64,000 nucleotides of DNA from a virus. The DNA is taken from IMG/VR virus record IMGVR_UViG_3300046373_000039, positions 1 to 64,000 of that record. One strand, written 5' to 3'. Each line of letters opens with the position of its first letter. The stretch's first letter is position 1. This document shows, piece by piece, positions 1-64,000 of this stretch. The position numbers and the translations under genes were made by a program. The notes beneath the pieces were generated by a model. The model saw nothing but the letters and a program-made list of their open reading frames with translations, was not told where the DNA came from and made no database searches.

Positions 1-153
1 CCCCCCCCCCCCCCTCAGAAAGACACTTAGCTTGTATTAGTGAGTGTCTATTTTTATGTCTGGAAATATGTGAAAGCCTTTATTTGTAAGGGGTGTAGTC
101 TGTGAACTTACTGGATATCTCGTAGTAGGGCTTAACGCTCCTAGACACCACAG

Positions 154-169
154 GCAATACCCATGCCAA
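154..169 (-). promoter_or_regulatory. sigma54 (RpoN)-like -24/-12 box pointing toward the left end
   Basis: Minus strand reads TTGGCATGGGTATTGC: GG-N10-GC spacing, close to the YTGGCACGRNNNTTGC consensus. Confidence 0.45.
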
Positions 170-180
170 CTTTGCCAAAT

Positions 181-273
181 ATAGAGAAATTCTATCAGCA
201 GACCTCACCCAATAGCTTTCCTCTATCATTAACACAACCTATCACCTAAGCTACCCTGATAGAGACTGAGCAG
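181..273. promoter_or_regulatory. Tandem LysR/OxyR-type binding boxes
   Basis: 181-226 is an exact ATAG-N7-CTAT-N16-ATAG-N7-CTAT; 228-262 is ATTA-N7-CTAT-N16-ATAG. Confidence 0.5.
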
Positions 274-385
274 AACACACCTGTAGACACCAATGTCTTG
301 CACAGAGGATATTAGTGAAGAGTCTATTAAGATGCTAATAGTTAGTGTACAAGATAGTTAAACAACAGGCATAAGAAAGGATTTG

Positions 386-415
386 CAAAGCAAAGAACCC
401 CTACAGAGAGGGGCT
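386..415 (-). terminator. Putative intrinsic terminator
   Basis: Minus strand AGCCCCT-ctctgt-AGGGGTT followed by CTTTGCTTT, downstream of ORF 485-652. Confidence 0.55.
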
Positions 416-484
416 ATTGATCAAGCTACCACTGTGTACCACTAGACATCTAACGTTGCTACAAGGGGTTGATACTGGCCTGTA

Positions 485-652
485 TTACAAGCCTCCTACC
501 ACCTCAGTGATGTACAAGACATCCTCTACAGTGTCACTTGCCCAAGCTGCTTTAGCCAGGATAGCGGCATCTTCCATAGAGTGTGCTTGAATTTCAAGGA
601 AGAAGAGTTCCTCAGTATTGTGATCTTTCATGGTTACTTTGTAAGAGTGCAT
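485..652 (-). CDS. Small early protein, 55 aa (MHSYKVTMKD...), not in ORF track
   Basis: Translated by hand; AGGA RBS; promoter at 693-720 and terminator downstream. Confidence 0.75.
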   Translation of the reverse strand: MHSYKVTMKDHNTEELFFLEIQAHSMEDAAILAKAAWASDTVEDVLYITEVVGGL

Positions 653-692
653 GATTGTATTCCTATCTAGGTTGTTTTGCTTTCTTGTGTTC

Positions 693-720
693 AGTATACT
701 TGATTCTTGAGTCTGTGCAA
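693..720 (-). promoter_or_regulatory. sigma70-type promoter
   Basis: TTGCAC-N16-TATACT with A-rich upstream sequence. Confidence 0.7.
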
Positions 721-753
721 GCCTTATTTTTAGAATTTTATTAGTTAAAATTC

Positions 754-782
754 TTGACAGGTAATCTATCCAGGGTTAAGAT
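754..782 (+). promoter_or_regulatory. sigma70-type promoter, divergent from 693-720
   Basis: TTGACA-N17-TAAGAT; palindrome AGAATTTTA-N5-TAAAATTCT at 732-754 lies between the two promoters. Confidence 0.65.
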
Positions 783-842
783 TACATTACTGGGCCACTC
801 CTGAGAAGGGGGAGTGGGTAATGTTAAAGTTTTCAGATGGGT

Positions 843-866
843 AAAAGAAAAGGCCCCGGAGGGCCT
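843..866 (-). terminator. Intrinsic terminator
   Basis: AGGCCC-N4-GGGCCT then TTTCTTTT on the minus strand, just after the stop of ORF 870-1043. Confidence 0.75.
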
Positions 867-869
867 GTC

Positions 870-1043
870 TTAGATTGCTTGGATGAACTCAGGGGGCACA
901 CAGCGGCTGCTACGTCCTAACTTCACCCAAACCATACCATCCTTACATTGGAAGTCTACAACGCCCTTCTTACCAATAAGCTTCTTGTCGTTGATGATGT
1001 TGGTCTTGATCAGGGTGATTGCTTGGTTGGCTTGGAAGGTCAT
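870..1043 (-). CDS. Small SH3/KOW-like early protein; start reassigned to MTFQ...
   Basis: AGGAG RBS before ATG 1043; the longer ORF start overlaps the promoter. Confidence 0.7.
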   Translation of the reverse strand: MTFQANQAITLIKTNIINDKKLIGKKGVVDFQCKDGMVWVKLGRSSRCVPPEFIQAI

Positions 1044-1082
1044 GGTTGTTACTCCTAAAAGGTATGCTGTTTCGGTAGGGTT

Positions 1083-1111
1083 ATTATGAGAGACTTTCAT
1101 CTCTCAGTCAA
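1083..1111 (-). promoter_or_regulatory. sigma70 promoter with a hairpin in its spacer
   Basis: TTGACT-N17-CATAAT; TGAGAGA-N6-TCTCTCA inverted repeat at 1087-1106. Confidence 0.7.
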
Positions 1112-1114
1112 CAA

Positions 1115-1231
1115 TTATTTTAAAGATTTCTTAAAACGATAATCAGAAATTAGAGAGCACAAACCACCAATTATTAGCAATGCAGGAGAAGCTACAGCAA
1201 AGTATTCAGCAGTAATGATTAGGTAAGCCAT
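1115..1231 (-). CDS. 38-aa hydrophobic peptide (MAYLIITAEYFAVASPALLIIGGLCSLISDYRFKKSLK)
   Basis: Translated by hand; AGGAG RBS; one TM-like stretch and basic tail. Confidence 0.6.
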   Translation of the reverse strand: MAYLIITAEYFAVASPALLIIGGLCSLISDYRFKKSLK

Positions 1232-1286
1232 GTGTATCTCTCCTGTGGTGTGTGTTTATTCTAACGGATTCTTATAGGGGAGTATA

Positions 1287-1332
1287 GTTGAATATTTCTA
1301 TTGTGCATTGTTGACTGATAGCCTCTACCTAA
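1287..1332. promoter_or_regulatory. Third LysR/OxyR-type box
   Basis: GTTG-N7-CTAT-N16-ATAG-N7-CTAA, next to a TAGAAT -10 (1258-1263, minus) that lacks a good -35. Confidence 0.4.
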
Positions 1333-1364
1333 CTCCAAATAACGCCCACAGTCGGCGTAAGGAT

Positions 1365-1393
1365 AGTATAAACAAGGGAGTACTTTTGTGCAA
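1365..1393 (-). promoter_or_regulatory. sigma70 promoter
   Basis: TTGCAC-N17-TATACT. Confidence 0.7.
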
Positions 1394-1765
1394 GAGTTAT
1401 TTTCAACAAACTCTAACAAAGATTTCTACCACACTCTTGGCTAACAGTAGAGAAAACCTATCGTGTTCATATAACATTGTTTAATAGATTTGTACAGGAT
1501 TATTTGTAGTTAGAGTGTAAAGTAGCTAATGTTTAGTGTGCTAAATGATTGTGTCGTGGTAGTTTGTGTGTAAAGGTTGGAGGAAAGTAGTAGTGAGCTT
1601 AACCATAACACATATCCTGAACCACTCTCACACTCCCTAAAACTACACTAATCAGTTTACTTCTTGTAGTCATTTTGACTAGATTCTATAAGGCTTCCAC
1701 ACTAATCGCTAATATTAACCAGAAGATGATTTATTTACTAGTCTATTAATCTTGTTGATACACCT

Positions 1766-1787
1766 ATGCCCATCAAATGATGGGCAT
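1766..1787. repeat. Perfect 10-bp inverted repeat
   Basis: ATGCCCATCA-aa-TGATGGGCAT. Confidence 0.9.
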
Positions 1788-1804
1788 TATACAGCCTGCT
1801 TAGA

Positions 1805-2008
1805 TTAAATCTTGATAAAGTAGTGCTTCTCTTCTTGAGGATACTTCCAACCCGGATAAGTGTACCCCCAAACACTCCTTTGTGGAGTCATCCAGACGCT
1901 ATAATCAGGACTCTCTGACACACTTGGCATGATGTCTCTTTTATCTGCATACAGAGCTTCAAAGAATTGCTCTCTACTTACTTCTTTCATACCTTGTGGG
2001 GTATTCAT
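1805..2008 (-). CDS. Hypothetical early protein
   Basis: ORF with ATGA coupling to upstream gene. Confidence 0.7.
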   Translation of the reverse strand: MNTPQGMKEVSREQFFEALYADKRDIMPSVSESPDYSVWMTPQRSVWGYTYPGWKYPQEEKHYFIKI

Positions 2009-2238
2009 GACTGATATCCTTTAGCTGCCTTCTCAATGTCCTCTACTTCCATAATCAATTGTTCCATTGCAGAGACTTCACTAATTTCACGAACATAACG
2101 ATTATATGTGCTGTTCATGTCATCTACAGCAAACTGCGCGGCTATGCGTGCCCCAAGCTCATTGTGTGACATGTGATGTTTATAGCAGGTAAATCGAGCA
2201 TCAAACAGACGTTTTAGAAGAGATTCTTTAGTGTTCAT
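2005..2238 (-). CDS. Hypothetical early protein
   Basis: AAGGA RBS; directly downstream of a consensus promoter. Confidence 0.75.
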   Translation of the reverse strand: MNTKESLLKRLFDARFTCYKHHMSHNELGARIAAQFAVDDMNSTYNRYVREISEVSAMEQLIMEVEDIEKAAKGYQS

Positions 2239-2279
2239 GTCTGTATTCCTTAATCAGTGTGTTTGTTTTGTATACCTAA

Positions 2280-2308
2280 ATTATAACCACACCAAAGCAC
2301 CCTGTCAA
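2280..2308 (-). promoter_or_regulatory. Perfect-consensus sigma70 promoter
   Basis: TTGACA-N17-TATAAT. Confidence 0.9.
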
Positions 2309-2329
2309 CCACATATTTTGATTTATTTC

Positions 2330-2362
2330 ACATGTCCTCAAAACAAGAAAACGAGGACATGT
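2330..2362. repeat. Perfect 10-bp inverted repeat with 13-nt spacer
   Basis: ACATGTCCTC...GAGGACATGT. Confidence 0.9.
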
Positions 2363-2464
2363 CTTAGCTGATGTGTTCTCGATACACTCATAACAGAATA
2401 CACAAAGCAATAAAACCAATGATAAACAAGATTCCATAATCTGTAACATCTTCTCTATTGTGTG

Positions 2465-2677
2465 TCATGGTTGTTCTCCAAAGAAATCTTTAAGCTGTAT
2501 TGTAGACTTTTCTTCAAACTCCTTTGTGACGCTATCTACAAAATTGATTGGCAAGAAGCCATTTTCAATCAGCAACAACTGAAACATTTCAATCGTAGAT
2601 GCAAACATAAGAAAATCTTTATCGTCTAGACTAGAAGCCTGTTCTGATATAACCTTGGCAACTTCTTTATAATTCAT
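2465..2677 (-). CDS. Hypothetical protein
   Basis: ORF in coupled early operon; GGAG RBS. Confidence 0.65.
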   Translation of the reverse strand: MNYKEVAKVISEQASSLDDKDFLMFASTIEMFQLLLIENGFLPINFVDSVTKEFEEKSTIQLKDFFGEQP

Positions 2678-2844
2678 TTCTTAACACTCCCAATAATCTG
2701 CTCTTGTACCACTCGAATTCTAGTCTTTGTGTTCAATGTCTCTACATCATAATACTTCTTCTCTTTCTTCACAACAACACATTTAACACCATGATATTCA
2801 GAAAGGATGTCATTGATTCGTACAATGTCTTTTATGGAGTACAT
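2674..2844 (-). CDS. 56-aa KOW/SH3-like small protein (MYSIKDIVRIND...)
   Basis: Translated by hand; GAGGA RBS; ATGA overlap with next gene. Confidence 0.6.
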   Translation of the reverse strand: MYSIKDIVRINDILSEYHGVKCVVVKKEKKYYDVETLNTKTRIRVVQEQIIGSVKK

Positions 2845-3145
2845 AGCTTATTCCTCAGAGATTAGCCATAATAAACGCTATAACAATAATACAAACAAAC
2901 GCAAAACTAAAGAAAAATACAACTTCCATATCACACCTCTCAAATTAATCAAACATCTTTGACCTTAGTCAAAGGTTATTGGACAATACATCCCGTGGTC
3001 ACCTAGCACTAAGAACAGCTTATGTGTATAAGCATTCCAATAGGGTTGGAACAACACCACTTCTGAGCCATCAAGCATTGTAAACATTGGGGTTCTTAAT
3101 TGCTTCATGGCTATTGTTCCTAGAGAATGTCGTTCTGTAAGGTAG

Positions 3146-3174
3146 ATTCTATAGGTTGGCTAGGATGCTGTCAA
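3146..3174 (-). promoter_or_regulatory. sigma70 promoter
   Basis: TTGACA-N17-TAGAAT. Confidence 0.8.
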
Positions 3175-3188
3175 GGGTTTATTTTGAC

Positions 3189-3479
3189 TTATTTCTGTGG
3201 TTTTGTGTACAAAGGCGTAGCTACTCCACCGTCAACATACCCGTTTGCTGGGGGTTCAGAACGCACAGTGAAAGTATGTGAGTAGCCATCTTGAACTAGA
3301 TCATTAGAGTTAGCCCAGCCTACAGGATCTTCTAAACTAAAGTCAGTATTGTCAACAATCTCTAATAGTTGATCTGTTTTGATTCGAAGTTTGTTCAAGC
3401 CACTTTGTGTTCTACCAAATCCATTTCTCCATTCTTTAAGTAGTTCTGACATATTGTCAATCAGCTCTATATTGCTCAT
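3189..3479 (-). CDS. Hypothetical protein
   Basis: AAGGAG RBS. Confidence 0.7.
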   Translation of the reverse strand: MSNIELIDNMSELLKEWRNGFGRTQSGLNKLRIKTDQLLEIVDNTDFSLEDPVGWANSNDLVQDGYSHTFTVRSEPPANGYVDGGVATPLYTKPQK

Positions 3480-3639
3480 TTGCTACTCCTTTACAGTCTT
3501 TACATACTTCTTGTTCTGGTTTCATCCACGAATAGTAGGGGCCACCATCTAGGGGATACCACCTATAAACACCGGTTCCTTTACAATTGAAACAATCATT
3601 AATCTTACGTAACTTTTTAAATGTTAAATGTGCGCTCAT
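3457..3639 (-). CDS. Small DnaJ-type zinc-finger protein
   Basis: CFNCKGTG...CKDCKG motifs. Confidence 0.6.
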   Translation of the reverse strand: MSAHLTFKKLRKINDCFNCKGTGVYRWYPLDGGPYYSWMKPEQEVCKDCKGVANEQYRAD

Positions 3640-3641
3640 AA

Positions 3642-3935
3642 TTAATCCTGCCCAATCCCAGAGTAATAATCAGAGCCATTGCCCATTCTTTTAGACCAAA
3701 CATCCTCTACTGTCTCTTCAGACAATGTGTTCTCGATATTATCCCACGACATATAAACACTGTGAAATTTATACAACTTATTTGTCTTAAGATGTAGCTT
3801 ATAGTTATCTGTCAAGGATGCTACACCTTTGCTTATGAAGTAGGCCATACCATCCTCAACATAAGTACACACTACTTTAACACTGTTATAATAGTCAGTT
3901 TGTAGAGTGTATGTATTGTTTTCGATGAATTTCAT
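3642..3935 (-). CDS. Hypothetical protein
   Basis: ORF coupled by ATGA overlap. Confidence 0.6.
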   Translation of the reverse strand: MKFIENNTYTLQTDYYNSVKVVCTYVEDGMAYFISKGVASLTDNYKLHLKTNKLYKFHSVYMSWDNIENTLSEETVEDVWSKRMGNGSDYYSGIGQD

Positions 3936-4198
3936 TTTGACCAACTCTTTTTGTGGTTAAGGTATTCCTTGATAGCATTCTTATACCATTCAATCATCCT
4001 GTACTTGTGTGCCTTTTCTACATGTGTAATAAGTGCTGATCCCCAACCAAACCCGTTTGAAGTAGTCCAAACATGCCTTTTCCATGGTAAAAAACCTAGA
4101 ACCTTGGTTGGAAGGTAAACATTCGCTTCTGCATAAGACCAACCACATTGAGACCAATTACAATAATAAGTAACACCGTCTATTGTAATTTCCATCAC
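3932..4198 (-). CDS. Hypothetical protein
   Basis: ORF with GGAG RBS in operon. Confidence 0.65.
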   Translation of the reverse strand: MMEITIDGVTYYCNWSQCGWSYAEANVYLPTKVLGFLPWKRHVWTTSNGFGWGSALITHVEKAHKYRMIEWYKNAIKEYLNHKKSWSK

Positions 4199-4349
4199 TC
4201 AACACTCCACATATCTCGTTTAAATGATCTTTGCTTGCTGTAGCTATTTCGCTTACTACTCTTATCACTATAATCTTCTGCACTATCTCGCTTAGATGTC
4301 TTAACGAATTTCTGGAATGTATTTTGTTCAGTGTGTTGTTGGATGTGTT

Positions 4350-4553
4350 TCACTTGGTTTGTTCCTTAATAAAAGATTCTATGCCAACAGCACCACAACG
4401 AAAACTAACTTCAGTAGAGAGGTGTTTAGCAGCAACCATGCATTCAATTGAAGAACAACCCTCAAGAGTTTCAACAACCATCTCTGCTACCTTTTCAAGT
4501 AACTCTTCAAATTCTTTTGAAGAAACGTACCCATGTTCATCAAAATGTTTCAT
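4350..4553 (-). CDS. Hypothetical protein
   Basis: GGAG RBS, ATGA coupling. Confidence 0.65.
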   Translation of the reverse strand: MKHFDEHGYVSSKEFEELLEKVAEMVVETLEGCSSIECMVAAKHLSTEVSFRCGAVGIESFIKEQTK

Positions 4554-4750
4554 TTGTTATCTCCAAATTTATAGCCAGTGACATACCCTGTATCTAGTAC
4601 ATCTTTAAACTCAATAGCAGCATCCATACATTGACTAATTGCAAGTTCAAGGTAGGCTTTATCTACTGCATGCAACTTCTCATAATCCTTAGACATCATA
4701 TCACAAAAAAGCTTTGAGAAGGTTGAGATAAACTCTTTACGTGCGTTCAT
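4550..4750 (-). CDS. Hypothetical protein
   Basis: AAGGA RBS, ATGA coupling. Confidence 0.65.
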   Translation of the reverse strand: MNARKEFISTFSKLFCDMMSKDYEKLHAVDKAYLELAISQCMDAAIEFKDVLDTGYVTGYKFGDNK

Positions 4751-4908
4751 TTGGTTTGTTCCTTAACTAACTTGGCAGATAAAACGATAAAGTATGGTGA
4801 ATCGGGATCAGCTAAAACCATAGCATTAGATTCGTTGTAAGCAATGACTTTTTTATAGTAGTAATCCATTGCAGGGATGTCATATATTTTAACTTCATAC
4901 TCATTCAT
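4747..4908 (-). CDS. 53-aa small protein (MNEYEVKIYD...VIAYNESNA...)
   Basis: Translated by hand; GAGGA RBS; coupled at both ends. Confidence 0.6.
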   Translation of the reverse strand: MNEYEVKIYDIPAMDYYYKKVIAYNESNAMVLADPDSPYFIVLSAKLVKEQTK

Positions 4909-5013
4909 TTCACTTCCTCACAATGCCAGCTTCCATTAGATTTATACAGTTTAGCCTTAATCCCCTTCTCAAGCAAGGAGAAAGCTTTAGTGAATGCTTG
5001 TGTGCTTGTCATG

Positions 5014-5178
5014 TTAAACCTCACGCTCATAATAACATACTTCTAAGGACTCTCCCCACACTGCCTGAATCTTTTGAAGAGCCTCCTGATAGTTTTCTGC
5101 TGGTACAGATACAGATTCTTCAAAGCTGACCCCATCGAAGAACCACACAAATTCAATCAAGTATTTATAGCCTTTCAT
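5014..5178 (-). CDS. 54-aa small protein (MKGYKYLIEF...VPAENYQEA...)
   Basis: Translated by hand; AAGGTGA RBS. Confidence 0.6.
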   Translation of the reverse strand: MKGYKYLIEFVWFFDGVSFEESVSVPAENYQEALQKIQAVWGESLEVCYYEREV

Positions 5179-5367
5179 CTCACATCACCTTATTCAAATC
5201 ATTAATGTTCCAATAACGCTTACCATCGATTGGAGTCCTAAGGCAAGCTTGCGTCTTGTTATGCTTATTGTAGGGTGATGACGACTTGATGTCAAGGCCA
5301 TACGTACACAATACAATAGCTGTAGAAGATTTATTTGAGACGTATACAGTGTCATTTGGGAGGATGT

Positions 5368-5604
5368 TCATTTTGAAAGCTCCCACTCTCGTTGTACATA
5401 TTTACCCCCAGCATATTTTAAAAGGCTTACAGCCATTATTTCTTCATAACTTCCGGGTAATGGACAAGGTTCAATACCAAAATAGGCAAGACCTAAACAT
5501 TTCCAGCCATTGTCAAGAGATTCTATATTAGCACTGTCAATAGCTTTCAAGAATTCTCCTGTCAGCCTTTTAAAGCCCTCGAGGTCAACAGTTATTGTAG
5601 ACAT
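5368..5604 (-). CDS. Hypothetical protein
   Basis: GAGGTG RBS. Confidence 0.65.
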   Translation of the reverse strand: MSTITVDLEGFKRLTGEFLKAIDSANIESLDNGWKCLGLAYFGIEPCPLPGSYEEIMAVSLLKYAGGKYVQREWELSK

Positions 5605-5605
5605 T

Positions 5606-6295
5606 TCACACCTCTTTCAATTCTTGGTAGTAGGCTTTTGCCCGTTGACACCACTTTACTAAAGTTTTAGCTGTTGTGCAAGCCTTTTGTAAAAATACTT
5701 TCAGGCAATTTTCATCACTCAAATCGTCAATAATCCCCACTCCACACACGGAGTTAGCTGAATGACTATCGTTGATTTCATAGGCTGATTCTATCGGTGA
5801 ATCGTCCTCTTCGATTGATTCTTGAGGTTGTGTAGGACGTACATTGATGGATTTGTCCAAAAGAATCTGTGCACGATCACGTTTAGCGAAAGCTACAGAC
5901 CTCAACAATGTGTATTCTTCTGGTGTAAACTCACCTCTACGATTAGCCTCTTCAAGCTCGATGATTTCTGCTGTGAGTTTCTCTAACCTAGCAGCTTGGG
6001 GCAGGATTCTTGATTTAAGAGGGACAGATGTTTTGCGTTTAGGGGATTCAACAGGATCAGCGTAAGCCTCGATGTTGGCACGATCTTTATTGAGCATATG
6101 AAGGTGTGCAGGGATAGCCTCTGTAGGACGATTCTGTTTACGAAGGTGCCAGTAATCAGCGCCCGAAAGATTACGAGTTTCCATACTGGTCTCATTCTTG
6201 TACTGCCGACCATTAGGGCTCACACCATCCCACGAATCGTAGTCACCACCGATTGTGCTGTCGCCGTAACCTGATGTACCTTTGGAAGTCCACAT
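5606..6295 (-). CDS. Hypothetical ~229-aa protein; likely start MWTSKG at 6295
   Basis: The 6337 start lies inside the -10 element, so ATG 6295 is the first usable start. Confidence 0.65.
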   Translation of the reverse strand: MWTSKGTSGYGDSTIGGDYDSWDGVSPNGRQYKNETSMETRNLSGADYWHLRKQNRPTEAIPAHLHMLNKDRANIEAYADPVESPKRKTSVPLKSRILPQAARLEKLTAEIIELEEANRRGEFTPEEYTLLRSVAFAKRDRAQILLDKSINVRPTQPQESIEEDDSPIESAYEINDSHSANSVCGVGIIDDLSDENCLKVFLQKACTTAKTLVKWCQRAKAYYQELKEV

Positions 6296-6348
6296 GAGAA
6301 AAGCCCCTAGAACGTTAATTACCTTTCGATAACTCATTCTAGGGGCTT
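6296..6348 (-). terminator. Long hairpin terminator overlapping a promoter
   Basis: 12-bp stem AAGCCCCTAGAA/TTCTAGGGGCTT with inner GAAA-loop stem, followed by TTCTC. Confidence 0.6.
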
Positions 6349-6364
6349 AGGGTGTAGCTGTCAA
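6336..6364 (-). promoter_or_regulatory. sigma70 promoter
   Basis: TTGACA-N17-TAGAAT. Confidence 0.8.
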
Positions 6365-6750
6365 GGATTATTTTTGAGGTATTCAATAACCAACAAGCTT
6401 TCTTTGTGGTAGCCTTCGTCATCATACCCACCTACCCAACCAAGAGAACCTTTAGTAGCTCGATGCTCAAGGGCTTCAACAGTTGTTTCTTCGGGGTCCC
6501 ATTGAGATTCAGTTTCACCAGAATAACCTGATTCACTCAAGCCATAACATGAACAGTGTGAGGCGTTTACTTCCCAAAGCTTACCATCTTTCCTATACAG
6601 GACAAATGCAGATGAATCACAACCATAGTCACCAACATGATAGTAGGCTAACAGAATCTCAGCACCTTCTAGTTCTGAAGAGTCAATACCAAACTCTGAT
6701 ATGATAGATTCTTTTGAACTAAAGTTGTGCATATAAATTGAAATCATCAC
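6361..6750 (-). CDS. Phage hypothetical protein with an SHCSCYGL motif
   Basis: ORF; AAGGAG RBS; probable metal-binding motif. Confidence 0.7.
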   Translation of the reverse strand: MMISIYMHNFSSKESIISEFGIDSSELEGAEILLAYYHVGDYGCDSSAFVLYRKDGKLWEVNASHCSCYGLSESGYSGETESQWDPEETTVEALEHRATKGSLGWVGGYDDEGYHKESLLVIEYLKNNP

Positions 6751-6899
6751 TTCTTCTCCTTAATTAACTGCCTAAGTAAATCCATCTCTTCCTTACGCTT
6801 TCTGTTGCTTGCACTCACTGCACAGCATACCCAGACAAGAAGCCAAGGGAAGAAGATCAGTGTTAAAATCAAATGAAAACAATGTGATAGTCCAGTCAT
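6747..6899 (-). CDS. 50-aa membrane protein (MTGLSHCFHLILTLIFFPWLLVW...)
   Basis: Translated by hand; GGAG RBS; TM segment. Confidence 0.6.
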   Translation of the reverse strand: MTGLSHCFHLILTLIFFPWLLVWVCCAVSASNRKRKEEMDLLRQLIKEKK

Positions 6900-7192
6900 G
6901 ATTCTTCTCCAAACTCAATCTCTACACTACCACACTTTACACGTTTCAATGTCTTTAAGTTTACATTAATCCAACCCTGTTTAGCAACATCCACACAAGT
7001 ATACATCTCGATTTTGTGTGCAACAGTGCTGACGTTAGCCTTGCTTGCGTGACCACCTACAAACATCTTGTGTTGCATGTGTTGAACTGTTGCTTGACGT
7101 GCTTCACCGTTAGATTTTACCCAATCAATGTTGTAATATTTCCCGGCGAACGAATCGAGTAGTTGACGCTTTTGTTCAATTGAGTATTTCAT
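6896..7192 (-). CDS. SH3 beta-barrel / WYL-like protein
   Basis: Pattern WVKSNGEAR...VDVAKQGWINVN resembles phage WYL-like SH3 barrels. Confidence 0.5.
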   Translation of the reverse strand: MKYSIEQKRQLLDSFAGKYYNIDWVKSNGEARQATVQHMQHKMFVGGHASKANVSTVAHKIEMYTCVDVAKQGWINVNLKTLKRVKCGSVEIEFGEES

Positions 7193-7398
7193 TTCAAAAA
7201 TCCTTCAAGAATTTGACGAGTTGTATCAGAGATACCTTTGTCTGTATTCAGTATATGTTCAACCAAAAGCTTTTGTCCATCATGATTTTTAATACCTTGG
7301 TTGATAAATTTATTGAACCATGTTGCAGGCTCTGATAGGCCATAAAGACCATAAGCCTCATCACCAGCATAAGGGATATTTGCAATTGGGTATTTCAT
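7189..7398 (-). CDS. Hypothetical protein; start MKYPIA
   Basis: GGAG RBS; promoter at 7440-7468. Confidence 0.6.
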   Translation of the reverse strand: MKYPIANIPYAGDEAYGLYGLSEPATWFNKFINQGIKNHDGQKLLVEHILNTDKGISDTTRQILEGFLK

Positions 7399-7439
7399 AT
7401 CATCTCTCCAATATCTGTTTGTCTTACTTCTTATGTACA

Positions 7440-7476
7440 ATCTTAATCGAAACCTCTCAATGCGTCAAGAGGTTTC
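7440..7476 (-). promoter_or_regulatory. sigma70 promoter with overlapping inverted repeat
   Basis: TTGACG-N17-TAAGAT; GAAACCTCT-N10-AGAGGTTTC at 7449-7476. Confidence 0.7.
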
Positions 7477-7484
7477 TGGTAAAA

Positions 7485-7705
7485 TTATTCTTCTTCGTAG
7501 TCGTTCATATCAGCAGCAAAATTGAGAAGCATCAGTCCAATTTCACGAAAGTCTTCTTTAGTTAAACCTTGGAGAGAGAGCCTAGAACATTAGGATAACC
7601 ATGATAACTTGTGCTGATGGAAAGCGACGTATACAAGTCAGGAGTTTGACTCACCTCAACTGTAATACCGCCATTATCAATGTGACGATGATATTGCTTT
7701 TTCAT
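7485..7705 (-). pseudogene. Frameshifted small gene (72 aa if one CT unit is removed)
   Basis: Frame breaks in the CT run at 7571-7580; the other frame continues LQGLTKEDFREIGLMLL... to TAA 7485. Confidence 0.55.
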
Positions 7706-7961
7706 TTTATTTCCCCTTATCTATTTAAGTTACGAAGCGTAGTTTGTACGAACAGTAAAGCGTACTGCACCATATTTCAAGTCAAGCTTGTTAGCCTGAT
7801 TACGAGCTCTCACTTTGTCATTATATGGTTTACCAACGACTGCTTTGGTTTGAATGTCAACGATGGAGAAGGTCATATCTGTTATTCCTGTCTGAAGAAA
7901 GGCTTTTCCTTTCCTATGGCTTAAGTATACTCCACACAGATCATCTGTCAACAATTTCTTT

Positions 7962-8153
7962 TCACTTTAATCCAAACTCTTTACTCGCCACTCTCATAAG
8001 ATCCCCTAATGAACGTGAACGAATCAATAGAGAATTGCTATTATCTACAGCTCCATCGTAGATTCCCCATTGATTCTCTTTCAAGTCTTTGTGGACAATG
8101 AAGCCGCTGTCTTTTAGTTGGGATAGGATGTTACTGGCGAATGTATGCCTCAT
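7962..8153 (-). CDS. Hypothetical protein
   Basis: GAGGA RBS; ATGA coupling. Confidence 0.6.
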   Translation of the reverse strand: MRHTFASNILSQLKDSGFIVHKDLKENQWGIYDGAVDNSNSLLIRSRSLGDLMRVASKEFGLK

Positions 8154-8326
8154 GGATTTTCAATCCTCTCCAACTTATTCCAACGTTTAATAATAGCTTC
8201 TTCTGAACACTCATGCTGAAGTTTGAATTCACAATCACGACATTCAACTAAAGATGCACACCATGTGCTATCTACTTCAAGGTCTGTCGATTTGCATTTT
8301 GGGCAAGGTTTAGGTTTATAAGACAT
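8150..8326 (-). CDS. Lar-like (restriction alleviation family) zinc-ribbon protein, 58 aa
   Basis: Translated by hand: KPCPKC...VECRDC...SEEAIIKRWN, matching the Lar_restr_allev pattern. Confidence 0.55.
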   Translation of the reverse strand: MSYKPKPCPKCKSTDLEVDSTWCASLVECRDCEFKLQHECSEEAIIKRWNKLERIENP

Positions 8327-8508
8327 TAATTATTACCAACCATCATTTCAAAACGTTTACACCAGTGGCGCACACTAGGGAGCTCTTTAACACTAATCTC
8401 ATTAAGATTGTAGATAAAATCAACCGTATAGATGTTCCCAATAATAAGAGAATCCATACCATCAGAAGATACACACAAAACCTTATTACCATTAGCAAAA
8501 ATGTTCAT
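8326..8508 (-). CDS. Small SH3-like protein (MNIFANGNKVLCV...)
   Basis: AAGGAG RBS; F-x-x-G-x-K-V-x-C-V pattern. Confidence 0.55.
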   Translation of the reverse strand: MNIFANGNKVLCVSSDGMDSLIIGNIYTVDFIYNLNEISVKELPSVRHWCKRFEMMVGNN

Positions 8509-8761
8509 CTTCTTTCTCCTTAATAATATTCCACTGATCATGAACATAACAACATCCACGATAATAATCAATCTCTACAGGGCATGCAAGGATTTCTTCT
8601 GCTGGCATCATACACCAAGCCTGAAAGATTGTATTCAAAGCACTTTCTCCAAGCTCACATGCATACTGAGCATCTGATAGAGCCTCTTTGTATGCCTCGC
8701 TTTCTTGACACACTTCTAGATGTTCTTGGAGGATTTGTTTCAAGGATTGTAGGGAAGTCAT
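8492..8761 (-). CDS. Hypothetical protein
   Basis: GGAG RBS before MTSLQ. Confidence 0.55.
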   Translation of the reverse strand: MTSLQSLKQILQEHLEVCQESEAYKEALSDAQYACELGESALNTIFQAWCMMPAEEILACPVEIDYYRGCCYVHDQWNIIKEKEDEHFC

Positions 8762-9006
8762 AAATGTTTTCTCCAGCATCCGTCCGGCATTGTTGAAAAA
8801 GTATCATGGAAAATAAGACCCTGTGTCTTAGCTTTAAGATAAGCTCTTTTGCATTCAGTGTCAAGCTTGGTTTTAGTCTTTCCTAAAAACAGAGCATAAT
8901 ACCAAATCGACTTAGGGTATTTGGCTATGATTTCAAGATTATTATTTGCAATCTTATACCAATCTTCAAGACACTGTAAAGCCTTTTCTCTATAATACAT
9001 ATTCAC
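8758..9006 (-). CDS. Hypothetical protein
   Basis: Coupled ORF. Confidence 0.6.
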   Translation of the reverse strand: MNMYYREKALQCLEDWYKIANNNLEIIAKYPKSIWYYALFLGKTKTKLDTECKRAYLKAKTQGLIFHDTFSTMPDGCWRKHL

Positions 9007-9362
9007 AAGGAATACTCCACGGATTTTATGTTAGTAAACTCTTTAATTGCAAGCTGACAGGCTAGACAAGGTGCTGCCAAACAAGCTTTACCCATAGAGT
9101 CTACACGTCCTGTGATGATCTTGCAACCCTTTCTGTTACGATCTTTTAGCAAAGCTGCAATCTCTGAGTGAAGGTAACACTTATTTGGTGTACCTGTGCG
9201 CCTAGCATAATGAAACATTTGTGTATGTGTCTGAGAATAGCTATTCCCTGATTCACTGACCAATCTATTGCGTTTGTCAAGAATTATAGTCCATAAACGC
9301 TTCTGTCCCTTAACGAAAGGGATTGTCTTAGCCTTCTCCAAACAATACTGAATGTCCATCAT
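9003..9362 (-). CDS. Zn-dependent cytidine/dCMP deaminase-fold protein
   Basis: LHSEIAAL (HxE) and APCLAC (PCxxC) motifs. Confidence 0.75.
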   Translation of the reverse strand: MMDIQYCLEKAKTIPFVKGQKRLWTIILDKRNRLVSESGNSYSQTHTQMFHYARRTGTPNKCYLHSEIAALLKDRNRKGCKIITGRVDSMGKACLAAPCLACQLAIKEFTNIKSVEYSL

Positions 9363-9541
9363 CTATATTCCCTAATAATCAACCTCCCAAGAGAATACAC
9401 CACCAACACAAGCACAATACACACAAATAGGTTAACCACTGAACCAAAGATAGCCTTAAAGAGAACAACAATTGCTCCCAAGGCTATGATAGATGTGAAT
9501 AGAATAATGAATATTGTTATTATATCTTTTAGGAGTTTCAT
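9359..9541 (-). CDS. Two-TM small membrane protein
   Basis: Two hydrophobic stretches; GAGGA RBS. Confidence 0.6.
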   Translation of the reverse strand: MKLLKDIITIFIILFTSIIALGAIVVLFKAIFGSVVNLFVCIVLVLVVYSLGRLIIREYR

Positions 9542-9543
9542 GG

Positions 9544-9741
9544 CTAATCCTCAATACTTTCAATAATCCTTACCGTATCGAATACTAATGAGTATACAAA
9601 ATCTACCTTTGACTTATACTCTGCAAAATCCTTTTGTGTCTTCTCTAACTCTTTACGAAGTTTAATTTTTTCCTTACGGATCTTTTCCAGATTAGCTTTA
9701 AGATTACCGACTTCTTGTTTAAGATCATTAATCTCAGTCAT
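9544..9741 (-). CDS. Coiled-coil small protein
   Basis: Heptad-like K/E/L pattern; GGAG RBS. Confidence 0.65.
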   Translation of the reverse strand: MTEINDLKQEVGNLKANLEKIRKEKIKLRKELEKTQKDFAEYKSKVDFVYSLVFDTVRIIESIED

Positions 9742-9926
9742 TTCAATTCTCCCATCATTATCATTTCTTCAACAAGATCTTGGCAAGCCTCTGCATAATT
9801 AAACCTTGCATCTTTCAAAGCTGACTTTGCATTGATTAGTTCAATACTCCCGTCCAAGCTAGTTTTAGCTTTAGTGTATGCTTTCTCTGCTTGGCGGAGT
9901 GTCTCACGTAATTGTAGGATGTTCAT
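9738..9926 (-). CDS. Hypothetical helical protein
   Basis: GAGGT RBS. Confidence 0.65.
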   Translation of the reverse strand: MNILQLRETLRQAEKAYTKAKTSLDGSIELINAKSALKDARFNYAEACQDLVEEMIMMGELK

Positions 9927-9928
9927 GG

Positions 9929-10108
9929 TTATTCAACCTCTGGTAACATATCAAGACACCAAACCAAAGTATCTTGAATAGCTGTACGATGAATCCTACC
10001 TTCTACATAAGGGTCCATACCAAACGGACATTCCATAGGGTTATTGTATTTCAAAAGAGCTTTTTCAAGCAGTTCTTTATACTCTTTCATACCATATTCA
10101 GATTTCAT
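9929..10108 (-). CDS. 59-aa paralog of 10323-10505, not in ORF track
   Basis: Translated by hand: MKSEYGMKEYKELLEKA...NPMECPFGMDPY...WCLDMLPEVE. Confidence 0.8.
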   Translation of the reverse strand: MKSEYGMKEYKELLEKALLKYNNPMECPFGMDPYVEGRIHRTAIQDTLVWCLDMLPEVE

Positions 10109-10326
10109 TCTTTATCTCCTTCAATAGCAGTCGTAATAAGACTGTTCAGTTCCTCAGAACTGCATTCTGTTGTGCCCATAGCAAAGTAGAACTCTTGCCA
10201 AGCTGGTGAAAGGTCTTCCCATGCGATTTGGCAATGGGCTACAAACTGTAGCCATTTCTGTGCGTCTAGGATTTGTTGTTGAGATGCCTTGATAGATACA
10301 CTGGCTGATTTCTTTGGGGTTTTCAT
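10105..10326 (-). CDS. Hypothetical protein
   Basis: Coupled ORF between the two paralogs. Confidence 0.65.
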   Translation of the reverse strand: MKTPKKSASVSIKASQQQILDAQKWLQFVAHCQIAWEDLSPAWQEFYFAMGTTECSSEELNSLITTAIEGDKE

Positions 10327-10505
10327 TGCTCTGTCTCCGGCAACATTTCAAGACACCATTGAAGCATTTCTAACTTATTCTGACGATAAAACGCACCTTC
10401 TGTGTAAGGATTCATACCAAAAGGACACTCCATAGGATTTTGATAGCGCTTATAAGCTTTCTCAAGCAATTCTTTGTACTCTTTAAGCCCGTATTGTTCG
10501 TTCAT
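10323..10505 (-). CDS. 60-aa hypothetical protein (paralog pair)
   Basis: GAGGAG RBS; promoter upstream. Confidence 0.8.
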   Translation of the reverse strand: MNEQYGLKEYKELLEKAYKRYQNPMECPFGMNPYTEGAFYRQNKLEMLQWCLEMLPETEQ

Positions 10506-10538
10506 AAAATCTCTCCTCAATATTCTGTGTGTAGGGAC

Positions 10539-10567
10539 AGCTTAGGTGGTTTTTAGGGGTGTGTCAA
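10539..10567 (-). promoter_or_regulatory. sigma70 promoter
   Basis: TTGACA-N17-TAAGCT. Confidence 0.7.
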
Positions 10568-10575
10568 GGGGTTTT

Positions 10576-10860
10576 TCAATCCTCATCATAAATTATGTCA
10601 ACCGAATAATTTTCAAGCCAATCATCGTAAGCTTCCTCTACTGTATTTCCGTGCCCTGCACAACTGATCCAATTAGAATTTGTATAAGGATTCTTCTCGT
10701 CACTGTTACACATCCAATTCAAACCAGACCACCTCTTATTCCAGACAATAACAGGTTTAGGGAAGGGTCCAATTCGCAAAGGATCTTCCGACATTTTATC
10801 AATCAATTTCTTGATTTCTTCGATCCTTTTAGAACTTCCTTTCAGTTTTATTTCAGTCAA
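10576..10860 (-). CDS. Hypothetical protein
   Basis: GAGGAG RBS, TTG start. Confidence 0.6.
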   Translation of the reverse strand: MTEIKLKGSSKRIEEIKKLIDKMSEDPLRIGPFPKPVIVWNKRWSGLNWMCNSDEKNPYTNSNWISCAGHGNTVEEAYDDWLENYSVDIIYDED

Positions 10861-11032
10861 GAAATTTCTCCTCGCTCTCTATAAAGAATTTACACCCACT
10901 ATCGTTTATCTCTTTACAAGCTACAATCATGCATAAGTAGGCCTGATACTTCACAAGAGGGGTTTGTAGGTAGCGTTGACACCTGTGTTTTACGGGGCAG
11001 GATGTGCCTTCGCATAGTGATATGTTTGTCAT

Positions 11033-11263
11033 TTAAACCACTACAAACTTATGTTTGTTTTGAGAGTTCATAGCTTCATTCCACTTAACCACAGCAAGAT
11101 CAACATTCGTGTTGCCTTTTACTGACATATTTACACCGTTGAAATTGAATTTGACATATCCTACTTGCCAGAGTTTACACTTCTCTACTGCTTCTTGTAC
11201 AGCGCCCTCGATAGATGTTCCTGCAAGAAATTCAACACTTACACAGATATTTGATCCGTTCAT
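11033..11263 (-). CDS. Hypothetical protein
   Basis: GGAGGTG RBS; promoter upstream. Confidence 0.75.
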   Translation of the reverse strand: MNGSNICVSVEFLAGTSIEGAVQEAVEKCKLWQVGYVKFNFNGVNMSVKGNTNVDLAVVKWNEAMNSQNKHKFVVV

Positions 11264-11298
11264 TTCACACCTCCCAAATTCGTTTAATTGACCAGCAC

Positions 11299-11327
11299 AG
11301 TGTAGCCCTTTCGGGCTGTCTTTGCAA
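11299..11327 (-). promoter_or_regulatory. sigma70 promoter with a GAAA hairpin in its spacer
   Basis: TTGCAA-N17-TACACT; AGCCC-GAAA-GGGCT at 11304-11317. Confidence 0.65.
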
Positions 11328-11374
11328 GGTTTCTAGGGTGGATTTTACCGCACAAATCCTAGAATAATTTTGCT

Positions 11375-11557
11375 TTATAGACTACCTGTCAAGTACATTG
11401 CAACACCAAAACATAATACAGTAAGGATCATACTTGTCAATGCCCTAGCTTCCCATTTGTGGTATGACCGGAAGGAGCTTGGTAGGTCAGTTATCCACAT
11501 AAAGATTAGTGAGAATATGAATAGCGCAAGGCCGGTTGCCCACAAAGTTGTGATCAT
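11375..11557 (-). CDS. Two-TM small membrane protein
   Basis: Two hydrophobic segments. Confidence 0.6.
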   Translation of the reverse strand: MITTLWATGLALFIFSLIFMWITDLPSSFRSYHKWEARALTSMILTVLCFGVAMYLTGSL

Positions 11558-11748
11558 TTCCAAATCTCACAAAATTCAACCTCGTCGACCCAATATTCAA
11601 TATCAGATGTCTGGTAATTCCCTTGCATACTCTTTGCAGCCATGCTAGCTGTATCTTGAGTAGAATAGATTGCTACGTTTGATCGAGCATAGCGAGTCCC
11701 TGTCCATTCATCACAGACAACTACGTATAGATTTTCTGGTGCTTTCAT
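11554..11748 (-). CDS. Hypothetical protein
   Basis: Coupled ORF. Confidence 0.6.
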   Translation of the reverse strand: MKAPENLYVVVCDEWTGTRYARSNVAIYSTQDTASMAAKSMQGNYQTSDIEYWVDEVEFCEIWK

Positions 11749-11905
11749 TAGTGTAATTTCCCAAGGTCAGTATAATCATCAAGAAACTTAAAAGATGTGC
11801 GTTTCTCAATCTCTCTTGCGCAAGCCCAAATGTAAAGTACGTCGCAATAGACTGTGAACCAAACATTCGACCCATTACTGTGTTCAAATTTCAACAGATA
11901 ATTAT

Positions 11906-12100
11906 TCATTTTTCTAAATCTCCTTTAAAAACAAAAAATTCTTGACAAGCATAGACAAACAGCCTCTGTTCAGTCCTGTCTTCTGGATAATCACGTTCAA
12001 ACGGATGACCAGTGGACTTAGCTTCAAGACCTGATGTCTGTAGCTCTTTACCACAAGCTGTGCATAGTGGTGTAATTTTAATGGTGATTGTGTGGGTCAT
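11906..12100 (-). CDS. Small zinc-ribbon-like protein
   Basis: CTAC at N-terminus; GAGGA RBS. Confidence 0.55.
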   Translation of the reverse strand: MTHTITIKITPLCTACGKELQTSGLEAKSTGHPFERDYPEDRTEQRLFVYACQEFFVFKGDLEK

Positions 12101-12301
12101 TTATTCTTCCTCATGAATAGAGCTTGTACCAGTCCAAATAGCCTTGGCATGTTCTGGATAGTTAAGACTTAAAGTGGACTGAATATCCTCAAACGATTTA
12201 CCTAGACGATGCATAGCATGAATAGCTTCCCGACGAGCAGCTAGAAAGTCAGCCCACCATTGATAGGATTCGTCAAATTGTTTTAGTTCTTGGGTGTTCA
12301 T
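12101..12301 (-). CDS. Hypothetical protein, possibly HTH-like
   Basis: AIHAMHRLGKSFEDIQSTLSL resembles a helix-turn-helix. Confidence 0.5.
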   Translation of the reverse strand: MNTQELKQFDESYQWWADFLAARREAIHAMHRLGKSFEDIQSTLSLNYPEHAKAIWTGTSSIHEEE

Positions 12302-12312
12302 TTTGATCCCCC

Positions 12313-13662
12313 CTATTTCTTAGAAATCTTGCAATATTTATCTGATCCTAACACATCCTTCCATGCCTGTACCATAGCTGCTTGCAATAAATCTTCAACC
12401 GATTCTCGGCAGCAGAATGAATCATGATAGCATAGAGCAACCTCACCATTTTGTATCATCAAATCAATCACACGTAAAGCAATATCACTGTCAATCTTCT
12501 GTAACCATACTCCCTTATCACTATAAAATTCCTTTTCAATCACATAGTTATGATCTGCCAGTGCTTGAATAATCTTTCCTGTATCAGGCTTGTCAACCCC
12601 AAGAAATTCACGGTCTTTTTCTTCACGCAGATTGTCTTTAAATATTTCATTACCAAGTGTCCGTTTGGTCTGTGCAAAATCTACACAGTTAATAGACAGC
12701 AGCAATGCACGTTTATACAAAGCTCGTACAGGATCGTATTTAGCCAGTCCATATTTCATTTTATGCTTAGCAATCAACATCTTATCAACAGTCAAGAACG
12801 ATTTATCAGCATCATAAGGATCAAAAGAATCTGTTACTAAATCAGCAATTTCTGGATTATTGTTATAATAAAGAGAATATAGAGCATGAGGGTGGTTGGC
12901 TTTATAGTCCAATTCACAAATCTTCTCTTTGTTTATAGTAATATGTTCTAGTCGGTAGTCTTCTGGTAATAGCTGGATACCACCACCATGAACGAACAAT
13001 CTACCACCATGGAACAAATCGCCACTAAATGATCGCTTGTACTCCACCAGCGGTAAAGGCTCACCCATGAATTCAATCTGTACTTCAGTTAAGCTTTGGT
13101 TATAAGTATTCATCTCAGCAACCATTTTAAAGAACTCCTCGTTTTGCTCAATTAACATCTGTTCTTTTGTCTTTCGATCTTTAATTACAACAGGGTCAAT
13201 CAAACAACCTTCTGCTACATAAAGCTTTATTTGGTTGTCATCAAACAGATTCAATAGCTTATCTTCAAATCGGATAATGCTAGGATAAGACAACCAATCA
13301 CTACGTGTATCTTTGTTACCTAATAGTAGTGTAACATATCCTTCTTCCTGTAGGCTGTCAAGCACAGAATTCACTTGTCTTGCCCCAATCCCACATATAT
13401 TTCCAGACCAATAGCTAGCCTTCAGCCTAACACTGAATCCTTTATAACCATTTCGTATAGCTTTACTTGTGTTAGTGAAGAACCATTGAATGGCGTTATA
13501 CTTCTTATCTCCATACCTATTAGTAAAGGCGTCTACAATAAGATTATATGCTTTATTCTCTTCTCTAAAGGGTTTACCTTTCATGGTAGAGAGCAATACC
13601 TTATACTTCTCAACTCCCTCTATTTCTCTTACTTTCATCTTATTCCAATCCTCATCCCTCAC
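12313..13662 (-). CDS. Minimal PolA-superfamily (TV-Pol / T7-RNAP-related) polymerase-like protein, 449 aa
   Basis: GGRLF pre-motif, motif A ELDYKANHP, motif B RALYKRALL, motif C YHDSF; no 3'-5' exonuclease motifs seen; AGGAGG RBS. Confidence 0.65.
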   Translation of the reverse strand: MRDEDWNKMKVREIEGVEKYKVLLSTMKGKPFREENKAYNLIVDAFTNRYGDKKYNAIQWFFTNTSKAIRNGYKGFSVRLKASYWSGNICGIGARQVNSVLDSLQEEGYVTLLLGNKDTRSDWLSYPSIIRFEDKLLNLFDDNQIKLYVAEGCLIDPVVIKDRKTKEQMLIEQNEEFFKMVAEMNTYNQSLTEVQIEFMGEPLPLVEYKRSFSGDLFHGGRLFVHGGGIQLLPEDYRLEHITINKEKICELDYKANHPHALYSLYYNNNPEIADLVTDSFDPYDADKSFLTVDKMLIAKHKMKYGLAKYDPVRALYKRALLLSINCVDFAQTKRTLGNEIFKDNLREEKDREFLGVDKPDTGKIIQALADHNYVIEKEFYSDKGVWLQKIDSDIALRVIDLMIQNGEVALCYHDSFCCRESVEDLLQAAMVQAWKDVLGSDKYCKISKK

Positions 13663-13686
13663 TATCCTCCTATATGGGAAACAAAC

Positions 13687-13873
13687 TTATTCTGACCAAA
13701 CCACCTCATATTTAGGACACACATCAGACAACCTATGTACATAAGTGTCGTAATCCCTAAAATTACCAACCAAGAAGAATACCCCTTTGATTATTCATGA
13801 CAAGCATTTGCCGATCTTTTAGCTTAAATCTCTCGCCAGTAGATACATCAATGATTTTGAATTTCTTTTTCAT
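13687..13873 (-). pseudogene. Frameshifted small gene (61 aa if one base is removed at CAAAGGGG)
   Basis: 187 nt; MKKKFKIIDVSTGER...NNQ continues in another frame as GVFFLVGNFRDYD...VVWSE. Confidence 0.55.
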
Positions 13874-14064
13874 TATGCTTTCCTCACCAAATAACCAAGC
13901 ACCTTTAACATCTCTTCACTAAGATCCATTTTGTAAAGAATATTGATAATCTCTTGCTTCTCCTCCGCTGCATACCTATCTTCAAGAATCTTCTTGCAGA
14001 CCATCATACCTTCACCAGTTTCTTCACGAAGCTTACGAACATCTTCTGCTGTAATTGTTTTCAT
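13873..14064 (-). CDS. EF-Ts N-terminal (UBA-like) domain mini-protein
   Basis: ITAEDVRKLREETGEGMMVCKKIL matches the EF-Ts start [24 protein letters not shown]. Confidence 0.75.
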   Translation of the reverse strand: MKTITAEDVRKLREETGEGMMVCKKILEDRYAAEEKQEIINILYKMDLSEEMLKVLGYLVRKA

Positions 14065-14067
14065 CTT

Positions 14068-14412
14068 TTAGCTCCAAACAACGTTATGGAAATTCTGAGC
14101 AGAGTGTACACGAACCTTGTCTTCCAGTCTCTGCGTACAGTTCGGCATATTAGCTTGCAACCAGTCTTCAATCAATCGCCAATCAACTACTTGGCTTGTG
14201 GGGTCAATAAACAACACTTTCTTTTTGTTGACAACCGCGGTAGTTAACGATATGAATACAGGCATGTCACCTAGACGGCCTACAACAACACCTGTACCAA
14301 AACAGTTCTGAATCCAATCAACCTTTTCATGCCATTGCTGCCAAAGACAAAAGTCCTCAAAGGTTGTAGCTTCTACTACAGACACAACGTCTTTCAAGAA
14401 ATCTTCATACAT
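14068..14412 (-). CDS. Phage hypothetical protein
   Basis: GAGAGG RBS before MYEDF; first gene after promoter 14448-14476. Confidence 0.7.
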   Translation of the reverse strand: MYEDFLKDVVSVVEATTFEDFCLWQQWHEKVDWIQNCFGTGVVVGRLGDMPVFISLTTAVVNKKKVLFIDPTSQVVDWRLIEDWLQANMPNCTQRLEDKVRVHSAQNFHNVVWS

Positions 14413-14447
14413 TTTGCCTCTCCTCATCCATTTATCCAACAGCCCTC

Positions 14448-14540
14448 ATAGTACCCAACAAATCCGCAGTAGTCAAGAGGAAATTTAGAGAAATTATTTT
14501 GCATAGAGATGTTGACAGGTGTGGGGATGGGGTGTAATCT
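14448..14540. promoter_or_regulatory. Divergent sigma70 promoter pair at the strand switch
   Basis: Minus: TTGACT-N17-TACTAT (14476-14448); plus: TTGACA-N17-TAATCT (14512-14540). Confidence 0.7.
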
Positions 14541-14576
14541 TGGTCTACGTTAATCGATAGGTAGAGGAGAACACCA

Positions 14577-15428
14577 ATGGAAATCAAAGCTTACGCCTGT
14601 AAACACTGTGAATCAATCTACAAGACAGCACAAAAAGCATCAGCATGTGAAAAGAAATGTGTAGCCCGTATTGCCGAGAAAAAGGTTGAAGAGGAGCGTG
14701 AAGCAAACCTTCAAACACTTGTTCATTATGTCCGTCTGAATGCTGAGTCTGTAGAAGATATCTGCCGAATGTCTGAGGAAGTCAGTCAGAAATTATTCCC
14801 TAAATCTTCTATCAAGAAGATGATATTGCGAGTAAGCTATAATTCTCACGCAAGTAATACGCACTCTCGTCCGATTGGTGGTGTTAGTAATTTCAGTCCC
14901 CGTAGTAATCCTGAAAAACCAACAGGGTACCCTGCACTGACTGGCACTATCGGGGTTGTCTATAACAAAGAACCTAAAGGATTTAGTGATGAAGTCTTTA
15001 ACCTATATAATGGTATTGCAGGGATTCACACAGGTTCTGGTGGTTATCAAGGGTCTGATGAAGGCTATACTGTAGGTTATAGTGTAACACTGTGGTTGTC
15101 TGACTTCCCAAAGATTCAAGCTACCATTGAGACTAAACAAAAATACATTGATAGCTATGAGGCGTTTCGCTCCAACCTTGCTGGAGAATATCTGGAACAA
15201 GTGAATGCAGATGCCGAGATTAATATTGCTAAGTCCAATATCAAAGACTTTGAAGATGAAATCAGAAAGCTACGTGAATTGATTGTTTGCGAGGCAGATA
15301 TCATCAAGGACAAGAAAGTAACGTACTCTGCACCGAAGCAAGAAATTCTCGATAAAGAGTATCAGAAGACCTTGAATGATTTTGGTATTAGTCGTGGTCA
15401 TCAGTACCTGACAAGCAGATTGGAATAA
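14577..15428 (+). CDS. Hypothetical 283-aa protein with N-terminal Cys motif and C-terminal coiled coil
   Basis: CKHC...CEKKC; GAGGAG RBS; own promoter. Confidence 0.8.
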   Translation: MEIKAYACKHCESIYKTAQKASACEKKCVARIAEKKVEEEREANLQTLVHYVRLNAESVEDICRMSEEVSQKLFPKSSIKKMILRVSYNSHASNTHSRPIGGVSNFSPRSNPEKPTGYPALTGTIGVVYNKEPKGFSDEVFNLYNGIAGIHTGSGGYQGSDEGYTVGYSVTLWLSDFPKIQATIETKQKYIDSYEAFRSNLAGEYLEQVNADAEINIAKSNIKDFEDEIRKLRELIVCEADIIKDKKVTYSAPKQEILDKEYQKTLNDFGISRGHQYLTSRLE

Positions 15429-15431
15429 CGC

Positions 15432-15460
15432 TTGACTGCACAGAATTTTACGAGTATTAT
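15432..15460 (+). promoter_or_regulatory. sigma70 promoter for the replication module
   Basis: TTGACT-N17-TATTAT. Confidence 0.7.
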
Positions 15461-15496
15461 TGATCGTATTGAAATTAATTGATGAGGAGAGATGTG

Positions 15497-15763
15497 ATGT
15501 TTACAGCCAAAGACCTATACAATAAGATTCAAGAATCAAATGAATGCCCAGCCATTGATTTCTGGATTGAAAATACTTTGGTGGAGAGGTTCAAATCAAA
15601 TCCACATAATGTGACAGTAGCAGTGAGTGTGTTGAAGGTTAACAATTGGACTAAGACAGGTTTTGAATTGTCTATGAAAGAACGTGGGTTTCATGTTAAG
15701 TTTGTAAGTGATCAGCGTGATGGAGATTATTATTCAATCAGCTATCCGCCACAGAGCCTTTGA
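15497..15763 (+). CDS. Hypothetical protein
   Basis: GAGGAG RBS before MFTAKD. Confidence 0.65.
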   Translation: MFTAKDLYNKIQESNECPAIDFWIENTLVERFKSNPHNVTVAVSVLKVNNWTKTGFELSMKERGFHVKFVSDQRDGDYYSISYPPQSL

Positions 15764-15764
15764 T

Positions 15765-15929
15765 ATGAGTAACATATACGAGATTTACTACGAAAATAAA
15801 CAAGGTGACATTGTTCATTGTCAAGATACATATGATGAACAAGAAGCTTTACGTGAAATTTACTCACTGAGTTATGAATTCCCTAAAAATAGCTATTGGT
15901 ATGAAGTAACTTATGAGGATGAACAATAG
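15765..15929 (+). CDS. Small acidic protein
   Basis: ATG just after the previous stop. Confidence 0.55.
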   Translation: MSNIYEIYYENKQGDIVHCQDTYDEQEALREIYSLSYEFPKNSYWYEVTYEDEQ

Positions 15930-15984
15930 CTATCCTTGAAAGCATTTGAATTAAGGTGGGATTAGAGATTATGGGAGAGATGAT

Positions 15985-17844
15985 TTGAGTAATATTAGAG
16001 AGGTTATATCTCACTATCTTGATATCTCTGGCGACAAATGCTGTTGTCCTTTTCATAAGGAACGTACACCTTCGCTGAATATCTTTGATGAGACAAATTC
16101 ATTCTATTGTTTTGGCTGTGGTCAAAGTGGTGATGAAATTGAATTTGTAAAAGAGTACAAAAGGTTGACATTTCCTAATGCTGTGAAGGAGGTGTGTTCA
16201 ATTCTAAAACTGACTAAAGAGGAGCTTATGGAAAGTAAAGATAAAGAAAAAGTTGCTGAGAAAGTATCTGTTGAAAATGCTGAAGTTATGGATGTTGAAG
16301 AGGTTAAATCTCTAATTCAATCTACAGGCTATGTAAGTAATGGTTATCGCGGTATCCGAGATGAGATTAACAAATTCTTTGGACACTTGAGTAAACTTGA
16401 TAGTCAAGGCAATGTAATTGCTCGTTATTATCCTGAAACCAATAACAATGGTAAATTAACTGGTTACAAATGCCGAAATACACCAAAAGACTTTAGTCAC
16501 GGGAACCAAGGTATTACAGGCAGCAAAAGTCAATTAAGCGGTCAAGTAAAATTCAAATCTCCTGCCAAATATGTTCTCTATGTTGGTGGCGAGGAGGACA
16601 AAGCAGCAGCTTTTCAAATGCTCAAGGACAATCGTAAGGATCAGGAATTTGATTCTATTCCTGTAGTAAGCTCAACGGTTGGTGAGTTGACAGCGGCCAA
16701 ACAAGCTGCACAACAGTATGATTGGTTTGATCAATACGATATCATTATAATTGGTATGGATAACGATGAAGCTGGTCGAATTGCTGCAAAAAAGATTGCA
16801 GACGTGCTACCTAAAGAAAAAGTACGTATTGCTACTTGGTCAGGTAAAGATCCAAATCAGATGCTGATTGACGGCAAAGAGAAACAGTTTGTTCGTGATT
16901 TCTATAATGCTAAGGAGTTTATAAACAGTGGTATTTCCTCTTCTGGTGATGCTGAAGCGGGTCTTGAAGAATTCCTGACAGCGCCTAAGATTGGTCTTCC
17001 ACCACAACTTAGTAAGCTTCAGGCTGCAATGCGGGGTGGTATTAAGTCAACTGGTTCCGTTGTAAATATCATTGGCGACACGAGCATCGGTAAGAGCTTT
17101 CTGTCTGATACACTGATTTATCATTGGTTGTTCAATAGTCCTCGTGTACCAACTATTGTTAGTCTTGAACGTACCAAAGAAGAGTTGACAATTGATTTAC
17201 TTTCCATGCACCTTAAGAAAAACCTGATGTGGTTTACAGATGGTCATGATGCTGTTGACTATTTGAATCAACCAGAAGTTCAGCTACTGAAAAATGAGCT
17301 TCTTTACAACGAAGCTGGTGAACCTCGATTCTTTATCATTGACGAGCGTGAAGGTGATATTGAACTTCTGAAGCGTCAGATGGAGAAAAGTGGTAAAGTT
17401 AATGACTCACGATTGATGGTTATTGACCCACTAACTGACTTCTTGCGGTCTTTGGGAACAGAAGTACAAGAGAATTTTATGATGTGGCAGAAGCTGCAAA
17501 AGAAGAATGGTTTTGTATTTATCAACATTCTTCACACACGCAAACCACCAACTGATAAAGATGGTAATGTCCGCAAGGTTACGGAATATGATGCGTTGGG
17601 GTCCGGGACATTTATCCAGTCAGCAGACGTTAACATTGTGATCAATCGTGATAAGATGGCCTCAGATCCGATTGAGAAGAATACGACCTATGTTGACATG
17701 CCTAAGTGTCGTGGGGGTATCACTGGTGAGATTTGTGCGCTATACTATGACGCTGAAACTCGTCAACAATATGATCGTGATGAGTATTTTAATAATCCAG
17801 TAGAAGAACCACCGCAACATCATGCGGATGAGATTGATTTTTAA
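15985..17844 (+). CDS. Primase-helicase (CHC2 Zn finger + TOPRIM + SF4 helicase)
   Basis: CPFH...CFGC; GGEED and MDND TOPRIM motifs; Walker A GDTSIGKS; VIDPL; HTRK; KCRGG. Confidence 0.9.
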   Translation: MSNIREVISHYLDISGDKCCCPFHKERTPSLNIFDETNSFYCFGCGQSGDEIEFVKEYKRLTFPNAVKEVCSILKLTKEELMESKDKEKVAEKVSVENAEVMDVEEVKSLIQSTGYVSNGYRGIRDEINKFFGHLSKLDSQGNVIARYYPETNNNGKLTGYKCRNTPKDFSHGNQGITGSKSQLSGQVKFKSPAKYVLYVGGEEDKAAAFQMLKDNRKDQEFDSIPVVSSTVGELTAAKQAAQQYDWFDQYDIIIIGMDNDEAGRIAAKKIADVLPKEKVRIATWSGKDPNQMLIDGKEKQFVRDFYNAKEFINSGISSSGDAEAGLEEFLTAPKIGLPPQLSKLQAAMRGGIKSTGSVVNIIGDTSIGKSFLSDTLIYHWLFNSPRVPTIVSLERTKEELTIDLLSMHLKKNLMWFTDGHDAVDYLNQPEVQLLKNELLYNEAGEPRFFIIDEREGDIELLKRQMEKSGKVNDSRLMVIDPLTDFLRSLGTEVQENFMMWQKLQKKNGFVFINILHTRKPPTDKDGNVRKVTEYDALGSGTFIQSADVNIVINRDKMASDPIEKNTTYVDMPKCRGGITGEICALYYDAETRQQYDRDEYFNNPVEEPPQHHADEIDF

Positions 17845-17861
17845 GGAGATAGATTTGATTT

Positions 17862-18449
17862 ATGGTAAGTAAATATTGTAAAGATTGTGATGAAGAAAAG
17901 GATCAGGAATACTTTTATCTACGAAACGGTAAACCAATCGGTCATTATTGTATCGAATGTGTATGTCGTAAGAATAGAGAACGTTGGATTAATGGGTACA
18001 AAGAAAAATCTGTAGAAACTCGTAAACTTTATGCTGAAAAGAACAGAGACGTTATACTCCAGTACCATAGGGATTATTACAACACTGAGCTTGGTAGAGC
18101 TAAAAGTATGATGAAGACTATCAAGAAACGAATGAAAACTTGGGGAATTTTAGATGAATTAGATTTTGAAGAATCTTATCTGATTGAGCTAATGAAAGCT
18201 GGTTTTTGTGTCGAAACTGGTATAGAATTTGTTTACGAGAAACAAGATAGATTTAAATGTCACCCTTATTCTCCTTCTGTTGATCGGATTGATTCTACAA
18301 AAGGTTATACTAAAGATAACGTTCGTATGGTAATCTGGCAGTATAACCTTATGAAAGGTGAGATGACGGATGAAGAACTTTTAATTGTTTGTGAGAGGAT
18401 TTCCGATTGGAAAAGAAATGGTACGAATCAGATTTCGTTTATGACTTAG
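17862..18449 (+). CDS. HNH-like homing endonuclease with Zn-binding N-terminus
   Basis: CKDC...CIEC; SPSVDRIDSTKGYTKDNVR...NLMK. Confidence 0.75.
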   Translation: MVSKYCKDCDEEKDQEYFYLRNGKPIGHYCIECVCRKNRERWINGYKEKSVETRKLYAEKNRDVILQYHRDYYNTELGRAKSMMKTIKKRMKTWGILDELDFEESYLIELMKAGFCVETGIEFVYEKQDRFKCHPYSPSVDRIDSTKGYTKDNVRMVIWQYNLMKGEMTDEELLIVCERISDWKRNGTNQISFMT

Positions 18450-20587
18450 AATCATTCCCTAATTGCTTCTCTATGAGCATCATCCATGCTTCTGGGAAAC
18501 ACATGCGAGTCTTTGAGATTAGTGATCGTAAGAATGAAATTGAAGGGATTGCTAAATGCTTGCGGTATCTGGTTCAGAATAAATGTCGTATGGTGGGGTT
18601 TAACAACAACTCATACGACTACACTCTTATCCATGAAATCATCAAGTCTCTTAAGGAAGCAAAGCAAACGGGTAAGACTCCGAATATTACAGCTCAGAAG
18701 CTTTATAAATTGACAACTCAAATTATCACAAAGATGCAGTCTGAAGATAAGTGGTACGGTATTAAAGAAGCTGACCACTTTATTCAGCAGGTCGATTTGT
18801 ACAAAATCCATCATATGGATAATATGGCAAAAGCTACATCGTTGAAGGTGTTGGAAGTCAATATGCGGTCTACTAACGTGGAAGACCTACCTTTCCCTGT
18901 TGGTAAGAAGTTAACAAGCGATGAAATTGATGTATTGTTGCACTATAACAAACATGATGTTAATGAGACTCTGAAGTTCTACTACTATTCCTATGAGGCC
19001 ATTCAGCTTCGTAAAGAATTGTCTGAGAAGTTTGGATTTGACTGTACAAGCTTTAGTGACAGTAAGATTGGTGAGACTCTATTTATTAATCGTCTTGAGC
19101 AAGCTCAGAAAGGTTTATGCTATGAGTACAGTAAACACGGTGGTCGTAAGATTAATCAGACTAAGCGCGATAACATAAAGATTAAGGATTGTCTTTTTGA
19201 CTACTTGAAATTTGATCGCCCTGAGTTTAAAGCTGTACATGATTGGTTGAGCAATCAGACCGTGCAAGAGACTAAAGGTGTCTTCAATGATTATGAAGAA
19301 CATCAGATTGGTGATCTTGCTAAGTATGCTCAGATGAAAACCAAAAAGGTGTTGTTCAAGAATAGATTGAATCTCGATAATAAAGATAAACCTAAAGCTG
19401 ACTTTGATTTTACTGATCTAGACCATTTGGAAGAGCTTCAGCGGCTGAAAGATGAATTCTTGAAAGAACATCCTATGGGATATTTTGAAGAGAAGGAAAC
19501 TAAAACCTCACGCTCTCATAAGCTTAAGGTAACTGCTTTTTATCGAGTGGTTGAGGCGATCAACACTGTAATTGATGGTAAGGTGTATGTATATGGTACT
19601 GGTGGTATTCACATGTCTATTGAAAGTGAGACTGTGAGGGCAGATGATGAATGGACAATCATAGACGCTGACGTCACCTCAATGTACCCCAGCATTTCTA
19701 TTGCTAACAATGTTTACCCTGAACATCTTGGTATCACATTCTGTAAAGTGTACAAAGATCTGTTTATGGAACGTGGTAGATATCCAAAAGGCAGCGGCCC
19801 AAATGGTGCAATTAAGCTTGCTTTGAACTCTGTGTACGGTAAGTCCAACAGTGAGTTTAGTCCTCTGTATGATCCAAAATATACGCTGACTATCACCATT
19901 AACGGTCAACTTTGCCTGTCTATGCTGGCTGAAAAACTGATTGGTCTTGGTTGCAAGATGATTCAGTGTAATACCGATGGTGTGACAGCCTTGGTTCCAC
20001 GTAGTAAAGAAGCTGAGTATTATGAAATTACAAAAGCGTGGGAAAAGACCGTTGGACTTCAGTTGGAATATGCTGTATATTCAATGATGGCCCTCGGGAA
20101 TGTCAATAATTACGTAGCGGTTTACGAAGACGGTAAGGTGAAGAGTAAAGGTCAGTATGAAGTTGCTCACTTTGAAAAGCTTGGGTGGTCTAAAAACCAT
20201 TCTGCAATGATCGTACCAAAGGCTGCATTGGATTACATTGTCTATGGTAAGGATATTGAAGAAACTATTCGTTCCCACAAAGACGAATTCGACTTCCTTT
20301 TGCGTGCCAAAGTACCACGTAGCTCAAAGCTGTATTTGTGCTATGAAGATGGTCGTGACATTCAACAACAGAATATTTGCCGATACTATCCATCTGAACA
20401 CGGCGGTAAATTGGTTAAGTTGATGCCAGCTTTGATTGATGGTGGTGAGTGGCGTAGACTTGGTATGGACACAGCATACTCAGTAGAAACTTGTAATAAC
20501 ATTACAGATTTTGATTGGAAAAAACTCAATTATGAGTATTATATTAACGAAGCTTTAAAGCTCGTAGAAGGTGTGGGGTTAAAATGA
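18407..20587 (+). CDS. Family B DNA polymerase with 3'-5' exonuclease
   Basis: ExoI YDLES, ExoII FNNNSYD, DVTSMYPS, KLALNSVYGK, NTDG. Confidence 0.92.
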   Translation: MEKKWYESDFVYDLESFPNCFSMSIIHASGKHMRVFEISDRKNEIEGIAKCLRYLVQNKCRMVGFNNNSYDYTLIHEIIKSLKEAKQTGKTPNITAQKLYKLTTQIITKMQSEDKWYGIKEADHFIQQVDLYKIHHMDNMAKATSLKVLEVNMRSTNVEDLPFPVGKKLTSDEIDVLLHYNKHDVNETLKFYYYSYEAIQLRKELSEKFGFDCTSFSDSKIGETLFINRLEQAQKGLCYEYSKHGGRKINQTKRDNIKIKDCLFDYLKFDRPEFKAVHDWLSNQTVQETKGVFNDYEEHQIGDLAKYAQMKTKKVLFKNRLNLDNKDKPKADFDFTDLDHLEELQRLKDEFLKEHPMGYFEEKETKTSRSHKLKVTAFYRVVEAINTVIDGKVYVYGTGGIHMSIESETVRADDEWTIIDADVTSMYPSISIANNVYPEHLGITFCKVYKDLFMERGRYPKGSGPNGAIKLALNSVYGKSNSEFSPLYDPKYTLTITINGQLCLSMLAEKLIGLGCKMIQCNTDGVTALVPRSKEAEYYEITKAWEKTVGLQLEYAVYSMMALGNVNNYVAVYEDGKVKSKGQYEVAHFEKLGWSKNHSAMIVPKAALDYIVYGKDIEETIRSHKDEFDFLLRAKVPRSSKLYLCYEDGRDIQQQNICRYYPSEHGGKLVKLMPALIDGGEWRRLGMDTAYSVETCNNITDFDWKKLNYEYYINEALKLVEGVGLK

Positions 20588-21165
20588 CGGGCATTAGGGA
20601 CTATAAGGAGGCTTCACTATATTTTGAATATGATGAAAATTCACCTTCAGGACTAAAGTGGAAAGAAAATTCAGGATGGACAGGTAAATATTTTAAAAGA
20701 TTTCAAGGTACATATGCTGGTTCAAAATGTAAAAATCAAAAAAGGGTTTTCACAGCATGGGTAATGAGAGTAAATTCTAAAAATTATTTAGCTCATAGAA
20801 TAATCTGGTGCCTATTTAATGGCAATATAGACGAAAGTTTAAATATTGATCATATAGATGGTAATCCATTAAATAATAAGATTGACAATTTGAGGCTAAT
20901 CACTCAGACTATTAATAACAGAAATCATGCAAAACAGGTGAATAATAAAACTGGAAAAACTGGCGTGAGTAGATTGACTACGAGAGGCGTTGAGTATTAT
21001 TCTGCAACATGGTCGGAACCGTTAAAAGGAGCTAGATCTAAAAGGTTCAGTATCAAAAAGTATGGAGAGGCTAAAGCTTTTGAGCTAGCCAGCGAATATA
21101 GGGATATGAAAATGGCTGAATTTGATCAGTTAGGATTAACCTACTCTGATAGACATGGATTATGA
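20584..21165 (+). CDS. HNH homing endonuclease with AP2-like C-terminal domain
   Basis: AHRIIW, IDHIDGNPLNNKIDNLR, FSIKKYGEAKAFELA. Confidence 0.85.
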   Translation: MTGIRDYKEASLYFEYDENSPSGLKWKENSGWTGKYFKRFQGTYAGSKCKNQKRVFTAWVMRVNSKNYLAHRIIWCLFNGNIDESLNIDHIDGNPLNNKIDNLRLITQTINNRNHAKQVNNKTGKTGVSRLTTRGVEYYSATWSEPLKGARSKRFSIKKYGEAKAFELASEYRDMKMAEFDQLGLTYSDRHGL

Positions 21166-21186
21166 AAGAAATCTCAAAATAAAACC

Positions 21187-21215
21187 TTTACACAACACTC
21201 TTATTATGCGATAAT
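21187..21215 (+). promoter_or_regulatory. sigma70 promoter with extended -10
   Basis: TTTACA-N17-GATAAT preceded by TGC. Confidence 0.6.
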
Positions 21216-21257
21216 ATACGTGTAAATTAAATATCAAGCTGAATGAAGGAGAGGGAA

Positions 21258-21446
21258 ATGAAGACTGAACAAGAATATAGCGACATGGCAGACCTGCACT
21301 ACGCACATCAGTTTGGTCAAGATTATGTTCGTCAAGGTTATAATAAAAATATTATTACAGAATTTGATAAAACCTTTAAGGGCGGGCATATTTACAAACA
21401 AGAGTTTGATCGTGGCGTAAAATACGAAGAAACAAAATTTAACTAA
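21258..21446 (+). CDS. Hypothetical protein
   Basis: AGGAGAGG RBS. Confidence 0.6.
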   Translation: MKTEQEYSDMADLHYAHQFGQDYVRQGYNKNIITEFDKTFKGGHIYKQEFDRGVKYEETKFN

Positions 21447-21638
21447 ACCCGAGGAGAAATAAAATGAACACACTAATCCAATACGTAGTAGCAGATGAAC
21501 AAAACGTGTACGCTAGTGCATCAACTCGTAAAGATGCCCGTACATATCTCAAAACTGTAAAGCAAGAACTTGGTAAAACCACAGCTAAGATTTATCAGCA
21601 AGAGTTTCTACTTTTGTCTGAAAAGCAGGTTCGATAAG

Positions 21639-21866
21639 ATGGGCACCATCCGCATTACTGAAACATCCCGTACAAGCGAACTATCCTCAACAGTTGAATA
21701 TGAATTCAGTGACTTCCAAGATTATATTTCTTGGCGTAATCTGCAAAGTAAACAACTGAAAGATTCTCTGATGGATATCTTTGGTGGACTTGGAGATATT
21801 CCAGGGGAAGAGTCTCAGGCAGAGATTGTAGATATTTCTGTTGGGAAGAAACCTACGAAACATTAA
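21639..21866 (+). CDS. Hypothetical protein (MGTIRITE...)
   Basis: ORF in dense + strand operon. Confidence 0.55.
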   Translation: MGTIRITETSRTSELSSTVEYEFSDFQDYISWRNLQSKQLKDSLMDIFGGLGDIPGEESQAEIVDISVGKKPTKH

Positions 21867-21880
21867 TTGAGGAGAAATAA

Positions 21881-22174
21881 ATGCTAGAAGAAGTAATGCA
21901 ATACATTGAGTTAATTCCAGAGTTCAAACCAGTTGTACGTAAAGTGCTTGATGGTCTGAAAGCTTATGAAGAAGAGTGTAACGAGATTACAGACTTTGTA
22001 ATTGACCGTACAGTTGCTAACAAAGTTAAAATGTACAAAGCTTTCCAAGCTGCTGGTATTAGTGATGATCATTCGTTGGTTCTGACAGTGAACACTTATC
22101 AGCAGTTTGAGAAAACTGCAAAAGAATTTGGTAAGAATATTTCGGCTAACAAAGCGGATAAGATTGCTAAATAA
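21881..22174 (+). CDS. Hypothetical protein
   Basis: GAGGAG RBS. Confidence 0.7.
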   Translation: MLEEVMQYIELIPEFKPVVRKVLDGLKAYEEECNEITDFVIDRTVANKVKMYKAFQAAGISDDHSLVLTVNTYQQFEKTAKEFGKNISANKADKIAK

Positions 22175-22240
22175 ACGAGTCTTAAAATACTCAACGTAAT
22201 AGTGAACTAAATTAATACACACCAAAATAGAGAGAAATAA

Positions 22241-22933
22241 ATGACTACTTCTGTAATTGTAAAACAACTTCCTAAGTCTGGTACTCTGGAAACCTTTAAC
22301 GTGTACATCTTGAACACGCCTGTGTTCTATGCGAAAGTGCATGACGTGAAGTTTAAATATCAAAGCACTACTGATAAAGAATACAGCCTCACTCCTTTTG
22401 TAGACGAGGAGACAAAAGACAGGCTGCTAGACGAAGTTATGTTGAACAAAACTTTTGCCCAAGTTGGTAAGGATAAAACATCAAAGGCGCCGCGGCGCAT
22501 CAAGTATCCTCTGTCTTCACAAGTTGAAGAGGGCAAGACAAACTATGATGTAGTTGATGGTTTGTTTGGCTTCACTGTAGCAAAACCTGAGTTCAGCAAG
22601 GCCGGTAACAAGATGTCAGTCAATGTTATTGACAAAGATGGTCAAGCGTTCACAGCCGATATCGGCAATGGGTCTGTATGTACTCTGAAACTTTTTGGTT
22701 ACAAAAACGTTGAAGGTCAACTGACGGTTACGTTGGACACTGTACAGGTCATTGAACATGTACCTTATGAAAGCAAAGGCGGTGACGGTAGCGTTGAAGA
22801 TGAGGTTCTGGGTAACTACAAGGTTAAGAAGGCTGAGCCTAAAACAAATGAAGAGGAAGCTCCAGCACCAAAGACTAAAGCGGCACTAGAGCCTGTAGCG
22901 ATTGACGAAGAGGAAGACCCACTTCCATTCTGA
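22241..22933 (+). CDS. Single-stranded DNA-binding protein (T7 gp2.5-like)
   Basis: IGNGSVC...LDTVQVIEHVPY; acidic tail ending DEEEDPLPF. Confidence 0.75.
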   Translation: MTTSVIVKQLPKSGTLETFNVYILNTPVFYAKVHDVKFKYQSTTDKEYSLTPFVDEETKDRLLDEVMLNKTFAQVGKDKTSKAPRRIKYPLSSQVEEGKTNYDVVDGLFGFTVAKPEFSKAGNKMSVNVIDKDGQAFTADIGNGSVCTLKLFGYKNVEGQLTVTLDTVQVIEHVPYESKGGDGSVEDEVLGNYKVKKAEPKTNEEEAPAPKTKAALEPVAIDEEEDPLPF

Positions 22934-23295
22934 TCTAAAACAAGGTACATGGATTGTGCCACTTATTTAAGGAGAGATTTATGCAACTATCTGAAAGTGA
23001 GTTACTTAGTCTATTTGTGAAACGATATACTGAAATGAAAGGTAAGCAACGAAATGATCGACGAGATTACAAACCAGTTGAAGAAGCGCTGGATGCATTT
23101 GTAACCAAGTTTAAAGAAATCAATTCAACTCGATACATTTAAGGGGACAAGCATGACTGAAGCAACCTTGAACACAGAATCACAAACACTGAAGAATTTA
23201 TATGATGCACTTGATAAAGCAATTGCAAGTGAACAAGCGGATTTGATTAATGTGCTGAGTTCAGCAATTCAACGACTACGATAAGGAGAAATACA

Positions 23296-23571
23296 TTGGA
23301 AACTATGATGCACATTGGTGCAAAGCTTGATAAAGAAACAGCAGATAATGCTTCAAATGCAATTGAGCAAATCTTGAAGGCAGCCTTTGAGTATCGCAGT
23401 AGCGATAAAGTTTTGCTGAAGAGTTTGGATGTGCTTAAAGCTGCTGTTACTGTACAAGGTGTTAATATTAGTGGCTGTACATTTGATAATGATCAGAGCA
23501 AAAAGGTTATTATTGAAGTCCTCTCTGATTACACAATACCTAATAGCAGTGCTGTAGAATACAAACTTTAA
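23296..23571 (+). CDS. Hypothetical protein
   Basis: AAGGAG RBS. Confidence 0.6.
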   Translation: METMMHIGAKLDKETADNASNAIEQILKAAFEYRSSDKVLLKSLDVLKAAVTVQGVNISGCTFDNDQSKKVIIEVLSDYTIPNSSAVEYKL

Positions 23572-23581
23572 GGAGAAACAA

Positions 23582-23839
23582 ATGATTACCGAACGAGAAC
23601 TATACGACCGTCTTGTAGACCTAGAAACTCAAAAGCTTACTCTTACTGCTGACATCAATGCTTTGAAAGCTGACAGTAAGTATAGTGAATATGATAATCC
23701 AAAAGGCTTGGCAAAAGAAGATATTAAGAATATTCATGGTGCCAGCAAGCTTCGTGCAAAGGCTGACTACGAAGAGAAGAAAGAAGCTGCTCAAGCTGTG
23801 TTCAAGAAGTATGAAGAACTTGAGCAATATAATGACTGA
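23582..23839 (+). CDS. GapR/T4 DsbA-like dsDNA-binding protein
   Basis: LYDRLVDLETQKLTLTADINALK pattern, helical; AAGGAG RBS. Confidence 0.5.
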   Translation: MITERELYDRLVDLETQKLTLTADINALKADSKYSEYDNPKGLAKEDIKNIHGASKLRAKADYEEKKEAAQAVFKKYEELEQYND

Positions 23840-23850
23840 TAAGTAATATT

Positions 23851-23878
23851 GAGGGGAGCTTTTTGCTCCCCTTTGTTT
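23851..23878 (+). terminator. Intrinsic terminator
   Basis: GGGGAGC-TTTTT-GCTCCCC-TTTGTTT. Confidence 0.85.
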
Positions 23879-23893
23879 AAGTGGGAGAAATAA

Positions 23894-24961
23894 GTGAGTG
23901 ATAAATACGAACTAGTCTTACTGGATGCTGACACTCCGGTCTTTAAAGCTGCAAAGTCTGTGCAACAAGATTACATTATCGTAAGCCGTAAATCTGATGG
24001 CGCAACTAAACGGTATAAGAACAAAACTGAATTCTGGGGACACCACAAAAAGAAAGAGGGTGGTGAGCTTGCAAAGAACAATCTTATTCGTATTGAGAGA
24101 GGACTTGAGCCAAATAAACCAGAAGATTATGAAGTAGAAGAGTGTGCTGAATTGGTACCTGAAATTGAGGATCATGTAGCAGCAGGAGTAGAACAGTTTG
24201 ACCGATTTGTAGGTAAAATTAAGGGATTAAACCTTGCTCAAGACTACAGGCTAGGCATTGGTGGGAATGGTAACTTTCGCTACGAAATGTCTCAACAATT
24301 GCCCTATAAAGGGGCTAGGAAGGACAAGCCTTTATTGTTCCTTGAAATTAAAGAAGCCATTATTAAAAAGTATCGAAACAAAGTTGTAGTGGTTGATGAT
24401 GAAGAAGTAGATGATTGGTGTTCAATCAAGGGTTATGAGAACTACAAACATTTTCTTAAAACAGGTAAGTGGAAATATGTTCTTGGGTTCTTGGATAAAG
24501 ACATCAAACAAGTTATTTCTCCTCAGTTCAACTTTGATGATCAGTTTCCAGAAGTGATTATTCCAACCCCGTTTGATGCTGCTAAATGTTTTGCAAGCCA
24601 ATGCCTAAGCGGGGATCTGTCCACGGACAATATTCTTGGACTTCCTAACTTTACAAAAGAGATTCAAGAGAAATATAAGTTAGGTGGAACTCGTGGAATT
24701 GGTAAGGCTACTGCTCTGAAGTACCTTGAATCGGCAACAACTATCAAAGAGTTGTTTGAACGAGTTGTTGAGGCTTATAAGAGCTATTACGGAACACAGA
24801 AGCAAGAGCTTGTCAGTCACACAGGACAGTGCTTGATGTGGGATTGGTTGGACTTTTTGCAAGACAATGCTCAGCTTCTCTACTTGCGAAGAGAGGAAAG
24901 CGAGATGTATCATATTTGTACTACATTAGATAAATTAGGGATTGATTATGGAGTTGATTGA
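23894..24961 (+). CDS. 5'-3' exonuclease (T7 gp6/FEN-like)
   Basis: LDAD, YKGAR, EEVDD, DKDIKQ, GDLSTDNILG, GIGKATA. Confidence 0.85.
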   Translation: MSDKYELVLLDADTPVFKAAKSVQQDYIIVSRKSDGATKRYKNKTEFWGHHKKKEGGELAKNNLIRIERGLEPNKPEDYEVEECAELVPEIEDHVAAGVEQFDRFVGKIKGLNLAQDYRLGIGGNGNFRYEMSQQLPYKGARKDKPLLFLEIKEAIIKKYRNKVVVVDDEEVDDWCSIKGYENYKHFLKTGKWKYVLGFLDKDIKQVISPQFNFDDQFPEVIIPTPFDAAKCFASQCLSGDLSTDNILGLPNFTKEIQEKYKLGGTRGIGKATALKYLESATTIKELFERVVEAYKSYYGTQKQELVSHTGQCLMWDWLDFLQDNAQLLYLRREESEMYHICTTLDKLGIDYGVD

Positions 24962-25682
24962 CAGAAAAACGGCATTAGATTTAGGGTTAACCACTTATTT
25001 CACCGGTAAGGCTTGTTTGAAAGGACACATTACAGTGAGACGTGTGGGTTGTGGTAGTTGCATTGAGTGTCGTAGAATCAGAACTAAGAGGTGGCGAGAA
25101 GAGGGTAAACAGACAGAATTTGTTCCCGCAGGCAAGCCTTTACCATCCCAAGAGTTTTTAAGGGAATGTTTTGATTATATTTTTGAGACAGGTCAATTAA
25201 TTTGGAGGACTAGACCGAGGCATCATTTTGCAACTCAACGAGGTTGTAGTACAGCCAATTCTAGGTTTGCTAATAAAGTTGCTGGACACTATCACAGCAG
25301 GAATGGATACCTTGAAATTAGATTTGATAAAAATCTATATAAGGGACATAGGATTATCTATAAACTTTTGACTGGAGAAGATCCTGAAGGCATGCTTGAC
25401 CACATTGATGGTGATGTATCTAACAATAGAATAGAAAATCTTAGGGCTTGCACTGCACAAGAAAATGCCAGAAACTCAAATAAGAGGTCGCAGAAAGGTA
25501 AAGCAACGAGTGTATACAAAGGTGTTAATAAACATAGAAATCTTTGGAAAGTTACATTGACCATAAATGATAACGAGGTGAAGATAGTCAGAACTTTTAA
25601 AACTGAGATTGAAGCTGCGCTATGTTACGACGAGCTGGCTAAAGAGCATTATGGAGAATTTGCACAGTTGAATTTCCCATGA
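24948..25682 (+). CDS. HNH homing endonuclease with AP2 domain
   Basis: YFTGKACLKGH Zn motif; DHIDGDVSNNRIENLR; EAALCYDELAKEHYGEFAQLNFP. Confidence 0.85.
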   Translation: MELIDRKTALDLGLTTYFTGKACLKGHITVRRVGCGSCIECRRIRTKRWREEGKQTEFVPAGKPLPSQEFLRECFDYIFETGQLIWRTRPRHHFATQRGCSTANSRFANKVAGHYHSRNGYLEIRFDKNLYKGHRIIYKLLTGEDPEGMLDHIDGDVSNNRIENLRACTAQENARNSNKRSQKGKATSVYKGVNKHRNLWKVTLTINDNEVKIVRTFKTEIEAALCYDELAKEHYGEFAQLNFP

Positions 25683-26287
25683 CACTTCCAACCCAAGCTG
25701 ACATTGACAAACGTAAAGCTAATCTTGAGAAATTCCTAAAAGAAATTGATCCCATGACAGGGAAGTCACATGAGAAGAGTATGGTCAGTGTTGTACGTTC
25801 ATCTATTCGTAAAGCGTGGATGCGTTCACCTACAAAGCTAGCTTACTTGTATATGAAGACAGAGCCTGACATGGACCCTAACACTCGCACGAAGTGGAAA
25901 GTTATGTGCGAGTGTTGTGGGAACTACTTCAAGATCAATGAGGTTGAGTGTGACCATATTGAAGGACACAACACATTCACCAAAGTATCAGATTTTCAAA
26001 CTTACTTTGACAGTATCTTGATGGTTGGATTTGATGGCTTGCAAATTTTGTGTTCTGAGAACTGCCACCCCACAAAGACTTTGGCAGAAAAACTTGACAT
26101 ATCTTTCGAATCTGCTAAAATTGAACGTGAAGTAATTAAAATCTGTAAACTGAAAGCATCAGAAATTGATTCTTGGCTAAAAGAGCGTAGTGTTGTAGTA
26201 GCTAAGAATCCAAAAAGCAGACGTGATGCTGTTCGTAAAGTGCTAGAAGAGGAGATGAAAAATGAGTCAAGTTTATGTAGTAACTAA
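25679..26287 (+). CDS. HNH-type endonuclease (core phage gene)
   Basis: CECC...VECDHI...LQILCSENCHPTKT. Confidence 0.7.
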   Translation: MTLPTQADIDKRKANLEKFLKEIDPMTGKSHEKSMVSVVRSSIRKAWMRSPTKLAYLYMKTEPDMDPNTRTKWKVMCECCGNYFKINEVECDHIEGHNTFTKVSDFQTYFDSILMVGFDGLQILCSENCHPTKTLAEKLDISFESAKIEREVIKICKLKASEIDSWLKERSVVVAKNPKSRRDAVRKVLEEEMKNESSLCSN

Positions 26288-26717
26288 CCCAGAGCTTGGT
26301 TGGGATTGTGTCGTAGCTGTATTCAAGTGTGACGATGTTTCTAAAGAAAGTATTAAAAAGGTCTTTTCAGAAGATATCTATGTAATCCATTGTCCTCAAG
26401 AAGTTCATAAAGATACAGGAGAATTCCAATGAGCAAGCTAAGTAAAGAGACTATGTACACAGAACTGAGTATTCAAATTGGTTCATTGACTGCAAAGGTT
26501 GATAAGATTTTGGAACTACTTCTTGAAGATCAGAAACTTTACACTATCAACCAGACAGTAAATATTCTTGATGATGAGAAGTTTCGTGAGGAGTTCAAAT
26601 AATGATGCTTAAAGATCGATTCACTCTTTCGACCTATATTGAGATGTCAGTTCAATACTATACATTCTTCTATGTGTGGGCTTGCCAATTCCAACCTACA
26701 ATTCTTGGGTTTTAGCT

Positions 26718-26936
26718 ATGGGAGACGTCAGGGAGTTATTTCCTAAGAAGGTTGATAAGGTTACTGTTGAAGTAGATCCTCTTACATACTGGAAATTGCG
26801 TAATGAAGTGATTTCTGATGAATTTATTAAATACAATGCCTACGAGAAACAAGAGATTCTTGATACGGTGCTTCAGATGAACTTGGAGCTTTACGGATTA
26901 GTTATTAAATTGAAGGAGAGATTAAATGAAAACTGA
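26718..26936 (+). CDS. Hypothetical protein
   Basis: ORF from MGDVRELFP. Confidence 0.55.
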   Translation: MGDVRELFPKKVDKVTVEVDPLTYWKLRNEVISDEFIKYNAYEKQEILDTVLQMNLELYGLVIKLKERLNEN

Positions 26937-27108
26937 AATTTTAAATAATGGTGAACCTTTTCCTCTTAATTTTAATAAGATTGATGAAATTATTATTTGT
27001 CATGGTGCTGTTCAATGTTTTCGAAGTGGAAGCTGTTATGCCACATATTCATTGAGTATGTTTTAAGAAGACAGTACACAAACAATTTCTATTAAAGATG
27101 AGGAGTGA
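26926..27108 (+). pseudogene. Small gene with a probable premature TAA at 27064
   Basis: AAGGAG RBS; the frame continues 13 codons past TAA to a TGA overlapping the next RBS. Confidence 0.4.
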
Positions 27109-27141
27109 TTGGTTTGAAACATTTGATCATTGTTGGTAAAG

Positions 27142-27612
27142 ATGACAGCAACAACTGAACGAGTATGTAAAAATTGTGAAGTTATTTTTACTAGGGTAGT
27201 CAGAGCCGCACAGTTGTTTTGTTCGGCTGATTGTAGGAAGAAATATTGGAACAAACAGTGTTCAGACTCCAGCCACAAATGGCACAAAAACAATCCAGAA
27301 AGAGTGATGTTACGATCAGCTAAACATAGAGCTAAGAAACAAGGGGTGGCTTTTGATTTGGTCTTAGGGGATATCGTAATACCGGAATATTGTCCTGTGC
27401 TAGGCATCAAACTAGAATGTAATGCAGGTAATGGAGGAGCTAAACAGAACTCACCATCTCTGGATAGAATAGTCCCCGCTCTAGGTTATGTGAAAGGTAA
27501 TATTCAGGTTATGAGTCATTTAGCAAATGTAATGAAACACGATGCAAACCCTGAGCAACTTCTTAATTTCGCTGCTTGGGTTATTGAAACTTACCGAGGA
27601 GAAACAAATTGA
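27142..27612 (+). CDS. HNH-like homing endonuclease
   Basis: CKNC...FCSADC; SPSLDRIVPALGYVKGNIQV...ANVMK; same family as 17862-18449. Confidence 0.75.
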   Translation: MTATTERVCKNCEVIFTRVVRAAQLFCSADCRKKYWNKQCSDSSHKWHKNNPERVMLRSAKHRAKKQGVAFDLVLGDIVIPEYCPVLGIKLECNAGNGGAKQNSPSLDRIVPALGYVKGNIQVMSHLANVMKHDANPEQLLNFAAWVIETYRGETN

Positions 27613-28385
27613 GTTCACGTATTTTAGTAATTCCAGACGCACAAGTAAAAGACGGCGTAGACATCGAACACCTGAAGTGGTGTGGAGAATATCTTGTAGA
27701 AAAGAAGCCGGACACAGTTGTTTGTTTAGGCGATTTCTGGGATTTTGAGAGCCTTTCTTTCTACGACAAAGGGACTCTTTCTTTTGAAGGTCGCCGCCTT
27801 AAGAAAGATATTGATGTTGGTAAAGAAGCAATGGAATTGATGCTTAAGCCGCTTAAAGATCTACAAGAGCGTCAACGGGCGAATAAAAAGAAGGTTTATG
27901 AACCACGGCTTGTTTTCACTCTTGGTAATCACTGTGAACGATTGATGCGAGTTCCTAAAAGCTCTCCTGAGTTTGCTGGTTTTATTGGCTATGAATTGCT
28001 AGACTTAGAACGTCATGGTTGGGAAGTTTATGACTTCCTCCTTCCAGTCGAAATTGAAGGTATTTACTTTGTTCACTTCTTGGCTAACCCAATGACTGGT
28101 AAGCCTTATGGTGGTACAGCAACGAGCATGCTGAAGAACGTTGGTAAGAGCTTTGTTCAAGGTCATAAACAAACTTTAGATATTGCTGTACGACCTACGA
28201 TTGATGGTAAGATGCAGATTGGCATCATTGCCGGTGCGTTCTATCAACACGAAGAAGCCTACAAGGGTTATACCGGAAATAATCACTGGAGGGGTATGGT
28301 TATGCTAAATAATGCTAAGGATGGTTATGCTGATCCATGTTTTATTTCGATTGACTACCTTAAAAAGAAATACGGGAATAAATAA
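27609..28385 (+). CDS. Calcineurin-like metallophosphoesterase
   Basis: IPDAQ, LGDFWD, LGNHC, VH, QGHKQ. Confidence 0.85.
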   Translation: MSSRILVIPDAQVKDGVDIEHLKWCGEYLVEKKPDTVVCLGDFWDFESLSFYDKGTLSFEGRRLKKDIDVGKEAMELMLKPLKDLQERQRANKKKVYEPRLVFTLGNHCERLMRVPKSSPEFAGFIGYELLDLERHGWEVYDFLLPVEIEGIYFVHFLANPMTGKPYGGTATSMLKNVGKSFVQGHKQTLDIAVRPTIDGKMQIGIIAGAFYQHEEAYKGYTGNNHWRGMVMLNNAKDGYADPCFISIDYLKKKYGNK

Positions 28386-28386
28386 A

Positions 28387-28650
28387 ATGGAAAACTATGT
28401 ACTATATCACCCAAAAGACGCAGTTACCTTTACGCTAGCTCAGTCTGAAGACTACCTGCGACTACAGCATGAACTTGAAACCAAAGGATGTGAATACGAA
28501 GTCAAAGAGTGGGGCCGTACATTCGACCAAGTAAACTGTGAATATGTGCCAACAATCCGTGTATACGAAGATGAGCGGTTTGTAGACTATACTGCGAATT
28601 ACTTCAACACTTTTGATAAGATTAAAGCTGGACATTTCAAGGAGATTTAA
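28387..28650 (+). CDS. Hypothetical protein, weakly glutaredoxin-like but without CxxC
   Basis: LETKGCEYEV...VPTIRVY. Confidence 0.5.
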   Translation: MENYVLYHPKDAVTFTLAQSEDYLRLQHELETKGCEYEVKEWGRTFDQVNCEYVPTIRVYEDERFVDYTANYFNTFDKIKAGHFKEI

Positions 28651-28808
28651 AATAGAAAATTTCCGTTTGATAAACACTGTCAACGGTTTAAGTGATGAGG
28701 TTGACAGACTGACTAAAGAACTGTACACTCTTAGACAGCAACAAGAGAATATGCTCGACCAAATACAGAAATTGAAGAATATTGCTAAACAGAATGAGGA
28801 GAGGGTTG

Positions 28809-29237
28809 ATGGAAGAAGCTAAGAAGTTTCGTGTAAGAGATGATATTTTGGTAAGTTATTATCTAGAGCCTGTTTCAAATGATGATACTCATGTAGTTTG
28901 GTGGATTGAGGATGATGGTACAAGAGAGTCAACCAAGTATCGAGCAGACGCCATTGAGAAGCATTTTGCAGATGGTACATTCAAGTTTGTTGATGTAAAA
29001 CCACAGGATATTCAAGGAACTCACACTTCAGCCCTAGACAAACAAGTAAGTGGTAATCACTATAAAGATTGCGGTATTCAACCAATTGAATATATTCACG
29101 CAAATGGTTTGAACTACTTCGAAGGTAATGCTGTAAAGTACATCACACGTCATCGTAAAAAGAATGGTAAGGCTGATATTGAGAAGGCCATTCATTATCT
29201 TGAACTTTTACTTGAGATGGAGTATAAAGAACAATGA
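28809..29237 (+). CDS. DUF3310 / T7 gp1.7-like nucleotide kinase
   Basis: QVSGNHY...IQPIEYI...GNAVKYITRHRKKNGKADIEKAIHYL. Confidence 0.8.
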   Translation: MEEAKKFRVRDDILVSYYLEPVSNDDTHVVWWIEDDGTRESTKYRADAIEKHFADGTFKFVDVKPQDIQGTHTSALDKQVSGNHYKDCGIQPIEYIHANGLNYFEGNAVKYITRHRKKNGKADIEKAIHYLELLLEMEYKEQ

Positions 29238-29557
29238 TCTATTTAGCCTCCCCATACAGCTACAAAGCTGATGCAGAACTTATGCATCTTCGATATGAAC
29301 AAGCTCTTGCCAAGACAGCAGAGCTTACGCTACAAGGTTTGGCAGTATTTAGCCCAATCGTGTCTAGCCACCAACTGTCCCTAGCTCATGAAATGCCCAC
29401 AACTTGGGACTTCTGGAAAACTGTAGATTATAAATTTCTAGATGCCTCTAGTGAATTATATGTTCTTATGCTAGACTGCTGGGATAAGAGTGCAGGAGTT
29501 ACAGCAGAAATTCAATATGCAAAAGAGATTGGGTTGCCAATTACTTATATTGTTTAA
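29234..29557 (+). CDS. DUF1937 / nucleoside 2-deoxyribosyltransferase-like protein
   Basis: IYLASPYS...FSPIVSSH...WDKSAGVTAEIQYA. Confidence 0.75.
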   Translation: MIYLASPYSYKADAELMHLRYEQALAKTAELTLQGLAVFSPIVSSHQLSLAHEMPTTWDFWKTVDYKFLDASSELYVLMLDCWDKSAGVTAEIQYAKEIGLPITYIV

Positions 29558-29850
29558 GGAGAAAAGAATTGAAGTTTGACAAAAATGATCTATACTTGAT
29601 CAAGGATTACCTAGAGGGGTTGCTTGAAGAATATGTTCTAGATGATCCAGATACAATGAAACGTGCTATTGAAGTTATTGATAAACTGATTAAGGCTTGA
29701 ATATGACTAAGCCCACAATGAACTGGAAGATTGACGTAAGAACAAAAGAATATTATAATGAATTAGTTGCTACAGGGTTAGCTTGGGAACTTTATAAAGA
29801 TCTTCCACTGACTTGGGAAGAGTGTTTGGAAGAATTGGAGGAGAGTGAGG

Positions 29851-30720
29851 ATGACTAAACCAAGTGCCAAAGTAGTTGCAGACAGTTCTTTTTCAAACAG
29901 TCGTCTGATAACCCTAGAGATTGAGCTTCACCGTTTCGTACTTCCTGAGTTTAATACTCATCGAAGTATTAGTCGTAATTTCCAAAGTTCTCGTGCTGTC
30001 CCAGTTAAACAAATGATTGAACAAGTTCGTAGCAATCCTGCAATGCCTGTACATTGGGGGTTGAATGAAGCTGGGATGGTTGCGAGCCAAGAGCTAGGTT
30101 ATGGAGTGAAACAAGCTGTAGAGTTTCTGTGGGGCAAAGCAGCAATAGAAGCCGTAGATACTGCTGAAAGAATGGAAGCTCTTGGATCACATAAACAAGT
30201 TGTCAATCGAATTCTTGAGCCATTCATGTGGACTAAGGGAGTGGCTACAGCAACTTATAAAGACTGGCAAGCATTCTTAAAGCTTAGGTTACATAAAGAT
30301 GCACAACCCGAAATTAAAGCTTTAGCTGTACAGATTGACAAAGTTATTAAAGAGAGTAGTATTGCAGAGCTTGGAGACAGAGATTGGCACATGCCTTACT
30401 TTGGAGATGGTTATTGGCTAGAGGGTTGCGGTATCCCTCTTAAAGATGCCTTGATGATTTCTTCTAGTTGCTGTGGTCAGGTCAGCTACCGTAAACTAGA
30501 TGAAAGTTTAGACAAAGCTAAGAAGATTTATGGTATGCTTAATCTACCAGAGAATGGGAACTATAAAGAAGATCCTCCACACTTTAGCCCTACAGAACAC
30601 CAAGCTCGTGCGAGGAATGGAGATTTTGAGATGAGTGGTAATTTTCATTCAGAAGATTCTTGGCTGCAATACCGTAAGATTTTAGAAAGTGGTTATGAAT
30701 ACCAGATTGAGGAGAAATAA
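29851..30720 (+). CDS. thyX: Flavin-dependent thymidylate synthase
   Basis: EFNTHRSISRNFQSSRAVP; LRLHKDAQPEI; HFSPTEHQA. Confidence 0.85.
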   Translation: MTKPSAKVVADSSFSNSRLITLEIELHRFVLPEFNTHRSISRNFQSSRAVPVKQMIEQVRSNPAMPVHWGLNEAGMVASQELGYGVKQAVEFLWGKAAIEAVDTAERMEALGSHKQVVNRILEPFMWTKGVATATYKDWQAFLKLRLHKDAQPEIKALAVQIDKVIKESSIAELGDRDWHMPYFGDGYWLEGCGIPLKDALMISSSCCGQVSYRKLDESLDKAKKIYGMLNLPENGNYKEDPPHFSPTEHQARARNGDFEMSGNFHSEDSWLQYRKILESGYEYQIEEK

Positions 30721-30721
30721 A

Positions 30722-30913
30722 ATGATTATTGAACGTGATGACTACAACGTATCATCTTGGATTGCAGACTTGATCAACATCCTAAAGAAACGTGGCTTCC
30801 TCATGAAGAAAGAGGATGCTTGGCTAGTTGTACAAGAAAACATTGTAGAGTTTATTGAGTTGTATGAGGGTGGCAGTTCACCACAAGAAGCTTTTGAGGA
30901 GTACACAGAGTGA
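30722..30913 (+). CDS. Hypothetical protein
   Basis: GAGGAG RBS. Confidence 0.6.
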   Translation: MIIERDDYNVSSWIADLINILKKRGFLMKKEDAWLVVQENIVEFIELYEGGSSPQEAFEEYTE

Positions 30914-31278
30914 TTGGATACAGCCTAAGTTTGTCAGACATGCTTCTTGTGCAAGGCTTTAAAGAAGCCTTTGGTAATAACGATCAAGAACTAATTAAAC
31001 AATATCTTTACGATAACGGCTTAGACTCCTCACTAGGACTGGATGAGGTAGTTTGTGAACATCGTAATCTTCGTGGACAAGTTGTTAATTGTCTTCGATG
31101 GGAAGCCCACGAGAGGAATGATAGTGGTTGGATGTCTAGTGAGGGTTGTTCGTGGGAGAACAAGGTAGAACACTCAAGCTTGGACATGCGTATTCAACTA
31201 AAGACAATGGGTAAGATGCTTAATACAGGTGATTTTTGTGAGTATGCTCAGAAGCATGGGATTCAGTCAGATAATTAA
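30910..31278 (+). CDS. Hypothetical protein
   Basis: GAGGAG RBS, GTGA coupling. Confidence 0.7.
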   Translation: MIGYSLSLSDMLLVQGFKEAFGNNDQELIKQYLYDNGLDSSLGLDEVVCEHRNLRGQVVNCLRWEAHERNDSGWMSSEGCSWENKVEHSSLDMRIQLKTMGKMLNTGDFCEYAQKHGIQSDN

Positions 31279-31287
31279 TAAGGAGAT

Positions 31288-32274
31288 ATGATGCTAACGC
31301 GAATTCAAACGCCTAAGACAGAGTTTACAGTTGACTATCCAGAGGCTTGCGAATTTACTGACCAACAAGCTGCGGTCTTCTGGCCGCACTTTGAAGTAAA
31401 AGTGCATAAGGATAAGCAAGACATTCTGGTAAACATGACACCAGCAGAACGACATGGTACAATCACAACACTCAAACTGTTTACTAAGTACGAACAGATT
31501 ATCGGAGATGAGTTCTGGCTTGGTTTTGTCTTTAACAAATTTCCACGTGCTGCTGATATTCAACCTATGGCTGCTATGTTTGGTGCAATGGAATTGGCAG
31601 TACATGGTAAATTCTACAGTACATTGAACGAAGAGCTCGGTCTTGCTACAGATTCATTCTATAATGAGTATCTTGAGGATGAAGACCTTAAAGCTCGTGT
31701 AGAATTTTTGGAAGAAAGTATTGGTAATAAAGATGACTTGCGGGCTCTAGGTTCTTTTACCTTCGGGGAGGGGGCTATTCTCTACTCTAGTTTTGCTTTC
31801 CTAAAGCACTTTCAGAGTCAAGGTAAGAATAAGCTTCTGAACGTTGTGAGTGGTATTAATTTCTCTGCCCGCGATGAGAATCTTCACTCTGAAGCAGCAG
31901 CTTGGTTATTCCGTACACTACTTAAAGAAAAGAAAGATGCAGGTTTGATTGACAATGTATTTGAAGAAGAATTGAAGAAAGATATTTACCTTGCTGCTGA
32001 AACAGTAATGGAACATGAGAAAGCAATTATTGGTAAGATCTTTGAGAAGGGTCGTATTGAGGGGATTACAGATAAGCAACTTGAACACTTTGCTCAGAGC
32101 CGTATCAACCTATGTCTCCGTAATCTAGGTTATGAGAATCTGTACAAAGTTGAGTACAACCCAGTTGCGGATTGGTTTTACAAAGGTATTAATGGTTACA
32201 GTTCTATTGACTTTTTTAACAGCCAAGGCAACCAATACCAACGAGATTGGGATTCTGAAGGATTTAAATTTTAA
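31288..32274 (+). CDS. nrdB: Class I ribonucleotide reductase beta subunit
   Basis: ELAVHGKFY, EGAILYSSF, RDENLH di-metal motifs; DFF near C-terminus. Confidence 0.93.
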   Translation: MMLTRIQTPKTEFTVDYPEACEFTDQQAAVFWPHFEVKVHKDKQDILVNMTPAERHGTITTLKLFTKYEQIIGDEFWLGFVFNKFPRAADIQPMAAMFGAMELAVHGKFYSTLNEELGLATDSFYNEYLEDEDLKARVEFLEESIGNKDDLRALGSFTFGEGAILYSSFAFLKHFQSQGKNKLLNVVSGINFSARDENLHSEAAAWLFRTLLKEKKDAGLIDNVFEEELKKDIYLAAETVMEHEKAIIGKIFEKGRIEGITDKQLEHFAQSRINLCLRNLGYENLYKVEYNPVADWFYKGINGYSSIDFFNSQGNQYQRDWDSEGFKF

Positions 32275-32284
32275 GGGGAATTAA

Positions 32285-33979
32285 GTGACAAATAGTTATC
32301 GTGCATTAAGTGATGAACGTAAGAAGTTGCAAGAAGACGGTTTGATGCCTGCACATTGGTCTACAGGCTCTTGGCAGTTGTTTAAGAACAAATATCTGTA
32401 TCAAGCTGCAAACCCAAAGGAACAGTATCAACGTATCGCTGCAACTCTTGCTGTACATACACCTGATCCAGCTTTGTGGAAAGAGAAGTTCTTTGATATT
32501 ATGTGGAAAGGCTGGCTAAGTCCTTCGACTCCGATCCTAGCTAATACTGGGACTAATCGTGGTTTGCCCGTTAGTTGCGCTGGTAGTTATATCCCAGACA
32601 GTATCGATGGTATCTATAAAGCAAAGCATGAAACTGCAATGCTAACTAAGATGGGTTTCGGTACTGCTGGTTATCTAGGTGATATCCGTCCACGGGGTTC
32701 TGTTATCAGTGTAGGAGGCAAAAGTACGGGGGTTTTACAGGTCATTGAGGGCTTCCAAGATGATATGGAGTACGTAGCTCAAGGTACAGCAAGACGTGGT
32801 TCTTGGGCTGGTTATCTCCCAATGGATCACGGAGATTTTGATGAAGTTTGTACCTATCTTGAGCAACATCCAGACGGTAATAACATTGGTTGGAATATCT
32901 CAGATGAGTTTATTCAAAAGCTTGAAGATAAAGACCCTGAAGCTATTCGTCGATATGGTAAAGCCCTAAAGACTAAGATGGTCAGTGGTAAAGGATACTT
33001 CTTCTTTCCAGGAAAAGCGGAACGTAAACGCCCTCAGTGGTATGTAGATCAGAACCTTGATGTGAAGGCTGCACAGCTCTGTAATGAAATCATGCTTCAC
33101 TCAAGCAAAGACTACACTTATACTTGTGTTCTAGCTTCAATGAATGATGAATTGTTTGATGAATGGCAAGGAACGGATGCAGTCTTCACAGCTATTGTCT
33201 TTCTTGATGCCGTATGTCAGGAATTCATTGAAAGAGCTAAGAATATTCCGGGGCTTGAGAAAGCTGTTGCATTCACAAAGAACAGTCGTGCTCTAGGCTT
33301 GGGTCAATGCGGCCTACATTCTTACATGCAAAAGAAGATGGTTGCATTTGAAAGCTTTGAAGCTCATATGGTTAACAACAAGATTGCTAAGTACGTCCAA
33401 GAGGAAGCAATTAAAGCTTCTGAATGGTTGGCAAGTGTTTGGGGTGAACCAAAGTGGATGAAGGGTTACGGTCGTGCCAATACTCACTTGATTGCAATTG
33501 CACCAACAAAATCTACTGCGTTGATTATGGGTGGTGTTAGTGAGGGTATTAGTCCTGATACTGCTATGGTTTACACACAAAAAAGTGCTGGTGGTGAAGT
33601 TGACCGAGTTAACCCATATCTTCTGAAATTGATGAAAGAAAAAGGAGTGTTTAGTAAGAAAAATGTAGAAGATATTCGTGATAAGATGGGCAGTGTGCAG
33701 CATGTTGATTGGCTGACTGATGAAGAAAAGCTTGTATTCCGTACAGCCTTTGAAATCAATCAACACACAATCTTGCGGTTAGCTGCTGCTCGTGGTAAGT
33801 TCATGGATCAATGGCAATCGTTGAATTTGTTCTTCGCTGCTGGTGAAGATGAGTCCTACATCAATGACGTACACAAGGCTGCATTCCTAGACCCTAACAT
33901 TCTTGGTTTGTATTATGTGTATAGCATGGCAGGGGTACAAGCTTCAAGTGATAAAGATGAATGTTTAGCTTGCCAGTAA
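32285..33979 (+). CDS. nrdA: Class I ribonucleotide reductase alpha subunit (no ATP cone)
   Basis: SPSTPILAN, PVSC, QLCNEI, CVLAS, APTKS, LYY, C-terminal CLAC. Confidence 0.93.
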   Translation: MTNSYRALSDERKKLQEDGLMPAHWSTGSWQLFKNKYLYQAANPKEQYQRIAATLAVHTPDPALWKEKFFDIMWKGWLSPSTPILANTGTNRGLPVSCAGSYIPDSIDGIYKAKHETAMLTKMGFGTAGYLGDIRPRGSVISVGGKSTGVLQVIEGFQDDMEYVAQGTARRGSWAGYLPMDHGDFDEVCTYLEQHPDGNNIGWNISDEFIQKLEDKDPEAIRRYGKALKTKMVSGKGYFFFPGKAERKRPQWYVDQNLDVKAAQLCNEIMLHSSKDYTYTCVLASMNDELFDEWQGTDAVFTAIVFLDAVCQEFIERAKNIPGLEKAVAFTKNSRALGLGQCGLHSYMQKKMVAFESFEAHMVNNKIAKYVQEEAIKASEWLASVWGEPKWMKGYGRANTHLIAIAPTKSTALIMGGVSEGISPDTAMVYTQKSAGGEVDRVNPYLLKLMKEKGVFSKKNVEDIRDKMGSVQHVDWLTDEEKLVFRTAFEINQHTILRLAAARGKFMDQWQSLNLFFAAGEDESYINDVHKAAFLDPNILGLYYVYSMAGVQASSDKDECLACQ

Positions 33980-33987
33980 AGAAAAGC

Positions 33988-34015
33988 TTGACAATATAAT
34001 CTGATGTGCTATATT
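33988..34015 (+). promoter_or_regulatory. sigma70 promoter abutting a terminator
   Basis: TTGACA-N16-TATATT with TGC extension. Confidence 0.6.
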
Positions 34016-34051
34016 GGCCTTATGCTCTTCGGGGTGTAGGGCCTTTTCTTT
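34016..34051 (+). terminator. Intrinsic terminator after nrdA
   Basis: GGCCTTATGCTC-TTCG-GGGTGTAGGGCC-TTTTCTTT. Confidence 0.8.
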
Positions 34052-34064
34052 ATGGAGAATTAAA

Positions 34065-34706
34065 ATGTATCGCCAACGTTACCAGTACTGGAGTCACAGC
34101 CGTCTCTCCAAATACATCCGTACTAAATTTGGACTAGACAATCCCACAGCATTAACTTGGGAAGGTTGGGATGAACACCACAAAGAATCCTCTGACAAAT
34201 CCCCAATAATCAATTGGATCACTGACAAAGGATTTGACAAACTACAAAATATTGTAATGTTCGTCCCAGACCTTTGGTTCAATATTCGCACAGCAACAAT
34301 TTGGAAATTCTTCAATAATTTATGGCTATTCCATAAATGCCTTTGGAACTACCGTTCATGGGATTATTCAGGGATGGTAAATTTCATGGTTACGTCTGCT
34401 AAGGACATGTCAGAGGTTCAAGAGAAATATGGTCATCACGTTGGGCACTTGAAAACAGCTAAAGAACTAAAAGTGTTTGCTCATGTTCTTGAACGTGTAC
34501 GCGATGACAGTTACACTGAGGATAAGCTTACCTATACTAATCGTTCTAAAGGGTTCGGTATGGGTGTGTTCACTAACAAACCTAACACACTCCCGAGCTA
34601 TAGGACTCCTCAACAATTCTACAAATTAACTGGACAACAGCGTAAGGATGATCTATCATTGGTTTGTAAGTTAATGGAGCGCAAGCTTCTGTCTTGGTGG
34701 AATTGA
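34065..34706 (+). CDS. Phage hypothetical protein (Trp-rich); start MYRQRY
   Basis: GGAG RBS before ATG 34065. Confidence 0.75.
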   Translation: MYRQRYQYWSHSRLSKYIRTKFGLDNPTALTWEGWDEHHKESSDKSPIINWITDKGFDKLQNIVMFVPDLWFNIRTATIWKFFNNLWLFHKCLWNYRSWDYSGMVNFMVTSAKDMSEVQEKYGHHVGHLKTAKELKVFAHVLERVRDDSYTEDKLTYTNRSKGFGMGVFTNKPNTLPSYRTPQQFYKLTGQQRKDDLSLVCKLMERKLLSWWN

Positions 34707-34716
34707 GGAGAATAAC

Positions 34717-34926
34717 ATGAAAGGTCCATTGATCGACATTGCAGCCACGCTCTTCTTCTTAGCCACAGTAATGCTAGGTGGTTATTTGTACTTGGACTGG
34801 AAGAAGTCTCAGATTGAAGGTGGTGTGAGTGTAATTGAACAGAAGCAACAAGTGATTAATAAGAGTCTGAAGGATTTGGAAAAGTCTTTCGAGAGTAGTG
34901 TTAAGACGACTAATTTGGAGGAATGA
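34717..34926 (+). CDS. Single-TM small protein
   Basis: GAGGAG RBS; N-terminal TM. Confidence 0.65.
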   Translation: MKGPLIDIAATLFFLATVMLGGYLYLDWKKSQIEGGVSVIEQKQQVINKSLKDLEKSFESSVKTTNLEE

Positions 34927-35059
34927 TGAAAGACCATGAATTCAGAGAACAAGTGAATGAACTTAAAGAGTTAGTACTGAAGTTCAAAGATACTCAACAG
35001 TTACGTAGTCGTTTAACTACATTCTTATCTGACTTTAAGAAGAAAGTGGAGGAAACAAA

Positions 35060-35434
35060 ATGAGTGTCGAGAGGATCAAAGAAGCTATTGAAGTCTACAA
35101 GAAAATGACTGCTGGCAATATCATGGAAGACGGTCGTCATCGTGCAGAATATTATGGTGTACAACTTCGTATTGCTCAAGCAGCTTATGACTTTAATGGC
35201 TATATTGTTACAGGAACACGACACTCTTGCCCTATTATGCAACTACAGATGATTGCTATTGGCAATGATGTGCTTGATGGGTGGTGTCATCCTAATGATA
35301 TGGTTCAAGGCTTCACTGATCAATATGGAACATTCTATAGCCGAAAAGATGCCTATGTAATTGCTAAAGCTGCCGGTCAACTAAATGATAGGCATGAATG
35401 GGGTGAAACACTTTACTCTGAAAGTTATATTTGA
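35060..35434 (+). CDS. Phage hypothetical protein
   Basis: GTRH...QGFTDQYGTFYSRKDAYVIA...LYSE pattern; GGAGG RBS. Confidence 0.75.
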   Translation: MSVERIKEAIEVYKKMTAGNIMEDGRHRAEYYGVQLRIAQAAYDFNGYIVTGTRHSCPIMQLQMIAIGNDVLDGWCHPNDMVQGFTDQYGTFYSRKDAYVIAKAAGQLNDRHEWGETLYSESYI

Positions 35435-35446
35435 CAAAATTTAGGC

Positions 35447-35481
35447 AAAATAAAGCCCCGCTATCCTTTCGGACGCGGGGC
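35447..35481 (-). terminator. Terminator at the convergence of the replication and late modules
   Basis: GCCCCGCGTCC-GAAA-GGATAGCGGGGC-TTTATTTT on minus strand. Confidence 0.8.
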
Positions 35482-35553
35482 AAAGTTCTGAGATAAGGTT
35501 AATGGCGTAACCTCAAATGTCTGCTAGGGCAGTACTTATTTTTATTCTTTCTC

Positions 35554-35913
35554 TCAAGGCACCGTAGTGTTGATTACTGCGTTTGAGTTATTGTTGTTAA
35601 TTATCTTAGGTGATAACTTATTCTGTTGCTCAAGCTTATCCATACGCTTTTCAAGAATGTACATTTTATTACTTGTACTCACCTGATAACTATCTTGAAT
35701 CTCAGCTAATGTATTAATCCTACCTTCGATATAGGTTACATTCTTTGATGTAACTTTCTGACTCTCTTGCCTAAACTCTTCTAGTTTTAAACTAAAAGCA
35801 TTCCTTTCATCCCCAGTTTTATTATTATTGAAAATTATAGTTATCATCAATATCAGTAGAACCAAGGTCATTAGATGAACAAATCTTTCTACAATCACCC
35901 AGACCATGTACAA
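35554..35913 (-). CDS. Membrane-anchored coiled-coil protein at the end of the lysis cassette
   Basis: N-terminal TM plus heptad region. Confidence 0.6.
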   Translation of the reverse strand: MYMVWVIVERFVHLMTLVLLILMITIIFNNNKTGDERNAFSLKLEEFRQESQKVTSKNVTYIEGRINTLAEIQDSYQVSTSNKMYILEKRMDKLEQQNKLSPKIINNNNSNAVINTTVP

Positions 35914-35918
35914 TCCCC

Positions 35919-36236
35919 TTATCGACCACTTTTAGCCTTATCAAAGTAAAACTGGAATTGTCTTAAAATGTCTTGTTGGTTACTATCAATCCTTTGAGCC
36001 AAACTTGAAAAGCCCGCATCCATCCTTGAATTGGTCCTCACTTCAAAATCCCGCATGTCGGACTTGCCTACCTTATCCATTTGAAGTAAGACAATCTTAT
36101 CATTAGCATCTTTAACTTCTTTAGAGATATTGTTATAACTAAAGAACATAATAGTTACAAATAAGGACAGGAGACCAAGGGTTGCCCTTTCCCATAAGTT
36201 ATTAATTCTTGAGTTAGCATCACTTGGGCTTGACAT
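35919..36236 (-). CDS. Single-TM protein in the lysis cassette
   Basis: GGAGG RBS before MSSPSD; TM at about residues 18-34. Confidence 0.65.
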   Translation of the reverse strand: MSSPSDANSRINNLWERATLGLLSLFVTIMFFSYNNISKEVKDANDKIVLLQMDKVGKSDMRDFEVRTNSRMDAGFSSLAQRIDSNQQDILRQFQFYFDKAKSGR

Positions 36237-36507
36237 TATAAAGAGCCTCCTGCGCTTTTTTGTTCTGTTTAATCTTATCCATTTGCTTTTGCCACATAGC
36301 AATACAGCCAGTGTTCTTGCTGTAGGCTACAGCCAAATCCATTACACTTTCACCTGACGGGCTTGCTTTGCAAGGATACACTAGGAGGCTGTCCGGTGGT
36401 CCCACATATACTGTCTTCGGGGCTTGCAATGCAGTAGGCTGAGTCGAGCAAGAGACGCAAATCAAGAGAAAGCAACTCAGAACCGTAAATTGTAGTAGTT
36501 TTCGCAT
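36220..36507 (-). CDS. Outer-membrane spanin (Rz1-like lipoprotein)
   Basis: Signal peptide and lipobox-like CVSC; Pro-rich; overlaps the i-spanin. Confidence 0.75.
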   Translation of the reverse strand: MRKLLQFTVLSCFLLICVSCSTQPTALQAPKTVYVGPPDSLLVYPCKASPSGESVMDLAVAYSKNTGCIAMWQKQMDKIKQNKKAQEALYNVKPK

Positions 36508-36835
36508 TTTTATTTGTCTCTGTATCGGAAGGTGCTATTGCAACTCCTGTCTTGAGTTTATTTATTTTAACAACTAGGTTATCAATCTTATCTCTAACCT
36601 CTTGTTTCTCGGCTAAGGATTCAACTACTGAGGTATCATCAATCTTACAAGAAGAATCCTTGAGTTCGGCGTCCTTTTGATACCCTACAATCGCATCATT
36701 AGCATCTTTAAGCTGAGCTACTGCCACAGCTCTGTCGCCGTACAATGAGTAAGAAAGATAGCCAAAGCCTGCTGTTGAAGCTAACAGAGCTAGGATGATA
36801 TAGGGAGTAGCGCCGGAAAATAAGTTACTGAACAT
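36350..36835 (-). CDS. Inner-membrane spanin (Rz-like)
   Basis: N-terminal TM then helical periplasmic region; follows holin. Confidence 0.7.
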   Translation of the reverse strand: MFSNLFSGATPYIILALLASTAGFGYLSYSLYGDRAVAVAQLKDANDAIVGYQKDAELKDSSCKIDDTSVVESLAEKQEVRDKIDNLVVKINKLKTGVAIAPSDTETNKNAKTTTIYGSELLSLDLRLLLDSAYCIASPEDSICGTTGQPPSVSLQSKPVR

Positions 36836-37166
36836 TTCCCTTATCCTCTTCTGGCTGCCACAACTTATGTTGTTTAATCATCCTGAAGACAGCCGCTGAT
36901 ACGTTGAGTACGAACATACATATGCCATACGCAGCTACAGACATTGTAGGTTCAAGTAGAGAGAAGAATGGAAGAATGATTTCAACCAAGGACAATAGAG
37001 CAGACGCTACGGTGGTCCAAAAGGAGTAAGTCTTGAGAACTTTCTTCCAGTTGGGAACTAAGGCTAGTTTAGTGGGAGTAGACGACAGAGTGGAAGTGAT
37101 TGTGGCTTCAACGGCTGTATCTTTTGTGATAGGTGTTACAGGATCTTCAACTTTTACATCTGTCAT
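36825..37166 (-). CDS. Holin
   Basis: LVPNWKKVLKTYS then two TMs and RMIKQ; next to endolysin. Confidence 0.7.
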   Translation of the reverse strand: MTDVKVEDPVTPITKDTAVEATITSTLSSTPTKLALVPNWKKVLKTYSFWTTVASALLSLVEIILPFFSLLEPTMSVAAYGICMFVLNVSAAVFRMIKQHKLWQPEEDKGNVQ

Positions 37167-37178
37167 TGTTATATCTGC

Positions 37179-37607
37179 CTAGGAGAGAAACAAATCTCTC
37201 TCTGCAATGCGTCTACGAGTTAGTCCAGCCAGAACTTTACCGCCAGCACGATTCCATCTTTCAAACTCTTTAGCTGCACCTGAATAATCCAGAGAGTTCA
37301 GTTTTCGCAGTAGAGTCGAGGATTTGAGATTACCTAAGCCAAGGTTGAAGCTAAAGCTAACTAAAGCATCAAATTGATTTTGATTTACTGGGACAGTAAC
37401 TAGATCACTTGCCCCTTTCTCAAACCTTGAAAGGTCACTTTTCAACAAAGATTCAGCTTGAGCTTCAGTGATGGTTTGTCCCATTGAAACATGTGAACCA
37501 GTGGAACCATATCCAATTGTAGTTACGCCAACAGAGTCTTTATAAGCTTTAAGAGATAATCCCTCAAAACTCTTAATAAGACTAATACCTTTTTGACTAA
37601 TATTCAT
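37179..37607 (-). CDS. Endolysin, GH24 lysozyme
   Basis: E-x8-D-x5-T triad (FEG...YKD...TIGYG); QNQFDALVSF; LAGLTRRR. Confidence 0.95.
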   Translation of the reverse strand: MNISQKGISLIKSFEGLSLKAYKDSVGVTTIGYGSTGSHVSMGQTITEAQAESLLKSDLSRFEKGASDLVTVPVNQNQFDALVSFSFNLGLGNLKSSTLLRKLNSLDYSGAAKEFERWNRAGGKVLAGLTRRRIAERDLFLS

Positions 37608-37620
37608 ATAAACCTCTTTA

Positions 37621-37692
37621 CTAAAAAGAAGCGACAGCCTTTACAGCTGCCTCCTCTACACCCAAGAGCTTTACAGCTTCTGAATAGTTCAT
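37621..37692 (-). pseudogene. 5' remnant of an N-acetylmuramidase (DUF3380-type) endolysin, 23 aa
   Basis: AGGT RBS; MNYSEAVKLLGVEEAAVKAVASF* resembles the LGVExAAxKAVAxVES start. Confidence 0.5.
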
Positions 37693-37702
37693 TTTATACC
37701 TA

Positions 37703-39961
37703 TTATGCTACATAAACAGCGTCAGTTATATTATTAACTGTGTTTGCTGTTGTGGAAGCATCTGGTGCAATAATAGAAAGTCCACTAGTCAAAATATTTC
37801 CCGACACCATACATTTAGCCGTAGCTGTCCCAATAGTTTGTATTGAAGCACCACTACCTGCCAAGAGGTTGGTGGAATTCCCAGTAAATCTAACACCAGT
37901 AGCATTGTTGACTTGAATTGATGGGCTTGCAAAAGCTGTTGTATTCCAAATGTCATTATTAGAAATTTTAGAGTTTGACAGACTACCAACCCCGCCAAGA
38001 TATATCGAGAAGCCAGTTACCTTTAAGGTATTGTCAAATATCTTGACCCTTTTCCAAGCAAGGTTGTTGTTCCCAACAATTCCAGAAGTTGATGAGATTG
38101 AGTTATCGCTAATCTCCAAACCATCCATAGCGACCGCATTACCGCTACCGAGGCTAATCCCATTATCCATACTTACAATATTATTACCGATAATCCTACA
38201 ACGAGCAACTTGCCAATCAATTCCTATACTACCGCCGCTAATACTGTTCCCAATAATCAGAGAAGGTTGCGTGCCAGTGTTAAGTTGGCTTCTAATACCA
38301 ATAGCATTTACAGATTGCATATTGATAATATTACTAGAAATAATGAACTGACCATCATGTGAAAATCCTGTAACAGAGCCCACAGAGACAGCTACTGTAA
38401 AAGAGCCTTGTAGGTTATTTCCAGAAACAATTATTTTATCTGTATGGCTGTTTAAGAATACCCCAAGTTGTTGTATACCAGTTACATTATTATCACAGAC
38501 ATTAATAGACACCCCGGCTAATACAGCACCAGGTGCTGGAAGTAGCGGATTACCGTTCAAGTCAACGTTTGAAGACTCAACCTTACAGAAGTGTAGAACG
38601 TTGTCTCCGGTATTACCCAGAATTGAACCACCCCTGCACCCTTGCGAAAAGTCAATGCAAAAACCACCTCCAAGGTTTTGGAAATTGTTATTAATAGCTC
38701 TCGGTCTATAACAGTTTGTTGCGACCATTCCATGAACTACTGTGCTTCTAACATCACAACCTTCCATCCATAAGTTGTACGATGTTTTGGAGCCAGTTGG
38801 ATCTAGTGCGTATTGTCTACCCCCCAAGAATCCTATAAGTTGCCCAGTCAAGATACAATCTTTTAGACCGACGTTATCTACGGAACCATCTGAGGAAGCA
38901 TCAACGATTATTGCTGAATACCCATTTACAAATGAAATTCCTGAAACCGTGATATTCTTACCGTTAATAACTCTGAAAAATGCTTGCGGTGTTCCTGTGC
39001 CACCCCATGTCAAGATTGAGCTTGCACCTTCGCCTGTTACATTCTGTCCTGTCACTAGCGTTGCTGCTGACGTTCTGTTCGGCTCTCTTCCACCTGGGTA
39101 AGATACTGTAGGTCCAATAGGAGCTACCTTGAAGTTACCAGAGGGAACGTGAAAAGGTAGACCAGTGTTTACAGCAGCCAAATAACCCGCCGTATCGTCT
39201 GTACCAGTTGTGCCGTTGTAATCGCCTTTACACCCAAATTGTCTTAAGGTTGGAGGAGATTGTTGGCACAGAACCAAGAACCCGCCATCAGTCATCGCAA
39301 TGACTGTACCACCATTTGCAGTTCCGGTTGTTTTTATGGTGTAAGATCCCCCACCACCATCACCAGCCAAATAGTAACCTAAGATAAATACGTTTTTAGA
39401 TGGACTATTTTTAGACAGTGCAATAGCTTCTGCAACATTTTGCACAACTTGAAATGACTTTGCTATAATTGGAGTCCCTGTAACAGCCAAATCATTTCTT
39501 AGGGCATCCGTATATGCTGCTGATTGAGAACTTGCGACATCTAATTCTGACTGCGATGCAAAGAACCCAACATCTTCAAATGCAGCAGTGCCTAAACCTG
39601 TGATGGTAGTCTCTACAGCGTCTAGTCTTGAATCAATCTGAGATACGTTATCAACCACTACCATGGTTGTACCGTTGAATTGATAAGTGACACCAGTAGC
39701 TCTTAGGGTAACTACAAACCACTTAGGTACAGGGGAAGAGTACCAAGTGTTTTTGACAGCAAAATAAAGTCTGTTGTCTGTTGTCAGAAAATAAGCTGTT
39801 CCATTTACAACAGCAGGGAGAGAACTTACGATACCGTCGATATTTCTATCAAACATAAAAGAGAATTTCAAAAGATTCTCATCCATGCCTGTATTCCAAC
39901 CACTCTCTCCATATTCCCAGCCGTATTTTCCTTCTAGGAAAGGTGAAGTTTGTTGTGACAT
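37703..39961 (-). CDS. Tail spike 2 (beta-helix, pectate-lyase-like depolymerase)
   Basis: FGCKGD...DDT motif; N/G/I-rich beta-helix repeats; N-terminus shared with 40033-42312. Confidence 0.85.
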   Translation of the reverse strand: MSQQTSPFLEGKYGWEYGESGWNTGMDENLLKFSFMFDRNIDGIVSSLPAVVNGTAYFLTTDNRLYFAVKNTWYSSPVPKWFVVTLRATGVTYQFNGTTMVVVDNVSQIDSRLDAVETTITGLGTAAFEDVGFFASQSELDVASSQSAAYTDALRNDLAVTGTPIIAKSFQVVQNVAEAIALSKNSPSKNVFILGYYLAGDGGGGSYTIKTTGTANGGTVIAMTDGGFLVLCQQSPPTLRQFGCKGDYNGTTGTDDTAGYLAAVNTGLPFHVPSGNFKVAPIGPTVSYPGGREPNRTSAATLVTGQNVTGEGASSILTWGGTGTPQAFFRVINGKNITVSGISFVNGYSAIIVDASSDGSVDNVGLKDCILTGQLIGFLGGRQYALDPTGSKTSYNLWMEGCDVRSTVVHGMVATNCYRPRAINNNFQNLGGGFCIDFSQGCRGGSILGNTGDNVLHFCKVESSNVDLNGNPLLPAPGAVLAGVSINVCDNNVTGIQQLGVFLNSHTDKIIVSGNNLQGSFTVAVSVGSVTGFSHDGQFIISSNIINMQSVNAIGIRSQLNTGTQPSLIIGNSISGGSIGIDWQVARCRIIGNNIVSMDNGISLGSGNAVAMDGLEISDNSISSTSGIVGNNNLAWKRVKIFDNTLKVTGFSIYLGGVGSLSNSKISNNDIWNTTAFASPSIQVNNATGVRFTGNSTNLLAGSGASIQTIGTATAKCMVSGNILTSGLSIIAPDASTTANTVNNITDAVYVA

Positions 39962-40032
39962 TTTATTGATTCCTTTATACGGACTAGCAAGATGTTATTA
40001 CTACAATTTTAGAATATATTGTCACTATTCAA

Positions 40033-42312
40033 CTATGCACTATATGATGCATTGATAATATTATTCGTATTAATAGTTCCCGCATTCGGGGTTCCTAAAA
40101 CAATAGGCCTATTGGATATATTGTTTGTGACTATGCAATTTGTAGTTGATGTTGATGTGGTTAAGAAGTTAAGACTTGAGGTGTTGGCATTCGATATATT
40201 TCCTACTACAGTGCAAGCAACTGGAGCCGGAAGTACTACGGCATCAAGTATTGGAGCTGTTGCATCTAGCCGATTATTATTAAATGTAAGCCTTGTAATA
40301 CTCGTAGGGGATGAACAGTAGAAAGCAGAAGAACTATAAGTAATTTGACTATTAACTACAGATATATTTTTAACTGCTGACGTCCCGGCAAAATTTATAC
40401 CAACACCTGCTGAAATAATATTTACCCCGGAAATAGATAAACTGGCCGTACCGCCTGTTGTATCCAACACCACGCCATTTGTCGCAGCCTTTATGAATCC
40501 ACCAGATATTGATACACCGTTACGTGCTACCCAAATACCATGTACCACATTCATAATACTATTATCAGAAAATATGTGAGGAGATGCACCATTTGTCATG
40601 GTGTCATAAATACCACCATTGGATGTACCTGCAATACCCGTCAGAATATTATCCGATATAATAACAGAACCTGCTGCTGAACTCGCGTAAGCCTGACCTA
40701 TAAGAATACCATTGAACACAAATTTGGAGAGTACGTTACCTGTTACGGTAATGTTATCAGCTGCGGTATTTAGAAGTATACCATTCTGAGAAATAGTATC
40801 AACAACATTACCAATTACACTAACTTTATAAGAAGAGAACAATGCCTCATTAGATCCTGAAACATCTGAAGACTCTACTTTACAGAAATACTGACAGTTG
40901 GTTGCTGTGTTGGATGAAATGACACAACCTCTTGTACCCTGAGACATGTCAATACACATTCCCTGAGTTACATCTTTAAAGTTATTACCAATTGCTTCTG
41001 CATTATATGTATTTGTAAATACGATAGAGTGGCTGCCACCTGGAGCCTTAAAGTTGCAATTTATAACTCTAATGTTTTCTGAATATTTGGAGCTTGGGTC
41101 AATTGCAAGCTGCCTACCACCAATAATATCAATCAGGTTATTTACAGTCGTGCAGTTCTCAACAACAACATTCTTAACTGATCCATCTGTGAGCGGATCG
41201 ACTATAAGAAGTGCAAAGGCATCTCTAGCAAACAAGTCCTTTATGCACACATCTGTGGCGTTTTGTATCTTAAAGAAACATTGTGGTAGTGTGCCAACAG
41301 GGCTTTTGCTTGTACCCCATTTTAGTTGAGATAACACACCATCTCCACGCACTGTTTGTCCGGTTGAAAGAACACAAGCTGAGGTACGATTACCCTCATT
41401 GACATATGGAGAAGGGAAAACAATAGTTGTTGTTAGAGGAGAAAATATCCACGTCCCAGAAGGTATGTAAACATTTTTACCTGTAGCTACAGCAGCAAGG
41501 ATAGCTGAGGTATCTATAGACTCATTGGCAGTATTACCATTACCTACACCACCAAACATATACGGAGTAACTTCGGCTTCTGTGTTTACCCTGTTAAATC
41601 TTCCAACCCCTGTTACCGCTGTTGGTTTGAACCATATACCGTTATCGTCTACATTAGTTGCTGTGGGCTTCCATGTTAAAAATCCATTACCTTTACCAGT
41701 ACCAGAAGTATGCTCTAGAAGGTAATAAACTGTTCTAGTGGTGGTAGGTGCAGTCAAGGATCTTAACTCTGCAACTGTAGCAACAACTTTAATAGAGTTG
41801 CCAACAATAAAAGCTCCCGAATCCGTAGAAAGCGATGCCAAGACCGCCCGCAGCGTATCTGTATAAGTATTAGCTTGTGAAGATACAACATCTAATTGAG
41901 CAGGGCTGGCAAAATCAGATATATTTTTAGTCGCAGCACTGCCAAGAGTAGAGAGGGTTAACTCAATTGCATTTAATCTTGTAGATACTTGAGCAGGAGT
42001 ATTAATAGTGGAAGCAGCTACCCCATTAAAAATATAGTTTTGACCTGTACTCCTAATGGTGAAAATAGCCCATTTGGGAGTTGGTGAAGAGTAGTATGTG
42101 TTGTTTACAGCAAAATACAGTCTATTATCCGTTGTGTTGAAGTAGGCTGTGCCATTTACAACAGCTGGTAACGTACTCACTATAGAGTCAACATTTCTAT
42201 CGAACATGAAAGAAAACTTTAATAAATTTTCGTCCATTCCATCATTCCAACCACTTTCACCATAGGACCAACCATACTTACCCTCTAAGAATGGGGAGGT
42301 TTGTTGAGCCAT
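40033..42312 (-). CDS. Tail spike 1 (beta-helix depolymerase)
   Basis: TPYMFGGVGNG...DTSAI...VYIPSG; beta-helix repeats. Confidence 0.85.
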   Translation of the reverse strand: MAQQTSPFLEGKYGWSYGESGWNDGMDENLLKFSFMFDRNVDSIVSTLPAVVNGTAYFNTTDNRLYFAVNNTYYSSPTPKWAIFTIRSTGQNYIFNGVAASTINTPAQVSTRLNAIELTLSTLGSAATKNISDFASPAQLDVVSSQANTYTDTLRAVLASLSTDSGAFIVGNSIKVVATVAELRSLTAPTTTRTVYYLLEHTSGTGKGNGFLTWKPTATNVDDNGIWFKPTAVTGVGRFNRVNTEAEVTPYMFGGVGNGNTANESIDTSAILAAVATGKNVYIPSGTWIFSPLTTTIVFPSPYVNEGNRTSACVLSTGQTVRGDGVLSQLKWGTSKSPVGTLPQCFFKIQNATDVCIKDLFARDAFALLIVDPLTDGSVKNVVVENCTTVNNLIDIIGGRQLAIDPSSKYSENIRVINCNFKAPGGSHSIVFTNTYNAEAIGNNFKDVTQGMCIDMSQGTRGCVISSNTATNCQYFCKVESSDVSGSNEALFSSYKVSVIGNVVDTISQNGILLNTAADNITVTGNVLSKFVFNGILIGQAYASSAAGSVIISDNILTGIAGTSNGGIYDTMTNGASPHIFSDNSIMNVVHGIWVARNGVSISGGFIKAATNGVVLDTTGGTASLSISGVNIISAGVGINFAGTSAVKNISVVNSQITYSSSAFYCSSPTSITRLTFNNNRLDATAPILDAVVLPAPVACTVVGNISNANTSSLNFLTTSTSTTNCIVTNNISNRPIVLGTPNAGTINTNNIINASYSA

Positions 42313-42314
42313 TA

Positions 42315-43190
42315 TTAGTTACCTCGTGCGTACCAATAAGCTAGAGCGTTAACACCACTTGCATTTCTGTTATCAAGACGCATACTACTATTATTTAATA
42401 GTGTTACGCCAATGGTAACTGCACTTGTGGCAGCAGCTGTAGAAATAAGAGTAGTTTGGATGTTAAAGACATTATTAGGAAAAGGCATGGGAAAAGTTAC
42501 GACCAAACTTCCGCCTGGAACAATGTTAGCAGTTGTCCCCCACATTTCTATTAGTCCACCGGGACTTATTTGATAGCCATTGACAGCCAGCAGTTGATTA
42601 GAACCTTGATAAGCTTGTGCCATTCTCAGCGGGCTAATCAGTACAGTATTACTTGTAAACGCCTGAGCCTGAGCAGTAGAAGCGACTGTAGTCTTTCCAT
42701 CAACCTCAGTTTTGGTATAGGTTTGTGCTTGGGAGTATACAGACAGGTTTGTACGAGCGGTTGCAGTATTAGTTAAATCAGAAAGGTTAGCTGATTTTTG
42801 TAAATATCTCGCATCACTTTGGGTTTGTGTGTAAAAGTCTGCAACGTTTGCAAAAGCAATTTCCCAATAAGTATCAGTCGTATCTGTAACAGGGTTCTGG
42901 TTGATGCTTACTTGTTTTGCACGATAAATAGTACCGTCAGAGCCCATGCAAATTGACTTAGTACCTGTACTGGACCACTGGTATTCTGTGGTGTTGTCCC
43001 ATACAGCAATACCGTGCTGATTGATGTGGGCAATAGCTTGGTCTTGTTTCCAGTCAATGTAATTAAAGTACTGCCTTGGTGGAATCTCAACCTGCCAGCC
43101 TGTAGCAACTTTAGAGTCAGAGGGAGCCAAGACATCACCAGCAGATGCCCAAATTTTGTTAATGTCTAGCGGCTTGGTGATTTCAGCCAT
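42315..43190 (-). CDS. Tail fiber / baseplate-attached fiber protein
   Basis: WASAGD...GW..EIPPRQYFN; NLSDLTNTATARTNL; GYQISPGGLIEMWG...FPMPFPN. Confidence 0.8.
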   Translation of the reverse strand: MAEITKPLDINKIWASAGDVLAPSDSKVATGWQVEIPPRQYFNYIDWKQDQAIAHINQHGIAVWDNTTEYQWSSTGTKSICMGSDGTIYRAKQVSINQNPVTDTTDTYWEIAFANVADFYTQTQSDARYLQKSANLSDLTNTATARTNLSVYSQAQTYTKTEVDGKTTVASTAQAQAFTSNTVLISPLRMAQAYQGSNQLLAVNGYQISPGGLIEMWGTTANIVPGGSLVVTFPMPFPNNVFNIQTTLISTAAATSAVTIGVTLLNNSSMRLDNRNASGVNALAYWYARGN

Positions 43191-43208
43191 GTCTATATTT
43201 TCCTTTAC

Positions 43209-44009
43209 TTAAATTTGATAGAGTGAGGCAAAGTACCCACCACTCACTGTTGCATAATCGCTGTCACCATAATGGAGGCCGTAACCGAGACCATACCCAT
43301 ATGTGCCTGTGAATTCTCCAAAACCTTTAGCTCCGGGTACTCCATCAAAACCAAAGAAGTTGTCTCCATCATACTCACCAAAGTTTATCCTGACACCAAC
43401 TGTCTTTGGAATAAGTCTTGATGGATAACCCGGTTCATTACTGATGTAGAAGAGGAGCGCTCTTTCAAAGTCAGTTAAGGTTCTAGATAACAATACAGTA
43501 ATAGAGGCGTCTCCCTCTTCCGTTAATACTGTTGTATCAGTCCCGAAAACAAGGTTGAGTACAGCTAGAAATTCTTCTGGTGTCGATGACGTGGTGTTTT
43601 TAAAGATCTTAGCTTTAATGAAGAGTCTGTAGGTAGCGTCATCTAGTTCGATATTACCACCAAGGGGTTTACCAAAATCGTAAAACATCCCACCTACAGA
43701 TGGGTTGCCAACTTCACCAAAACTTGATGCTTTGATAGCTCCCTGAAACCCAAAGAAATCATAGAAGTCAGCATTGAGTAAAATACGTTCTTGACCAACA
43801 ATCCTACCAATCACATCGAGTTGAGCACCAGTAGCAGTATCAAGGCTTCTAAGCTGCATCAAATCTTTGAATACTTTTTGTATTTCTACTTGAGCGTTGA
43901 TAAGGAGTTGAAGATATTTATCAAAAACTTCCTTTCCTACGAACTGCTCCGTCACTCGTTCACGAGCTTCAGAAAGATAATCGATTTCTTCAAAAGGCGT
44001 GATAGCCAT
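43209..44009 (-). CDS. Baseplate protein (DUF2612-like)
   Basis: LDTATGAQLDVIGRIVG; LDDATYRLFIKAKI. Confidence 0.8.
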   Translation of the reverse strand: MAITPFEEIDYLSEARERVTEQFVGKEVFDKYLQLLINAQVEIQKVFKDLMQLRSLDTATGAQLDVIGRIVGQERILLNADFYDFFGFQGAIKASSFGEVGNPSVGGMFYDFGKPLGGNIELDDATYRLFIKAKIFKNTTSSTPEEFLAVLNLVFGTDTTVLTEEGDASITVLLSRTLTDFERALLFYISNEPGYPSRLIPKTVGVRINFGEYDGDNFFGFDGVPGAKGFGEFTGTYGYGLGYGLHYGDSDYATVSGGYFASLYQI

Positions 44010-44019
44010 ATATCACTCC

Positions 44020-45462
44020 TTATGTATTGATAATAATGTTGTCTGAAGACAGTGAAGCAATCATATCGAAAGCTACCGGAATACTGTCAGTACCTGTTGG
44101 GCTGGCGGATATACCAATAAACAAGCTATCAATCTCATGACCTTTTACAGTATTGATTGGAGTGAACAACCTACTCCAAATTACATCATCACCAATACCA
44201 AGATTACTATCAAAATAACTAATCAAGGCAGACTTAATATCATCAACACCAGTTCCTGGAAATTCACTGTCTGTAGTAAGATTGATCGTAATATAAACAG
44301 GTAGTGGATCAGGCCGTTCAAAACCAATATTATGAGAAAAACCTTGGGTATCGAAGATAACTACAACTGTATCACCGTAGCTTCTGATACCCATTGGTTT
44401 ATTTTCCCAGATGGTATTTGCAATATCAATACTAACACCACCAAGAACAATGGGCATAAAGCTGTGTGCAGGAACACCAAAAGCATCTACAACATCTGTA
44501 TCATTCTCGTAGATTCTTACTTCCTCAACACCTTCAAGATTAATCAATGCCGAGTACAAAGCTTCAAGAATATTAGAGGCCCGTTCAAACTTAGTCTCTC
44601 TAAACCTTAAGCGAAGCTCCTCATCTGTTTCGAGATTTCTACCAGGACTTGCAGCTTGGGGGTTTGTAACACTGTCCCAACCAAGCTGGGGAGTAAGAAT
44701 AACATTCAATGTATTAGCTTCGGCGTTAACTTCGCCCACTACACTACTCTGAACTTCACCAAGCTTTTGTACTTTAGTAATTCCAATATTAGGGGTAACA
44801 GTGAAAGTTACAACAGAGAATTCATCAACACGACTAATTTTAAGAGACGTACCCTCAATGCTGCTAACAAGGCTTGGGTGGCTTGCAATAATTACAGCAT
44901 TCAACCCAGCAACAATCTCAGCAGCTGTAGCAGAGGCATCACTTGTGAAATTGATCGTGTTAGCGGTAGTGATGGATGTATAAGTTATGCTATAAACTGT
45001 GGTGTTAGAAACCGTTATGGGAGTGACCGTAACACCGACCGCTTGAGAAGGAGAAAGAGCTACAGGAGACAGAATTGTCCACTGACTACTATCAATTGAG
45101 CTACCTACAGTGAGCCCTGATGACACCAGAGTACCATTATCCCCTGAGATGATCACTTGTGCTGTTGAATAGGTCTGCTCTTGTCTAGCGATACCACCAA
45201 GAGCTACAAGGTTATCCAGAGCAATACCCGTTGCAGAATTGGGGTCAAATGCTTGGTAATCAGCTTGTGCTACTTCCCATAAGTCTGCTAAGCTTGGGCT
45301 CACAAGCGCTACAAGCCTACCCAATGCTGAGCTATTGGATGTGTCGACCTGATCACCGGGTTCAACTAAATCTTGAAATAAAGAGGTAGCTTCAGCGCGT
45401 AGGTCTGAGAGTATCTCTGTCATTCTTTTAATTGTAAAGCCTTGGTCAGAAATACCCGCCAT
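44020..45462 (-). CDS. Baseplate J-like wedge protein
   Basis: FDPNSATGIALDNL; GRNLETDEELRLR; YENDT. Confidence 0.9.
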   Translation of the reverse strand: MAGISDQGFTIKRMTEILSDLRAEATSLFQDLVEPGDQVDTSNSSALGRLVALVSPSLADLWEVAQADYQAFDPNSATGIALDNLVALGGIARQEQTYSTAQVIISGDNGTLVSSGLTVGSSIDSSQWTILSPVALSPSQAVGVTVTPITVSNTTVYSITYTSITTANTINFTSDASATAAEIVAGLNAVIIASHPSLVSSIEGTSLKISRVDEFSVVTFTVTPNIGITKVQKLGEVQSSVVGEVNAEANTLNVILTPQLGWDSVTNPQAASPGRNLETDEELRLRFRETKFERASNILEALYSALINLEGVEEVRIYENDTDVVDAFGVPAHSFMPIVLGGVSIDIANTIWENKPMGIRSYGDTVVVIFDTQGFSHNIGFERPDPLPVYITINLTTDSEFPGTGVDDIKSALISYFDSNLGIGDDVIWSRLFTPINTVKGHEIDSLFIGISASPTGTDSIPVAFDMIASLSSDNIIINT

Positions 45463-45471
45463 TTTATTTCC

Positions 45472-45843
45472 TTAATTTATAGGGTTTAAAGTGAGGGGTG
45501 CTGAGATTGTCCCATCCACAACTTTAATTTTAAAAATCAGATCGTAGTGTCTATTAACAAAAGTAGACTCCCAAGACACAATTTCTTTAACGCCTTGGTC
45601 AGATAAAACTTTCTGTTGAAGTATTAAATCAACTGATGCCTTGGATACTTGTTTTTTAGCAAGTATTCTTTGTTCCCAAGGTATGCCATATGTAGTGTCC
45701 AAAAACCATTCACCCATCCACGTTCTGAGAAGGATCAAAAGTCTTTGACCTGTAACTTCCACTGGTGTTTGAGTTGTGTCTTGTTTGAGCAGTGACCCAT
45801 TCCGCCAGATGATATCTCGGTCTGAACCTAGTCTGAAATCCAT
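45472..45843 (-). CDS. Baseplate wedge / gp25-like protein; start MDFRLG
   Basis: GEWFLDTTYGIPW; AAGGT RBS. Confidence 0.75.
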   Translation of the reverse strand: MDFRLGSDRDIIWRNGSLLKQDTTQTPVEVTGQRLLILLRTWMGEWFLDTTYGIPWEQRILAKKQVSKASVDLILQQKVLSDQGVKEIVSWESTFVNRHYDLIFKIKVVDGTISAPLTLNPIN

Positions 45844-45853
45844 AACGTATACC

Positions 45854-46624
45854 TTAATTGCTTGGGGGGGCTGTAGAGGGTGCATGACGGTGTGTGTTGA
45901 ATACTACACCGTTGAAGGTAGCCTGACCCCCGACCAAAGTATAATTACCAGTCTGACTGTAATCCCCTTGATGAATTATCGAACCAATCCATGTGGTTGA
46001 TCCAATGTCTATTGTAGCTGTAGGGGCATTCCAACTAATACTAGAGGCTGCGTTGATAGTTATATCTGAACCTTCAATCACAATGGGCATATTACTTGTG
46101 GTGATACCAATACTCCCATCCACTTTAATTCTAACTTCAGCCTCGACACCACCAAGATTTCCAAATAAAACTGTATCCTTAGTGTCATGAGGCAGTATAT
46201 GTTTCGCTGGGTTATTCACAGCAACTCCGGGAGGTTGGATACCCGGAAGAAAGATAGCGTCACTCTTATCCATCTTAGCAAAATTACTTGGCATTGATGG
46301 TCTACCATTACCAGCCTTCCACCCATCCATGTTTCGCATAGAGAAGATAGCCATACCAGTATCACCAATCTCAATTGGGAATGTAAAGCCTGCTTTCTTG
46401 GAAACTTGGAAAGAGACTGGTATACCCGCCAGTATTGGATACTCTTTAACTGTACCATCTTGAAACTTTTGGTTAATGGTAGGTTGGATATCAACCATTT
46501 GACCATTCAACCCATCTCTGACAGCGACAACAATACAGGGGATATTTGTAAAAACATTATCCATCTGACTGCTGAAGGCACTAACCATTGAGGACTGGAT
46601 TGCTGCCACTGCTTCCGAACTCAT
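45854..46624 (-). CDS. Baseplate central spike (Gp138-like)
   Basis: VDIQP, FPIEIGDTG, SDAIFLPG, terminal HRH iron-binding motif. Confidence 0.85.
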   Translation of the reverse strand: MSSEAVAAIQSSMVSAFSSQMDNVFTNIPCIVVAVRDGLNGQMVDIQPTINQKFQDGTVKEYPILAGIPVSFQVSKKAGFTFPIEIGDTGMAIFSMRNMDGWKAGNGRPSMPSNFAKMDKSDAIFLPGIQPPGVAVNNPAKHILPHDTKDTVLFGNLGGVEAEVRIKVDGSIGITTSNMPIVIEGSDITINAASSISWNAPTATIDIGSTTWIGSIIHQGDYSQTGNYTLVGGQATFNGVVFNTHRHAPSTAPPSN

Positions 46625-47520
46625 CAAGTACCTCCAGATTTAATAACTTTTTCAAGTGACGTTGCACGAATCTCGGTGTACCAGCTTGCGCTTCTCCACC
46701 CCCCTGTGTGCCTAAGAGACTCAACTTTGAACCACCCCGTAATTAAAGTATCTTCTAGCCTGATAATATCTCCAGCTCTTATATCGGGATTTAGCAAGAT
46801 TTTCATTTGAACACCAGGCTTCTTAACTTTATCTTTCTTAGACCTTTGTCTATCACCAGAGACGCGGTAAGGGGTTTCAATCAAACCGGTATACTTAGAA
46901 AGTACATATGCTTGTTGAAAATTCTCAGTGTTGCCTCTGTCATTATCATGGATGTACACAACACCATCATCAAGCTGCCAGTTACAAGCATACTTTTCAC
47001 ACAGCTCGTTAAGCATCTCTTTCGGAGTACCACTAAGAGGATACCCATAGAGGAGGGGACTGTTTAGGTTAGTTCCGTTGAACACTCCACGATCAGCACC
47101 AATCGCTTTAACAAGCCTATTGGCAGCATCTTTAGGGGATTGACCTTCAGGTACAAATTCAGATAAAACTTGATGGTTTAACTCAACGTAACCTGTGCCT
47201 AGAGTGATTTGCGTAATACGATCCGTACCAGATTTACGAGTTGTTACATGAGTAACTTGCCCAGAAAATAATCTTTGTGGTCCACCCGTATCTAAATAAC
47301 CAGCCTCAAATACTGCCGCTGGGTAATCAGTGTCGAGAAGTTTAATGTGCTCATCACTAAGATTATAAATTTCAATCGCTGCACTATTTGTCTTTTTCTT
47401 ATTATCTGAAGATTTAGATATATCAAATGTAACTTGAAGATCTATAATTTCTAGTGCTTCCCCAGATTCGTAATCTCCCACTATCAAGCGGTACTGCCTG
47501 TTGCGTTGTAGTAGGTCCAT
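46624..47520 (-). CDS. Baseplate hub protein
   Basis: FDISKS...IEIYNLS; LLNPDIRAG; position in the tail module. Confidence 0.75.
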   Translation of the reverse strand: MDLLQRNRQYRLIVGDYESGEALEIIDLQVTFDISKSSDNKKKTNSAAIEIYNLSDEHIKLLDTDYPAAVFEAGYLDTGGPQRLFSGQVTHVTTRKSGTDRITQITLGTGYVELNHQVLSEFVPEGQSPKDAANRLVKAIGADRGVFNGTNLNSPLLYGYPLSGTPKEMLNELCEKYACNWQLDDGVVYIHDNDRGNTENFQQAYVLSKYTGLIETPYRVSGDRQRSKKDKVKKPGVQMKILLNPDIRAGDIIRLEDTLITGWFKVESLRHTGGWRSASWYTEIRATSLEKVIKSGGT

Positions 47521-47523
47521 ATA

Positions 47524-47856
47524 TTACTCTTCTGAAAATATATAAAAACAGTTATAGTATTGATCAATCGAATCAGGGTAAACCTTATAAGGCTCACTGA
47601 TAATATCTGCTTTCTCCTCCATCCAAATAAATCCAGTAAGGGGGAAGAAGGCATAATCTAATAAGATTGGGTAATTCGGGACTAAAGCTTCTCCTAGCAC
47701 AATAGGGTTACTATCAGCATCGTACAAATTTATAAAGTATAAAGCAGATCGCTCATTATAAATAAACTCAAGAATATAAGAGTTACCTTGAAAAGCTATT
47801 GTATAAGTGTAGTAAGGATCTGGAAATAAAGGCATTGTTACATACTTATCAGCCAT
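47524..47856 (-). CDS. Baseplate-associated structural protein
   Basis: YNER...LVPNYP; synteny. Confidence 0.6.
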   Translation of the reverse strand: MADKYVTMPLFPDPYYTYTIAFQGNSYILEFIYNERSALYFINLYDADSNPIVLGEALVPNYPILLDYAFFPLTGFIWMEEKADIISEPYKVYPDSIDQYYNCFYIFSEE

Positions 47857-48646
47857 TTTCTCTAGCCTTCCTTAGTGGGTCTGTGTCTTTAGGAGCATTA
47901 TCTCCTGCATTAGCCCCATCAACATCTTGAGGTGTGCTATCTTGTTTACCTTTTGATGCTTTAGTGGAAACTTTCTTTTTTAAAGAGTTTTGTACATCTT
48001 TAGGGATTACAGTTTTCTTCAAGAAAGCAAAAGTAACTTGTTCAAATGTAATATCACAATATAAACCATATCCCGTATTTGCATCTTCCTTAAAAGTAAT
48101 TTTAGTCATCACCAGATTATTAATTACTTTACGAAGGAGGGTGTTGTCATATTCGAACAAACGGACCAATTGAATACTTGGGTCAAACTGTCCCGACTTT
48201 TCATTGAAGATAACCCCAGCAGTAAGATCAATAAGCGCTTGTCTGATCTGTTCAATTAAATCAGTACGCCTACTGTCTATCACAACCTCTGGTGTACTAT
48301 CAGACAGAAATTGTCCAATACTGTCTGGGATAAACTTCTTAAGAACACTTAGGTCTGTTGAGTTCACACTAACAGCAGTAGGGGCTTCGTTGCTGTTATA
48401 AGGAGCATTGCCCTCCAAATCTTGGATTAGGTATGTTCCTGTAGAAATATCCACTCCTGTGATTACAGCGCTGATTGTGAAGACAGGATTATTACGGATA
48501 AAGTGATCCGTAATGTTTCCGCCTTGATCTACAGGATGCTTTGTAACACTGCCAGAATAATTCTGAGTATATGTTTGCACAGCGTCACAGTATATAAAGC
48601 CGCCATCTTCGTCCGAGGAGTCACCCCAACCAATTGCCAAACTCAT
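47849..48646 (-). CDS. Tail tube initiator / Dit-like protein
   Basis: VTKHPVDQGGNITDH; directly after tape measure. Confidence 0.7.
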   Translation of the reverse strand: MSLAIGWGDSSDEDGGFIYCDAVQTYTQNYSGSVTKHPVDQGGNITDHFIRNNPVFTISAVITGVDISTGTYLIQDLEGNAPYNSNEAPTAVSVNSTDLSVLKKFIPDSIGQFLSDSTPEVVIDSRRTDLIEQIRQALIDLTAGVIFNEKSGQFDPSIQLVRLFEYDNTLLRKVINNLVMTKITFKEDANTGYGLYCDITFEQVTFAFLKKTVIPKDVQNSLKKKVSTKASKGKQDSTPQDVDGANAGDNAPKDTDPLRKARENG

Positions 48647-48656
48647 AGGTGACTCC

Positions 48657-50519
48657 TTATTGTTTCACTGGGAATTGAACATTTACTTGATCAAATGATT
48701 GTACAAACATGTTTGCAACAGCTTCACCAATAGCTTGTGCTTGTGCATTGGCATCCATACCTTGTAGGGTTGACCCGTCCACATTAACTTCAATATTGAT
48801 TTCGTTACTGTTGTTATTAACAATACCCATAGCCTTATCTTCAGCAGCAGCTTTAGCCATTTCAGCTTGTTGGTCATCATAACCAGCGGCGTCATGGTAG
48901 TACAAAGAGTTTGGGTCTTCGTAGACAGCCCTACCTCGTTCACGAGCTTTATTTAAGTTAACACCAGTATTATTGATGATATCGCCAAAGATAGCAGCAG
49001 GAGAAGCATACTCCATCCCAAATAAACTTGCTTTCTCTGTAGCACTATTGTTTGTTGGCTCTGTAGGAAGAGCCCCACTTTTCCACTTTTGAAATTCAGC
49101 TATTGCATTCATAATAGAAGCAATTTCTTTGGCGGTTGACTCTAGAGTGGGTAAGAAGTCAAATTTAATAGAAGATATGTCTGTAAATATTTGTTGAATA
49201 TTTTTCCAATCTTCTTGTAGTTGTTTTGTTTTATCAATACCCAACCAGTCAGAAACTACACTATCTTTACCCTCTAGCGCCCTAATAAAAGACTGCGGGA
49301 AAAGGAGCAAATCATCGGCCCATTTGGTGGCTTCATTGAAGCCCTCAGCAAGAGTCCTTACTAGGCCATTGCTTTCACTTAAGCCCGCTGAAAGTGTGCG
49401 AAATATACGGGCAAAACCTTCTTCTACACCTGAGTTTGAAGCTATCACTGCAAGATCAGTTACAGTATTTTGGTACTTAGCTTGTTCCGCTTGCGAGGCA
49501 GCGGAGGCAGCTCCAATTCCCGGAGCTGCTTTTTGTGATGCAATGTTAGCTGCTACATTAAGGATATCACCACGAACTAGACCTTTCTTCATTGCAGCTT
49601 CAAGAGCAATTATTGCTTCAGAACCCGTCAGCTTTCCGCCTGTCTGTTGCTGGTACGCCTGCGCGAAAATATCTTTAGCTCCTGGCAAGCTATTACCAAG
49701 CTGTTTCGTCAATTCTTCGGCTTGAAGTTTATCCTTACCTGCGACTTGACTGAGTGCGTTGAACACTAACTTCTGTCTTTCGGCACTTAGTTTTTGCACC
49801 CTACCATATTCAGAAAACCCTTTAAAAATATTCCGAGCTTGAGCATTGGTTCCACCAGCACCAATAATATTTGCAGTTAGATTATTAAAATCCCCCGATG
49901 CTTGGAGATAATTGAAGCCTACGCGATTTGCTTGGTTTCGCAGCCACTCAAAGTTCTGCTTACCTTCTTCAACAGTACCACCGTTTGCTGTAGACACAGC
50001 CTGAGTTTGTAATTGAGCTGCAACAACCTCTTGGTTTCTTTTATTTAGGGCGCCAAGCCCATAGCCCCCTAATCCTAGCGCAAGTGCTGGGCCAAATAGA
50101 TTAGGCATTCCGCGAAGACCGCCTACACCTCCTGCGACGGCACCAGCGGCAAGTCCCTGTCTTCCCGAACCAACACCCGTCCTGACATTTGGTCTGATAG
50201 TGGCAGCTTCACCAGCAACACGGGTTGCTTGAATCGTGGCCGCAGTCATTACTCTGTTAAGATGTTGCTGATTCACATCAAAACGACTAATCTCAAACAC
50301 TAGCCTAGAGGAAGCTATATCTAACGCATTACCTAAGGCTATATTCAACCGGCGTTGGTCTACATCAAATCTTCCAAGTGATAAAGTTATTGGTGTGTTT
50401 GCAAACTTACCTAACTTCTTTAGTCGATTCTCAACATGATCAAGGGCCTTGTCAACTTTCTTAACGGAAGATTTATCAAGCTCAATCCCCATGCTGGCAA
50501 AGTACTTACTAATCTGCAA
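48657..50519 (-). CDS. Tape measure protein
   Basis: ALSQVAGKDKLQAEELTKQLG tape-measure motif; Ala/Gly-rich. Confidence 0.9.
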   Translation of the reverse strand: MQISKYFASMGIELDKSSVKKVDKALDHVENRLKKLGKFANTPITLSLGRFDVDQRRLNIALGNALDIASSRLVFEISRFDVNQQHLNRVMTAATIQATRVAGEAATIRPNVRTGVGSGRQGLAAGAVAGGVGGLRGMPNLFGPALALGLGGYGLGALNKRNQEVVAAQLQTQAVSTANGGTVEEGKQNFEWLRNQANRVGFNYLQASGDFNNLTANIIGAGGTNAQARNIFKGFSEYGRVQKLSAERQKLVFNALSQVAGKDKLQAEELTKQLGNSLPGAKDIFAQAYQQQTGGKLTGSEAIIALEAAMKKGLVRGDILNVAANIASQKAAPGIGAASAASQAEQAKYQNTVTDLAVIASNSGVEEGFARIFRTLSAGLSESNGLVRTLAEGFNEATKWADDLLLFPQSFIRALEGKDSVVSDWLGIDKTKQLQEDWKNIQQIFTDISSIKFDFLPTLESTAKEIASIMNAIAEFQKWKSGALPTEPTNNSATEKASLFGMEYASPAAIFGDIINNTGVNLNKARERGRAVYEDPNSLYYHDAAGYDDQQAEMAKAAAEDKAMGIVNNNSNEINIEVNVDGSTLQGMDANAQAQAIGEAVANMFVQSFDQVNVQFPVKQ

Positions 50520-50533
50520 TGTTCATTACTCCG

Positions 50534-51105
50534 TCATTTGGGTTTATTCTTTTCAGCCTTTGCTTTATTTATGGCTTGTTGATTTAAAGAATCATACACA
50601 TCAAGAATCTCCAGCTGTTTTAGCATCTGTCTTGTAGAGTATTTCCACTCCATTTCAGCAGCTAACCCAAGACCACCTTTCTCATGCATCGCAATCCTAT
50701 AAATGCTCCAAGGCTGAGAGAACGTCAAATCAATTTCTTTTTCTAAAGTCGTTGGTGGTGCTTTTCCCGATACAGATGTATCAATTACTCTTCTGTATCG
50801 GGTGCCTGAAAAAGTTCTTCGAAGTTGAAATTCAGCACCTCTTTATACAGTTTGTTGAGGTGGGCATACTTACGAGAAAAGAATACATCAAAGCTTTTCT
50901 CAGTAATTTGCATGTTGTCTTTAGAGACATAGTTACAGATGATTTGTTTCATCTGGCTAAGGTCTGCCTTACCTTCATCAATTGCTGCTTGATGCTTTTC
51001 AATAAACATCAAGCCTTTAGTTGCTGGCATAGCACTAACCAAATAGTCTACATCATCAACTGTAATAGTTGTTTGTTCCAATACTTGAAATTGTGGAGCT
51101 GCCAT
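50534..51105 (-). CDS. Tail assembly chaperone with -1 frameshift extension (G/GT-like)
   Basis: ORF 50785-51105; CTTTTTC at 50814-50808 then an 11-bp stem; the -1 frame is open into ORF 50534-50728. Confidence 0.75.
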
Positions 51106-51126
51106 TTATTTTATCTCAGAATTAAA

Positions 51127-51624
51127 CTAAAAAATATTATCTATGAAATTGCCAGCCTCACTCAGTGCCCTGTCTAATAGGTCAGTTGCTGGTTTAGCAT
51201 TTCCCCCGACAGTGTATGTGTCAGTAGTTTGTGCAAAGAATTCCCAATTCCGGTATTCAAACTGACCTGAGAATGTTGCTGTTGGATACCCTGTAATAAA
51301 AGCTTCATTGGAAGAAAATACACTTCGCCCAGATCTATCTTTTAACATCAAAGAAATTCTAGCAGTACCCTCATCTAAATCTAATTCATGAATATATGAA
51401 AGTACATCATTTCCTTGAGAGCTTTGAAGCAGAGATATTGTGAGTGTCGCTGAAGTATCTACATTCCTTACACGAGTATTCTTGCCCCTAATACCCCTAA
51501 CTACAGCAAATCCTTTAACTGTTCTTGAGATAGTAACACTTTGCCAGCCAGTTAATTGATAACCACCAATAGTAAGAACCACATCTTTAGGGTTATAAGT
51601 TTGGACCGTAAAACCATTAGTCAT
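51127..51624 (-). CDS. Tail tube-like structural protein
   Basis: YNPKDVVL...LKDRSG; paralog of the two neighbouring genes. Confidence 0.7.
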   Translation of the reverse strand: MTNGFTVQTYNPKDVVLTIGGYQLTGWQSVTISRTVKGFAVVRGIRGKNTRVRNVDTSATLTISLLQSSQGNDVLSYIHELDLDEGTARISLMLKDRSGRSVFSSNEAFITGYPTATFSGQFEYRNWEFFAQTTDTYTVGGNAKPATDLLDRALSEAGNFIDNIF

Positions 51625-52121
51625 CAGAGTACACCCTCAATAATAGAAGCAGCACCTGATGCAAGGTTGATAAGTTCTTGTAGAATACCACTAGCGTCTT
51701 GGTTACTACCAATATTTATAACAGCTTGGGAGGATTTCAGTATCCAAGTACGAGTGTCAAAGTTTGTACTTTGAATCATATTAGGCACACCCTCAATCCA
51801 AGTGCTGGTAGAGAAGAAAAGGTCAGTCCCTGATAAATCCTTAATAAACAGAGGAAATTTACCAACCTGAGATAACTCATCTAGTTGCCAAAGCTTAGTT
51901 AGAATATCATTAGACGTGGAGCCACGATGGAAAGTTAGTGAAATCGTGTAGGTTTGACTATTAGTATATATCCTAGCAACTTGCCCATCTGTTGTTTCTG
52001 TGGAACCGTAGGCTACTTTATCTTTGCTTATGCTGATAAAAGTTCCATCAGCGAATCCATCTAAAGGTATACCGAAAGCAAGACAATTGACAGCTTCTGG
52101 AGAGTAATTTGCTAATGTCAT
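51624..52121 (-). CDS. Tail tube-like structural protein
   Basis: YSPE...GFADGTFI...IKDLSG. Confidence 0.7.
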   Translation of the reverse strand: MTLANYSPEAVNCLAFGIPLDGFADGTFISISKDKVAYGSTETTDGQVARIYTNSQTYTISLTFHRGSTSNDILTKLWQLDELSQVGKFPLFIKDLSGTDLFFSTSTWIEGVPNMIQSTNFDTRTWILKSSQAVINIGSNQDASGILQELINLASGAASIIEGVL

Positions 52122-52138
52122 TATTATTCCTTAAGTAC

Positions 52139-52160
52139 AAGGGGCCTTTCAGCCCCTATT
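52139..52160 (-). terminator. Terminator after major tube gene
   Basis: AGGGGCT-GAAA-GGCCCCT-TGTACTT. Confidence 0.6.
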
Positions 52161-52165
52161 AGGCA

Positions 52166-52699
52166 TTAAGGATTCAACCGCCAGCGACTCTCAACCGTAC
52201 CACCAGCAGCCTCAACAGCAGCCACTTCAGCAGGAGCCAGAGGGATATTACCACCAATAAACAAGTCGCTACCAAACAGATAGATCTGCCAATCACGGGT
52301 AGAAGTTTCTGAACTAAACTCTACAGCAGGTGGTGCAGCGATGATAGCGCTGTTAGAAGAAACAACAGTCTGACCACTCAAATCTTTGATGGTTACAGAA
52401 AAAACCCATGTATTATCTGTGGTTTGAGCATCAGCAATTTGAAGTTGTTGCAAAACAGTGTTTGATGGTGAATATTGATGCAAAGTAACATCAACAGTCA
52501 TACCAGTTACTTTACGCTTAACTCGACCGAATGAATTAGAAGTGCCAACACCCTGATAGGGGGTAGAACTTGGAACCAAGCGGTTCATTGAAACGAAAGT
52601 ACCGTCTGCAAAACCGCTTACAGTGTGTACAAAGTCACCTTTCGAAATAACAATTGTAAAATCGTCAGGGGAGTAGTTACCAATATAATTTGAAGCCAT
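52166..52699 (-). CDS. Tail tube protein (DUF3277-like)
   Basis: YSPDD...GFADGTFV...SPSN...IKDLSG; downstream of sheath. Confidence 0.8.
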   Translation of the reverse strand: MASNYIGNYSPDDFTIVISKGDFVHTVSGFADGTFVSMNRLVPSSTPYQGVGTSNSFGRVKRKVTGMTVDVTLHQYSPSNTVLQQLQIADAQTTDNTWVFSVTIKDLSGQTVVSSNSAIIAAPPAVEFSSETSTRDWQIYLFGSDLFIGGNIPLAPAEVAAVEAAGGTVESRWRLNP

Positions 52700-52701
52700 T
52701 G

Positions 52702-53580
52702 TTAATTTTCCTGTGTTGCCCAGCTAAAACCGGGTGTATTATTCTTGAGACGGTTATAAATCATCTTCTTAGTAAACTCAGTATTTCTAGCCGCTTCTAA
52801 GATAGAGCCGTAGACAACACCGTTTATTTCTACAGGTTTAGACCTGTGATGGGCAAATCCAGTCCTTCCGAACATATGATTTTCTTCACCTTTTTGACCC
52901 TTAGGTCTCCCACATTGCTCTATAAAACCATCCCTAATTCTTTTATATAAAGCACTTTTCTTTTGACCTAAATAATTAGCGGCTCTAGTCAATGTATCAA
53001 ACCAAAATCCTGCAACATATGTTGGTATTTCAATGGAATCTTTACGCGGTTTAAAGGTACGTTGTGTATGTCCTAAGTTACCGTCTCTACGCCACTTGTG
53101 AAGTTGCGTTATATTTACAGATAACGCAATGGAAGCATCTTCTAGATGAGGAAACCAGAAGCCAGATACATAGTGCGGGTCATATTCTTTTCTTCGACCA
53201 ATCACTATTCCCTTATTCCAAGCCACGTTCTCCGAATGGTATTTGTTAAGCCCTTCTGAAATTTTAACTTTCATCTCATTCGACAAAAGTATTGCTCCAG
53301 TTTTAGGGTTTCCCAAAATCAGGTTGTAACCCTCTTCTATAGAGTTGTATGCAACAATAGCCTTCTCTTCTAGATCAAGGATATAAGACTCTTCTCCTAC
53401 ACACAATATAACATACTCAAAATTCTCCGAACGGTATTTTTGGATAGAGTTTCTAAGTTTCGTGCAAGTTGAGTACGGACTGCAATGCTCTTTAAATCTT
53501 GTGTCTGGTCTACACGTCATACCAATATAAACTTTCTGATTTATTTTATTAGTAATCTTGTATAAGTAAAATTTACGCAT
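52702..53580 (-). CDS. GIY-YIG homing endonuclease; start MRKFYLY
   Basis: YLYKITNKINQKVYIG, GYNL, WNKG, repeated VxGFWF modules, NUMOD-like tail; GGAGG RBS. Confidence 0.85.
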   Translation of the reverse strand: MRKFYLYKITNKINQKVYIGMTCRPDTRFKEHCSPYSTCTKLRNSIQKYRSENFEYVILCVGEESYILDLEEKAIVAYNSIEEGYNLILGNPKTGAILLSNEMKVKISEGLNKYHSENVAWNKGIVIGRRKEYDPHYVSGFWFPHLEDASIALSVNITQLHKWRRDGNLGHTQRTFKPRKDSIEIPTYVAGFWFDTLTRAANYLGQKKSALYKRIRDGFIEQCGRPKGQKGEENHMFGRTGFAHHRSKPVEINGVVYGSILEAARNTEFTKKMIYNRLKNNTPGFSWATQEN

Positions 53581-53635
53581 TAAAACCTCCCAGTAAATAA
53601 ATATTGATTTTACCACATGAGAGGTTTTAACACAA
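53580..53635 (-). promoter_or_regulatory. RBS-sequestering hairpin with an embedded promoter
   Basis: TTAAAACCTC...GAGGTTTTAA 10-bp stem; TTGTGT-N17-TAAAAT with TG extension. Confidence 0.6.
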
Positions 53636-53641
53636 GGCATT

Positions 53642-54934
53642 TTATACACTAAGGTAGAACTGAATGTCCACAGATCTAATCGCACCAGCAAGACGTGCTC
53701 TAATGACAAATACACCAGCAGCACGTTGAGCACGTAGTGTTGGGCTGATTGACAGCACAGGAGGAGTTTGCACAGTCCAGCCAGAATCAATCATGCCATT
53801 GTTTTCAGCCAGAGATAGCACAGAACGAATTTCGTTCTCTACAATCAAAAGGCCTGGATCAGTCATAGGAATTTTAAGGCTGTTAATGATACGGAAATAA
53901 ATACCTTCCTGAAGTCTGGCTTTTAGCCAATCTTTAGAAATCTGAATATCAATAGGTTTTCCGTCAAACATGTTACCGTCTTGGAATACATCAACACCAC
54001 CTTTACGGCGGAAAAAGTTCCATGATTTAGCACGCAAGTTAACAATCTGGCTAGGGCTCAAGATACTTCGAGTAACACCGGCAGCACGCTTAAAGTCCCA
54101 ATCGTTTGAGCCAGGAGTTACAGCCAATTGACTACCGGACCATGCCGCTTCTGGAAACTCGGTTGCAGCAGTTGCAGACCAAGCACCGAAAGTCCGACCA
54201 GCGGACTTAGCATTAAGTTTGTAACCAATGTCTGTAACACCGGCAGTCGGCGCTACTACATCAGCAGAGGAAAGACCATAGATCTTATCCATGGCTTGAA
54301 TAGTATCAGACAAAGCCTCTTGTTCAGCTACAACCTGTGTTTCAGCGAGAAGCTCATACCATACGTCATTTTCAGCATCAACTGCCAACAGCGCATCCGG
54401 CCAAGTTTCAGTTGGGGTAGCATTGGTTAGTGTCACATTAGACGAACTTGTCAGACTCCAAGCACTACCAGGCGTAGTTGGAGCTACTGTGAAAGTCCCA
54501 TCCAAGTTATCGGTAAAACTAATACCTGTAGGAGAACCAACAGCAGTATCGAGACCTGCAACAATTTCAATAGCAGTTGCAGAAGCATCAGAAGTAAAGG
54601 TGTAGGTAGTCCCATTAATGCTAATGGAATATACTGTTGAGTTAGCAACAGTTACTGTACCAGTAACGCTATTTACTTGACGACGACCAATAACTAAAGA
54701 AGGAATTGGAGCACCGATTACAGAGTCTTGACCGAACGCTTTACTAGCCATTTTATAGACATTGCTAGTAGTGGGAAAATCAGCGCCTACTTCATTGATA
54801 GTCAAGTACGTACGAGCACGTTCAGCAAAATTAGTGAAGGTGGCAAGAATGAGGGGAATTGCAAAAGAAGCCGTAGCGATTGCAGTAGTCTGATCGGTAA
54901 TAACTACCCTAACTACATCATCTAAATCACTCAT
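53642..54934 (-). CDS. Tail sheath protein (DUF3383-like)
   Basis: PEAAW...PGS.DW.FK..AGV; DWLKARLQE; KIPMTDPG. Confidence 0.9.
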   Translation of the reverse strand: MSDLDDVVRVVITDQTTAIATASFAIPLILATFTNFAERARTYLTINEVGADFPTTSNVYKMASKAFGQDSVIGAPIPSLVIGRRQVNSVTGTVTVANSTVYSISINGTTYTFTSDASATAIEIVAGLDTAVGSPTGISFTDNLDGTFTVAPTTPGSAWSLTSSSNVTLTNATPTETWPDALLAVDAENDVWYELLAETQVVAEQEALSDTIQAMDKIYGLSSADVVAPTAGVTDIGYKLNAKSAGRTFGAWSATAATEFPEAAWSGSQLAVTPGSNDWDFKRAAGVTRSILSPSQIVNLRAKSWNFFRRKGGVDVFQDGNMFDGKPIDIQISKDWLKARLQEGIYFRIINSLKIPMTDPGLLIVENEIRSVLSLAENNGMIDSGWTVQTPPVLSISPTLRAQRAAGVFVIRARLAGAIRSVDIQFYLSV

Positions 54935-54967
54935 ATTTTATTATGATCCTTAATTATGTAGCGATTG

Positions 54968-55507
54968 CTACGGGTAAATAATACTTTCTGGAATTTTTAT
55001 AATTACTGGAATCTCTGAAGTTTCGTCAGCAATGACTACACCATCAACAGAGTCAATAAGTTGGTTTGTAACAACAATATAGCTAAAAGTCACGTCCATG
55101 TTATGGTATTCAACCCACTTTGTATCTGGTTTTTGAGGTGCCCTACGAATCTGACTCTTCCTCATAAAACCTAATCTGTTTCTGTTCAATTCCAACCGTG
55201 TAAGGGGATTGTTATTGACATTGTTGTTAAAGCTTTGTGACATCTCACCACTCAAGTTACCGATAAAACTAAACTGACACATTATTTCATATGCAACTTG
55301 AAATGTTAGTGTTTCATCAGTATTAACTAAAGTTGATGTGCTATGATGTCCTTGTTGCTCATCATTCAAAACATTGATCACAACATAACTAACAGAGGGT
55401 TCTGGTCCATTCTCATGACTGAAAATAACCATCGGATTAGTAAACTCTGACAAAGCTGCAATAGCACTTGTGCGGATGGCTTGTTTCAAGTCTGTAAATA
55501 TAGCCAT
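54968..55507 (-). CDS. Tail terminator / neck protein
   Basis: Position and size; NGPEP motif. Confidence 0.65.
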   Translation of the reverse strand: MAIFTDLKQAIRTSAIAALSEFTNPMVIFSHENGPEPSVSYVVINVLNDEQQGHHSTSTLVNTDETLTFQVAYEIMCQFSFIGNLSGEMSQSFNNNVNNNPLTRLELNRNRLGFMRKSQIRRAPQKPDTKWVEYHNMDVTFSYIVVTNQLIDSVDGVVIADETSEIPVIIKIPESIIYP

Positions 55508-55989
55508 CAATTACTTCCTTTATTATCTACTTTAAACTCAATAGAGTTGTACAGCGTATCAGAATCTCTCAGAGGATCATTAAATCCTTTTTCAGCAACA
55601 GTAAACGGAGAGTTAGGCGGTGTATCCCAGTCAGCAACAGCTTTCTTAAGATCAGCCTTGGCCTGTACACCAATCCTTGTATACTCTTGTTTAAAGGTAG
55701 ACTTTCCTTCGGCAATTCTCTGCATACTATCTACAAAGAGTTTGTCATAAGACCCTTTCTTTATAGGTGCCATAAACCCAACACGAATAGCTGGGCGGGT
55801 GGGGATATTCTTAGCTGGTAATCCTTCTTCTTGCCACTGCCACACTTGTGCTACAGCTAAGTTATCATTATCAGAACCATAATTTACAGGCTCTACAATT
55901 CCAACCTGAACCTCTTGACCAGAAGCTTTGAGAAGATCCTTTTTCATCTTATCCCATACAGAAGTATCTACTTTTAATGTAAACGCCAT
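55507..55989 (-). CDS. Tail completion / neck protein
   Basis: IPTRP; PPNSPFTVAEKGFNDPLRDS. Confidence 0.75.
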   Translation of the reverse strand: MAFTLKVDTSVWDKMKKDLLKASGQEVQVGIVEPVNYGSDNDNLAVAQVWQWQEEGLPAKNIPTRPAIRVGFMAPIKKGSYDKLFVDSMQRIAEGKSTFKQEYTRIGVQAKADLKKAVADWDTPPNSPFTVAEKGFNDPLRDSDTLYNSIEFKVDNKGSN

Positions 55990-55998
55990 AGATACTCC

Positions 55999-56367
55999 TT
56001 AGTTTGGTGTCAATTCCACGCGGGCACATTTGGCCTCATAGTGATCCCGGACGCCCATTGAAAACTTTTGAGTTTTCATAACTTCGTACCAATCACCATC
56101 CCAAAGAAACCTATCTGCACCATACCCTTCAGTACCTTCCTTCTTAGATCTAACTAAATCAGCTGTAAACAACCACATCCAACTTTTAGTTCTATCAGCT
56201 TCTGGTAGAAGGTACACTTGGTAATCCGAAAAAGGGTGAACGTTAGCTTGTATTGTTACAGCTACTTCATCTCCCTCTACCCAACGACCTTTTACATATG
56301 ATCCTTCAGAATGACGTACAATGCTTACATGTGTTTTTCTAACTAAAGAAAAATCTGCTATTGTCAT
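55999..56367 (-). CDS. Head closure protein
   Basis: GSYVKGRW...LPEADR; synteny. Confidence 0.7.
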   Translation of the reverse strand: MTIADFSLVRKTHVSIVRHSEGSYVKGRWVEGDEVAVTIQANVHPFSDYQVYLLPEADRTKSWMWLFTADLVRSKKEGTEGYGADRFLWDGDWYEVMKTQKFSMGVRDHYEAKCARVELTPN

Positions 56368-56840
56368 AACCACTGACCTCTTTCATAGAAAGAGTTTATG
56401 TAGAAATCATATCCTTCATTATTCCACAGATAATGATTATAAGGGCATCCTGCAATTCTTGGTAAACAAAGTCTTACGTTGTCTCTGTTTATATTATTCT
56501 TCCACATATCTGATCTAGAAATACCACCAGCATATGGCATACCTACATAGAGAGAACTTTCACCTTTATCAATCAGATCATCTAAAGCTGCTGAGTAAAG
56601 TTTAGCAAAATCACTCCAAACTTCGTAGTGACCCGCCTTCTCTCTTGTAGGGGATTTAGCAATTTGAAACTTAATGACTTTAGCAGCTGCGATAGCTGCT
56701 AGCATCTCATCACCTTCATACTTATCTAGGTAATATTGATAAGTACTGTCGTCCAAGATTTCAAAGTCAGAAAATACATCGCCAACTAGTAACCTTACAC
56801 GATCTATTAGATTTGTTGTTGGATCCCCCGTGAAAGGCAT
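56364..56840 (-). CDS. Head-tail adaptor protein
   Basis: DRVRLLVGD...LDD; PYAGGIS. Confidence 0.75.
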   Translation of the reverse strand: MPFTGDPTTNLIDRVRLLVGDVFSDFEILDDSTYQYYLDKYEGDEMLAAIAAAKVIKFQIAKSPTREKAGHYEVWSDFAKLYSAALDDLIDKGESSLYVGMPYAGGISRSDMWKNNINRDNVRLCLPRIAGCPYNHYLWNNEGYDFYINSFYERGQWL

Positions 56841-56851
56841 AGTTGGTTTCC

Positions 56852-57037
56852 TTAAACTTTAAGTGCAGCGATTAGTTCATTAACTTTTGCAACAGTCGTT
56901 GGCAAGTCTGCGCCACCAGCAAGTGGAGCTACGTTGGCAGGTTTAGTTGCCTGACCTGTACCAATGTCCACAAGCAGTTTACGCAAAGCAAACCAAAAAC
57001 CACCACGCTGATAGTCGGGTTTTAATTCCAGAGCCAT
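56852..57037 (-). CDS. Small head-fiber-like protein
   Basis: ADLPTTVAKVNELIAALK motif. Confidence 0.55.
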   Translation of the reverse strand: MALELKPDYQRGGFWFALRKLLVDIGTGQATKPANVAPLAGGADLPTTVAKVNELIAALKV

Positions 57038-57054
57038 TTTTTATTCCTTCTTTA

Positions 57055-57082
57055 ATAAAGTACAGAGGGGATTTCTCCCCTC
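57055..57082 (-). terminator. Terminator after major capsid gene
   Basis: GAGGGGA-GAAA-TCCCCTC then TGTACTTTATT. Confidence 0.65.
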
Positions 57083-57100
57083 ATAAAGTTAACCTAACTC

Positions 57101-58204
57101 TTATGGAGTATAAGGTTGAACTGGTACAGTACCTGTTGGCAGGTAAGCAACTACGATTTCTTGTGGACGAGATACGAAGTTCAAGAGGTTACTTTCAGTC
57201 TCGATTTCGATAATTTCGTCTTTAGGGTCACGGAATTCCCAAGCATAAGAAGCCTGTGCAACAGTGTTTACAGTGCTAAACTTATTAGGGGTAGCGTAGT
57301 AAGTTGTGAACAGGTCTTGTACACCCAGTGGCAGGAAGTAAGCTTGGCCTTCTGGGATGAAGGTAGTACCGGCTTGTGGACGAACTTCGTAGAAGGTTAC
57401 ACCTTGGTATTCGAAGCTACGATACAGAACACCTTGGTCACCAGGAACCAGACCACCAACTTGACGGTTCAACAGCAGGTTGGAAGTACCACCAGCAAGT
57501 TGAGCTTTCAGAATATCAGTGATATAAGGATTGTTGATCAGTGCTTGGAAATAAGTAGGTGAGCACAGAGCAATGAAACGGTTAACAACTTCGCCAGATT
57601 GCAGATTGTCTTGCAGAGCAGCGACAACGTTGTTAATCATAGCATCAGGAGTGGTGGATGCAACAAGATCAGTTACGATCTGAGTACGAGAAACACCGAA
57701 CTGCTGATAGAAGTTCTGGGTCACTGTGCCACGAGGTGCATACACACCACCAGTGGTGATCAGGTTGAAACGGGACACTTCACGAACCCATGCGTGAGCC
57801 TTACGGGCTTTAGCAAGTTTACGTTGGCGTACTGCTTCGATAGTTTCCAGATCATTGCCTTGGTACACTTGAGCCCATGCAGCAATACCTTCAACATCTT
57901 GTGGAGTGATTGCATAAGAAGCTGGGAAGTGTGGAACATCAATACGAAGGTATTGTTTGTTATCTGGGGTCAGAGTTTGTGACTTTTCACCCCAGTTGTA
58001 GTCTTGTAGAGCACCACTAAGTACTTCAGTGTATACTGGAACCAGAGCATGTTTCTGGGTCAGGAATACATCTTCGAACAGGCCAAGTTGGTCCATAAGA
58101 AAGAAGCGGTTAGGGATTACGTTAATTGGTTGTGTGATTTCGATACGAAGGTTGGCGTTAGCCGGATCGAAAGCAAGAGCTTTGCTCAGGAATTGCTCAG
58201 ACAT
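57101..58204 (-). CDS. Major capsid protein (capsid E family)
   Basis: PHFP...ITPQDV; EIETESN...RP; highly expressed codon bias; after decoration gene. Confidence 0.9.
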   Translation of the reverse strand: MSEQFLSKALAFDPANANLRIEITQPINVIPNRFFLMDQLGLFEDVFLTQKHALVPVYTEVLSGALQDYNWGEKSQTLTPDNKQYLRIDVPHFPASYAITPQDVEGIAAWAQVYQGNDLETIEAVRQRKLAKARKAHAWVREVSRFNLITTGGVYAPRGTVTQNFYQQFGVSRTQIVTDLVASTTPDAMINNVVAALQDNLQSGEVVNRFIALCSPTYFQALINNPYITDILKAQLAGGTSNLLLNRQVGGLVPGDQGVLYRSFEYQGVTFYEVRPQAGTTFIPEGQAYFLPLGVQDLFTTYYATPNKFSTVNTVAQASYAWEFRDPKDEIIEIETESNLLNFVSRPQEIVVAYLPTGTVPVQPYTP

Positions 58205-58226
58205 TATATTTTTCCTTAGATAATTA

Positions 58227-58628
58227 TTAAACAGCTACCAAAACATCAATACCTTGAGCATTGAGTTGAGTAGTTACGATAGCCATCTGAGCAGTACTAA
58301 TACCGTTCACAGATTTGAGTAGGAAATCGCTCACTTGAGCGGGACCACGCCACATAACCAAGCCCAATGCGTTAGCAGTAAGGGTAAAGGTAGGACGCAC
58401 GTCATAGTGGTCGCCAAGTACGATAGCCAATACAGAACCGGCTGGAACAGCCGCGCCTGCAACATATTTAGCGAAGGTAGCACTCAGGGCAGTACCAACA
58501 ACCAAAGTACCCAGAGGATAGGTGCCAGCAGGAAGAGTTACTTCTTCACGGCAGTAGCCATCAGCAGGGGAGAATTCACGTACAACCAGATCACCAAGGG
58601 TGCGGATGTTAAAATCAGTAAGAGGCAT
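58227..58628 (-). CDS. Head decoration protein
   Basis: GYCREEV...LGTLV...RGP...LNAQGI. Confidence 0.75.
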   Translation of the reverse strand: MPLTDFNIRTLGDLVVREFSPADGYCREEVTLPAGTYPLGTLVVGTALSATFAKYVAGAAVPAGSVLAIVLGDHYDVRPTFTLTANALGLVMWRGPAQVSDFLLKSVNGISTAQMAIVTTQLNAQGIDVLVAV

Positions 58629-59608
58629 TATTTACCTTCCTTATTATTGAACTTTTCTTGATAGGATTTAGTCAGAGCGGCTACGCCGTCTTCTTCGACT
58701 TGAGTATTAGTCTCGCCTGAAACGCCTTTTTCTTTGAACATATCAGATTCTTCAACAGCTTTTTTGTCTTTAGCCATTGCTTTAACGATAGTTTCAAAAG
58801 CTTCAGCGCCTAGTGCCTCGGTTGATTTGTAGAGAACTTCTACCTGATCTTCGGCAATACCTGCTTCTTTTAGGACGGCTTTACGGCCTTTTTCTACAGA
58901 TTCTTTTTCTTTGGCTTCAAAGCCTTTAACAACTTCCAGAAGACCATCAAGTTCAGCTTGTTTGGCTACTAGTTTTTCTTCTTGTTCTTTAACAGCTTTA
59001 GCAACAGCTTCTTCAACTGCTTTGCTAATCTGTTCTTCGTGAACTGCTTTAGTTACGAACTCAGACATTTGTTTACCTTTATTTTTGGTCTTTTCCACAG
59101 AGGGAGAGGTTGTATCGGGTGATACAGTTACGCCCTCTTTCGAGGACAATGCTTGTTCGAACTTCTTCTGTGTTTCAAGAAGTAGGAGCAATTCTTCAGG
59201 TTTAAGGTTAGCGATAGCTTTATGTACCTCGGCTTCACTCTTATCCATAACCAAGGACTTCATTAGAGTTACGGCTTCAACGCGCTCATCAAGCCACTCT
59301 TGATACCAATCTTTATACTCTTCAGGATCTTCTTCAGACTCAACATCCATACCCATAATACGGGCAAGAACAATTGCATCGTCATACCACATACAAAAGA
59401 AAGTGGTTAGGAAGTCAACAATGTTCATTTCAACTTGAACCATTGTAGCTTTTTCTACTTGATCTTCTGTAATACTTTTGGTGGCTTTGGTCAGCAAAGT
59501 AGTTACGCCGTTAGCTGGACCGCCTTGATGTTTACCAACCAAGGCTACGTGACTACCTGTCCCTTCAAAATTAAAGTTAGATAGCCGCTTACGTGCTTGT
59601 TCTGTCAT
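58628..59608 (-). CDS. Capsid scaffolding protein with protease-associated N-terminus
   Basis: SHVALV...GPANG N-terminus; K/E/A-rich coiled-coil C-terminus. Confidence 0.75.
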   Translation of the reverse strand: MTEQARKRLSNFNFEGTGSHVALVGKHQGGPANGVTTLLTKATKSITEDQVEKATMVQVEMNIVDFLTTFFCMWYDDAIVLARIMGMDVESEEDPEEYKDWYQEWLDERVEAVTLMKSLVMDKSEAEVHKAIANLKPEELLLLLETQKKFEQALSSKEGVTVSPDTTSPSVEKTKNKGKQMSEFVTKAVHEEQISKAVEEAVAKAVKEQEEKLVAKQAELDGLLEVVKGFEAKEKESVEKGRKAVLKEAGIAEDQVEVLYKSTEALGAEAFETIVKAMAKDKKAVEESDMFKEKGVSGETNTQVEEDGVAALTKSYQEKFNNKEGK

Positions 59609-60066
59609 TATAGTTCTTCCACAGAAGCGCGGCAGCCAATACTAACTCCGCAAATATCGCCTGATTTAACTTGTTTCCAAAGCTTGTCTGATTCATCGTT
59701 TCCTTCTGGAAAGTGAAACCATTGGAGCCAAGTACCTTTCTTAATCATTCGTCCATCATCCAACATAAAGTCAGAGGGTGAAATAAATGATTGTTCAATC
59801 TTAGCTGTTTCAATCTGAACTTGATGGAAGAGATTAGCCTTATTACAATGCGTGTTGAAATTAATACAAGCCTTTTCAACTTCTTCAGCAGAATAGATGT
59901 CTCCGTGAAGATCAACTGTTTCAGGTTCAAGTACTACAAACAAAGCTCGACGTTCTTCAACATCAATGGATTTAGTTACTTCCATTTCAATATCTTTATC
60001 AGCCTTAGATCCACCAAAGAATTTCTCTAGGATTTCATAAAGCTTTTCGGATTTCGATTCACTCAT
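59608..60066 (-). CDS. XkdF-like prohead serine protease
   Basis: VLEPETVDLHGD...EEVEKA...H...KGTW...VKSGDICGVSIG. Confidence 0.85.
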   Translation of the reverse strand: MSESKSEKLYEILEKFFGGSKADKDIEMEVTKSIDVEERRALFVVLEPETVDLHGDIYSAEEVEKACINFNTHCNKANLFHQVQIETAKIEQSFISPSDFMLDDGRMIKKGTWLQWFHFPEGNDESDKLWKQVKSGDICGVSIGCRASVEEL

Positions 60067-61643
60067 TGAAACTCCTTAGCATCTTCTTTCATAAATTTAA
60101 ATTGTTTACCATTAACTTCAACTACAACGAAATCTTCATCTAGAGATTTGTGTAGTGATTTATTCTCAGTATTTGCTGTTGAGCTATCACCAGAAGATCC
60201 TGAAGCACTGCCAGTTCCACTATTAAGACCTTCTGCCATTCCTGCGCCACTATTAGATGTGCTTTCTGGTAGATAGTCTTTTAAAGGCTCTTCATCAATA
60301 GCATGAGGCTTAGCACCAACAGATTGGCGGGTGATGTTCAGAACTTCACGGTCCAGCTCAATAGCACCCGTAGCAGCATACCGCTGGATAGCTTTAGACA
60401 GAATATCAAGATCAGTTTCCTGAACCTCTTCATATTCCCAATAAGGAAGGTCGCCCTCCAAACTCCAGCCATTCTGTTTGAATAGCAGGTCTCTTAGTTC
60501 CTTGAGGGTCTCTTGCATTCCCATAAGCTTGTCTTCAACAGCCATAATAACCAAGCCACGCTTAGTATCTGACAGGCTGAAGGAGCCTACTGAGCTTTGT
60601 CCCATTTGAAGGATGTCTGCCCAAAGGGATTGAAGAATAATACTGTTATAGCGTCCAATAATGCTGTTGGTGTCAAAGCGATTTGATCCGCTAGAAGTAA
60701 CAAGGTCAAACTCAAAAATCAAATTGCCTTTATCATCGCGGTCACTTGGAACAACAACCGACGCTTGTTCGTTAGCTTGAATGTTTCTGCCAATTTGCAT
60801 GTAAGCAGCAGCAGCAGCTTTCTTATCGTCACTAGCACCTTCCGAAAGATACTCAGAAGGAATCTTAAAACGAGGGATACCATTCAAATCACGAGATAGA
60901 CTTACTGCTTCATGTTCTTCTATCTTAGTCCGATACTTCCATGCGTAATAACACTTAAGAAGTGGGCTTGTCCCGAAGGGATTACCACGGCTTGAGTCGC
61001 AGGTGAAGTTTAAAAGCTTACCTTTACGAATGAAAACCTCGTCCATACTTGAAGCTTTGCCACCATTAAAACCACCATAGAAATCTAAGATTCCTTTAGG
61101 GTCTTGATAAAACCCTAAGAACTCTCTTCCATCTTCTGAGAATTTAGCACGAGAAATTGTATCTTGTGATCTAATAGGAAGCTTACGAATACCAACCAAA
61201 CCATCATCGTACTTACTCCCGTTAGATTTTAATCTCTTACGTAGTACAATTTCATGAGGAGCAAAGCCATATGTATAGAAGCTGACAGCCTCTTTCATAA
61301 ATGCGTACCAAGAATGTTCCATATCTTCTTGGATTTGCTTAAGGTATAAAGCTTTCTTTTTAATATCTTCAGAGGAGTCTTGTGGAATATGGACCCCCCA
61401 CTTAACTCGACTCATCATCATTTGAAACAAATCTAACCCAGATGCGATTGTGGCATCACGACTCATTGTTTTAAATGTTCTTGCAGCTTGAGGGTACTGT
61501 AGTTCTCTACGAGACTCTTCAAGTACTTGACCATTAATTTGCTTAAGGCCAATTGCACCTGTCTCACTGTAAGGGATACGAGGAACACTTTCAGATCCTT
61601 GAGTGAGGTCTAGGCTTTCAGCAGCTTTCTTAACTCGTGCCAT
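60063..61643 (-). CDS. Portal protein (DUF935-like)
   Basis: YGFAPHE, NPFGTSPL, RDLNGIP, GSFSLS; follows terminase. Confidence 0.88.
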   Translation of the reverse strand: MARVKKAAESLDLTQGSESVPRIPYSETGAIGLKQINGQVLEESRRELQYPQAARTFKTMSRDATIASGLDLFQMMMSRVKWGVHIPQDSSEDIKKKALYLKQIQEDMEHSWYAFMKEAVSFYTYGFAPHEIVLRKRLKSNGSKYDDGLVGIRKLPIRSQDTISRAKFSEDGREFLGFYQDPKGILDFYGGFNGGKASSMDEVFIRKGKLLNFTCDSSRGNPFGTSPLLKCYYAWKYRTKIEEHEAVSLSRDLNGIPRFKIPSEYLSEGASDDKKAAAAAYMQIGRNIQANEQASVVVPSDRDDKGNLIFEFDLVTSSGSNRFDTNSIIGRYNSIILQSLWADILQMGQSSVGSFSLSDTKRGLVIMAVEDKLMGMQETLKELRDLLFKQNGWSLEGDLPYWEYEEVQETDLDILSKAIQRYAATGAIELDREVLNITRQSVGAKPHAIDEEPLKDYLPESTSNSGAGMAEGLNSGTGSASGSSGDSSTANTENKSLHKSLDEDFVVVEVNGKQFKFMKEDAKEFQ

Positions 61644-61686
61644 AGGCATCACCAATAGGCATCCGTTTATGCCTCCTTATATTTGT

Positions 61687-63108
61687 TTAAAGTCTGAATT
61701 CGTTTGACTTAGTATTGATCGGGACAGCAAAAGAGGGAATATCACGGCGTTCTGCTAATGTGATGAAAGCATCACTTGTAGCATCTACCTGATCGTCCTT
61801 GTTAGCCCTATCACCATTAAAAGCTTCCATTTCAGAAAAGTAAGTATCGTTCCAAGAACCAAATGCGTAGCGTACTAGACCAGCCTCGGCAGCTGAGGCC
61901 ACCGGCATAAATCTTGTTATCTTAGACTTATTAGAAGATTTAAGTTTTGCACTAAAACCTTCTTCAATAAGAGCTTTTACCATCATCAACCCGGCTGACT
62001 TCCCGGCTTGCCCTGGTTCTTGTGGCAGCACTATTTGAGTCTCTTCTGGATCAGACTTTGCGGTCTCAATAATCTTTTGGATCACTTCACCATAACGACC
62101 ACGAAACCTTATAACATCTTCTATGATGTACAAACCGCTTCTGGTCTTAGCCATCAAAACTCCAGCAGTCCAATCAGGGTTTGGTAAAACCTCGCTCGGA
62201 AGCGATCCGGCCAGATCCCACGCCCTTACCCTTTTAACAATATCCATGTCATATGGGTTGATGGGCTCACCTAGCCAATCTAGTTTAAAGTATCCAGAAG
62301 CCTCTTCTCTAATATCCCAATTACCGTAAAGATCGCGCTCTTGTTTTACGCGTTTAAGACCTTGTAGGTTTGCTAAATATCCTGGGTTGGATTTAATAAG
62401 CGGCGGATTGTCATAGATTGTTGCGGATATGAACTGCAAGGATAATGGGAGAACATGACTACCATAAGTATCAAGAAGTTCTTGTTTAGTATCAGCCCAT
62501 ATCATTTCGTTATTTTGGCGAATAAACCAACGAATCTTACCATCTTTCTTAGGGTCAGCTCGACCAGCATTCTCTTCACCCTTGGGGATTAACCACCAAT
62601 CGATCCAACGGCGAATGAAGCTGTCTGGGGATGGGTTGCAAGTTAGGAAGAGGTTAGGTATCATCTTAGCTTTAGACCTAAGACGAGAAAGAATAACCAG
62701 AACATGGTCTTCTAGAAGTTGGGTAGCCTCATCTACCATACAAGCTGAGACTTGCCTACCACGCCATTTTTCAGCGTCTTCATTGGTTTCACAATGACCC
62801 ATAGCCACTACTGCGCCGGATGGGAATGTGAACGTCATGGCTTTTTTATTTGGTTTGACATTTTCATCAAAAGCTTTATATAAACCGTAAGCTTCGTCAA
62901 AAATACCACCAGTAGCCATAACACTTGTTTGCTGTTTACGAACAACATAGCCCCGGTAATGGGGGTCATCTATCCATCGTAAGTGCCTAAGCAATCCACA
63001 ATAGGTCTTGCCCCCTCCCATAGCTCCACCATATACAATGATGTTTGCATCACTTGAGAGAAACCAACTTTGCTTTAAACTTGCAGGCTCAAAATTATAA
63101 TCTGACAT
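61687..63108 (-). CDS. terL: Terminase large subunit
   Basis: YGGAMGGGKT Walker A, VDEATQ Walker B, TCNP, RAWDLA, DDQVDA. Confidence 0.95.
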   Translation of the reverse strand: MSDYNFEPASLKQSWFLSSDANIIVYGGAMGGGKTYCGLLRHLRWIDDPHYRGYVVRKQQTSVMATGGIFDEAYGLYKAFDENVKPNKKAMTFTFPSGAVVAMGHCETNEDAEKWRGRQVSACMVDEATQLLEDHVLVILSRLRSKAKMIPNLFLTCNPSPDSFIRRWIDWWLIPKGEENAGRADPKKDGKIRWFIRQNNEMIWADTKQELLDTYGSHVLPLSLQFISATIYDNPPLIKSNPGYLANLQGLKRVKQERDLYGNWDIREEASGYFKLDWLGEPINPYDMDIVKRVRAWDLAGSLPSEVLPNPDWTAGVLMAKTRSGLYIIEDVIRFRGRYGEVIQKIIETAKSDPEETQIVLPQEPGQAGKSAGLMMVKALIEEGFSAKLKSSNKSKITRFMPVASAAEAGLVRYAFGSWNDTYFSEMEAFNGDRANKDDQVDATSDAFITLAERRDIPSFAVPINTKSNEFRL

Positions 63109-63132
63109 TTAAACTCCATTGCGTCAGAAGTT

Positions 63133-63489
63133 TTATTCTGTCTCCTGAACTTTCTTAAACGTTTCCAAATACTCTCGAATCATCTGTTGACAATCCCGAC
63201 CTGTCACACCACGTTCTTTAACTATTGGTCGCAGTTCTTGAATAGTCAATGTTTCAAGATATTCTTTACCATACTGAATCTCAATAGGCCAAACACGCAT
63301 GCCGTTAGCCATATCGTCTTCAAGGAATTCTTCAGTTTCTACAAGCATCATCACTTTATTTGGGAAAGTATTTTTATTAGGATAATTAGCATCCAACTTT
63401 CCGCCCATATTAGCAAATCGTACAACTTGATTTAGAAACAGCATACCACCACGGTCAGTTGCCTTAAGCTCGATATTATACTTATTCAT
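63133..63489 (-). CDS. Hypothetical protein with C-terminal HeH/SAP-like helix pair
   Basis: LETLTIQELRPIVKERGVTG; GGAG RBS. Confidence 0.6.
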   Translation of the reverse strand: MNKYNIELKATDRGGMLFLNQVVRFANMGGKLDANYPNKNTFPNKVMMLVETEEFLEDDMANGMRVWPIEIQYGKEYLETLTIQELRPIVKERGVTGRDCQQMIREYLETFKKVQETE

Positions 63490-63523
63490 ATATCTCTCCG
63501 TTTGTCTTCAATTCATAAAAGAG

Positions 63524-63553
63524 ATATTACACGATAGGTATGCTGTTTGTCAA
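63524..63553 (-). promoter_or_regulatory. sigma70-like promoter upstream of the packaging module
   Basis: TTGACA-N18-TAATAT. Confidence 0.5.
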
Positions 63554-63629
63554 GTGCTTGTCTGATTTATTTTAACTATTTTCAAATTAACTTATTGAAA
63601 CCATCTGTATTTCAAGATGGTTTTGTAAA

Positions 63630-63998
63630 CTAACTTCTAGATGTAACCTGAACGGTAATAGAAGCACCAACAAGATTAACTGTTGCGCCAAGTAATACTT
63701 CTATACTTAGAAGAGTTACAAGATTACGCTGAGCAGCCTGTACAACACACCCTGTAGTAGATACTGATACAACCCTGACAGATTGATTAAAAGTACCACC
63801 AATTATTTGAGGCTGTACATCAGGTGGTGTTGCGTAAGTATTCGCAAAGGTGATTGTAACATTACCACTTGCATCACTTGTACCCAGGAATGTTTCAACT
63901 TTACGATAACCCGCCAAGACGGCACTTGTGAGATAGCCACTGTCGTTTGTAAAAGCGCTTACATTAGTTGGTACTGTAGGAATCGTAGGGAATGTTGC
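63630..63998 (-). CDS. 3' part of a fiber-like virion protein, truncated by the window edge
   Basis: Frame is open to the edge; IPTVPTNVSAFTNDSGYLT fiber repeat motif. Confidence 0.7.
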   Translation of the reverse strand, partial: ATFPTIPTVPTNVSAFTNDSGYLTSAVLAGYRKVETFLGTSDASGNVTITFANTYATPPDVQPQIIGGTFNQSVRVVSVSTTGCVVQAAQRNLVTLLSIEVLLGATVNLVGASITVQVTSRS

Positions 63999-64000
63999 TA

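Follow-up and report, generated by a model that had tools for sequence, protein, structure and literature searches.

EF-Ts and L7/L12 have been reported to use a common site on EF-Tu, helix D (PMC5574714), and an alpha-hairpin has been described as the EF-Tu-binding motif common to the two (PMC4739770). In the M. tuberculosis EF-Tu:EF-Ts complex, R13 in helix 1 of EF-Ts bonds P114 and E155 of EF-Tu, and K24 in helix 2 bonds D144 and D145; these two are given as the residues of the EF-Ts N-terminal domain that contact EF-Tu, and the EF-Tu face at the contact is negatively charged (PMC9529903). The expulsion of GDP has been attributed to the core subdomain N and the C-terminal helix of EF-Ts (PMC8807479). 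Previous work also showed that the Rhs ADP-ribosylating toxin TreTu anchors on helix D of EF-Tu and is blocked by EF-Ts (PMC9825190). Furthermore, EF-Tu is cleaved by the Lit protease and by type IV Thoeris, and Avs7 employs it as a structural component (PMC13581612). Pieces of EF-Ts are known from phages: gp247 of Caulobacter phage Colossus is a truncated EF-Ts-like protein with the core subdomain N and its F81 (PMC3556154), and gp21 of Lactococcus Ceduovirus resembles the C-terminal dimerisation region of EF-Ts (PMC7150918), and both have been proposed to be translation modulators.

Here, we analysed a mini-protein gene in a 64,000-nucleotide stretch of viral DNA (the window; positions 1 to 64,000 of IMG/VR record IMGVR_UViG_3300046373_000039). 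The window is part of a complete 84,283 bp virus record with direct terminal repeats, and the G+C content of the phage is 39.6%. Like Colossus gp247 and Ceduovirus gp21, the product is a phage-encoded EF-Ts fragment; however, those two proteins carry other parts of EF-Ts, whereas the mini-protein consists of the N-terminal docking hairpin only. In the literature, supplements aside, we found no paper describing phage mini-proteins with the N-terminal EF-Ts hairpin (or DUF7231). Thus, while phage EF-Ts pieces as such were already known, what is new here is a stand-alone, remodelled phage copy of the EF-Ts docking hairpin. The features of the locus are collected in Table 1.

Table 1. Features of the mini-protein locus (positions in the window).
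Feature	Position	Strand	Basis or remark
Mini-protein gene	13873..14064 (including stop codon)	minus	ORF list: ATG start, 63 aa
GGAG ribosome-binding site	14072-14075	minus	7 nt 5' of ATG, read from sequence
Residues 1-31, EF-Ts-type helix-turn-helix hairpin (H6-16, turn TGEG, start of H20-45)	13972..14064	minus	
Residues 32-49, helix 2 continuation and loop	13918..13971	minus	alignments A1 and A2; AF2 models
Residues 50-63 and stop, conserved C-terminal helix (I/V-L-x-Y-L-V-R-K)	13873..13917	minus	A2 counts; both AF2 models
36-aa ORF	13763..13873	minus	start overlaps mini-gene stop
123-aa gene, phrog_18096	14068..14439	minus	upstream in leftward unit, ends 3 nt before mini-gene
Replaceable cassette: 36-aa ORF, mini-gene and nearly all of 123-aa ORF	13692..14420	.	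run X4 contig

The preliminary description, made from the sequence alone, had placed a 63-aa ORF here, and the minus-strand ORF list returned it with an identical peptide. Six pairwise comparisons among four mini-protein genes of 63 codons gave dN/dS values of 0.09-0.17, which marks the mini-gene as an expressed-type coding sequence maintained by purifying selection. The same description had reported an alignment to the EF-Ts N-terminus without gaps that kept LR, TG, GMM and CKK, and the phmmer alignment bore this out. When the single sequence was searched against the PDB with phmmer, EF-Ts chains were the six best of 7 matches (best chains 7vmx_A, E 0.0017, and 1efu_B, E 0.0043), and 16 of 26 residues were identical in the ungapped alignment of residues 4-29 to E. 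coli EF-Ts, as counted on the printed alignment. In the Pfam scan of the mini-protein, EF-Ts_N (PF25025) scored 12.7 bits (E 0.13), below its gathering cut-off of 33.2 bits, UBA/TS-N (PF00627) gave no match at E <= 10, and DUF7231 (PF23877) scored 15.8 bits, below its gathering cut-off of 27, with only residues 2-29 matched, on profile positions 34-61 of 126. Weakly related PHROGs families exist without an assigned function; the 62-position phage family phrog_36594 matched the mini-protein weakly (E 0.015) and four of its distant relatives at E 4e-4 to 3e-3. Matches in the ESM Atlas were only to small hypothetical, EF-Ts_N or UBA clusters, and the automatic annotation of a close homologue, from one source, read 'translation elongation factor EF-Ts'.

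Searches with family profiles extended these matches. An exhaustive search of 1.84 billion proteins gave 446 matches at E <= 0.001 and reached true EF-Ts proteins at E 2.4e-16 (P0033); when 10 among 150 of these matches were scanned with Pfam, five were true EF-Ts proteins with the PF00889 core, P0033 among them. An hhalign comparison of 45 mini-proteins with 83 EF-Ts N-termini gave a probability of 98.8% and an E-value of 7.5e-17 over 32 columns. By these alignments, the likeness between the mini-protein and EF-Ts is well beyond chance. The preliminary description had named generic UBA and L7/L12-like domains as the better matches that would speak against it. When a profile of 33 diverse members was searched against the PDB, the seven best matches were all EF-Ts (E 7e-9 to 0.49), bL12 appeared at E 4.6, and no UBA protein, eukaryotic or other, was found at E <= 10. 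The N-terminal ~31 residues of the mini-protein are, on this evidence, a true and EF-Ts-specific homologue. In the family-profile search, query residues 1-31 lay on residues 1-31 of the EF-Ts chain, and because initiator Met is aligned to initiator Met, the alignment points to an origin of the first 31 residues in the 5' end of bacterial tsf. A tblastn search of phage records with the mini-protein returned only host tsf in 'unverified' records and one weak match, and P0146 found the same host-tsf contaminant again. The 'unverified' phage records concerned (OQ572403.1, MT838987.1 and OR844988.1) hold full-length bacterial tsf, in one case beside rpsB, which looks like host DNA in the assemblies.

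Two AF2 models, from a close alignment (pLDDT 92.7) and from a far more diverse one (pLDDT 92.2), had the same fold, with helices at residues 6-16, 20-45 (continuous) and 50-62. The EF-Ts coordinates used for superposition were those of the EF-Tu:EF-Ts crystal complexes 4pc1_D and 4pc3_C, on which residues 3-31 of the model with pLDDT 92.7 matched EF-Ts residues 2-30 with an rmsd of 0.5-0.6 Å over 29 residues. In contrast, the whole three-helix domain of 1efu_B fitted the model over 35 residues only, at an rmsd of 10.2 Å. The compact three-helix TS-N/UBA-like bundle, in which helix 3 is folded back after an xGD turn, was absent from both models, since helix 2 continues to residue 45 and leaves no counterpart of the third EF-Ts helix. 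The preliminary description had compared the protein with the N-terminal domain of EF-Ts; this holds for the first two helices, the hairpin, and not for the third helix or the domain as a whole. As modelled, the mini-protein thus retains the docking hairpin rather than the complete EF-Ts N-terminal domain. The hairpin combines the pattern expected of an EF-Tu-binding alpha-hairpin, V..LR..TG.G(M/L)M.CK..L, with the EF-Ts backbone. Foldseek with the model put EF-Ts at eight of the nine top ranks and also aligned the bL12 chain 8rdw_D, taken from a ribosome-EF-Tu complex, over 24 columns with an rmsd of 0.6 Å. Whole-model fold searches (Foldseek PDB, BFVD) gave no match at E <= 0.001 and only weak or generic helical ones, and in VIA-align wide the whole model likewise matched helical hairpins of a generic kind (best Z 5.2). 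When alignment A1 was used to predict a complex with E. coli EF-Tu (EFTU1_ECOLI), a stand-in for the EF-Tu of the host, the scores were 0.33, 0.28 and 0.30, with the mark at 0.32, and they speak neither for nor against binding.

The comparison with known domains can now be made residue by residue. The mini-protein has in common with the EF-Ts N-terminal (TS-N, UBA-like) domain helix 1, the TGxG turn, helix 2, the Met start and both R13 and K24, but it lacks the third helix, the core, the dimerisation module and the C-terminal module. In the ungapped alignment to the M. tuberculosis chain, R13 and K24 of the phage protein stand at the same positions as in EF-Ts. Conservation was counted in 33 mini-proteins (alignment A2; 30-92% identical to the protein of the window) and in 83 EF-Ts N-termini. 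Eight residues invariant in all 83 EF-Ts N-termini are widely kept in the mini-proteins: L12 (28/33), R13 (26/33, with Q in the others), T16 (30/33), G17 (32/33), G19 (29/33), C23 (31/33), K24 (29/33) and L27 (29/33). Among 31 close homologues, R13 is replaced by H, Q or Y in six and K24 by H or N in five. Three other positions differ between the two groups: at position 15, 70 of 83 EF-Ts have R whereas 26 of 33 mini-proteins have E; at position 18, A or S (76/83) gives way to E or D (29/33); and at position 22, E or D (81/83) gives way to A (18/33). With these substitutions, the mini-protein hairpin is more acidic: acidic residues occupy sites in its turn and helix 1 at which A and R are found in EF-Ts. 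Helices 4-5 of the bL12 (L7/L12) C-terminal domain form the same kind of alpha-hairpin, but their sequence similarity to the mini-proteins is marginal (E 4.6 versus 7e-9 for EF-Ts in the profile search), and judged by these matches the mini-protein clearly belongs to the EF-Ts lineage and not to that of bL12.

The remainder of the protein had been called an unrelated helical tail. It is indeed predicted to be helical in the AF2 models, and the local hhalign alignment ends at column 32; however, it is not arbitrary, because its last helix is conserved, with L59 in 33/33, Y58 in 28/33 and L56 in 26/33 members of alignment A2. Residues 32-49 are variable in length and sequence in alignments A1 and A2, with a semi-conserved EEK motif, and an alignment of 31 homologues showed residues 1-30 to be nearly invariant and the middle to vary in length. 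We considered whether the C-terminal helix could be the displaced third helix of EF-Ts, and found this unsupported, as in the global hhalign alignment the third helix falls on residues 33-47; this pairing is itself of low confidence, and residues 33-47 as the counterpart are likewise unsupported.

A word-indexed protein search found 31 homologous proteins of 63-77 aa at E <= 0.01. With at least 17 further, more distant full-length relatives, the full-length relatives span 59-87 aa, and metagenomic phages hold at least 48 full-length family members. One distant member (P0054, 41% identity to the protein of the window) has homologues in five cultured Pseudomonas phages; CNR37_00063 (86 aa) of Pseudomonas phage ventosus matched profile A2 with a probability of 97.7% and E 1.9e-12 over 54 columns that span both the hairpin and the C-terminal helix. 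Homologues are also present in phages Bitten and vB_PF_Y1-MI, whose hosts are P. protegens and P. fluorescens. Rheinheimera phage Barba19A gave no match to profile A2. A scan of 185,579 species genomes with the A1 pattern gave 494 pattern matches, 0 of which were confirmed as relatives. The EF-Ts protein P0158 carries the string TGEGMMACKK in common with the mini-protein, and its relatives in the genome scan were only gammaproteobacterial EF-Ts proteins of at most 58% identity. When five related complete genomes were compared with profile A2, three had one full copy, one had a chimera and one a remnant. In the chimera (locus L015, 3989-4321, plus strand, 110-aa ORF), the first 22 mini-protein residues, through TGEGMMA, are followed by an unrelated tail, and P0031 (77 aa) is built similarly. 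The hairpin is found in further contexts as well: P0091 combines it with a phrog_16192 domain (E 9.5e-33), P0059 contains it twice, and in P0050, P0055 and P0058 it follows an N-terminal extension. These five, together with P0157, are small proteins with a fuller EF-Ts N-terminal-like domain in varied architectures. This suggests that the EF-Ts N-terminal module has been reused repeatedly among small proteins, and the varied partner domains fit a portable docking module.

Within a leftward unit of closely spaced genes, the mini-gene comes second; this unit diverges from the rightward replication genes, with a primase-helicase at 15985. The nearest cultured relatives of the primase are those of the Rheinheimera Barba phages (54% protein identity), and a megablast of positions 12000-16000 against phages gave no match. 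In IMG/VR, 14 loci encode a relative of the mini-protein. The general position of the gene is kept across them, with the primase side on one flank and a 449-aa gene (phrog_4756) on the other, while the immediate neighbours vary: the 123-aa gene adjoins the mini-gene in none of the 14, and a homologue of the 36-aa ORF lies near it in seven (57-86% identity), sometimes upstream and sometimes downstream. Since it is conserved near the mini-gene in half of these loci, the 36-aa ORF is probably a real micro-gene. The 449-aa protein (12313-13662, minus strand; phrog_4756, E 1.1e-74) is conserved beside the region in five of the 14 related loci; its YHDSF string resembles what we take to be metal-binding motif C of single-subunit polymerases, and neither it nor the 123-aa neighbour had a Pfam or PDB match. 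The rightward unit opens with a 283-aa protein (14577-15428, plus strand; phrog_12523, E 1.6e-10), which showed a weak, sub-threshold Pfam match to the Ubl domain of ubiquitin-activating enzyme (E 0.0032).

Sequencing runs compared with positions 12300-15500 (metatranscriptomes X8-X10 and DNA run X4) gave contigs of a relative, with the mini-gene outside their coverage. In the X4 contig, position 13691 is joined to 14421 by 211 unrelated letters in place of the 729-bp stretch with three genes, which marks the three small genes as a replaceable cassette. A second replacement was seen at ~14563-15429, with 223 letters in X4, and similarly in X8, from 14516, with 305 letters. Swap-prone cassettes thus lie on both sides of the putative divergent promoter region. 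Since relatives show the mini-gene exchanged, joined to a different tail or shortened to a remnant, it is, by this comparison, accessory and dispensable. The preliminary description had also proposed early expression. Between 10500 and 16200, 17 promoter-like sites were counted against 17.9 expected from shuffles, and two terminator-like sites against 3.1; a weak promoter-like site at 14476-14448 (minus strand) was dismissed, the count being no higher than in shuffles. As promoter-like sites are no commoner than in shuffled sequence, it is the position of the mini-gene that suggests it may be expressed early.

What the protein does can be proposed from these features, and we infer EF-Tu binding and all effects downstream of it. 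We favor the reading that the mini-protein is a non-catalytic ligand of EF-Tu helix D that acts as a competitor, shield or adaptor, to which we give somewhat less than an even chance. The product would be a small all-helical phage accessory protein whose tsf-derived hairpin would dock on the G domain of EF-Tu at helix D. Three outcomes are conceivable. The mini-protein could compete with EF-Ts and bL12, so that nucleotide exchange and ribosome recruitment would be throttled; it could cover the helix-D face and so keep off toxins or defence effectors that anchor there, and we hypothesize that EF-Tu would in this way be shielded from defence systems, as the preliminary description had also supposed; or its conserved C-terminal helix could hold a second partner and link it to EF-Tu, an idea that gains a little from the occurrence of the same hairpin in the other architectures (P0091, P0059, P0050, P0055 and P0058). 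A canonical exchange factor is excluded, because the GDP-expelling core and the C-terminal module are missing and the EF_TS core PF00889, which includes the region of the TDFV motif, is absent from the entire 84,283-bp phage record, while it was found in 10 of 14 control genomes. The mini-protein shares with TreTu the proposed docking site, helix D, where EF-Ts competes; TreTu, however, has enzyme activity and a fold unrelated to that of the mini-protein, which has no catalytic domain. Several features count against the favored reading. The hairpin is the more acidic one and would have to face the negatively charged surface of EF-Tu, R13 and K24 are substituted in some close homologues, the third helix is missing, and the gene is dispensable. 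The hairpin also accounts for little of the full EF-Ts interface, and its affinity could therefore be low.

Some of these features would suit an EF-Ts-derived hairpin that has been retargeted to a different partner, for instance another translational GTPase (one of those contacted by bL12), a ribosomal site or a phage protein, with EF-Tu binding lost. The charge changes at positions 15, 18 and 22 are systematic and specific to the family, and the third helix of the domain has been lost while a new conserved C-terminal helix is present; yet the best-kept residues are those invariant in EF-Ts, including the reported contacts R13 and K24, and the hairpin backbone is unchanged (0.5-0.6 Å). We consider this retargeting rather unlikely. 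It is less probable still, and in our view improbable, that we are dealing with a small helical protein of regulatory or structural function, such as an early-region dimer that binds DNA or protein, and that its EF-Ts ancestry is functionally meaningless today. The generic hairpins returned by the whole-model fold searches (best Z 5.2) and the place of the gene among many small ORFs without an assigned function would agree with such a protein, but the surface residues of the hairpin, and not its core alone, are EF-Ts-like even in members of 30-47% identity, which argues against neutral reuse of a scaffold, since that would not need them.

The remaining two explanations find little room beside the evidence. 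As a UBA-like module, the protein could bind a bacterial ubiquitin-like partner belonging to a defence system of the conjugation type, as Pfam places the EF-Ts N-terminal domain with UBA (model 'UBA/TS-N') and the neighbour at 14577-15428 has its weak Ubl-domain match (E 0.0032, below cut-off). However, neither the protein (E <= 10) nor the family profile (PDB) matched UBA, helix 3 of the UBA fold is absent and the Ubl match of the neighbour is far below threshold, which leaves this explanation very improbable. That the gene is a functionless, decaying fragment of a captured host tsf might be read from the remnants and the chimeric form in relatives; this is contradicted by the dN/dS of 0.09-0.17, and the 31 close and at least 17 distant full-length relatives (59-87 aa), the ribosome-binding site and the tight operon spacing also speak against it, so that we find it scarcely credible.

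EF-Tu is a hub of the conflict between phages and bacteria, and if the mini-protein is a ligand of EF-Tu, as we favor, a hairpin for helix D alone would be a simple and testable phage contact with it. Experiments are feasible, since a member of the family is present in cultured Pseudomonas phages, which opens the family to experimental work. A broader and decidedly speculative possibility, which we regard as improbable, is that these proteins represent a widespread, undescribed class of phage decoys for helix D of EF-Tu, made from the first 30 tsf codons, that protect EF-Tu or uncouple it from EF-Ts and bL12. If so, occupation of helix D would guard EF-Tu from the proteases and toxins that dock there or, alternatively, would uncouple EF-Tu from EF-Ts and bL12 and reprogram translation. 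Such phages would practise counter-defence by masking a host translation factor and not by attacking a defence protein.
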